Origin: Paragordius varius
Lineage: Eukaryota; Animalia; Nematomorpha
Reading direction: 5' to 3'
Length of the DNA stretch: 64,000 nt
Assembly: GCA_964247055.1 (NCBI GenBank)
Contig: OZ176059.1
Coordinates: 1,240,001-1,304,000, forward strand
In this document: piece after piece, positions 1-64,000 of the stretch
Layout of the letters: each line of letters opens with the position of its first letter
Position numbering within the stretch: position 1 is the stretch's first letter
Notes under the pieces: generated by a model
Told to the model about the DNA's origin: nothing
Database searches by the model: none
The model's input: the letters and a program-made list of their open reading frames with translations, nothing else
Position numbers and translations under genes: made by a program

Positions 1-2
1 CT

Positions 3-1345
3 CGTCTACCGTATGAAGAACCGACTGAGGAAGTGGAGGAGCAACCCAGGCAAATCAACTTTCTACAACTGACAACTTAAGCGTACAGCGAATGAAAGAA
101 AATACTTTACGGGATGAGTTTTTGATGGCATTAAAATCGGCTCTACATCATAATGATTGGTCAGCTCCAATTCTAAATTCGGTATTGAGTATAAGAAACG
201 AAATGCAAGAATCATATGGTTTGTTGTATTGGGGCGATCGTCTGTTTATACCCAGGGCGTTGCGAAATGAAACGTTAAAATTTTTGCATGTTGGACATTC
301 GGGGGCTAATGTAATGAAAGAGTCTGCCAAGGCTAGGGTTTATTGGCCAGGTATAAACCAAGATATTGAAAATTATGTGAGATCTTGTATGGGGTGTCAG
401 TTAAACCGGAGTAACATAAAAAGTAATCCAACGTACAAATGGAATTTTAATACGGGTATCTGGGAAAGGATACATCTTGATATTGCCGGTCCTATAGATG
501 GGTTGTATTGGTTAGTAGCTATCGATAGTAGCTCCAGATGAGTTGAAGTCGAATTGCTAAGAACTGTTAATTCTGCAAACATACTACATTGGTTGGAAAT
601 TTGGTGTGTAAGGTACGGGTTTCCCCGAATGATCGTTACCGATAATGCAACATATTTTGCATCGAAAGATTTTAATGAGACCTTGCAACGAGCAAACATC
701 AAACACGTCACTAGCGCCCCCTATCATCCACGAACAAATGGGCTGGTGGAACGAGTCATTTACACCTTAAAAGCACACTATAAATCGTTAACGGATTCTA
801 AGCTGACTCCTGACAAAAAAATAAACCAAGTATTATGGGGTTATCGCTCCGCCGTACATAGCGCCACAAAAGAGTGCCCGTATAATTTATTTCTGAAAAG
901 ACCAATTAATACCCCCTTCTCTTGGGTTAGGGAAACACCCGCACAACAATTAGAGGACGACATAATTCCTAATCAAACTTTTAGACCGGACGAAGAAGTG
1001 TACATAAAGAATGAAATCAATTCAGGGTGGAGAAAAGGTATAATTTTGGAGAGAACAGGGGTACTCTCGTACACGGTTAAAGATGGAAATCGAACACTTC
1101 GCAAGCATGCGGATCAATTACGGCCGACCGGAGTCGAGAACGGCGTTGAGGAGGAGGATAATGTAACGATAAACCAAACAGATGAAGAGATGACAACCAA
1201 TAATCGGGAGGTGGGGGAGGAACCAAGCAAAAACGAGAAAGACACCCAGGTTGAAATAAGAACGGAAAAAACAACTGAGAAAGAACCTGAAAGGAGATAT
1301 CCTCTTAGGGAAAGAAAAGCACCAGATCGGCTCGGATTTGGATAA
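3..1345 (+). pseudogene. Disrupted retrotransposon pol (integrase) reading frame
   Basis: Frame 3 begins (S)RLP, the ADALSRLP RNase H end, and stops at 78-80; homology resumes in frame 2 (frameshift ~60-80). HHCC zinc knuckle LHVGH...CMGC. Core HLDIAGP...TDNATYF...HPRTNGLVER. ORFs 92-541 and 554-1345 are one frame split by TGA 539-541 at the conserved Trp (DSSSR*VEV vs DAYSKWPEV). Confidence 0.9.
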
Positions 1346-1352
1346 GGAGATA

Positions 1353-1614
1353 TGATAGATTAGAATACATCAAGTTAGTTAACCTTAGACAAGACCAATT
1401 TATATATTAGATTTGAATACATTTTGATGACCTTTTATATATGAGTTAAACGATTGTATCAATTTTGTATTTAACCTTCACAAGTTATTTTACCTTGGCT
1501 TAACATGTAAATATTGTATTCACAAAAAGTATATATACATCGCAAACTGTATGTAGTTTAGTTTTTGCATTTTATCTCAATAAATCTTATTGTACGGTTT
1601 CTTGATTTACTACA
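1353..1614 (+). repeat. Putative 3' LTR (~262 bp)
   Basis: Starts TG just after the polypurine tract, has AATAAA at 1579-1584 and ends ...ACTACA at 1614. The 5' LTR is outside the window, so the boundaries cannot be confirmed. Confidence 0.5.
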
Positions 1615-2335
1615 ACCTGGAAAGAAGATATCCTTTGCGCAAGCTTCAATCCCCCGATGAGGGGAAAGTAATGTAAGACGAAAAAATTGTAGATTCATCC
1701 AACATGATACACATGCATTTTTTAGAGATATGTTGGACACACAAAGATAGATCATGCAAATAAGATTTCATACTGATTTGGTTTTCATGTTTTACTTTTT
1801 TATTTCTTTTTGCATACGCATGATGGTTATAACCTGTATTGTAGAATCTAATTTTTGCGCTTAATGATGTATTCGTCCTTTAAGGCTATTTATAAAAACA
1901 GTATGCCCATTTATGCTGGCCTATTCAAATTATTGTGGGTTAATTGGCAACACAGCAGTGTATGGGCAATAACAACAAAATGCTGATAATCATTTTTTAC
2001 CTATCTTACAACATTAATTTTATATTTAAATATGGACAAAATTTGTTTTAGAATATATGCAACCGTGTTACCAATTGATCAACGATAATAATGTGAATAA
2101 GCCAATATAAATGTGCTTAATGTAAATAACTTAAAATTCGAATCCTATTTTTTATATATAAAAAGAACATGGTAAACTACTCTTTGTAATTTAGATTTTA
2201 CTTCCAATAAAAATGTTAAATGCCAAAGATATAAGTAAATTTAAACCGGCTTTACATAATTTTGAATTTTAGCAAGTAACCAGTTGTTATATTATTGACA
2301 ATACTTATATAAACATTGACAAAGTTTAAATTTAT

Positions 2336-2377
<42 letters not shown>

Positions 2378-4744
2378 TTCTTAATATGTGAATAGCTAAA
2401 AGATATATTATTTGTAAAGAATTTGATTTTTACTTATTATTAGTGTATTAAAATATATCTTGTAATTATAAAAAATATTTTTTATGCATATTTTAGGGTG
2501 ACAGGAAATGGTATTTTAGGTAAAACAAAATATTTTACATAAATAGTCCTATTTATTTTATGATAATTATCATTATACATTATATGAGAATTTTGAGTTT
2601 TTTGCCTTAATATATACACACGTATTATAAAAATTGACTTAATATGAAAGAGACAAAAAGACACCTCTACTTTTTCTACGCGACAAATATTTAGTTGTTT
2701 GTTTCAACAAAATTTTTATACAAACTCGTAAATACAATTATATAAAATTTAAAAAAAGATAAAAAATGAAGTCTTTGCAAACTAAAATCATGATTAGGGT
2801 ATATATTATTATATGTTTGATTCCTAGTTCAATTAATTAATTTACAAGATATAAATAGATTTTAATAAATAATTCAAATAATATATGTGTTTCATATGTG
2901 AAATTTAATCTGAATGACATTTAAATGTTTTTATTTGCACTTAACAACTAAAATCCCCTTATATTGAAACAATAGTTATTCTGCATAATTATTAATGCAT
3001 TAATTAATAGTTTAAATTGGATTAATTACTGAATTTTACCTGCTGTGTGCAAAGTCACTTAAATTTGTGTCACTTCACTCTTATATTAATAAATTATAAA
3101 ATCCATAAATAAGTTATAAAGAGAATTTACACAAATATAAAGGTTTACGGAAAAATGGATTAATTGATTATCAAAATCTTAGTTTTTATATCATTATATT
3201 ATCCAATTAAGGTACCAATCACATTTTGAATAATTGAAATATATGTAGATATATAATATACCTCTTTTGCATATTTGCCCCATTAATACAGATGTTTTGC
3301 GAGATTTCGTTGTTTTAGATTAAAATATAACTTACAAGTTGCTCTGCATGGTGCCAATACGCTTTTATATTACAACTTTTTTAACTTGTCCCTTGATTTT
3401 TGACATAAGAAACATCTTGTATCTAAAAAATTAGGTTGTGGTATTTGAAAGGCGATTTACAAAGAATTTCAAAATAATAGCTTTTATAAATATTGACACA
3501 ACGGTTGAATCATCTGCCTAAGTGTTGCAAAATGGTCTGAAAAACACGTGATATTTAATATTTTTGGCAGACGGTACTAGGAATTTTTATTAAAGAGACC
3601 CAAGAAGTTAATAATAAATAATAGAAATCAAAAGTTTTTATCAAATTGTAATAGTCCTTTCACAGGTTATCTTATTTTATTTTACATTATTTAGATATGA
3701 TAATATTCAATGATGAACACTTTTTGCTTTATTCTTTTATGTCTGTAATTTTTTCATCTTACCTGTTTTATGATATTGTCAACAAATTTGTTGGTGGTAA
3801 TGTAAGATGCTAAAATTTGACAAATTTTTCGGTTCATTTAACACGGGCAAAATATCACAACCTAATACGTAATGTCTATAATGTATATACATATTCTAAA
3901 AATGATTTAGATGTATAAAAATTTCATAAAGGTATTATAATAATTTATGCATTTGCTTATTTATCTCTCCAGCAACTAGTAATAAACGTTTTGGGTAAGA
4001 AATTAAGCTACAAATGGTATAGACAACCCAAACATATTTGTCACAAAAATGTATAATTTTTTATTTATCCATGTGTTAATGAAAAATTATAGGATATAAG
4101 AAAATGTATTAAATTGTATTTAATTTAAGTTAAAAAAACATTTTAATAACAGGTTTGTATGGTTCATTACAATTTAAAACATAAATGTCCTTTTAATTTA
4201 TATAAAGTTGAGCAATTGATAATGTCAAAAAATTAACTTTAATAAATTTTTATATACGTTTTATTTAGCGCCAATATATTCTATAGATAGTAATCTATCA
4301 ATGTAATTAGTTTATTCACTTTTTAGGATGCAAATTATTTAGGGGATTTATGCAATAAATATGTACAATCATTTTCCCACATTAAGAATAATATATAAAG
4401 TATAACTGACTCCCTGCAGTCTCTGTGCAATTATTTATTGAGTAAAAAAGTTTCCTTTTGTTAATTAATTTTTTCCAGGTGGGGCTGATTAAAAGTCCAT
4501 TTTTCTTTTTGTTCAACTTATGTACGTTTTAATTTCTGTTAAATGCAACGGAAAATCAATTATTATTGAATAATAATAAATATTAATTTATTACACATTT
4601 TCACATCTATTTTTTAATTTTAAATAATATTATCAATGATCAACAATGATTATAATATATAAATTAATAAATTTAACAACAATATAACAATAGGTTAATA
4701 TCTATACAAGTTTCATTGCAAACATTTAAATTGATCCTAGGTTG

Positions 4745-7700
4745 CTAGGTATAAACATGGGGTATGATGGGATAGGAATAATTTATTGTGTTATCGGTAT
4801 TTCTGTTAGGGTCACCATATAAATCCTTACTTATAACATTATTATTTTTATTATTAAAAATATTATTTACTGCACCTATAGATTGATCTGGATAGGGATT
4901 AAATGGATTGGATGAGTTTGGAATATTGCAATTATTATTATTATAATGATAATCACAATTTTGGCCATTAACCCATTTAGAACCGAATAAGGATGGATTG
5001 GACAGATTTGTAATACTACCAACCGAATCTCCGTAATTCTCTCCAAACGATAGCGATAATGATAATGCCTTTGTCGTTGATGACGAGTTATGAGTAGTTG
5101 AGTAATTTGAGTTAGTATTGCACGATTTTGCCAAAGACTTGTTTATTGAATTATTTGGTAAAAGATCATGTGGCGTACCTAAATAATTTTTCTTTGGCCC
5201 ATATAAGTGAGATGATATATTTTGGTTTTCGAGGAGATTTATTGTTGCTGGTGTTGAATAGGGTGGGAAAAAAGAATAAAACTTATCATCACCCGCATCA
5301 TATCGTTTGTCGTGTGTTTGAGTTATTGGAACATTTGACGAAAGATGATCAATAGCGTATGACGGTTTAAAAGTAGAACCATTACTCCAGACTGACTTTA
5401 TATTGCTGTTTGAAGGGAACTGAAAATGGCTATTGCATTTATTTAATGCATAGGGATTATTATATGCTTTGGGAGAGTTTACATCATTATTATTGAACCA
5501 TTTGAGGTGTGGAAATGTGAATTCACTTTCTTTTATCAAATGATCCCCGTAATTATAGTACTTATTATTGGGTAAATTCCATTTCTTTTCTGTATTCTCA
5601 TTGGTAGTGGCATTTAATGGATAATAATTATTATAAACATGATTATTATATTCACTATTATTATGGATCAAGTTTGGGACAGGTTGCGATCCATAGACAT
5701 TTTCCAAAGCCAATGTATTGTTTTGAATATTAATATTTATGGTGGGTGATTGGAGATTAAGCATTTGTGTGATATGGTATAAAGATGCGGTTGCGCTATT
5801 TAAAGACATAATTTTCTCATTATTAATATCATTATTATGGATATTTGGTAATTGCCGTGGAGTATGGACCAAATCATTCGATAATTTTAGATTTCCCTCA
5901 TTTGTATTATTAACTATATAATTTCTTTGTAATTTCATATATGGGTTGTATGGATAAGATTCTCTCGTTCTGGATTCATTGTTGTTGTTTGCAATAGTCA
6001 GGGCTTGATTAGATGCAATCATTGATGAGTTTGACCAAGTACCACAGTTATCCCAATAATTTGTAACTTCTTTTGACGATGTATAGGCATTTGTGGGGGA
6101 GTAATTAGTTTTATAAATATCGCCAATAGATGAAAGCGATTCCGTATTTTCACCATTTTTATACAGAGTGTTGGATTCGGTCCTAACACCACAATTTAAT
6201 TGAGTGGATGAAATTTGTGTTTTTGTTGTATTCAAATACCTGGCATCATCCATCCAGAAAGATGTGTCTGAATTGGAGTAAGTCGTTGCAGGCAATGACA
6301 TTTGTAAAATTTGATTATTTTCGGTATTGAGGGCAGTAGTATCGTTAACATTAGAGGTACCATGTATATCAATATTCATAGTATCATCTGTCATGCTCCC
6401 GTGGAGCCTCAAATGTTTACGCAAACTACTGGGGTGTGTATAAGTTTTTTCACATCCCACAACGGTACATATGTATGGTTTATCGCTTGTGTGAACATGC
6501 GAATGTTTTTTCCTATCCGAACTGTTTGCAAAACGTCGATCGCACCCCATGAATTCACAATGAAATGGTTTTTCACCTAAAAACGTTAAACATATATAAT
6601 AATGCATAAGTCAATTTTCTAAGACAAAATTCAAAATTGTCAGTCGGTTATTTTTGACATTTTTTATGACGACAAAATTCATTAGGATAAGGTTTTAAAT
6701 ACTACAATATTTCCTTGTTTTTTCTTTTGTTAATCAAAACCAATCTATTCATTATTTAGTAATTCTATCATACTATGATAATTTAAAACTTCAAAAACAC
6801 TAAAACCAGAAAAAAATATTTGATTAGCCATTAACCTGTATGTGTCCGTTTATGTATTTTCAAATTTTCGCTCCGTGCAAATCGTTTTCCACAGTAGGTG
6901 AAGGGACACATGAAAGGTTTTTCCCCCGTATGGACCCGGATATGATTAACTAGTTTATATTTTGCTTTAAAGGCCCGTCCCCTCCGACTACAATCTTTCC
7001 AATAACACCTATGTCTTTTGGCTGCCCCTACCCCCGATCCATTAACATTAGAATAATTTCCAATTATTTCACAGTTTTCAGTGATTTCGTTTCCCGAGCT
7101 CTCTTGGCCACCACATTTCTCACTTGGCATGTAATCACCATCCTTGTCGGAATTAGAATGGCTTGATGCATACGAAATTATAGCACCGCCGTCATTTGTA
7201 ACACATTGGGCTAAATGATCACACGCTATGTGATTCACGATATCATTAACATTGTAAAATTGTTTGTAGCAAAACATATACCTATATTTTGACGGTACAT
7301 GTCCCTCTGTAATATCATTAGCATCCCTAAAATGTATGGATGTATTTGGATAAGTAAAATTGTCGATTGTCGCATACATTTTGGTATTTTCAGGCCCTAT
7401 TTCATTTCTCTTGGATTCATTATTACCATTACAATTGTTATTAATGCCATCTGAAGCTGTAAAATATTCAATTAAATTGGTACATGGTTGATAGGTAGAT
7501 TCCTGTTTATTCCAAATTAGGAGTTGAGTTAACCACATACACATACGTGGTATTTCACTTGATTCAGTTACTTGCGCAGTCTCTGTATAATCCGTTATAA
7601 CGGTTGATTTCTCTTTCACAGTATTTGACTGTGATCCATTGTAACTTTCGTTAGGTCCATAATATAGCGAGGATGTTGGGCAATTAGCTGATAAATTATC

Positions 7701-8330
7701 ATTGCATTGAACATTGTAATATGAATTATTGGAAATGGAATAAGCATTTATATCATTTAGAAGATTTTGGCTTTTGCTTGCGTTTTCACTTTCTGTAAAA
7801 GAGGTTTGTTGACTCAAATAAATCGATCCTTCCTCATTAGGGTTCAACATTTGAGGGAAAAAATTTTCTTTGATCATATTTGATTGGGTTGTTTGTAATG
7901 TTTTTACTTTCTTTGTCTTTTCATACTTTTCGTTGTGCGGTACGTAATTATTGGAATTTCTTTTTCGGCGTCTTTTAACCGTAGAATTTGGGCATATATT
8001 TGTATTACTATCCGTGCAACTGTTAAAATCTACATCAGTATTTGATAGCTGAATTGTATCAGAATATTTATTATTATTATTATTGTTATTATTGCAATTA
8101 TTGATATTATAAGGATGGTTAGTATTAGCTAATATATTTAAGTTATAATCATAGTTTTCGCAAGGGATTGAGTTAATATACATATGAGAGTTTTTCATAT
8201 TTTGCGCTATATCAGAATTATGACACTCTTCATCTTTATCATATAATGATATTTGGTTTGGTAATTCGTTTTCTACTCTCGTATGACTATGTTGACCGAT
8301 ATATTTCATTGAAGTTTGAAGGGTTGTCAT
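4745..8330 (-). CDS. Zic: Zic/odd-paired family C2H2 zinc-finger transcription factor, ~1108 aa; exons 8330-6836 and 6576-4745
   Basis: Diagnostic fingers [65 protein letters not shown] 259-bp phase-1 GT-AG intron (6835-6577) splits HTG|EKP between ZF3 and ZF4, the conserved bilaterian Zic intron position. Confidence 0.96.
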
Positions 8331-9466
8331 TGTATTAATGGAAAAAAAATTATTTAGTTGACATTTAATTTAAATAAGATATCTTTATAATAATTTTATT
8401 AATTAAAAAGTTTTGAACTAAGTTAGTTGAATTATAGGGGAATTGAAAGAAAGTATTAAATTGAAAAAAAATCTGTATAAAACGGCATTCCATTTTTAGT
8501 GATTTTGCAGCGAAATTGGGTGATTGACACATGTAATTTTGTTTAAGAAGCCAATTCAATTCAATACAGAACCGCATTTAAATACTAATTAAAGTAAAAT
8601 TTATAATTATTACATAATAATAAATACATATGAAGGCATAATAATGATATGCATAAAGTATATCATAAATGATTGACGTTTTTTTCTGCCATATAAAATA
8701 ATTTTTAAGTTGAAATGATATTGTTGCAAATAATGGATTAATTATTATTAATTAAGATTGAATTATGCAAAGCACTATTAAAAACTTAGAGTCCTATTTA
8801 AATTAATGTGAAATTCCGTTTAACTTTATCTCAAATACTATATATGTAAATTTCCTATAAAATATAATATTGTATAATATTTTTTACCGTATATTTTAAT
8901 TTTTTTGTATCTTCACAAATTTTTCAGTTTAAGACAAAAGGTATATGATGTAGTTGTGATTTGATAAATCTTTTTACGATTTGTGTCTTAAGTAATTAAA
9001 ACCGCAGATTCAGCCGTTTATATTAAATTTAATTTTTTGATATCATTCTTAATTTGTTACAAAGTTAATTTTAAAATATTGGTTTTAAGATATATGTGAA
9101 GGATAATTTTAATTTTCAGATTTTTCTAAGAAAAGTAGCACATAATAAATATTTGTGCCTTATAGAAATATTTATATTTAAGTGGCTAATATTCACATAT
9201 TATAATTAGGATAATATAATTTAAGAATTAACAGCTGAGCAAAAAACGGTTTGGCTCCAATTCCTAAACTTTTATTTGTATAAATTTATGTTTTTATTAA
9301 ATTTAATGGTGATCATATGTGCAAAACTTACCTTGCTAATTGATTTACATAAAAAACTAAACCATCTACAAAAGTGTGGTATTTCAATTTTTATCTTGCA
9401 AAAGTGAAGTAGTTGAAAATATATATTTCTAATAAATTTGATATTTTAACAAATATGTAAAGATAG

Positions 9467-9895
9467 CAAGGGTTTTCCAACATGCGGTCGTTCGGGACAT
9501 CATGTGCGGCCTGCGAAAAATTTTGATATCCATATATGCTCGAAAAATCTCAGCAAAATTGATGATTATAAAATAAATTTTTTAATTAGTACATGCAAAT
9601 GGCAACGAAAAGGAAAAAAAATGTTACAATATGTTTAAAATCCCTAGAAGTCAACCCTCACTCCGGACGCAACTAAACTGTCTTTGAACCACCATTATAT
9701 TGACTGTTGTATGAAAGGTAGTAAGGGACGTCTTTTGTGGACAGTGGCGACGTGGGTCTGCTACACCCTTTACCTTGATACACCTTGATCTAATATAATA
9801 TATATTAAAGGCCATACATAGCTCAAATGCGGACCGCTGGTTCTTGTGAATTGAAAATGCGGTTCGCGAAGCCATTTGTGTTGGACAACCACCTG
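9467..9895. mobile_element. hAT-like MITE family D
   Basis: Termini CAAGGGTTTTCCAAC ... GTTGGACAACCACCTG with subterminal GCGGCC(T/C)GCG. No clear TSD. Confidence 0.6.
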
Positions 9896-12800
9896 TTTTT
9901 TAGGTCTATATAAATATACCCTTTACTCTTGGTACTGCATTGTTATTCACTACATAAATTTGGTTTTTTAATTTTTTAGATAAATAGAGGTAAACTATTA
10001 TAAGTAAATTAGTATCACGAATTACACTTAATAACTACAGTATATGTTTTACCTTTTAAAAATTAATTTTTTAACCTATGTTAAATATCAAACTATTGAA
10101 TCTCTTAAAACGGACATCTGGCCTAACATTAGTTATTACGTTTAAGATATAGCTAAATTTCTTGACTTAACTAATTTTTATGACCATTATCTGGTGTCTA
10201 TATAATGATAAATATAAAATTTTGAGTCATTTTAAATTTAAAAAAAGATAATTTTTAAAGGAAAAACCAAGCAATTATGTTTACACTATTTATAGCATAT
10301 CGCGTAAAAACAACTATTCATAAGTATCTTTAATTGAACATCACAATTAAATAAAAAATTACAGCTTTGTTTTAATCAATTCATATATAGCATACAAACA
10401 ATGCTTGATTAAATATTTATATTTTTTGCTAGCAAACTGCATCAATAACCTCATGATTTTTTAGGTTTTGAAACTCTAGTATAAGAAAGTTATTTGGACT
10501 TTTGTAATAATTGGTCCATATGGAAAAATCGCAATATTAGCGCACATTAACCTGAATAAAATTTTTTGATTAGAGCAAGATGCCTAAATTTCATCAAGAT
10601 ATTCATAAACTATATTAATATAGAACATATGTTAAATTTAAAACTTTAGAGTCTAGACATACGCTCTAAACGTCGCAAATTTTTGGAAAAACTCTAAAAT
10701 AAGCTAGTTTTCCTAAAAAAACACGCAAAAATATCGAGATTGCACGATAAGATTCATTATTATATGCCAGATTTAAAGAATTTTCTAAAAAAGCATACTG
10801 TAAAAGTTATTTTGCAAAATATTGTTGAAGCCTATATCATGGCGTTATGAAGCATGAAATTTTTTAAAGCCGTTTAAGTATAAAAATATTTTTTATATAT
10901 ATTGATTGTGCTCATTCTCTCAGCTCAGAATTTTTATTAAAAAAATTTGTTCGCCTTTAAATTAAAGCATCATGACTTTTTGGGGTACTGTTATACCTTA
11001 GGGTCATTTTAAATTAAATTAAATTAAAATAATATTTTATCATTGGATTAAATGTAAAAACATGGTCTCTTTAACCTTTAAGGCACATGGTGCAAAATAT
11101 CTCTTCAAACTTTTTCGCCGCCATTTTTTATAATTTTTTAAAATCGCATGGCTAGAAAATTAAATAGTTAACTTTAGAAAGCTATCAGGATATATTTTAC
11201 CAGCAAACACCTAAAATTTATTAATTTATACATATGTTTTGTTTGGGAGCTGTCCCATTTTTAACATTTCATGACCTTTGGGCCAATTTCACGTCCCCGG
11301 GTGTATAAAAATTTGAATATCTTAAAAAATATTTAAGGTATTTGGCCGAATTTTAAAATACGTTTTCCTTAGTTGGTGTAATATAAAAAAATAAAAAACT
11401 TAAAATTTTAAGAATTTTTGTACCGCAAAATTATGGTTATAAACTGTAAATATTATTTTCGTAAGTTTTCAGCTTGCATTTTAACAGCAAAAAATTAATA
11501 TTTAAAATCAGTTTGTTAAGTTTAATCGTGTTTTGGAGCTGTCCCAAAACGTCACGAAACTGTAAAAAATAACTATCTTTTAAACAAAAGAATAATGTCT
11601 GATAATTAATTCTAACTATAGCTTTCAAATATGGGATTGAGCTCTGGGATATAAACCACCCCAATCTATCATGACGAACAAAAACATGAAAAGATCATCA
11701 AGTGTTAAACTCTAAAAGTTAACCAAATGTTAAACTTTCAAGTTTTTATACACGAAAAAAAGGTTTAATTCAAATTTTCAATTTAAAACATTAGTTTGTT
11801 TATCAATTTAAGCTCTGGGGCAGAGACCTACGCCAAAACAACGCGGACAAAAATATAAATGCAAAGTGTTAAGATTAATTAAAATTGTATTTTTTATGAT
11901 ATTTAACCAAAAGAAAATAACTTTTAAACCAACATTCTAAAGTGATACAAATGCTATGCATTATCAAATTAAATAGCAAAGTTTTATAATCTCTTAAAGC
12001 GTTATTATTCGATATCACCATGCTTTGAAATACCAGAATTATATTTCAAAATTTTGTCAAAATTTTTCATGCGTTCTTAAAAAAACTTTCTTTTTTTGAT
12101 ACAAAACCTAGCATCTTTTATGGCCCAATCTCGGCCTTTTTGGGTTTATTTTGTGGGAATCTAGCCCATTTAATAAAGGTCCATGTTGCATATTTTGGCC
12201 ACAGGACAGGGAATTTCGTAAATAAAGGCTATATTTTATAAATAAAGCATTTGGCTTTTGCCAAAAAATTAAATTGATATGCCAAAACTGCAAATATTTA
12301 TCACTTGTAAAGCCCAAAACTAATGTGACCATATAGTTTGAATTATGGCGCAGTAAAAAATTAAATAGTTTGTTAATTTTCAAACCAGATTTCTGCTGCA
12401 GTATATCAGATCATATTTTGATAAGCTTATTAGAAACAATAAAAGTATTTAACATATATAAAACTGAAACAAATGTAAAAAACATGAGAACTTAAAAATT
12501 TGATCAAATTTTTGTTAAATTTCCTTAATTGTGGTTATATTTTAAATTTTGATACGTCTTTTGCGCAAACCGCTAAATGGCCATTAGCCAAATCTTGTGG
12601 TCAGATCTGAAATTTATAGTTCCGCTATTGTGCAAATTCTGCATTCATAAGCACTTTGACTGGTCCAAAACCCAATTCCATGTATAATTCAAGCAAAAAA
12701 TAAAATATTAATAGCCCAATCGTAGTATTAATGAAAAACGAACCATATATTTTTTATTAATAGTGGTTATTATAACAGAAAGTACTCTATCAAATTCTAC

Positions 12801-13066
12801 AATGATTTTTTTGTATAAATAGAAGATAAATGATATAAGGATTTAAAAAAAATAAAAAAATAATATCAAAAGCATTACAAAAGTCAGGTAGTACAGGCGC
12901 ATTTTTTTCGAAAACCAAGGACTGAACTAAATAAACAGCCTATCTGATCACATTACCCAAAACCAAAATCACCATATTAATATTGATGCATTTATCTCTC
13001 AGAATATTTACATTATATATATAAATATATATCAGAAGAATATTTTTTATAGGTTTCGATTTTGAG

Positions 13067-13113
<47 letters not shown>

Positions 13114-13118
<5 letters not shown>

Positions 13119-14237
13119 TACAATCGGGAGTTATGAAAAATTATCTTGATGAAATAAATATTGGATAGAAAAATGTATCGATTATCATGGTGGATTTGTA
13201 TTTTGGCCCTTACGAGTGTATAATAAAGTCATTTACACTTTTGTGGTAAGTGGTCCATATCGGAAAATGGCAAAATTTGACCACTTTTTTGTTATATTTT
13301 GAATAAATGCTTTATTCCATAAAATATCACAAAAATATATTATAAACCATTTATAAAAAGCAAAACAATATTTTAATATTTTATTATTTAATTGTGAGTT
13401 TCGAAGGTCCCTTTTTTGTTTTTCTAAAACATGCTATTCCTTTGGAAATAAACGCAAAAATTTAAAATGCATACATTTAAAAAAAAGCAAAATTTTGATG
13501 AAGCACACTTACTTCTATTTTTAAGCATGATGGAAACGGTATTAAAACGCATTTAGATATTATAACACCTACATTTTCTATATAATTTAATGATGCCGAA
13601 AATTTCTACCAGAATTTTGATTAAAATATTCGTTTTCTTCAAATTTATGACAAATATAAATTGTGTTTGTATATAGAAATTTAACAAAATTTGAAGTAAA
13701 CTAACCTTAAAAATTCTGAAGCGATAAAAATGTTTAGCATCAAATTCATAGAAAAAATATTTACAACATATAAAGTTGTATACCGTTTCTATTATGCCTT
13801 AAAAGAGCAGGAAGTATGCCTTAATAAAATTTAGCTAAAAATTGATTTTTTTAAAAGTATGTCAAAATTTAGCATATATTTAAAATTTTATTGCGAAATT
13901 TCGGCTATTTTACGTTTAGATGTAGCCAGTTTTAGAAGAGGAAAATAATTTGGAACATTTGGAGCCGTAAAAACTAATTTATTAAAAGATTGTTGTACTT
14001 TAAAAATTAGTTTATGATATATTTTGATATTTTTCGGAATGAGCATTTAACTTTTATGAAAAAAAATTATTGCAAAGAATATGCTAAAATTTCGCCATTT
14101 TTTGTATGGAGCACTTCTCACAAGAGTGTAAATAATTTTCATATATCACTCGTAAGCCCCAAAGTCAATGCAACATGATAAATATACTTTTTTATCAGAA
14201 TATCTTTATTACATTATGATATTTTTTGTGTACACTG
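13114..14237. mobile_element. Family C long foldback element (~1.1 kb, mostly imperfect palindrome), flanked by (TA)n
   Basis: Arm 13186-13277 is the reverse complement of 14087-14178, and 13521-13560 pairs with ~13780-13800. Termini are AGTGTACA/TGTACACTG. Confidence 0.7.
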
Positions 14238-14598
14238 TATGTATATATATATATATTCATTATATTATTTTTATGATTACTGTCTAGCATAACAAAAATT
14301 AAAAGGAACTTCATATGGTAATGGTAAAATTTTGTATAGCAATGAAAATATTTACATATAATATTCCTACCCACTTCAATGCAGCTAATGTCCCCCAATT
14401 TAACTTACTAATTCGTATTCCATAAATATTATCTAAAGCACTATATGCCTTTATTTTAATGCAGATATTAAATTGGTAAAGTTTTTATTTTAATTATCAA
14501 TAGCCAATCTATTTAAAAAATTTATTATTCTAAATTTAATTTTATTACACATGATGTTTTATCAAAGTTAGTCCATTGCTTTACACATTTTTTGCCCG

Positions 14599-21907
<7,309 letters not shown>

Positions 21908-22385
21908 AAAACGTATGTTTCGATTATAGCTTACATCATTTATACATTACGTAATATATTATACTTTCTTAAATAACATATTTATTTCACATGTTACCCA
22001 AATAAATTGTAAACTTTGTTAATTTCATTTTTAACCATAATAGTAGGTAAATTGATTATCCATCTATATCTAGATCGAATATACAGTCCAATTTCCTGTT
22101 ATTTTGATGAGTTAAGTCATTTCCCTCCTAAGTTGAATATTTTGATCTTATTTTCTGAAAAAAAAAACGCATGATATTTTTGACAATTTTGATTCATTGG
22201 TTTTCTTTTCTTATTGGTTGTCTAATCGTCTGCTAATAATATATATGGATTCAAATTTTTTAAAAATTTTATGGTCCCATATTGTTTTTAACAAAAAGAG
22301 GTTTAACTGTAATTCTAGGCCATATATAAAACATTTATGGTTAAATGTGATTTTTATTGATTTATAATTATATTTTTTAATTTAG

Positions 22386-22459
22386 AGTCAACAACTCCAA
22401 CAAATGCCTCTGAAAATAACACAACCAAACAAAGCACATACAATGCCCGGAAAAAATGA
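22386..22459 (+). CDS. DNAJA3: Candidate alternative terminal coding exon of DNAJA3 (KSTTPTNASENNTTKQSTYNARKK*)
   Basis: T-rich acceptor ...tttttaatttag at 22384-22385. Phase 1 matches the exon-10 donor, and the frame is open for 24 codons to TGA in a C-richer island. Confidence 0.45.
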
Positions 22460-25400
22460 TATATAAGTTTAGCGTAAAACCATACCCTAAATTTTAGGGT
22501 ATTTAGCGCAAAAAATTATCAATTACATTAATATTTTATTGTTATATATAATATGGCAATTTTTTCATATTACAAATTACTCTTAAACTTTTATTGTTAG
22601 CATATCTGTGGTCTTTACTTGTTATATACATATATATAATTATGATTCAATACATTTTTTACAGCTTCATGTATAAAATAATTGTTAAAATTAATTTTTA
22701 TTCTAATTTTTTATGAATCCAATAAATATAGCACTGATGATTCAACTTTTATATTTTGCGCACATAATACAGTGGTCAAGACTGTGTTGTTTTTTATGTG
22801 ATACCTAAATACATTACATTACACTAGACAACAAATTTTAACTTTTTTTAACTGCCATTCTTGTAAATTTAAAATTTATTTCATTAAAGTACATAGTTAG
22901 TATATCTGAAAAGAAAATTGGTCTAGCATGGAAGAATTTATTTTTTTATATTAGAGTTTATCGATAATTTTTGGCCCCGATTTAGCATTAAACTCGAAAT
23001 TTCGAAAATTAAAAGTTTTAGATATGAAGCCAAGTATTTTATATCATTCGAAAGAGCGCAAAAAACTGCATCTTTTAAATGGTAGTAAGTCATTTAAATC
23101 AATCGGATGTAAAAGTTATTTGGATTTAAATGGTCGAAATTTTCAATCCTTAAATAAGTCAAGAATTTTCACAGACAAACTAATTTGAAAATCATATAAA
23201 TTATTTTAATATAATTATTAGGGTTATATTAGTATTTAATTTAAAAAATTGTTGAAAAAGCTTTTGGCTTGCTTTTTTAATAAAAATTATTATTATCATA
23301 AATATTTTACCTAGTGGATACTAAAATGCATAGTTATAACTTTAAATTTATTTCATAATGGCTATAAAAGATCAAAAATACCTTAAACTTTGTTTTTATC
23401 TTTAAAATTTCGAAATTATCAGCATTATAAAGAAAATAAATTAATATTGATGAGATGGTAGTTTTTAAAAAAGAAAAAACAAAACGCTGTTTTGAGTGAC
23501 ATAAAAGCAATAAAAAAATGTTTTAATCAAAAAAACTTTCTTGTGTTATCTTTTTTGGACATTCATCACCAACAAAGTTTGAGCTATTTTCATCCATTAG
23601 TTTTAAAAATATAATAACTATAAAAAATGCTCTCGCTTCGCGTGTTTGTCGCTCTTTGTGTCCAATATTAACTGTCGATGTAATACATATTAGTATGCAT
23701 TTTATAGAGTTTTTATTACTCTTTCGAATGATATATTACAAATGGGCATTACTTGTATATTTTGAAAGAAAAATATTTTTTAGTAAAATTTTGATAAAGA
23801 GGGCGCATAATCAAAAAAATCAAATTATACAAAATTCTTCCAACGAGTTATAATTTTTATTTCAGATTTTCTGTTAAAATGATACTAAATATCAGAAAAT
23901 TCAAAAAACTCGAATGGCAGAAAAATTTGTTGTCCATTGTTATTCTATATCCAAACATATTTTAATAGTTTGTATTGTGTGGGTAATGACGAAGGGTTGT
24001 TATATAAGATTCGTATAAACTTCATGAATAGTAGAAAATAATAATAAATTCATTAAAAACTCAAATTTTCGCCCAATAGCATCATCAGGAGTGATTGATT
24101 AATAAAATTTAAATAAAGTAAAATAAATATTAAGTAGTATCAACAATATGTTTTATTAATAAAAAGTAATAAATAAACTGTAATGTTTTCATTATTAATG
24201 TTATTTAAAAAATTTATTTTGCATATAATTATTAATTTTTATACCTTCCCCATAACGGCTGTTTTAGAATATGCTTAATACTGTACGGACCATATTATAA
24301 AATCTTTTTTATATTTTAAATATTTTCTAATGCCGTCCTCAATCGGTTAAAGTGATTTTTAATAAAAACAAACGTTTATAAAATAAGCCTCATTGCCATA
24401 AAATACTTATCTGCAAAATACCAAATTATAATCAAATTACAATTTTTATACAAATATTAATATATTTTAACCAACACGTGCGAATATTTAATTATTATAT
24501 ATGTTTTATATCCACAGTTCACACAAAAACATCTGAAAAAATATGTATTTTCTAAATGAAAGATGCATCTGAATTCTCACGGTGCCTTTAGTTTGGAGAC
24601 TTACGAGTCATTTAAGATAAATATTTACACTTTTATGGTATTTGCTCGATATCGTAAGCGAAATTCGCTTACATTCTGCATCAAAAATCAGGGTGTAAAA
24701 CTATGATAAAACATATATATTCTTATAAAAAATGTATCTGGATTCTTATAGGGCTTTCGGATAAGAAGGTCATTTTCTTTTTTGTAGAAATAACTCGATA
24801 TATCGTAAGCGCACCTTATGTTTGATAAAAAAATTTTGGTAAAACCTAAATGGTGTATTTTAGAAAATATTAAAATAGTAATGATAAATCTCTATTTAAA
24901 AAAATATATATTTATTAGGGTGCGAAACTTCTAGATTTTTCGCATTAAAATGGGCTAGTCTTAAAATGAACGTAAAAATGCCAAGATTTTGCCCTAAAAT
25001 TATTTTATATATGCTAGATTATGGCATCATAAAACATATTGTTATAAAAATGCATACTTTGCTCCAAACTATTTGTAATAAAATTTTGTTGAAGCCTACT
25101 TCATACTATTTTGTGGCATAATGGAAACGGTATAAAAACGCTTTTTGTTATATATCACTTTTTGTATCTGGTGATACCAGTGTGATATTCTGTTTTATTA
25201 ACTTTCAAAGGTTAAAGCCCTTAATACATAGAGATTGCACAAAATATTAAATTAATAATGTATTGATGGAAAACCGGCCGGAGTTGGCTAGAACACATGG
25301 AAAATTCATTTTTCTATATTACAATGCTCCGTCTTAAACGGCAAAATCAGCGAAAGACACATTAAATAGCTTCTATGGATATTTCTTTTCCATCTGCTAA

Positions 25401-26012
25401 ACTCTCCACCTGGTGCCATTTAACTAATATCATATCAATGGGCACACTTTCAGAGAGCACATCACTCTATTAGTTTCGATGAAGTTGATATCTGGCTTAA
25501 CCAATGGTTTGCCGCAAAATGTAATACAAAATTCATATATTACCTAAGAGATGGGCTTAAGTGATTAGAAGCCGATATACAATATTCTGAATAAAATAAA
25601 AATTTCATAAGTTAAATTACATGAAATTTACTAAAAAAATCCTCATGATTTACCTGGTATCTTATTCCACTGAGCTTACTGGAGTTACGGTTCGATTTTA
25701 ATAACAATGACATGCTGTTATTGCAATCAGACCGACAGTTTTAAAAAACTCCGCTCAATTTTATAATTAATGTTTTAATATATATGTAAACTGTTAAATA
25801 AAAAAACAATTTATTAGTGATATGTATAAAATTATTATCAGTATAATTAATTAACATTTATTGTTAACAAAATGTGATCAAATATTTGGGCAAATATTCA
25901 ATACAATAAAAATTTTAAAAAATAAAAATATACAGTTAAATTAAATTAAAAATTTGTCAAAATATATATTTTTGGGGCATTTCACAGGTATTCCAAATTT
26001 TTCCTTTTCGTT

Positions 26013-26239
26013 TTATAAGCAATCACAAACAGAACATCCTCTGTAATCGCGTTTATATCCTCGCCAGCAATTTAAACTACAAGGTATACTGGGACAATCT
26101 TAAAATACAGAAAGCTAATAAATCAATGATATAATAAAGCAATTAATTTTATTTTAAAATGATATCTGCTATTTATGAGGAATTGCAACAAGAATTTGGT
26201 TAAAAGGGTTTTCATTCGATTTTTTATTTCCCACTTTTA

Positions 26240-26278
<39 letters not shown>

Positions 26279-26582
26279 TAAAAAGAGTTTCGGGTAAAAT
26301 TTCTTATTTTAAAGATAGGGCAAAAAAATTTGCTTCAGATCCGGTTTTCATCCTTATTGGTATTATAGGTTTTTTGGTTTCAATTTTTTAAAAAGGATTT
26401 TATGTTATTTATCAAAAGTAAAAAACATAAATGTTAGAAATATAAATATTTTATGACTTACTGACTGGGATGATGTTAGCTGCCTCCATTGGTTTTTCCG
26501 CTGGGTTACCCTGTACCCCATAAAATGCAATATTAGCTGAAATTCCCAAGAAAATTAAACAGAAAAATGTAAAAACATTCAT
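26013..26582 (-). CDS. Small secreted antistasin-type cysteine-rich peptide (putative serine-protease inhibitor), 68 aa; exons 26582-26462 and 26098-26013
   Basis: Exon 1 MNVFTFFCLIFLGISANIAFYGVQGNPAEKPMEAANIIPV is signal-peptide-like and ends at a GTAAGT donor (phase 1). Exon 2 gives NCPSIPCSLNCWRGYKRDYRGCSVCDCL*, matching C-x4-C-x3-C-x2-G-Y-x2-D-x2-G-C-x2-C-x-C. Confidence 0.82.
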
Positions 26583-28663
26583 TGTGGTCAAAGGCAGAGA
26601 AATGGATATAATTAAAAACAAAGTTTAAAAACTATAATGTTGGTTTTTGAATTAAAAAGTATGCTCTTTTATACTATTTTGGTGTACATGTCAAACAAAA
26701 GCAAACGGATTTAAAAAATTGTTTCCAACTTATATTATGTCATATGAATAGGAAATTGTTTTTTTCAAGCATATACCATAAAATACCACATAATTGGCAA
26801 TTAGTTAACAAAAAAACTGGAAAATTCAATGCGCAACGCGGTTATATTTTTATCAAGTCATATTTGTTCGCAGAATTATTATATATGAGAAAATTAAAGT
26901 TGAATTTAATGTACATTATGTTTAAAACATAAGTGAATTAAATTGTCAAAATTAATTACAAATTTTCTTTTCAGGAACATAAATCATTTATTGAAATCTT
27001 GAAGGAATAAATTATGGTATGGTTAAGTATAACCAGTTTTTTGTGAATAAGATATAACGATTCCTACATAAAATTGTATTATTTTTGTATTATTAACTAT
27101 TTAAGTTTACAAATAAAATTATAATTGCATGAATGCGGACTAAAAATTTGGAAATCAAACCACAGAAATAGGAACCGTATTTGCAAAAATAATACATGCT
27201 TTAAATCATCCTTTTTTGAAATTAATTTGAATTTTAGTTCTTTTATTAAAACCGGTTGTGAAATCTTTGTAAAAACAAGCGAGAAAAAGCTTATCCGCTA
27301 TTAAAATACCATGGATTCTTAAGTATACAGTAAACCTGCAAGTTAAAAATTTTTTCGGCGCATAACAAAAATATTAATATAATTTATTAATATATATTTA
27401 CGATTCAATGTCACCCTTAAACAATTCGATACCCTTGAACAATTCAAATTCACCCTAAAATAAAATAAGTTTTGAAGATTAAAAATTACTTATAGTTTTT
27501 AAAATTTTAAGGAAACGAAATTATGTTTAAAATTAAAATAATATTGAATAGTAAATTATGCCATAGTCCCGATTTGCGACTAAATAAGTCACAAAATAAT
27601 ATAGATTTTTTTGCTAATCCTTGTGAAAGATAATTAAATTTTAACTGACTTTTACAAAAATTGAACTCTGGAATATAAAACTACCCCAAAAGGTAAAATA
27701 GGAAAAAATGAATGAAGTGAAAAATGATATGAGACCACGAATTTTGCGGATGTGGTTTCTAATAATAATAAAAAAGGAACCCAGATTGATAGGCTTTTAA
27801 CATTTGTTATCCATACCACGGTGGTTTTCGTAAAAGTGGAATCTAAACCACCATTTTTTTAAAAAATTCGGTTATGAACTATGATTAAGGATTCATTGAT
27901 AGTTTATCATTAATTATTATTATTGTCACATAGAATAGAACAAATGGCAACATTATTGACTAAAGTCTTATTTGGTATCAGCCAGCAATAATATGGCGCT
28001 TTGCTGTATATGTTATATGGCTGTAATATTGGGAAAAAATAGATATGCATACTTACTTTTTACCGACATGGTTGTTTTATCCCTAAAAACAAAATAACAC
28101 TTTACACCGCTATTCATCACAAGAATATTAAAAGGTAGTAAAAAATATTTATCTTTTCTCAATTATACCGATAAAATTTCATAGCTGTTTGACATATTTG
28201 CAGATATTAAACTCAAAAAAATACCTCATTTTTATATAAATATTCAGGGCCATCCACTGCTTTAATATATAAAATGCGTTAAATAATAATTTTATGTTAA
28301 TTTATTTTATTCATACATAATTTCTATAAAATAACCTATTACTGATAATGAAAATCGTGTATCAACAGCGCTTCAAAACTAACTAATTATCCTGATGTGC
28401 ATAATTGACGGGAGTTTAAAGGTCGAACCCTAACAAATTAATGTTAAATTATTTTTTTATATAAAAATATATATTTTTAAACAAAGGTTTTTTTGCAGAA
28501 CTATCGGATAATGACTTAAAATCATTATTTAAGTTGACAAGAGAGAATTTGCAAAAAACCTATATGTTTGATAATAAATTCTCAAAAAAGAAATTTCGAT
28601 TTTCGTCGGTTTCTTTTTCGATATTTCAACAATGATTTTGATTTTTTGGCATAGTTCAAAGCC

Positions 28664-28700
<37 letters not shown>

Positions 28701-28982
28701 ACCCACCGTGTAAAATATATTTTAAGTTTCATATACCAATCACAGTTTAAACTTTAAAACCATAATAATATAATAATCAATTTTTACAAAACCGACAGTC
28801 AAGTTTTCAATCTATTTATTACATAAAAAATTTAACAATATCATGCGTGCATGGAGTGTGTATACAAAAAAATTATATATATAAATTTGGATCAATGATT
28901 TTTTTAACACATTTAACATAATAAAATAATATTTGATGTATACAAAAAATTAACAAATACCAATAAAGAAAGAGTATATATG

Positions 28983-29240
28983 CAGTAAAAATCGAAATTA
29001 TACGGACAAAACGTAAATATTTTTATCTAAAAGAACCACCTTCTATGTAAGCTATTTAGTTATAAATGTAAAATATAGAATTGATTGTGATAGTAATTTA
29101 AACTTTATTTCACACTTTGCCATTTAAAACAATGAGTTATATTGAAATAAATCAAGACTCAAAAAGTATATGGTTGTATTTAAAAAAAATATTTGTCTTT
29201 AAATTTTTACGTTTTGTCCGTATAATTCCTGTTTTTACTG
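28983..29240. mobile_element. MITE family B (TIR CAGTAAAAA.TGAAATTATACGGACAAAACGT), Tc1/mariner-pogo-like
   Basis: Long inverted termini beginning CAGT, with TA on the right flank. Confidence 0.75.
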
Positions 29241-29748
29241 TATAATATATATAACATGGTATAGAGAAATATTGTAATATTTTGACATAATAAAAAAATG
29301 TTAAAATGCGGGGCAATAATTTTGATATAAACTATTTAAAGACAATATTTTTTGTAAATCCAACAAAACTTGTGATGGAATTATATTGAAATAAGATCAC
29401 ATTTTTTGCTTCATAATGATTCCTTTTCTTAAGGATCATAGTTTATGATTAAAAGTCAATTCAATAGGGTAAAGACTAGGTATAATACGTGGGCAAAACG
29501 TAATCAATCAATAAAAAAACATAAAAACTGCCAATATATGTATGTTTTAGCAGTACAATATTTTGGTTTTTTTATGTGAACGAAGAAAGACTTATATACC
29601 AAGGGTAACAATATAAGAGTTAAAGAGAATCGAATCTTAAAATTTTGTAAAATTACATTATTATTATGAATGAATGTGACTTTGCACAAAAATAAGGATT
29701 TTGCTATTTTTTGTTAAATCATAGTTTTGTATTGAGGAATTGTATATC

Positions 29749-32700
29749 CTATGACCATTCAATTTTTCGTTGATGTTGTTTCAATGTACTGTGTAAACGT
29801 TCATCTATCATAGATTCTGTCAATGTGCCATCCAGAGAAGCAAACAAACTTGCCTATATTAAAGAAAAAAAAATAAAAAAAATTTTTAATCAAAAATTTC
29901 TTATTTGAATGGTTACAATATATATATATATCTATATATATATATATTTATATTAATATTCCATTTAGCATATAAATTATTACAAAAAAATAAGATATTG
30001 CGTATAAAAAAAGATAAAAACGTATAAGCTAAATTTTTATAATTTTAAAAAGGCATATATTTGAATATAATGTAAAGAGTGTGATATACATAAAAATTAC
30101 CCAATTTACTATAAAAAAATACATAAATTATAATTAATATTAAAATTTGAAAAATAAAAAAAAAATAATTGGATTCGGTTTTGGCTTCACAAAACGGTTT
30201 TTAACACCAGTCCTTTAAGAGTAGAAAGCTATGTTAAGAATAAAAACTTTTTATTAAGAACTATTTAATTTTATAGGTATCTATAATTGCAATGGAAGAT
30301 AATTAACTTTCCATTGCCTTGCCACCCCCCCCTCAAAAAAGCTTAATAGTTTACTATTTGGGCGATATAAAGAGATAAAGAGAGATATTTATTAGCAAAA
30401 TAATTTTCCAAGGTAATAAAAAATTAAAATATATACATTTTAAAATATTTGTTGTAACATCTGTCAGAAAAAATTATATACCTGTAAGGAAACAATAAAT
30501 TTTGATATTTCTCGTCCAGAAAATCCGTCCATTTTGTTTGCTATCTCTTCACACTTTTTAACGTAATCAAAGTCGGCTAATTTGAGTTTCCTTTAAAAAA
30601 TTAATCATTGCGACAAATGTTGTAAGCAATTGTTTTTTGAAATTAAAAAAGTATGATGGTAAAAAATTTAATCCTCAATTTCTCACAAAAATAAATATCT
30701 ATCACACATTTTTTAAAAATATTCTAACATCGCTACTCTTCATATAAAAAAAACCAAAAAATCAAATCAAATTACAGTTTATAAAGAAAAAAACTAGGTA
30801 AAAAATCATCATTTTTGCGCACACATTTCCTTTTCCTTTAAAACTAAATATCAACACTGTGTGATCATGTATATTATTAACTATTTTTTTCGTAAAAAAA
30901 GTAATTACCGTTTTTTGCTTGCTAAACAAGTCTGTATAATATATTTATCAAAGTAGAGTAAAATCATGCGTTTTCTTTCATCCGGTCCAGGCGTATCGAA
31001 TTCTAACAATTCATCTAACCTATCATTGATGGCCCAATCAAATTGTTCGGGCGTATTACTGGCCAGAACTAACATAAATCTATACATACAAAAAAAGAAA
31101 TTGAATATTTGAATATATAATTATAATAATTGATAAAAAAATTTTTTTTACTTGTTGTGTATTTAAGTTATAGAATTTTATCATATATCTTTAAAAAATT
31201 AATAGTTTAATGCGCATGTGGTATCGTTAAAATTTTTGTTTTTTCCATAAAATAGCTACTTTTTTCAATTATTATAATTTTTGGTGTTTAAGAAGCACCA
31301 TTTTTCTAAACTAAAAATTATTTTTGAACGTGGATTATATTATAAAAATATATTTTTTTGAATAACAAGTAAGTCTAAATTTTCAGTAGTTTTAATTAGT
31401 TTCCACCGAATAACTTTGAAAACCTGATCATATAATTAAGCCTATTTTTTAGTAAATTATTAATTATAAAAACTTTAAATACAAGATAGAACTTTTCTTT
31501 CAATTAAAATGGAATTTTTAAGCAGTTTTTACACAAAATATGTAAAAATTATTAAAAAATGTAATATAAAATATATTACTTTTGGGATTGTTCTCCTGTG
31601 CGATATAGGAATGCATTGAGAGAGCTTCGGAGATCTTCACTTATAACTTCCTAAAATATATAAAATTTTATTAAATAATAATGAATTATTACGCAAAAAA
31701 TGTATTAATTATCTAAATTCGAATATTGAATTTTTTTACCTATAAAAATGTTTAATATTATGTTATTAGGGGTATTAATATTCTAAAGATTGTTAACTAA
31801 AAAAAAATTACAAAGATAATGTTGTTAATTTAATAATATTAAGGGATTTTGTGTACGCTGTAAAATTCTTTTATAAATTATTTATATTAAGTAATTATGA
31901 TTTAATTTAAATGTTGATTTTTTTCGATTATTAGTCTTTGTCGAATGTTAAAATAAAACAAAAAACTTAAAGAAAATTGATGATATATATATATATATAA
32001 AGAATAGTTTTAATATTAATAAAGAAAAAAATAACAATTTAATTAGTATCACACTACTATTTTTGATAGCCTAAAAAAATGTTTTTTAAGTATATTTCCT
32101 AATTTGGTAAAACTTTTAATTATATTTTTGTTTTACTATTAGTAATCCAAAATATATTATATATATATATATATAAAATCAATCTTTTCCTAAATTTAAG
32201 TAATTTCAATTTTTTAAAGTATATTACAATTTACCCAAAAATTTATTTGTAAACTGATTGAAAAAATTATTACTTTTGAGCGTTTTTTGAGGAATGCATC
32301 CGCTTCGTCCACAAACAAAAGTAACCTAGAAAGGATTTTCACACATAAATATTATGTAATATTGTAAATTCTTTTCTTTAAATATGTCATCTGTATGTAT
32401 ATATTAATATACATATAATTGGTTCAATTCAAAACACCTTTTTTTTCAAACAAAAGACAAAAAATGATAATATTTATTTTTTTAAAAATTAGGTTAAAGT
32501 TATCAACATTTTTGCGATATTTGTTTCTTGTTTAATATAAATACCATATATAAAAAAGTTATAACCAAATAAAAAATACTGCTTTTGTTTAAAAAAACCA
32601 TTCTTGATTCAAATTTTAAATGTTAAAAAAAGTTTTATGCAATCAACGAAAAAAATTAACCAAAATATTTTTACCCTCTGCGACTGGTTAGTGCCCAATC

Positions 32701-32801
32701 AAATAATTTATGTATGGCTGACACGCCTTGGGGGCCCATGGGAGAAACGTCACCCCCTGTCATAATGGCATAATCCATACCGGAATGTAAGGCTAAACTC
32801 T

Positions 32802-32832
<31 letters not shown>

Positions 32833-33051
32833 CATGAATCCTTTATTTTATCAAAAATTTATTTTTTTTTATTAAATGGGTATAAATATTTGGTAAAGAA
32901 TGGAAAAAACAAGAGCTTTATGGTAATGCTTATAATTTTTTGATGAATATCATATTGTTAATACCGTAAAGCTCTTGTTTTTTTCCATTCTTTACCAAAT
33001 ATTTATACCCATTTAACCAAAGAAAATAAATTTTTGATAAATTGAATACAT

Positions 33052-33082
<31 letters not shown>

Positions 33083-33213
33083 GATAGTATGCATTTTAAT
33101 GGTTCCTTATTTCACACATAATATTTGGACAATTTGCAACACAGTGTATGAAAAAAACCACAAAGTGTTAAATAAACACTTTTGTGTGAAATAAGCAATT
33201 ATTAAAATGCATA

Positions 33214-33248
<35 letters not shown>

Positions 33249-36200
33249 GGTAAATGACGGATTAATAATTTTTATATTAGCAACGATTGTCAAATCCGTG
33301 AAATAATGATATAAACGAAATCTAAACTAAAAATATAATTGAAAATGACATATATGGTACAATAAAAAATTAAACAGATAATATATTTTATTGTAATATA
33401 AATTACCATATTATAGAAACCTTAAATTTTTTTATGTAAAACTCATCATTTTTGCGTTACAAAATATGGTATAGAGATAATTAAAAAAATCCCATATATA
33501 TATATATATATATATTTCACATTTTTCTCACATAGTTTATATTAAAAAACACAACACATGAGTTCAAAAGTAAGACTGTCTTTTTTGTTAAGAAATATAT
33601 TTATATATTTATCTTTTTGTCTTTATATAAATTAAAATTTAATTTTATTGCAGATTTAATAAGAAAAGACCCAACCTTAGCAAACATAGTTTTCCCCGTC
33701 CCAGGTGGGCCATAAAACAAGAGATTACGATACAAACCTTGATTCGATTTGGTTTGACGTGTGGATATGGCAATTTCCCTCAACCGTTCTTCCAATGTAG
33801 GCTAATAAAAGTTTATGCAAAAAAACAGAATAAATATAAACTTTATTATAATTATAATTTTTTTCGGTTGTTTTAAGCTTTAGGAAAAAATATAAATAAA
33901 AAATAAATTTTTACAAGTTTGTTTCAAAAAACAACAAGATAAATGATTGAGTTGACTTCTAAAACGACAAAAATAGAGGGTTAACCCCAAAAAAATTTCT
34001 GGTAATGTTTAATAAAAAATTTTTGGGGAATATTTTTGAAAAATAAAATCAAACTTACGCTTAAAATGACACCAGATAGGGCATTTTCGGCACGCATTGT
34101 ACTCCGTTTAATATACTAAATTATAATGTAATGTATAAATTTATACCAAATTTATCTAAATAAAAAAGAATAAAATTTTCAATTTTTTCTTTACATAAAG
34201 TAAAAAATTATATATACCATTTACAGTTCAAATTCACCCTTGAACAATTTAAATTCACCCTCGAACAATTCAAATTTATTCTAAAATAAATTAAGTGTTT
34301 GTTTTTTCTAAATTAAAAATTACTATTTTTTAATATTTTTAAAATATGAAGTTCTGTTTAAAATTAATATAATGCTGAAAAAATAATAAACTATGTCGTA
34401 AAAATATATTTCTCATAAATAATGAGTTATATTATCCCGAAAACACATAATAAATTTTTAGGGTTAATTTTAATTGTTCAAAGGCGAATTTAATTGTAAA
34501 TGGTATTTCAAAGTCCTATTGACATCCACCCCGCCGCAGTGTTGACTGGGGCATGAAAATGCCTATGCCCTAACAGCAAAGGCTCGTTTCTAATGATCTG
34601 TAAAATCATTTAATGGTTGCAAACAAGGGCATGTGTACTACGTAAAAAAACGCCTCAAATTACCAAGAAGTATATATATATATATACCATTTACAATTGA
34701 AATTCACCTTTGAACAATTCAAATTCACTTTCGAACAATTCAAATTCACTCTTGAACAATTCAAATTCACCTTTGAACAATTCAAATTCATCCTTGAAAA
34801 TTGAAATTCACACTTTAAATAAATTATGTGTTTTCGGGATAACATAACTCATCATTTATATGAAATATATTTTTAGAACATAGTTTATTGTTTTTTCAGC
34901 ATTATAATAACTTTAAACAAATTTTCATATTTTAAATATATTATAAAATAAAGGTAATTTTTAATCTTAAAAACACATAATTTATTTTAGGGTGAATTTG
35001 AACTGTAAATGGTATATTATAAATATTATTTCGAGGTACGTTAACTTACTCCGAATCTAGAGTATCATCCCCCCTACCTTTATGATGATGAAATAATTCC
35101 TTTAATTATTTCAATATAATGTGTCAAATATTTTTATTAAAAAACTATTGAAATCTCCTTAAATTATTAATTAATAAGGCTAAAACAAAGTCCACCAATA
35201 AAATTTGATAGGCTAAATAATAATATATATATATACATATATAAAATTCTTTAAAAAATTGACAATATATTAAAAAAAACTCATCATGAATATAAAAAAA
35301 AGAAAAAAACCTTTATAGGATGTTTCAAAAGTTCAGTTAGGGTAAAACGAGACGTGTCACGAATCAAAGACGGTTTTCCTAACCGATCGCCAATATATTT
35401 AGCGGTAACGCTTGTACCCTGTTTAGCGGTATATGCTCCTAGAGCTATAAGTGATATACCACCGGCCTTTTTAATTAAATACAGATATGCAAATATATAG
35501 ACAAGAAAAAAATTATAAGATTTAAAGTAATTAATAAACATTCAGCTTTAAGGGTAAAAAATTTTATTTGCGTTTAAAAAAAAATGGCGTCATGAGATTT
35601 AAGTATTACCAAAAAAAAATATTAAACATAACATTTGTTTGAAAATGATATATTTTCTACAAAAAAACGCAGGAAAGTGATATATTAGGATTGTGTACAG
35701 GCAAAATTATATTCATAACATAATCAAAGCATTCCATACTCCTCTTTAGTTTTTATTAATTATTCCAATATAAAAATGTTATCACAAACACTAAAAATTG
35801 AAATTATAAGGACAAAACGTTAAAATATAAAGACAAAGATTTTTTTGTTCAAAAGACAACCATACTTTATCAAAACTTAATTCTTTTTCCAATATAAATT
35901 ATTTAATACTAGAATTGTTAAATATTTAATTGATTATGTTACCGATTCACATCTCTATTTCGTATTTTGAAATCTAACACACTGATTTATATGTAAAAAA
36001 AATAAATTTAAAAAGTATGATTATTTCTAAAAACCTTATATTTTTACGTTTTGTCCGTATAAAATCAATTTTTGGTGTAATTTCAAAAAAAAGATAGAAA
36101 CAACACAAAAAAATGGATATGATTGAAAAAATCTTTGAAAAATTAAATTTTCATTGTAAAAATTCAGTTATAACTATAATAATTTATCTTACCATGGCTA

Positions 36201-39200
36201 ATATTTTATTCCAATCCGAAAGGAAGGAATCAAATCCAGCACCCAATATACTCGTAACAGATCTATAACACAATAAAAAATAAAATTAAGGTAATAATAA
36301 ACCACAAAAAAATAAAAAAAAATTCATTCATGAGAGATTTTAGTTTTAAAATATAATGTATTTATTACATGGATGGCTCAATATATTCGTATCATGCCAT
36401 TTTTTTATAAAACAAAATAATTTTTAAAGCTATTTATTTTTAAACAGTATATATACAATAAATGATATTTAACAAATAAAAAAATTAAAAAAAACATCGT
36501 AATTAAATTATTATGTTTACATATTTTTAAAAAAAGGGCAAATAAAATTCTTAAGGGGGAATACATAATTCTTAAAGGCACTATAAAATATTAAGAAATA
36601 ATCGAAATTGTTTAAGAGTTAATTCACTTGCTTAAGGAATTTATATTCTCAGGGGGAAAATTTTATTTGTGGAAAATAGATAAAATAATAAATTGTTTAC
36701 TATTTAAATTTTATACTCTTAAAAGCAGCTTAATTCTAAAAACTTAGTAAATATAAAAAATGATAAGAGGGGTAAATTATAATTAGTTTAAAATAACAAA
36801 TTTGTTTTTAAAGGCATTTTTTAATAAATATAATTTAAAGATTAAATTTAAGACGCTTAAAAAGGTAAATAAAATTATATTTTAATCATCTATAAAAAAT
36901 TTATCTACAAGCAATCAAAAAAAATTCTAACTTAATGCATTCATCACAGTGGATCTTCAAAATTAAAGGAAGCATATTAAGATAAATTTTCACTACATAT
37001 TCCATTTTTATGTTAATACTTCGCAAAACTTTATTTTCTAAGATTTAATTTAGCATGCCATACACAATAAATGATAAATAATTTGTTAAATTTTTACTAT
37101 AAGAAACTTATGATAATACATAAAAACAAACACTAAATATCGCAATTATACGGACAAAAGACAAAAAATTTTCAAAAGACAAATATTTTTTTTGCAATAG
37201 ACAACCCCACACATAAATTTTTAAACGTTATAATATTTCCTATATTATATTATTAGGTTAGTAGTTACAATTGTGGTAAAATATGAAATAATTGATTGTG
37301 TTACCAATCTATAAATCTTTATTTCTAAAAAATAACCCATTTTTTACACGGGGTGGGCCTGAAAACTGGGGGCCTAATTCAAAAAGAGGGCGAAGCTATT
37401 GTCGGGGCATTCCTTAATGATTATATTTTTTCGATATTTGGATTTGAATGGGTGTACCGGTTTTCCGGAAACAGATTACAAAGCCAGCATTTTCCATTTT
37501 TATAATTACATAGAGTTTGCAGTTGTTTAAAAGAGTGAACGCAGCCGACTAAGACTTTGTGTGCAGCCCGCGAAAAATTTGAAAATCCATAATAATTTGC
37601 AAAATGTGCTGCGCATTAAATTTTGGTAAAATTTGTATTTTCCTTAATAAATGTTCTGATTAAATCTATCCAATTAGCAAGAATTTAAATATTGTTTGTT
37701 ATATCATGTTTTTTGCATTTATTACTACAGTTTTACGGGTACTAATAAATTATTTTTATGAATGTGCCCATATATACATATTTCGAATGCAGACAGAGTG
37801 TTGGAATGTTTAAATTAAAAATGTTACCCGCGCGCAAAACCATTCGTGTTATAAACCCATGGTTTAAAACACAAATCTTATAAATCAAGGTTTACTAAAA
37901 GTACACAATGATTGAGTCTTTTGAAAAAAAAAGCATTCTTATAAAATTAAGCAAAAAACTGAAAAAACTTATAAAATAAATGCATCATAAACTTGATTGA
38001 TTCTAGCGTAGTTATCCGCTGTTCCTGAGCCTGTAAACGTAAGCGTTCAAGGATTAAATCACGATTTTCGCGTTCAACTTTAGCCTTGGCCCGGGCTTCC
38101 ATTTCAATGCGTTCCAATTCCTTTTCATGTCGGGCCTTAAGTTCATAATCAATCGTGGCTAAAAATTAATATACCATTTACAGTTCAAATTCACCCTAAA
38201 ATAGTTTTATGTGTTTTCAAACTAATATAACTCATTATTAATATGAAATATATGCTTATGGTACAGTTTATTATTTTTTCAGTATTATTTTAATTTAAAA
38301 CAAAATTTTTATTTTTGAAAAATATATGAAATATAGGAAATTTTTAATCTCAAAAAACATATATTTTATTTAAGGGTGAATTTGAATTGTTCAAGGGTGA
38401 AATTTAATTGTAAATGGTAAATAAACTTTTTTTTATAGGTTTGTTTGACTTTTACAATAAAAACTGAAATTATACAGACGATAAAAAAAACGTAAAAATT
38501 TATAAAGACAAATCTTTTTTTTTCACGAAAGACAACACCATACTTTATCATAACTTTATTTTTTCGATATAAACTATTTAATTACAATTGTTATATATAT
38601 ATATATATATATATATAGAATTAATTGTGTCACCAATATACATATCAATTTTATAATATGCAATTTAAAACATTGAGTTATATTTTAAAAAATAAAGTTT
38701 AAAAAGTATAGTTTTCTTTTTAGAAAAAATAATTGTCTTTATATTTTTACATTTTGTCCGTATAATTCCAATATTTAATGTAATTTCTGATTGGACCTGC
38801 AGAGTTAAAAAAAGTTAAATCAATTACATTTTATTATTAAATTTTTACACAGATAATCAAAATAATCCCTTAAATAAAAAGTTTTATAACAACCGCTAAT
38901 ATAGATAATAATTATTTGTAAAATGTAAAAATTTAAAAGATTGGAAATAAAACAAATACTTTAATAAAGACCAAGAGATATGATTAGGAAAATATTGATT
39001 AAATTAAAAAAACAAACACTATTTTTTTAAAATAATGAAAAAATTGTAAACCTTACATCAGGAAATATATTGTGTAAAATTGAAAGAATTACTTACGCAT
39101 TATCAATAATTTAAATAAAAAAAGCTAATATTGTGTATGATATGAAATAAAAATTTCCAATTTTCGACAAAAAAAGTTTTTATCGAAAAAAAAAATATTT

Positions 39201-39585
39201 TATTTCATATGCATCCTAGATTATTTTATTAATAAAGTAATATTAGAGTGTTAATGTTTCAATTTTACTGCAAACTCTTATGAAAAAAAAGTTTAACAAA
39301 ATGCTAGACTATTGTAGTTAGACAATGTAAGAATATTGGTGTTTTAAGGTATCAATTTTTATATGAATAAAAACTCAAAACAGGGGCATGTCCAACACGT
39401 CGCCCTCCGAAACTCTAAGAGCGGTCCGCGAAAATCTTAGAAAATCAATAATATGCTAACACAAATCTAATTAAAATTGAGAATTTCACAAATAATTTTT
39501 GCTAAATAAGTCTATCCAATTGTCAGGAACTAGAAAAAAATTGTTATATCGGATGATTTGCATTTTACAGTTTTAAATCCAATAA

Positions 39586-39624
<39 letters not shown>

Positions 39625-41636
39625 GGAATAATTCAGCAAAAATAATATAAATTTATTATAATATTTCGATTACTACAAGTAATCTTTGTCAAACGTAAAA
39701 ATAAAATAAAAATATAAACTAAAATTTAAATTATAAAATAGAAAATCGAATATATGTGTTAATGCCCATATACTTTTCGAATGCAACCCGTGGGATAATT
39801 CGATTTTAAATTCGACCCGCCCACTAAACCATTTATGTTAGACACCTACCTCTCTGTTTTAAAGAAATATCAATTTTTTGCAAAACTTTAAAAGTTTATC
39901 TCTCTCTTAATGTTAAAATTAAGCATTCAAATAAAAAAAAATTGTGTAAAACAAAATTAATTCTTTTAACCTTTGCGCATAGCTTCCTGTTTTTGAACAC
40001 TTTCCTCTTGCCTACGTAAATTTTCTTCATTCATTCTTTGCTATCAAATAGAATTTATGATATATATTTGATGGAAAAAAACCGCAATTCCCAATTATTA
40101 TCAACATAAAAGAAATAATGTAATTGTTAATTTCGGGCAAAATTATTTTATGCTTTTAAAAAAAATTAAAAAATTAAAAAAAAAAATTAAAAATTTACTT
40201 GCTGTCCTAATTGATCTTCATATCGTTTACGAGCTAATTGATCTTGATATTGGGCTCTCTAGCAAAGCAAAAAAATAAAAAAATCTCAACAATTGAATAT
40301 TTTTTATTACGGATTAAAATTATGTTTTTGATACATCAGCCAAAAGCGCGACGTTAACCACAAATATATAATATATATTATTATTATATATGCAATTATA
40401 ATTCAGCTAAAATAATCAAACGTAAAAAATAAAATTAAAATATAAACTAAAATTTAAAGAATTGCATACATAATAATACAATCACACTTCAGCATAAACA
40501 ATATCCAATATATATTATTATTCAACAAAAAATCAAATTTTGTTTTTTTGTTTTTCGTTATAAAAAATCTTGAACACATATTTAAATTTTGATATTTGAA
40601 AACCTTTTTTAACTTTGTCACCAAAAATTTTTTTTCTGAAATCTGCATTAAGTGTCATTAATACGTATTCTTTAATATAAATGCATTATTCAAGGAATAT
40701 GAAAAAAAAATGTTTAAATTAGTAGTTTATATTAAAAATTGATTCAAAACTTTAATGATAAAACTTTCGAGAAAAAATGTTCCTTAATTTTTATTAAAAA
40801 AAACCATTTTTTGAACAAAAAATAAAAAAATAAAACGTAAAAACCTGTTGACTTTGCTTAGTTTCTTCTGCCATAAGCTTACGTTTTTCCTCGTAATGTA
40901 TCTTTTGTTGTTCAACTTTCATTTGTTCAATGTTAGATTCATATTCCTATACATACATTAAACAATTTTCAAAAATAATTTATTTTGATGATTTTTTTTA
41001 ACTTATAATAAAATACTTTAATTTTTGATTGATGTTCAATTTGTTTCGTTTTTTCCTGAGTTTTGGCCAATTCTAATGCCTCCTTAGCATTTCCTAATAA
41101 AAACGATAATAATCATACAATAAAAATTGAAACATTTATAAAAAACTTTGTGTGAAAAAAATATTTTTTTTAATACATTTAATTTAAAAAATTACTTATA
41201 ATACTAATTATGAAAATTGTGAGGAATGGGTAGGGTTGCGTTACCATGTTAAATATTTTTTCCTGTGCAACCCAAAACAATAGGAAAAATATAAAAAAAT
41301 CAAAGGATTAAAAAGGGTTTGTATTTTAAAAATCATTTAACATTAAGTTGTTATGTTTTGTCTGTTTTTAATTTTGAATGTTGGTATAACAAAAATTGTT
41401 GGGATTTTTATTTTGAAAAAAATAAGCAAATTTTTACTAGATTGTTCCAATTCACGAGCGGCTTTAGCGGCCCGTTCAAGAGCAGATGAATCAAATCGAT
41501 ACGCTTCCATCCCTTTTGGTGGATTATTTTGATCCGCATTTGTATTAGGGTTGTTTTGAGAAGGTGTATTAGGTGGTGGTATGTTAGTACCTCCAGGATA
41601 TTGTGGAGGACTACCAAATCCGAATAGCCAAGACAT
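29749..41636 (-). CDS. ATAD3: ATPase family AAA domain-containing protein 3 (mitochondrial), ~571 aa; exons 41636-41438, 41093-41017, 40946-40845, 40258-40199, 40040-39971, 38158-37993, 36262-36193, 35466-35311, 34115-34059, 33801-33676, 32799-32675, 32325-32274, 31650-31580, 31079-30909, 30590-30482, 29853-29749
   Basis: MSWLFG start, [17 protein letters not shown], coiled-coil [19 protein letters not shown] segment, [13 protein letters not shown], Walker A GPPGTGKT, Walker [34 protein letters not shown]. Fifteen in-phase GT-AG introns sum to 1716 nt. Confidence 0.96.
32829..33056. mobile_element. 228-bp near-perfect hairpin MITE between two (TA)n tracts in ATAD3 intron 10
   Basis: Arms of ~95 bp, e.g. 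TTAAATGGGTATAAATATTTGGTAAAGAATGGAAAAAACAAGAGCTTTA and its reverse complement. Confidence 0.85.
33085..33216. mobile_element. Small palindromic MITE (related copy at ~51607-51826)
   Basis: AGTATGCATTTTAAT..TTATTTCACAC inverted termini and (TA)n flanks. Confidence 0.7.
34217..34503. mobile_element. MITE family A copy
   Basis: Same TIRs and TA flanks. Confidence 0.85.
34687..35012. mobile_element. MITE family A copy with ~6 left-end 21-bp repeats
   Basis: Same TIRs. The repeats start at 34701, 34722, 34743 and onward (period 21). Confidence 0.85.
35789..36077. mobile_element. MITE family B copy
   Basis: Inverted GAAATTAT..GGACAAAACGT / ACGTTTTGTCCGTATAA termini. Confidence 0.65.
37533..37861. 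mobile_element. hAT-like MITE family D
   Basis: Perfect 8-bp TSD GTTTAAAA at 37525-37532 and 37862-37869. Confidence 0.75.
38174..38417. mobile_element. MITE family A copy, ~13 nt from the ATAD3 exon-6 acceptor
   Basis: Same TIRs and TA flanks. Confidence 0.85.
38455..38780. mobile_element. MITE family B copy
   Basis: Same inverted termini, with internal (TA)n. Confidence 0.65.
39381..39856. mobile_element. hAT-like MITE family D
   Basis: CAGGGGCATGTCCAACAC ... TGTTAGACACC..CTG termini. Confidence 0.65.
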
Positions 41637-41804
41637 ATTTTTGTGTAATATGTAAAAAATTTAACGAACTTTACGGATTTATATATTGAAAATGAAAAAA
41701 AAAGTTTAAATGTTACTAGATGAGTAAAAAAACGTGATAGGATTTAAAAATGTGCATGTATGCGAAAACCATCAACTTTCATACAATTTAAAAAATAACT
41801 TTCA
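41637..41804. promoter_or_regulatory. Putative bidirectional promoter shared by ATAD3 and PMPCA
   Basis: Only 168 bp separate the two divergent start codons. No transcript data are available. Confidence 0.7.
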
Positions 41805-42590
41805 ATGAAATCTTTGTTGCGAAAAACAATCAATTACAGTTTACGTAAGGCTAGTAGCCGATGTATGGTACCTTTATCACAACAATTACCTAGTTTACCA
41901 AATTATTCAGGCAAAAATCTAGCAAAAACCCATTCTAATGATACCCAAATCACTAAACTTTCAAACGGTCTTACTGTAGCAACTGAAAATAGATTTGGAC
42001 ACTTTTGTACGGTTGGGATATGTATAAAATCGGGTTCTCGTTTTGAAGTCGCTTATCCCAGAGGAATTAATCATTTTTTGGAAAAACTAGCATTTAATGT
42101 ATGTTTAGCATTTGAGTGTTTAACATAAGATAATCACTTCAAACGAATGTTAATACTTATTTTATCATAATTTAGAGTACTCATAATTACAAGAATAAAG
42201 ATCACATTCTTGCCGAATTTGAAAAGCAATGCGGAATTTTCGATTGTCAGGCATCAAGGTACTTATCCTTATATAAATTGTTTTGCAAATTGTTGATTTT
42301 AAATATTTTGTTCATGGATTTATTAACTTTATTTATAGATTTCCTTTATTAATAACATACATTATAAAACAATTTGAAATTATCACGACTAAATGTTAGA
42401 GCAAAAGGAATATTTTTTAAATAAGTTATGTCCATATTTTCATACAATAATCTTATTTAGGTAAAACCAATCGTTTTGGCTAAGATTTTTATTGGTAAAA
42501 CTCTCTTTTATATATTACATTTTTATTAATATGAAAATAAGTTATAATTAAAAAATCAAGGTGTAAATAAGGTATGTCAGTCCGTGTATG

Positions 42591-42641
<51 letters not shown>

Positions 42642-43756
42642 ATCTTTAGTAAATCTTTATTTCTATTTTCTCTTTAGGGACACATTAATATACGCCGCCT
42701 CGGCCGAACTTAAGGGTATTGATAAAGTGGTGGACATTTTGTCGGAAATTGTTTTACAACCTCATTTTATCGATTCTGAGGTTATTTGAAATTAAAATAT
42801 TTTAATTTTGAAATTTAATTTGTTCTCATAGTTATAAAATCATTTTATACATTATTGGGGCCAATTTTATTTAATGAAGATTATTGTTTATGAATTAAAT
42901 ATTGTAAAATGTAGGTATTACGCCATATATCATATGATAAAAAACACAGTAAAATTATAAATTATTTCTTTTAAATGACTTAATATAATAACGATTAAAA
43001 TATTTTATGCAACTTAAAAACGAAAATTAAAATCAAAAATTATGAATATTACAGTGTAACATAGATAACTTGTGAAATAAATTTCTTAATTTGCAGCCGT
43101 TTATTAACAATTATATGGCTATTAATTATTTTATAATATGAGCCATATTTTTTTTAAAAATTTTTTAATATAAAAATATCTGTTTAAAATATGTATGGTT
43201 AAGGGTCCCCTTTAATTTAATAGTTCCAAATCTAATCCCAATATATTTATTTATTAAATCATTACTTTTAAAACTTGGTTACATTTTTTTAAGGATATTA
43301 TTTTTTTTCAATTGATATTAAATAATCGTTATGCTTTTTACGTTTTTTACCAACCTAAGTTTTTCAATGTGAATTCGAACGAATTTTGCATTATTATATA
43401 AGTTTTATCTATAAAGTATAATTTGGTATTTTAATTTAAATCACACAATTGTTAAATAGTTTATTTTTGCAAATGTCGTTTTAAACAAAACTATTCTTTA
43501 CTTTTAAAGTAACTTTTTGAAAATTATTGTTTAATAAAGATCATTTTTGAATGCTACTAAATATATTATTATCCATACATACATACATTATTATAGTTGG
43601 TTAATGCACGTAAAGCTATAACCTTTGAACTTGAAGATATGGGACTTAAACCAGATCAGGAACCGCTATTGATGGATTTAATACACGCGGTTACTTATTA
43701 ATTTTTAAGATAATAAAATGATTTTTAAATGATTTAAATTGTTTGATTTATAGATA

Positions 43757-43804
<48 letters not shown>

Positions 43805-46800
43805 AATTTTGGTAAATAGAGAAATTTTTACCAATTAGTATAGAGAAAAGTGGTGTATTTTTGAAAATTGTGATTCCGTTCCTATATCGACGTATACCAT
43901 TTACAGTTCAAATTCACCCTTTAACAATTCAAATTCATTCTTGAACAATTCAAATTCACCCTTGAACAATTCAAATTCACCCTAAAAATATTTTGTGTTT
44001 TCGATATAACTCATTGTTGAATGAAATATTTTTTCAGTATTATTTTAATTTTGAACAAAATTTTATTTTTTAAAAATGTAAAAAAATATAAGTAATTTTT
44101 AATCTTAAAAAACATTTAATTAATTTAGGGTGATTTTGAATTGTTCGAGGGTGAATTTGAATTATAAATGGTATATTAAAACAAGGCAAAACGAAATCCT
44201 TTTATATAATGATTAAATTACAATTTTTAATTGGTAAAATAATTTATACTTTTTGTTTTCACAATATGTTTGAAATAATTTTAGGCAGCTTTTCGTGACA
44301 ACACATTAGGCTTACCCAAATTGTGTCCAACGGAAAATATTGTTAAAATTGATCGGGAAATGCTTTACACGTATATGAGGGATCATTTTATCCCTGAGAG
44401 GATAGCGATCGTTGGTGTAGGTATGGCAAAAACTTTTTTTTGTTTCCATATTCCTTTTTTGAAAAAGTTTGCGCATAATTTGAGCAATATATATATTTAT
44501 ATATATATATAAGATTTTTTGATAAAAACATTTCCAATAGATTATTATTTCTGAAAAAATTTAAGTAATGATTTCATTTTTTGGCTTTAACGGGGTTTTA
44601 AATTTGTTCTATGTTTGTTGATTTATACATATTTAATTTTTAACTTTTTATTTAAATGCTGAATAACAAATATATAAATTTGAAAAATATCTAGTCTTTT
44701 ACAATAGTTATACATATATAATAGATTACTTGCATTATTAAGGTTATAACATATTATTAATGTGTAATACTACATTTATAAAATCAACAATTTTTCGCAA
44801 CTATGGTGTTTATTTTGGAAATCAGTCGCTCTCTACTTACATATATACGTTTAGGGAATACTTTTAAAATACGGAGTGTTGTAATTTTCATTTATTACTT
44901 TTTTATTGTGGTTTAAAGTTATTTTGAATTATCCTAAAAAAATTTCTATATATAATGGATAAAATTATAACTAAGGTTATCGATTCTATTTTTTTTATAT
45001 TGTTTGATTTATTAATTGCTGTATGTGTAAAAACATAATACAGTAAAATATATATGGCTAGTTTTTCATTAATTAATCCCAGATATATCGTATACGATAA
45101 AGGGAAATATTATTCGCTTAAAGTTAACGCATTTTACTATTAACCAATCAGTTTAAATTCACTCTTGAACAGTTCAAATGCACCCTTGAACAATTCAATT
45201 TCACCCTCAAATAAATTACGTGTTTTGGAACTAACATAAATTATTATTAATATGAAATATATTTTTACGACATAGTTTATCATTTTTTAAGTATTTTTTT
45301 AATTTTAAACAAAATTTTATTTTTTAAAAATATGAAAAAAAATATATAAGTAATTTTTATAATCTTAAAAAACACATATATTTTAGGGTGAATTTGAATC
45401 GTTTTCGAGGGTGAATTTGAACTGTTTTCGAGGGTGAATTTAAATTGTTCAAGGGTGATTTAAACTGTTCGAAGGTGAATTTGAACTGTAAATGATATAA
45501 ATGCTATTTATTTTTTCAAAATTTAATTTTATCATTTATTTTTCTTTAAAAAATGTTATTTCACCAAAGGTATTGAACATGAACGCCTCTTGGAAGCCAT
45601 AGATAAAACATTTGTGAAAAAAATTCCAATTTGGATGACTTATACGCCCCCATCACAACAAAACGATTCTGCAAACGCGACAAAGTTTGAATCTATCGGT
45701 CCAGGGGTAGATACCTCAGTAGCTCAATACACGGGCGGTTTAATTAGGGTTATAACTGATATTTGTTGAAATTATACTATGCTATTTAAACCTTAAATTC
45801 ACCCTCGAACAATTCGAAATCACCCTTGAACATTTCATATTCACTCACGAACAATTCAAATTTACCCTCAAATAAATATAATATGTTTTTTAAGATTAAA
45901 AATTACCTATATTTTAATATATTTTTAAAAAACAAAATTTTGTTTTAAATTAAAATAATACTGAAAAAATAATTAACTATGCCATAAAGATATATTTTAT
46001 ATTAATAATGAATTATATTAGTTCGAAAACCCATAATTTATTTTTAGGGTGAATTTGAATTGTTCAAGGGTGAATTTGAATTGTTCAAGGGTGAATTGAA
46101 CTGTAAATGGTATATATACTGTGCAATTAACACCTCAAATTCACCCTTGGACATTTTTAACTTTAAGTTAACTCTTGTACAATTTAAATCGATCCTGAAC
46201 AGAAATTATGTGTTTTATGGGCTACTAATATGACTCATTATCGAGAGATGAAATGTTTTTATTTTTTATGAATGTCACAAAATTAGGTAATTCTTGACAT
46301 TCAAACAAGGATCTATAATTTATTTTAGGATTTTACAAAAAATACCCAGTTTTTTTAAAAAGAAACCCAGTTTTTGAACATTTGCGATCATACAATCAAA
46401 ATGAAATTGTTTAGTTTTTTATTCCATTTTTTAAGATACTGACCAAAATTATTAATAATTTTGACCATTTATTGCGATCTTACTGGCAAAATAAAATTAA
46501 TTAGTTTTCAAGACTATTTTAAATAACGAGTTATTACCATATTTAATTTAAATTAGGATAGCTATATTTTTGTGATTATTGATTATCAAAAAATTTTTTA
46601 ATTAGCCAGTTTTAAATTAAACATTAATTGTGACAAAAATTTAGAATTTTAAGGCGCGTGATATATACATATTTTTTGTGATTGGAAAAGCAAAAAAAAA
46701 TTTTGAAATTACATAGATATCACTATGTAATTAACGATGTAATATAATAGCGTTTTTATTAGATTGATTCTTAGACATTTTTGATATAAAATATATATAT

Positions 46801-49800
46801 ATATATACAGTTTAGAGTCTCTTTTTTTATTAAATTAAAGGATAACTTAAAAGTTGTCCGGACTTTTGAAAGCTTTTTAACATTCGCCTACCTACCCAGT
46901 GACAGTAATGATAAAAAAATTGGGTAGTTTCGGGTTTCGAACCCTACCTACTATATACCATCAAGCCGACATTTTTGATATTAATTAACAAAATTTTTGT
47001 TTGTATATATAATAATTTTGAACATTCATAGTTTTTTTTATGGTTAAATTGTATAATTTTATAAAGTTTAAAAATGGGAAAACAATTTTTTTGTTGTTGA
47101 TTTTATTGACGAATATAATTTCTCTATTAAAAATTTCAACGCCTTTTAAACTAACAATTTTAAGTATTTATAACATAATTTTTTTAGAATGGAGATACTT
47201 ACTTTGACTCTTCTGGTATCAATTATATTGACACAATTATTGATTATAATTATCAATAATATTTTATTATTCAACATAAATTACATAGGTTTTTTTTCGA
47301 ATCATAACACAACTCTCTCTTCAGTACACATCAAATTTGACAAATTTTTTCTATAATTTAGCAAAAAGTTTATCATTTTATACAAACTTTATTTTGCTTT
47401 TAACGAAAAAAAAATTCATCATTTTTAATTTAATTCTCTTTCTTTATTTTTCCCACAGAAAGAAAAAGACATGTCCAATTTATTGATCGGTCCTAACCCA
47501 TTACCCGAATTAGCCCATGTCGTTATAGGGTTAGAGGGTGTACCCTATTATACTACCGCTAAAAATAGCTCAGTTAACACCTATACCGCTAGTCGACATT
47601 TTGTTTCAGCTTGCGTACTTAATACGCTTATGGGGGGTGGCGGTTCATTTTCAGCCGGGGGGCCCGGCAAGGGTATGTACTCTCGACTCTATACCAATGT
47701 CCTAAACATGTAAGAGTTAAAGTTTTTTTTAACAACAAAGTGATTTTTTGCAAAAAAATTCTTTTGTTTTTGGTATAATTAACGGATTAAATATGATTTA
47801 AACCTAGGGGGCTGTATGCGGCCCGCGAGAAAATTATTTATGCGAAATTTTACGGAAGCCAATTAATTTTTTGAACAATTTTTCTGAAATTTTCTCGAAA
47901 ACTGCAATGAAGTAGCAAAAAATGTTAAAAAAAGTTTTAATTATATTACAGTAAAAATTGAAATTATACGGACAAAACGTAAAAATATAAGGACAAATAT
48001 TCTTTTCTAAAAGGCAATCAAATCCTACTTTTTCAAACCTCAATTTTTCCTCTATTAACTTAATTACGGAAAAAAAAGTGATTTTTTGCAAAAATTTTCT
48101 CATTTGTTTGTTTGGTTTCTTGCACACACTTAAGATGATTTAAACCTAGGGGGCTGCCTGTGGTCCGCGAGAATGTTTTAATAACGAAATTTTACGAAAA
48201 CCCAAGTAAAATTATTTGCTTTGAAACAATATATCTGAAATCTTCTCGAAAATACGGCAATGAACTATCAAAAAATGTTAAAAAAAAGCTTTTACAGTAT
48301 CTTACAGTAACAACTGAAATTATACAGACAAAACGTAAAAATATAAAAACAAATATTCTTTTCTAAAAGACAACCATATTTTTCAAACCTTAAATTTTCC
48401 TCTATTAACTTAATTACGGAAAAAAAGTGATTTTTTGCAAAAATTTTCTCATTTGTTTGTTTTGGTTGGTTTTTTGCACGCATTAAATATGATTTAATAT
48501 GGTTTAAACTCAGGGGGTGTGGCTGTCTGTGGCCCGCGAGAATATTTTAATTACGAAATTTTACGAAAACCCAAGTAAAATTATTTGTTTTAAACAATTT
48601 TTCTGAAATTCTCGAAAATACGGCAATGAAGTATCAAAAAATGTTAAAATAAGGCTTTTTACAGTATACAGTAAAAATGAAATTATACGGACAAAACGTA
48701 AAAATATAAAGACAAATATTCTTTTCTAGACAACCTCCTTTTCAAACCTTATTTCCTCTATAACTTAATTACGGAAAAAAGGTGATTTTTCGCAAAATTT
48801 TTCTCTTTTGTTTGGTATTTTGCACACATTTAATATGGTTTAAACTCAGGGGTAGGGCTGTCTGTGGCCCGCGAGAATATTTTACTTACGAAATTTTACG
48901 GAAACCCAAGTAAAATTATTTGCCTTGAAACAATTTATCTGAAATCTTCTCGAAAACGGCAATGAAGTAGCAAAAAATGTTAAAATAAAGTTTATTATAG
49001 TAAAAATTGAAATTATACGGACAAAACGTAAAATATAAACACAAATATTCTCTCTAAAAGATAACCATACTTTTTTCAAACTTATTTCCTCTATAAGCTA
49101 TTTAATTACGAATGTAATATGTAAAACTGATTGTGTTACCAATATATATATCTGTATTTCACCCTTTTAATATTAAATAATAAGTTATTATTAAAATTAA
49201 AATGTATGGTTGTCTTTTAGAAAAAAATATTCGTCTTTATATTTTTACGTTGTGTCCGTATAATTTCATTTTTTTACTGTATGTTTAAAAATTAATAAAA
49301 TATGTTTGTCAATGCCCATATATTTTGAGAATGCGGTCCGCGAAGTTATTTGTGTTGGATACCGCCGCTGATTTAAACAATAATACAATTTTGAATTTTC
49401 GATAAAAACATCTTAGCTAATTTTTTTAAAAATAAATATTTTATGCGAGCGATTACATATTTTAAATAAGTTTGACGTTTTTTTGTTACTTGTGTAGGTA
49501 TTTGACTAATTTTTTTAGTCAATTTATAATACGGGCATTTATATCAAGTTTTGTGGTTTTTTTATTAACTTATTGTTAATAATAACAATTTTGTGTTTTT
49601 ATTTTTTCACAAAGATACATATTTCATAGGAAAGCAATATCAAGGTTTTTTCAAAAACTAAATACTTCAATACTCTTTTAATAAATTTTGAAAATCCATT
49701 TTTTTCTATTTTAAATTATTTAATATATTTTTGAATATTTTACAAGGTAAATTTGAATTATATATGGTTTATATTTTGTAAAATATATATATATATATAT

Positions 49801-50188
49801 ATATATATTTGTATGTGTTTTATATTATTTAGGCATCATTGGATTTTCAATGCAACAGCCTATAATCACACATATTCGGACACGGGTCTTTTTTGCATTC
49901 ATGCATCCACTCATCCGTCCCAACTCAGTCAGCTGGTCGATGTTATCACCCAAGAATTGACACATATGGGACAAGATATAAATAAGGTTTTTTCTCACCC
50001 CTTTTATTAATTATTTACGTTAAAGTTTTTATTCGGTTTTATTAACTTTTTATATGGATGAGTATTTCCTTGTTTGAGACTGTTTTAAAAAAAAGTCTAA
50101 AAATGAATTTATTCACATTTATATTTTTTTTAATTTACAATATAGATATATATTTTAGGTATTTTGCAGTTCTTTTGCAGTTTACATA

Positions 50189-50219
<31 letters not shown>

Positions 50220-52115
50220 TAAATCCAAATCAAAATTACCCATCGATCAAATAATAAAAACAAGGGTAATTTTATTATTTTTAGACTATAATTATTCAAC
50301 CATTTTTAACGCAATATTACAATCAAAGTCACAGGCAACGAAAATTACTGATTATAATTACCGCAACGAAAAATTCTACCAATATACTCCATTTTTTATT
50401 GTTTTAAATTCTTTATACCCCTATTTTCTTATGCTGAAAATTCCGTATATTTTTTTTCCTGCATATAGATTGAATTGGAGCGATCAAAAAAACAATTACA
50501 ATCTATGCTTATGATGAATCTTGAATCACGTCCAACCGTGTTTGAGGACATTGGAAGACAAATCCTTACCTCGGGGTGGCGCAAACCGCCTGAGCAAATG
50601 CTTCAAGAAATAAGTAATAAAGAGTTATAAAGAGTTATAACGAATTTAACAAAATATGTTAAATGTACTATCAGCAAAATTTATATTAAATTTATTAATA
50701 AATTTTTGGTTAGATTCCTCAAACTTTTTCGGATCAACCTTAAAATCAAATTAAAATTTGAAAAAGTTAAAGGAATTTAACCAAAAATCCTTAATAAATT
50801 TATTATTAATTTTGCTGATATTACATCATAGTATTCTAAAACATACTGATTCAGCCTAATCCATAATAATGTAATAAGTATGTTTAATGTATTATTAAAA
50901 GTTTTATATCTATCAAAACGGTCGCGATTAAACAAGGAATTTTCCAACCATATTTTTTATTTTTTGTACATTATATAATTAGGATCTGTTAATATGATTA
51001 TAAACATCTATATTTCAAATATCAAAGTGTTGTATTTATTAAAGGCATCGTATTAAAATGGGTTTTATACAATCATTTAGGATAATTTACATATACTATC
51101 TATATTAAATTACTGCTATTTATTAAAATTTTGATTATTATTTACAGTTTATTTTACTGTAAAAAATAGTTCAAATTTAATTTTTTACCATATTAGAAAT
51201 AATTTATTATTTGATTATACTCAATTCATGAGCTAATTAGTTTATAGAATCTGTTTAATCAAAAAAAACCCAATGACGATACTTTATATATATATATATA
51301 TATATATACATATGATAGGTGAAGTCACTCAAGATGATATAGTTAAAATTGTAACCAAGTTATTAAGCTCAAAACCAGCTGTGGGCGCCCTGGGTTCACT
51401 TAAACATTTACCTTATTATGAAAGAGTCCATACTACCCTAGTTAGGGGATATGATCAATATTACAAACATATTGATTTCAGGTTAAATGTTATTTTATGT
51501 TTTATGTCTAACTGTTTTTGATAGAATTATTTGTAAACTTTTTTTATATTCTATGTTTTAATGTTTTCCTTCGGTTTTTTTTGGTTACATTATTATGTAG
51601 TATATACAGTATGCATAAAATTGGTTGCTTATTTCACACTATAGTAGAGGGCAATTCGCAACTCAGTAGTGTATGGAAAAAAACAACAAAATTTTAAAAA
51701 AATGGGATGTAAGAGAAAGGAAATAATTGTTTATTCAACATTTTGTTGTTTTTTTCATACAACTACTGTGTGTTACAAATCGTTCAATTATAGTGTGAAA
51801 TAAACATCCATTAAAATACATGCAATATAAAAAATACAATTATTTATTTTCTTTACAAAAAAAATGATTTATTTTTACACATCAATCATTAGAGACAATA
51901 TACTAAACATATTTTTGTAAATGAATACATACAGGTATGCATTGCCAAGTCAAACTATACATAATGATTCTACATTACCAAAGTCTGAAAATAATGAAAC
52001 TTTCAATAACATTAATACTAATAAAACCAAAATACCTAAAGAAGATAATATTCATAATGATAAAAACGAGAATAGCATCAATAACACTGCAAATGAAAAG
52101 GCTATGAAAATATAA
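41805..52115 (+). CDS. PMPCA: Mitochondrial processing peptidase alpha subunit; exons 41805-42098, 42176-42258, 42678-42780, 43597-43689, 44285-44420, 45570-45748, 47459-47709, 49833-49986, 50469-50613, 51319-51481, 51935-52115 (~593 aa). Alternatively exon 10 reads through to a stop at 51521 (~546 aa)
   Basis: [13 protein letters not shown], degenerate zinc motif HFLEK (alpha type; beta has HFLEH), SVAQYTGG, glycine-rich loop [41 protein letters not shown]. Introns are in-phase GT-AG. Confidence 0.95.
43897..44171. mobile_element. MITE family A copy
   Basis: Same TIRs and TA flanks. Confidence 0.85.
45144..45495. mobile_element. MITE family A copy (degenerate left TIR)
   Basis: Internal sequence and 21-bp repeats match the other copies. 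Confidence 0.75.
45790..46110. mobile_element. MITE family A copy (left end eroded)
   Basis: 21-bp repeats and intact right TIR GTAAATGG|TA. Confidence 0.75.
47735..49100 (+). repeat. Tandem array, 4 x ~335-370 bp, in PMPCA intron 7
   Basis: Anchor G(C/T)CCGCGAGA at 47821, 48163, 48532 and 48867. Confidence 0.9.
47804..49370. mobile_element. hAT-like family D element with a nested family B element and 4x tandemly amplified left end
   Basis: Perfect 8-bp TSD ATTTAAAC at 47796-47803 and 49371-49378. The family B right TIR ends ~49281. Confidence 0.75.
50671..50821. repeat. Inverted repeat / MITE-like hairpin in PMPCA intron 9
   Basis: TATCAGCAAAATT...TTTTTGGTTAGATTCCT pairs with AGGAATTTAACCAAAAA...AATTTTGCTGATA. 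Confidence 0.65.
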
Positions 52116-53217
52116 ATTTTCTCCATAGTTTTTAATTAAAGGCGATCAAAAATTGTTTTTTTTTGTTTGAATTATATGGAATGTTTATATTGTAACGTTA
52201 ATTTTGCTTGTTAAAATGTTGAAAATTGTGAAAAAGTGGTTAGGTCGAAATGGTTTTTTAAATAATATAAAATAAATAAAATTTTGGATGAATCTTTTAT
52301 AATTTTATTTTTTGTGTGCGCAGACGTTTGCTGATAAAAAAATATGTTTGTTATATACCTGCATAAATATAATTTTAAAACTATTTTTTGTTCCCAAACT
52401 CATTGTTATAAATGCATTATTTAGATATGTGAATGTAAAAAAAGCAATATTTTATAAAATTTTCATATATATTAAACATTTTTTAGCATTAAACATTCTT
52501 TTTATCCATAACACTATTCAACATTGTTATTGATTTATTTCATATGTATATAATAAATATGATTGATTTTTTAATCCACAATATACTATATAACGTTGAT
52601 GATATATCTAAATTTCTACAGTTTCAGTCCAAAATGCCATTAAAATTTGCTGTTAAAATGTAATTTGTTGAAATCTTAAAAAAAATTATTTGGATTCAAC
52701 CATAATATACATAAATTTGCCTGTTGTACTAACAATATTAAAAAATCGGATGCAAAAAATGACCGTGAAAAATTTTCGAATAAGGATTTTTTACAATTTT
52801 TTATTTTTTAAAAAAAAATGAATCATGCACCTAAAAAGCTACAATACAGACCTAACAATTTAGATATATGAATTTATCGCTATGGGGTACAAAACTACCC
52901 CAAAAAGTAATAAATAGCAACAAAAATTTAAATTAAATCTTGAATTGCTTAGCAGTCCGACAAAGTCTTTTAGATTATCTTATTTTCTATTAGCCAAATG
53001 ACATTAAAACTGGTATTTTTGCTTTTAGCCCAATGATATAATGCAAAGCGCGGACAACTCAAAGGTGTAGTCGATACTAATTTTTTTTGACATTTAATGC
53101 TTTTTCAAAAGTATGCCCTTTAATATTTGAATATATACGGTGAATTATAGAGATAAACCATAACAAATATTTTTTTCGAAAGATTGCTCTCTACTTTTTA
53201 TAAACTTAATTTTTTTA

Positions 53218-53778
53218 CACTTGGATACAACACACTCATTTTAGTCCTTCGATTCAAATTGGGGTAGTTGGATACCCCAGTGTTTAAAATCAAATACTTT
53301 AAAATTATGGAAGGAATCGAAACCACGGCAAAATTTTGCACTTATATAACATTAATAAACGGAAATATACAAAAAGTTTTATCTAAAATACTTGATATTA
53401 CTTATTTTAAGCTAAAACCGAAGGGTAAAAATTTAGTCAACGTACATGTGTGCAATGGTAAAATTAAAAAATAATACAAATAAATCGCTTTATTTATTTC
53501 TGTCAATGTTAGATGTAATTTAAATAAAAAGCTGTAATTTTACCTTAAAAATTAAATGAAGACGATATTTTGCAAAAATTTTGTAAAATAAAAATCGAAG
53601 TAGTTTGACATAGAACTTTTTTTCAAAACACAATTTTATTATGATATTTTGGCATATTCATATAATTTTTATTAGGATAGAAGCATAAATTTAAATTGGG
53701 ACCGTTTCCTTCACTACTTTTTTACATTAATTTAAATTTAGTCTGGGGTATTTAGATACCCCAATTTGAATCGAAGTG
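53218..53778. mobile_element. piggyBac-like MITE family F
   Basis: CACTT...AAGTG|TTAA termini and internal inverted repeat CTTCGATTCAAATTGGGGTA / TACCCCAATTTGAATCGAAG. Confidence 0.65.
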
Positions 53779-54599
53779 TTAATATATATATATATATATG
53801 TATTCACGATTAAGGAATAGCGAATAAATGTACACTATATACTCTAATATTGTAATTATATAGTTTTAATGTATATGAAATTAAGGTTTAAAATATGGTT
53901 GTCTTTTCAAATATATTTGTCTGTATAATTTCATTTTTTTCTGTAAGTTTACGGTAAAGCGTTGATAATGTTAAAGAATCTGTTTTAGTAACTTTATTTT
54001 TAAAACAATGTCTCTCCCATTCATAAATACATCAACCTCATAAGAAAAATAAATGGTTCATGGTCACATCCATATTATATAATAAAATTCAACCTTGGCC
54101 AGATTCTACCACTTTATAGCCCCTATTTTCCCTTTTAAATTAATAGTAAGGACCTAAATTATATTAGTAGTTGTGAAAGCCTTAAACAATAGCCTGATTA
54201 CCCAGGTAGAGACAGTGATGACAGAAAATTACGTGGTTTCCGGGTTAAAATTCTGCACTTCAAACACACAGTGTAAGAGTCGCGGTGCCCTCCTAATAAA
54301 TGATTAAATATTTTTTTATGGTTTTTTGGTATCTATAATATCTTATATACTCTCTAAACTAGTTAGTTTGGGAATTTCATGCAATTTTTAACGGTTAATA
54401 TTTTACAATTAGAACATTATATAATTCTAAAAAGGTGGATGATTATTCGTGGTCCATAAGAAGGGTTCTTGTAATTTATCAAATATTTCTCACAAAAACA
54501 AAAGTTTATGTGGCAAAATTTTTGCATTTAGGTTAATCAATTTCTTTTTCACCCAAATATATATATATATATATATATATTACAAATTATTATTTTTAT

Positions 54600-54860
54600 G
54601 ATAAAAAAATACCAATAATTATGACATAAACGCAACTCTAAATAAAATCAATCCCGATATGTCATTGCTTGGAATTCCGCACCATTGGCCACATTATGGA
54701 ATATAACTTACTGTAATAGTCCTTGATGTTCGAAAAACTTAGAGGTACACTTAATAAAAAGGCTGAAGAAAGATAAGGTGGATGGACAATATTCTACAAG
54801 AAAAACTCAAGATTAAAACTAAAAATCGCGCAACTTATGGAGAAGTTTTTTACACAAAAT
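54600..54860 (+). mobile_element. Degenerate 3' fragment of an RTE-like non-LTR retrotransposon
   Basis: Broken frames give NKINPDMSL, GHIM and RWMDNI, resembling the C-terminus of RTE-clade ORFs (FGHIMR...RWMDNI). Confidence 0.5.
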
Positions 54861-55417
54861 TGCAAAAATTCGACCTCGACTGTAGCAATACACTCACATA
54901 CGCACAACAATATCTTTAAAAATAATTCCCACAGGCCAAATATTTTTTTGGTGTCTTCACATTTTTATGAAACTATAAAATATATAAAAATATTTTTACA
55001 TATGCACACATTTCTGTCATCATTTCCTTCATGTTATGGTAAAAAGGTAGATAAAAAAATATATTGAGAGTAATAATACTAGATTTCATTTTATTTTTTA
55101 TTTATGTATGATATATTGTTTCTGTTTTAGATAGCTACTCTGTATACTTATAATAAAAATTATAACATATTACTATTTTATCGTTTTTTTCGCAAATTTT
55201 CACATATAAATGTATCATAATTATTTACGTAATATCCTAGTGATTACTACCATATTAATGTTTCTCAATGTAGATTTCGGCCAATTGGGTAATATATTTT
55301 TATATGATAAATATAATTTTCACGTTTTTTGTCATTTAATATCATAATAATTATATATTTATAATTTTATAAACAATATGAGTAAGTGTTTATTGCTAAA
55401 AAAATTATTAATATTTG

Positions 55418-55678
55418 CAGTAAAAACTGAAATTATACGGACAAAGACAAATTTTTTGACAACCATATTTTTTAAACCCTTTTTTGCTATATAAAATATT
55501 AAATTACAATCGTAAACTACATAATGATTGTGCTACCAATTTACATTTCTATTTTATATATTGCAGTTTAAACCAATCAGTTATAATTAAAAAAATCAAG
55601 ATTCGAAAAATATGGCTGTCTTTTAAAAAAAATAGCTTTATATTTTACGTTTTGTCCGTATAATTTTAATTTTTACTG
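55418..55678. mobile_element. MITE family B copy
   Basis: CAGTAAAAACTGAAATTATACGG ... CCGTATAATTTTAATTTTTACTG|TA. Confidence 0.75.
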
Positions 55679-55824
55679 TATTTTTTTTCACTTTTTACTA
55701 TAATTAGCCAATAATTATTCCCTTTACTGCATATGCTATTGGAGTAATAAATAACTTTCGAGCAATATGTTACTCATACTGTGTATTTGGATAAGACTTG
55801 AAATACAGTAGCATATCGTATTAA

Positions 55825-56398
55825 CACTTGAATAAAATACAACACATTCATTTCAGTCCTTCGATTCAAATTGGGGTAAATGGATACCCCATTCCTGTTT
55901 AAAATTAAATACTTTAAAAAATATGGAAGGACTCGAAACCATGGCAAAATTTTGCACTTATATAACATTAATTAACCGAAATTATAAAAAAATTTATTCA
56001 ATAATACTTGATATTACTAATTTTAATTTACAATCCAAAGGTATAATTTGGTCAACGTAACATATGTGGATTGGCTAAATTGAAAAATAATACAAATATA
56101 ACCACTTTTTCTATTTCTATCAATGTTAGATGAAAATAAAAAATAGCTTAAATTTTAACGATCAAATAACACGTTATTTTGCGAATATATTGTAAAATAA
56201 AAATGGCGTTGAAGTAGTTTGACATAATCATTTTTTTTCTAAATGAAATTTTATCTAAATGTTTGGATTTTTTTATATAATTTTTATCAGGATAGAAGTA
56301 TAAATTTGAATTGGGACCGTTTCCTTCAGTTTTTTTTTAAAAAATATTGATTTAAATTTAGTCTGGGGTATTTAAATAGTCCAATTAGAATCGAAGTG
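55825..56398. mobile_element. piggyBac-like MITE family F, second copy
   Basis: TTAA|CACTT start, colinear with 53218-53778. A third partial inverted copy lies near 61265-61400. Confidence 0.65.
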
Positions 56399-57369
56399 CT
56401 AAAATAAATTAGTCCAAAATTAAATGAACAAATTAATGGTAAAGTAATGTGTTGAAACCATTTGTTGTTTTCACCATAAGCTACTGTATGGGTTAACTTA
56501 TATCCCATGTCTCCCCTTTTATATTATAATTCCTAATTTTTTTCACTATAAACTACTTTTTGTGACAACCCCTATGTTATTTAAATATATTTATTTAATA
56601 TAATATAATTATATTCCCCTCATATATTTACAATGGGTTAGATAACACCTTTAATCAGGATGACATAAGCAATGAAATCGACCCTAATCCTCAAAACTTT
56701 CATGAAAGAGCAAAAAAAATTGATGCAGAGTCTGAATTCAAAACTAATTATCCCTTAGAGGAGAATAAAGGTAGTCATATGCAAGCAAATATTTTTACTA
56801 TTGTGTATGGTATATTGCAAGGTAAATCTACACCTTCTTACTCTCCAGCCAAATAATAATTAACGACGCAAAAACATATGTGATTTTTCCTAAAAATTTA
56901 TTATTTGTTCGATTTTATTAGTTTCTATATTTTGTTTGTGCTTTTTGTTATTATTATGAAAATGAGATTTAGCTGTATGTTTGTTTCGTGCGTTCACATG
57001 TAAAATGAATAAATTTTTAATGGTTTATTTATATGTTATGCACAATTGCTTATGTGTCATTTTTATTAAGGCTGAACTTACCAGTTGTATAAAATCGAGC
57101 ATATCGTTTCAACGTACTAAGTATTATGTCGAAGTTTTTTTACTAACAATCAAATGCTATGATAATCATGTTAGCCCTTTGTCGATACTCCCCTATTAGA
57201 GTGACTTTTCCATATTGCCTGGTTAAGAATCACCTCTCATATTCTTATATGTTTTTTAAAATGAATATATCAAATTTGGTATATGACACGTTGCTATGAT
57301 AAAGTTTTAAATTAAAGGGACGACGACTTTAAACTCGATTAATAATGTCAATAAAGAGCTTCAATCCAA

Positions 57370-57525
57370 ACATATTGAAGAATTAGCAAAAACTAAATCA
57401 AATATTTTTGGTCTATTAAAAAATTGTTTTTTGATCGAGAAAAGTTTTAAACATATTAAAGATTTAGCAAAAACTAAATCATATATTTTTGGTCTATTTA
57501 AAAATTGTTTTTTGGTCGAAAAATT
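57370..57525 (+). repeat. 81-bp tandem duplication
   Basis: ACATATT(G/A)AAGA.TTAGCAAAAACTAAATCA at 57370 and 57451. Confidence 0.85.
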
Positions 57526-57699
57526 TGTCAAAATAACCGCACTTCCCGATTTTTAGGCCTCCAAAAAATTTGAGCGACCATCTATTTCTTGTAAAAAAAT
57601 AACACTTATTTTGCATAAACCGATTATTTATCAATATTAACTATGTTTAAAATCGTTAATTATTTGATTTATCATTTCAAGTTATAAAAATTATTAAAC

Positions 57700-59074
57700 T
57701 GAAAATCGGGGAATTAAAAATATCCTGGTAAAATTATACTGACAGAAGATGTATCAGGAATCATGGTGGTTTTGTCCCTAATAAAAGAAAGTTATTCACA
57801 CTTGTAATAACTGATCCATATCAGAAAATGGCGCCGTATTTTCAAATAAAATTTTTGTGGTTGATAAAGACTTCATTGCAAAAAATATCACAAAATATAT
57901 CATAAACAACCTATAAATAGCAAGAAATATTTTTTTCGATTTTAAATTAAAATGCAAGTTCCAAAATCCAATTTTTTTTACTTCTAAAATGGGCTAGTTC
58001 TCTTAAAACAAACGCAAAAATATCGAGATGGCGCGATAAAATTCTATAAATATTTGCTAAAGATTGATATCATTAAAAAATATGATTGTAGCAAAATTTT
58101 GTTAAAGCGTACTTTGGAGGCATGATTGACACGGTATAAAAACGCCTCAAAATATTATAAAAACACATCCATATAATTCAATAATGCTGAACATTTCTAT
58201 CGCTTCAAAATTTAAAATAAAGGTTCGTTTGCTTTCAAATTTTGTAATTTTTGTAAAAAAATACAAATTATATTAAACATACATTTGAAGACGAACAGAT
58301 ATAATCAAAATTTTGAGGTGATTAAATTCAGCATCATCGAATGTAGAAAAAGTGTTTTTATGATATGTGAGAGCGTTTTTATACCGTTTCCATCATGCAT
58401 AGATGAAATAGTCTTTAACTTTTTGACACATTTGTATACTTTAAATGTTTTTACTTGCAAAATTTAGCATATATTAAAACTTTTTATCCCACAATCTCGG
58501 CATTTTTGCTTTTATTTTAACTTGCCCATTTTAGGAAAGCGTAAAAATTTGAGACATCAGAGCCCACATCTAAAAATTATTATACCATTTACAGCTCAAA
58601 TTCACCCTTTAATTATGTATTTTCGAATAGTAAAAACTTTATATATTTTTTATATTAAAAATAAATAATATTTTGTCTAACATAATACTGAAAAAATAAT
58701 AGACTATTCTAAAATAATTTATATTAAGGATGAGTTATATTAGGCAAACATAATTTATTTAAAGTTATATTTTAATTGTTCAAGGGTGAATTTGAATTTC
58801 TTAAGGGTGAATTTGAATTTCTCAAGGGTGAATTTGAAGTTTAAATGGTTTTATTCTGTTTTTATATGTAGTTTATGATATGTTTTGGTTTTAGAATGAG
58901 GCATTGAGCTTTCAACAAAAAACTTTCTTTAAATGTAGAAAATTTTGCCATTTTTTGATATGAAGCAATTGCCACAAACTAGTAATAACTTTACTAATCT
59001 GTAAAACCAAAAGCACCATAATAATCCTGATGCATTATTCTATCAGAATATATATATTCAGAATGTGTACACTG
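57700..59074. mobile_element. Family C copy (contains a family A insertion); left end approximate
   Basis: Shares AAATGGGCTAGT, AACGCAAAAATATCGAGAT and ATACCGTTTCCATCATGC blocks. Right end is TGTACACTG. Confidence 0.6.
58585..58848. mobile_element. MITE family A copy nested in a family C element
   Basis: TA|CCATTTACAG ... TAAATGG. Confidence 0.75.
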
Positions 59075-59339
59075 TGCAATGTTGAACATTCGTATTATGT
59101 CGGAATTTTAATTAAAAATTCGTTCGGCTTTTATGCTAAATATAAATTGTGTTATTTTTACAATATTCACCAAATTTGAAAGCGAATAAACCTTTCAATT
59201 AAAATTCTCAATTGATAGAAATGTTTTTGTGAATAATATAGAAAAATTGCTTTTATATATCTTAAAGCGTTTTTATATCGTTTTTATCATGCCTCAAAAT
59301 AGTAGGAAGACTTCATAAAATAAAATTTTTGACATAAGC

Positions 59340-60500
59340 ACTGTCGATAAAATCTGAATATAAATATTCAAGAAAATGTACAATTATCATGGTGCTTTTG
59401 GTTTTCGCCTTACCAGTGGTTTAAGAAAATTATTTATGTGTTGAAAGCTGAATATCACAAAATGAAATTTGCGCACATTTTTTTAAATAAAATTTTTGGT
59501 GAAAACTCGAGGCTTCATTCCAAAAAATGTCACTAAAATAAATTATAACTTACATATAAAAAGCAAAACAATATTTTCAAAAAATTTTATTTTTTGTTGG
59601 TTCCGAAAATCCCAAAATTTTTTGCTTTTTCAAAATGATCTTGTTCTTTTAAAATAAACGCAAAATGCTGAAATCGCGCGATAAAAAATTTGAATATATA
59701 TTATTTGACATCGAGTGAAATATTATTTAAAAATGCATAGTTTTTACAAAAATTAAATTTTTAGCAAAATTTTGTGAAAACTGAGTTCCTACTATTTTGA
59801 GGCATGGTAAACGGTATATAAACGCTATTTTTTCTATATTTGATGATTCTGAACATTTATATCGCTTGATTCAAAGGTCGTTTACCTTAAAATTTGGCGG
59901 AATTTTTGCAAGAAAACTCATTTTAAATTTCACATAAATTTCAAGGCTAACAAACATCTTAATCGAAATTCTGAAATAATAGAGTTTAGCATTATTAAAT
60001 TATTAGAAAGAGTGTTTTTATAATATATTAAAGCGTTTTTATACCGATTCCATCATGCTTCAAACTAATATGATGTACGATTAAACAGATGAAAAAATAT
60101 GAATTTTCAATATGAATTTTTTTCTAAAAATTTAGTATATATTTAAAATTTTTAGCGCTCGATCCTGGCATTTTCGCGTTTATTTTGAGAAAACTAGCAG
60201 ATTTTATAAGATTTTATGAAAGCAAAAAATTTGGGATTTTCGGGGTTTACATCTAAAAATTAAAATTTAATATTGTTTTGCTTTATTGTTAGGTATGAAT
60301 TCTTTATCTTTATCAAATAAATTTATTTAATAAAATGTTTCCTAATTTTGCCATGTTTTGACAGGCAGCACTTACAACAAAAGTGTAAATAACTTTCTTA
60401 TATTACTCGTAAGAACCAAAACCAGGAGCAACATAATCCAAATACATTTTCCTATCAGAATATACATATTTCAACAGGTTATATTTGTGGACAGTTTGCA
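59340..60500. mobile_element. Family C copy; ends approximate
   Basis: Same conserved blocks in inverted arrangement. Confidence 0.55.
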
Positions 60501-63261
60501 TGTTTATATAAATATTTTTAGTTGCAAAATTTATATATTTAAAAATTTATCCAATATTTCGGCATTTTTGCGTTTATTTTAGAAAACCTCGCCCATATGA
60601 GAAGAGCAAAAAATTTAGGACTTTCGAGTTCTAAAAATTAAATTTTAAAATATATTTACGCTTTTTATATGCAGTTTATAAAAAAATTTAATGATATTTG
60701 GAATAAAGAATTTGGAATTCACCAAAAATGTCGGCAAAATCGCAATTTCTCGATATCCAGCACCTTTACCAAAAGTACTTTTATTACTCTTAAGAGAAAG
60801 AACCATGATAATCTTGAGACATTATTTAGATGTTATCTATTTGATCAGGATATTTTTAATTATCCCCCCGAGGACGCATGCGATTTTTGTTTGGTGGAGC
60901 AATAACCATTTAAATCACTCTCAAAGCCCACACTAAAAACACCATAAAATTTTAAGAATCTACCGGAATGTATATGTTTTATCCGGATATTTTTGTAAAC
61001 TTTCAGTCTGCAATGTGTATATGGGACCTTTGAAATATCAGAATATAACAAATTAGGTCTTTAAACCTCAATTTTAAGCACTGTAGCAGCCTTCGGCCAC
61101 TAACATAATTATTTAATGGATTTTCTCTTTAAGATTTTCATGTGAATTTTGATAAATCTAAAAAGTTCAATATTGTGTTGTTTTATAATTTTGTGATTAT
61201 TACGCACATATTAATTTTCTAGATATAAACCCAATATTAAAACTGAATCAATTACCATAGAAAAATAATTGGGGTAACTAGTGATCCCCATATTTAGATA
61301 TTATAAAAAATATTGAAAATGGCGGTGTCAATTTCATACTTCTATCCTAAAAAATTATATAAATAAGCCAAAACATACAAAAAATTGGTTTCAAAATAAA
61401 ACTTTATATCACTGTCTCGACACTATTTTTATTTAATAAAATTTTTGCTAAATATCTTGTATTTTAATTTTAGCGCTATTAAAATCCCACTTTTAATAAC
61501 CGAAAGATTGGCTTTTGTACATGAATTTTACATCTATCCAATGAACATATCATGTTGGTTAAATTTAAACCTTCAATATATAGATAAAATAATTAATCAA
61601 TATATTTATAATTAAATCTTTCTTATATTTTGGTTCATCAATGTTATATAAGTTGAAAATTTCGTAATAATTTTAACTTAATTGCATATTTTAAAAATAT
61701 TTACATGTTTGGGGTCGCGAATTATAAATAAATTGAAGGCTTAATGTGTTGTACCCAAGTGTTAATAAATTATTTGTATAATCAGTCTTCACATATCTAT
61801 GTTCGTCCCACATGAATAAATATATATTTTTATGGCAAGCCACTTTAACATTCAAACATTGGTAAGTTACATAAAGCGTTATATTTTATAAATCCAATAA
61901 TTTATTATTAAAATTTTTTACTGCATGTTGATCAAAATATTAATGTTGTGTGCACATTTTGACCGACTGCGATTATCAAGTATTTTTTTAAATTATTAAC
62001 CTCTTTAACAATTATATAGGTGACATGTATGTTTCCTTCTTAACATAGTTTATGAAATAAATTTAATTATACAGTTTTTGACCATTATAAATGCTTTCCA
62101 CTTATATTTTATACTGTTTTTTTTTGGTAAAATTCTGCGAAATGTTCTTATTTTCGAGAATTGCTAATTTCTACTACCTATCCTTTTATTTTTATTTGTT
62201 CAAATAAAATCAAATGGCAAGCAAATTTATATTTGTTCGATTTCAATATATTTAGCTAATAAAACGTCCCATATATAATAATTTGTGAAAAAAACATTTC
62301 CTACTTGAAATAAATTTAATTTTTTTTTATAATATAAAATTGATCCCGTTAAATTTTTCAAAAAGTATATTCGGCCTCTATTATACGTGTATAATTAAAA
62401 TACTTAATTGTATTTTATTTACAAAACGAAAACATATTCAAATTTTTATTTTTAGACTCAATTAATTTTGCGACTACCACCTAACTTATTCAATCAAATT
62501 CAATATAAATTGCTTTTATTCAGTACAATATTTACATGATATCCGTATTTAACAAGTAAAAATTTCATTATTTTTGTTTTGTTTAAAATCCGTAGAATGT
62601 GAATCCTTTTAATTTATGATTCTTTTTTTAGTTCACATTTAATCTCTTAGCCTCATTTTGAAATACAAATTGTGAGCTAGTTGAATATTCCATGTCTTGT
62701 AATCTTTATGATTGTAGCATTAGCTATTGAAAGTAACATATATATTTTCAAAGAATTCGTATTTTCATTCTATATTATACGGCTAATCTAAACAGAGTTA
62801 TTAATTTTGCACTTAAAAATTTATGGAGCCATATTTAAATTTGTCCAATTTGTCTTTTTCGGTTTTTAGGCTAAAACAATAAAATCAAGATTTTTTTAAC
62901 ATTTAATGCGTTTATGTTACTCTTATTTTTAAATTGATTTGATAATATATTTTAATCAAGTTAAACATAAGTTTGTGGACCATCTCAATTTTTATCAGAA
63001 GCGTTTGTATTTACGTGTTAATACATTGGGTTTTTTGTTCAATACAATTTAACATTCTTGTCGCTTTTTATTGATTATGGCGGAAATGTGGACAATTATA
63101 TATTTAATCTATATGTCACATGTTGTTTAAATAATTCTGCGTTATTTGAGTTTACCGTTAAAACAAAGAAAGATTCTTACGCTTTAACTATTTTATTTAA
63201 TCTTGGACATATTTTTATTGATACAGTCAATGAATTAAACAATATTTAAAGAAATGACTGT

Positions 63262-63528
63262 TAGGAGTAAAGAACTGAATATTAGTGAAAATAAAAAAAA
63301 ACAAAGGGCCATAAAATAATTATTTTTTACTATTAGTGAAAGAAAAAAAGAAAAGTAAGGGCATTTATTGAGTATGTAATACCATACTACTACGTAATAA
63401 TCTTTCCTTTTTTTTCACTAATATTAAATAATAATTATTATTTAATGGGTATTGTATTGCTTACTCGTGCACCATGGCCCTTTGTTTCTTTTTTTATTTT
63501 CACTAATATTCATTTTCTTACTCCTAAT
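63262..63528. mobile_element. MITE-like inverted repeat element
   Basis: ~52-bp TIRs TTAGGAGTAA...AACAAAGGGCCAT / ATGGCCCTTTGTT...TTACTCCTAA. Confidence 0.7.
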
Positions 63529-64000
63529 ATTAATTTCATTACTACAAATATTTTGTTATTTAATCCACTGTACTTTCGGTTGACGCACTTCTTGTCTAAA
63601 TCATATGAGTAAAAATTTTGTGAAATGTCCAAAATAAAAATTTTTTATATGGTGCGATGACACCAATATATTTTATTTAAACACACAAAGGGTTATTTAC
63701 AATCTATATGTTTTAAAGGGTGATCTCGATATATTATTTTTAACTAAATCCGTACGGTTGGATTATTTTGTAAATAATACTATTATTAATAAAAGTTTAA
63801 CAATATTATAAGCATTGCTAAAATGGGCTAAGTTTCAATAGTTTTTACATTTTAATATATCTCAATTCTGTATATGAAATATTTTAAGAAAATATCCTAA
63901 TTTTTTGGCTACTTTAGATTTATAAACTTGTATAATTGTTACATTTATTATTGTTAAACTTCTCTCGTTTTTTTTCGTTAGAAATGTATTTTAAAGCGAT

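Follow-up and report, generated by a model that had tools for sequence, protein, structure and literature searches.

Proteins of the antistasin type are assembled from a six-cysteine unit of 25–26 residues, which is the building block of the family in the account of Holstein (1992) as cited in PMC7851590. In the complex of hirustasin with kallikrein the protease-contacting residues are P4 Val27, P3 His28, P2 Cys29, P1 Arg30, P1′ Ile31, P2′ Arg32, and P3′ Cys33, and both disulfides that anchor this loop run to the last two cysteines (PMC3014083). The single-domain leech inhibitors of MEROPS family I15 (hirustasin, bdellastasin, and guamerin) are small secreted proteins with ten cysteines in which an N-terminal two-disulfide subdomain precedes the six-Cys unit and in which P1 is Arg, Lys, or Met. 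To our knowledge, the four-Cys N-terminal subdomain, and hence a ten-Cys two-subdomain module, is found in all characterised antistasin-type inhibitors. Multi-repeat proteins, such as those of the Hydra antistasin type and those of oligochaetes and other invertebrates, are built from 2–18 units in tandem. A search of a literature library for papers on antistasin together with Nematomorpha found none.

Here we describe a locus of Paragordius varius in a window of 64 kb, by which we mean the whole stretch of DNA that was analysed. As read from its sequence, this locus is a minimal one-unit form of the known domain family. Like the leech inhibitors, its predicted product is small and secreted and carries a C-terminal six-Cys unit that can be aligned with theirs; cysteines predicted to be anchored by disulfides occupy P2 and P3′, aliphatic residues occupy P4 and P1′, and the unit contains the entire loop that would contact a protease. 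Unlike them, it has a Cys-free linker in place of the N-terminal subdomain and Ser at P1. With the multi-repeat proteins it shares the six-Cys unit, and in those proteins Ala or Ser is also common after Cys2, as is Leu or Met at P1′; however, the gene in the window has a single unit and ends one residue later.

Gene model and antistasin-type unit

The gene is encoded on the minus strand. The coding part of exon 1 (26582..26462, 121 nt) starts with the ATG at 26582, which has A at −3, and encodes a hydrophobic leader, a 15-residue Cys-free linker, and the first base of the junction codon, its 3′ end reading GTC A before the donor GTAAGT. A phase-1 GT-AG intron of 363 nt (26461..26099) with the 3′ end TTTTAAG separates it from the coding part of exon 2 (26098..26013, 86 nt), which completes the junction codon (A|AT, Asn) and continues with one antistasin unit, Leu, and the stop codon TAA (26015..26013). 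The two parts sum to 121 + 86 = 207 nt, corresponding to 68 codons and the stop. The codon directly 5′ of the exon 2 acceptor is an in-frame TAA, and the acceptor is, therefore, forced in that no other fits the frame of the domain. A sequence-only reading of this DNA had proposed a two-exon minus-strand gene with the same start codon and donor, a 363-nt gap, and matching phases; every coordinate of that model was reproduced, as were the residues it had quoted for each exon when we translated the exons separately. The exons were also searched one by one and not as a joined product. The open reading frame list had missed the gene because the open frame of exon 2 spans only 28 codons.

An alternative phase-1 donor, GTAACC, occurs after 73 nt of exon 1; it is weak, its use would remove the linker, and we judged it less likely than GTAAGT because the position of the latter agrees with the paralogues described later. 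The intron contains a (TA)n microsatellite of approximately 30 nt (26240–26272). Runs of (TA)n/(AT)n are frequent across the window and yield spurious "YIYIYI" open reading frames.

The six-Cys unit of 26 residues maps to 26019..26096 on the minus strand. In a comparison of exon 2 (26016–26096, minus strand) with the Pfam Antistasin model PF02822, which has a gathering cut-off of 21.2 bits, the match covered 26 of 26 model positions and scored 34.6 bits (E value 2.7e-8), in agreement with the antistasin-type repeat claimed earlier. The cysteine spacing C-x4-C-x3-C-x9-C-x2-C-x-C is present together with the conserved Gly-aromatic, Asp, and Gly-Cys residues, and these conserved residues sit in invariant or near-invariant columns of an alignment of 29 antistasin exons from the genome. 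Exon 2 ends with the unit, Leu, and TAA, so that the single-repeat architecture with a stop right after the domain also stands. Judged on these sequence features, the peptide very probably forms an antistasin-type knot.

We used phmmer against PDB sequences to place the reactive loop. Exon 2 aligned over its full length with the six-Cys C-terminal units of bdellastasin (1c9p), hirustasin (1hia), gigastasin (5ubm), and antistasin (1skz), with pairwise similarities that are weak (E values 0.26–8.7). In these alignments C-S-L-N-C of the window peptide is matched to C-K-V-K-C in bdellastasin, C-R-I-R-C in hirustasin, C-R-L-G-C in gigastasin, and C-R-V-H-C in antistasin. When the hirustasin register is applied to the window peptide, its loop is P4 Ile, P3 Pro, P2 Cys, P1 Ser, P1′ Leu, P2′ Asn, and P3′ Cys, and all elements of a canonical loop that can be recognised at the sequence level, that is, the Cys anchors at P2 and P3′ and hydrophobic residues at P4 and P1′, are present. 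Because the phmmer alignment can be read against the P4–P3′ residues of hirustasin (PMC3014083), the earlier assignment of Ser in C-S-L-N-C as P1 is correct, and it held in the alignments to both hirustasin and bdellastasin.

The hydrophobic core of the leader comprises residues 3–14, with a Kyte–Doolittle peak of 2.8–3.0 in a 9-residue window. Two sites are candidates for signal peptide cleavage under the −3/−1 rule, one after I-S-A (residue 16) and one after V-Q-G (residue 25). The paralogues have G-L-C-G where the window peptide has G-V-Q-G; cleavage after V-Q-G is, therefore, plausible and slightly favoured. By this heuristic, the predicted signal peptide would consist of residues 1–25 (26508..26582, minus strand) and the mature peptide plausibly of approximately 43 residues. 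The cleavage after V-Q-G proposed in the earlier reading is thus plausible as far as the paralogues go, but the I-S-A site also fits the −3/−1 rule. The only Cys encoded by exon 1 is residue 8, within the leader. With no Cys between leader and unit, the peptide lacks the ten-Cys two-subdomain module. Its net charge is weak (unit +2, linker −1), and no dibasic processing site was seen before the unit in the translation of exon 1.

A TATA-like box, TATAAAAG, is located at 26666..26673 on the minus strand, 84–91 nt upstream of the ATG. This octamer occurs at a frequency of 0.1 per kb per strand in the window, no ATG lies between it and the start codon, and TATA-like boxes are likewise present in the paralogues, 80 and 83 nt upstream of the ATG. 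A candidate poly(A) signal AATAAA is found 150 nt past the stop (25857..25862, minus strand), and the paralogues have AATAAA 76–79 nt past theirs; with 3.3 occurrences per kb per strand in the AT-rich window, this hexamer is weak evidence. Given the sequence features of the locus, we have high confidence that it is a real gene.

Relatives in the genome and in protein databases

To identify antistasin exons elsewhere in the genome, we scanned the 110.6-Mb assembly in six frames with PF02822. The scan gave 47 significant matches including the window exon, which had a genome-wide E value of 3.1e-5; at this value per genome, the match is not due to chance. When the assembly was searched at the protein level with exon 2, only two close relatives emerged, both on contig 8 (at 4800205 and 4820614). 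Each of them is 74% identical to the window unit and all other units in the genome are 50% identical or less, so that three of the 47 matches make up the subfamily. The search for paralogues that the sequence-only reading had proposed thus yielded two genes, and they match its two-exon design. Their leader exons were located by position, phase, and hydrophobicity. In both, a leader exon of 118 nt from the ATG encodes a clear hydrophobic leader with a Lys-containing n-region and a 16-residue Cys-free linker and ends with Val and 1 nt before GTAAAT (phase 1), the introns are 906 and 988 nt long, and an AG|AT acceptor before the Cys1 codon and a C-D-C-L-stop ending are found as in the window copy. 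Their units likewise score above the Pfam cut-off (38.2 and 37.1 bits). P1 is Ser in the window copy and Ser or Ala in the contig-8 copies, and all three members retain Ile or Val at P4, Cys at P2, Leu at P1′, and Cys at P3′. No third copy was found by tblastn and blastn over 44 kb around the contig-8 pair.

We then estimated substitutions in exon 2 over 27 codons by the method of Nei and Gojobori. Between the window copy and the contig-8 copies, pS is 0.80–0.82, which is saturated, and pN is 0.17–0.19; within the contig-8 pair, pS is 0.35 and pN is 0.078. Because pN is low where pS is saturated, the frame has been maintained by purifying selection since an old duplication. The ungapped nucleotide identity of exon 2 to the paralogues is 70–72%; all remaining 86-mers of the paralogue loci reach 45% at most, with a median of 28%. 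The two contig-8 genes form a tandem pair (4819588–4820697 and 4799097–4800288) in which the leader exon is 97.5% identical (pS 0.086), the intron approximately 84% identical, and the unit exon 87.2% identical with five amino acid changes including P1 (Ala vs. Ser). The better conservation of the leader than of the unit in this pair could reflect either partial gene conversion or faster change of the unit, and the numbers are small.

For structure prediction we ran AlphaFold2 on a 31-codon frame of a paralogue, which includes three intron-encoded residues, with the 29-exon alignment. The resulting model has a beta-hairpin and a moderate pLDDT of 76.4. In a Foldseek search with this paralogue model, hirustasin (1bx8) ranked second and gigastasin (5ubm) third at nonsignificant E values of about 5–6, and the superposition on hirustasin, at a nonsignificant E value, had an rmsd of 2.7 Å over 28 columns. 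VIA-align of the same model gave no Z of 2 or more. The model is compatible with the antistasin-type assignment at the strength of these nonsignificant matches.

Across the genome, 17 of 29 antistasin exons have an AG at a distance of exactly 2 nt from the Cys1 codon on its 5′ side, compared with an AG background of 3.5%, and the phase-1 intron is, therefore, family-wide. The 29 aligned exons are hypervariable at the residue that follows Cys2, yet S/A-L-N is kept in the three paralogues; this conservation suggests a shared stable target and not an arms-race locus. Other micro-genes in the genome (for example, one on contig 8 at 5840900 and the arginine-tailed ones on contig 7) resemble the window gene in that a phase-1 intron lies 2 nt ahead of Cys1, the terminal exon has one unit, and the leader exon encodes a signal peptide and an acidic linker. 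They differ from it in that their units are at most 50% identical to the window unit, with other loop residues, and in that some have long Arg/Pro/Thr-rich tails; among the genome micro-genes, only the three-gene subfamily has the S/A-L-N loop and the C-D-C-L ending. The one-unit micro-gene on the plus strand of contig 8 (unit 5840900–5840977, locus L011:48-1578) has two exons, with a signal-peptide leader, an acidic linker (net charge about −6), a phase-1 GTAAGT donor, a 1321-nt intron, a strongly cationic unit (net charge about +5), and a stop two codons after the unit, and a sister unit (L012) is found 5 kb away. The arrangement of an acidic pro-piece and a cationic knot is reminiscent of defensin-type precursors.

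We searched 1.84 billion representative proteins with a profile built from the units of the three subfamily members (E value 0.001 or less). This search identified 131 significant proteins, almost all of which are multi-unit antistasin-like proteins or fragments. None of the 131 relatives among the 1.84 billion representatives is a one-unit peptide of approximately 67 residues and none has the loop-plus-ending signature of the subfamily, in a search in which one-unit proteins with less than approximately 65% identity fall below the threshold and unannotated micro-genes are absent from the library. In 350 units of these relatives the residue after Cys2 is R in 51, A in 49, D in 46, M in 39, E in 29, T in 28, and S in 27, and P1′ is Met, Leu, or Ile in 77%. 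With S and A in 27 and 49 of the 350 units, respectively, Ser or Ala at P1 is ordinary in the wider family. The P1 Ser that the earlier reading had called unusual is, on these sequence comparisons, unusual only against the leech anticoagulant-type inhibitors: the description stands for the characterised leech proteins but not for the wider family. Asp or Glu is found at the P1 position in many units, both in the genome and among the database relatives.

Proposed function and alternative readings

In the reading that we prefer, the locus is a separate and intact gene of two exons that encodes a secreted pre-peptide of 68 residues acting as a protease inhibitor, and taken as a whole we consider this reading evenly balanced. 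The product is predicted to comprise a signal peptide, a short, slightly acidic Cys-free linker, one 26-residue unit with three disulfides, and Leu. After export, the disulfides would pair Cys1–Cys4, Cys2–Cys5, and Cys3–Cys6 by analogy with hirustasin, the loop between Cys2 and Cys3 would then be displayed as a canonical substrate-like binding loop, and the peptide would act as a tight-binding, standard-mechanism serine protease inhibitor. A unit that stands alone is plausible as an inhibitor because the P4–P3′ contacts of hirustasin and both disulfide anchors lie inside the unit (PMC3014083). The assignment of the peptide as a putative protease inhibitor, considered by itself, falls just short of an even chance.

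With a small residue at P1 (Ser in the window peptide, Ser or Ala in its paralogues) and aliphatic residues at P1′ and P4, the loop would suit an elastase-like or subtilisin-like protease better than a trypsin-like protease. This specificity is tentative and follows the pattern of the TIL-type inhibitors BmSPI38/39, in which small P1 residues (Gly, Ala, Ser, and Thr) go with inhibition of subtilisin and elastase and Arg or Lys with inhibition of trypsin (PMC10004685); by this analogy, the elastase-like or subtilisin-like class is a possible but rather doubtful assignment.

Several observations count against inhibition: the window peptide has no counterpart of the N-terminal four-Cys subdomain that known inhibitors carry, the loop is conserved among the paralogues at a position that is hypervariable in the rest of the genome family, and the paralogue model is of moderate confidence and without a significant structural match. 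We give appreciable, though clearly minority, weight to the reading that the gene is real and its product secreted, but that this single cysteine knot has no inhibitory role. The scaffold would then serve as a stable module for binding or structure, perhaps as a component of matrix, cuticle, or egg coat, as a ligand, or as a defensin-like or toxin-like peptide freed from an acidic pro-piece. The missing subdomain also speaks for such a role, and antistasin-like units are found in noninhibitory contexts, namely a leech cocoon protein and signalling proteins (PMC7851590). Because Asp and Glu at P1 are poor for classical inhibition, the many units that have them may be noninhibitory as well, and in the contig-8 micro-gene at 5840900 the linker is strongly acidic and the unit strongly cationic. 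On the other hand, the aliphatic P4, the P2 Cys, the aliphatic P1′, and the P3′ Cys are all kept in the three paralogues, the window peptide is only weakly charged, and in the exon 1 translation no dibasic site precedes the unit.

It is improbable that the window copy, which lies on contig 10, is an intact-looking but silent or dying gene and that the two contig-8 genes are the working members. Its leader exon is just 26% identical to those of the paralogues, a word search with exon 1 for homologous proteins gave no match, and a search of its own genome with exon 1 returned only itself. However, the frame is open, with an undamaged start, donor, acceptor, and stop, the six cysteines and the Gly/Asp/Gly core have been kept at the saturated pS and low pN given above, and the TATA-like box is at the distance typical of the family.

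The locus provides a natural test case for whether a lone 26-residue antistasin unit suffices as an inhibitor scaffold, and, should the organism be a parasitoid worm, peptides of this type would be candidates for action against host or microbial proteases. Taken by itself, the peptide is one further small member of a well-known inhibitor-type domain family. A broader proposal, which we consider unlikely, is that the one-unit genes including the S/A-L-N trio are lineage-specific secreted effectors of a parasitic worm based on minimal 26-residue knots that would need no N-terminal subdomain to function. Were this true, the targets would be host or microbial proteases that are not of the trypsin type, or the role would be a noninhibitory interaction with the host, and the smallest functional antistasin scaffold would thereby be defined. 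A class of tiny two-exon genes for secreted peptides escapes standard open reading frame and gene finders in this AT-rich animal genome.

Flanking genes and other observations

The upstream neighbor on the minus strand is an ATAD3-like AAA ATPase gene (29750–38120) with many short exons, including a Walker A exon at 33601–33795 and a last exon at 29853–29752 that has its own stop 3.2 kb upstream of the micro-gene. The left neighbor on the plus strand is a DnaJ gene (A3/Tid1-like, 16000–21907) with a zinc-finger exon at 18410–18556, an exon for the C-terminal domain at 20065–20247, and an Asn/Ser-rich tail that ends at 21907. These flanking genes are separate from the micro-gene. The sequence-only reading had named the lack of an antistasin HMM match, which the Pfam result above rules out, and membership of these exons in a larger gene among the findings that would overturn it, and although many antistasin exons in the genome are internal to multi-unit genes with phase-1 donors directly after the unit, it is highly improbable that the two exons belong to the 3′ end of the ATAD3-like gene, whose 3′ exons and stop are mapped, or to a multidomain antistasin protein, because exon 1 has its own ATG and hydrophobic leader downstream of its own TATA-like box, a stop follows one codon past the unit here and in both paralogues, and no second antistasin motif was found within the 64-kb window.

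Elsewhere in the window, a Zic-type zinc-finger gene on the minus strand (4745–8330) has two long open exons of 620 and 499 codons with extensive Asn-rich low-complexity sequence, and a retrotransposon integrase is encoded in two adjacent open reading frames of 149 and 263 codons on the plus strand (92–1345), in the region with the highest GC content of the window (0.38).

Outside the window, the mitochondrial contig 44 encodes a COX1 with six TGA codons. Around COX1 (locus L034:53-314, 773-1472, 4064-4257) we found perfect zero-loop hairpins with arms of 131 nt and 97 nt, and just upstream of the gene a tandem array of palindromic units of approximately 72 nt. Hairpin-enriched mitochondrial DNA has been reported in hairworms (PMC10380579), and the hairpins of contig 44 resemble those of such genomes.
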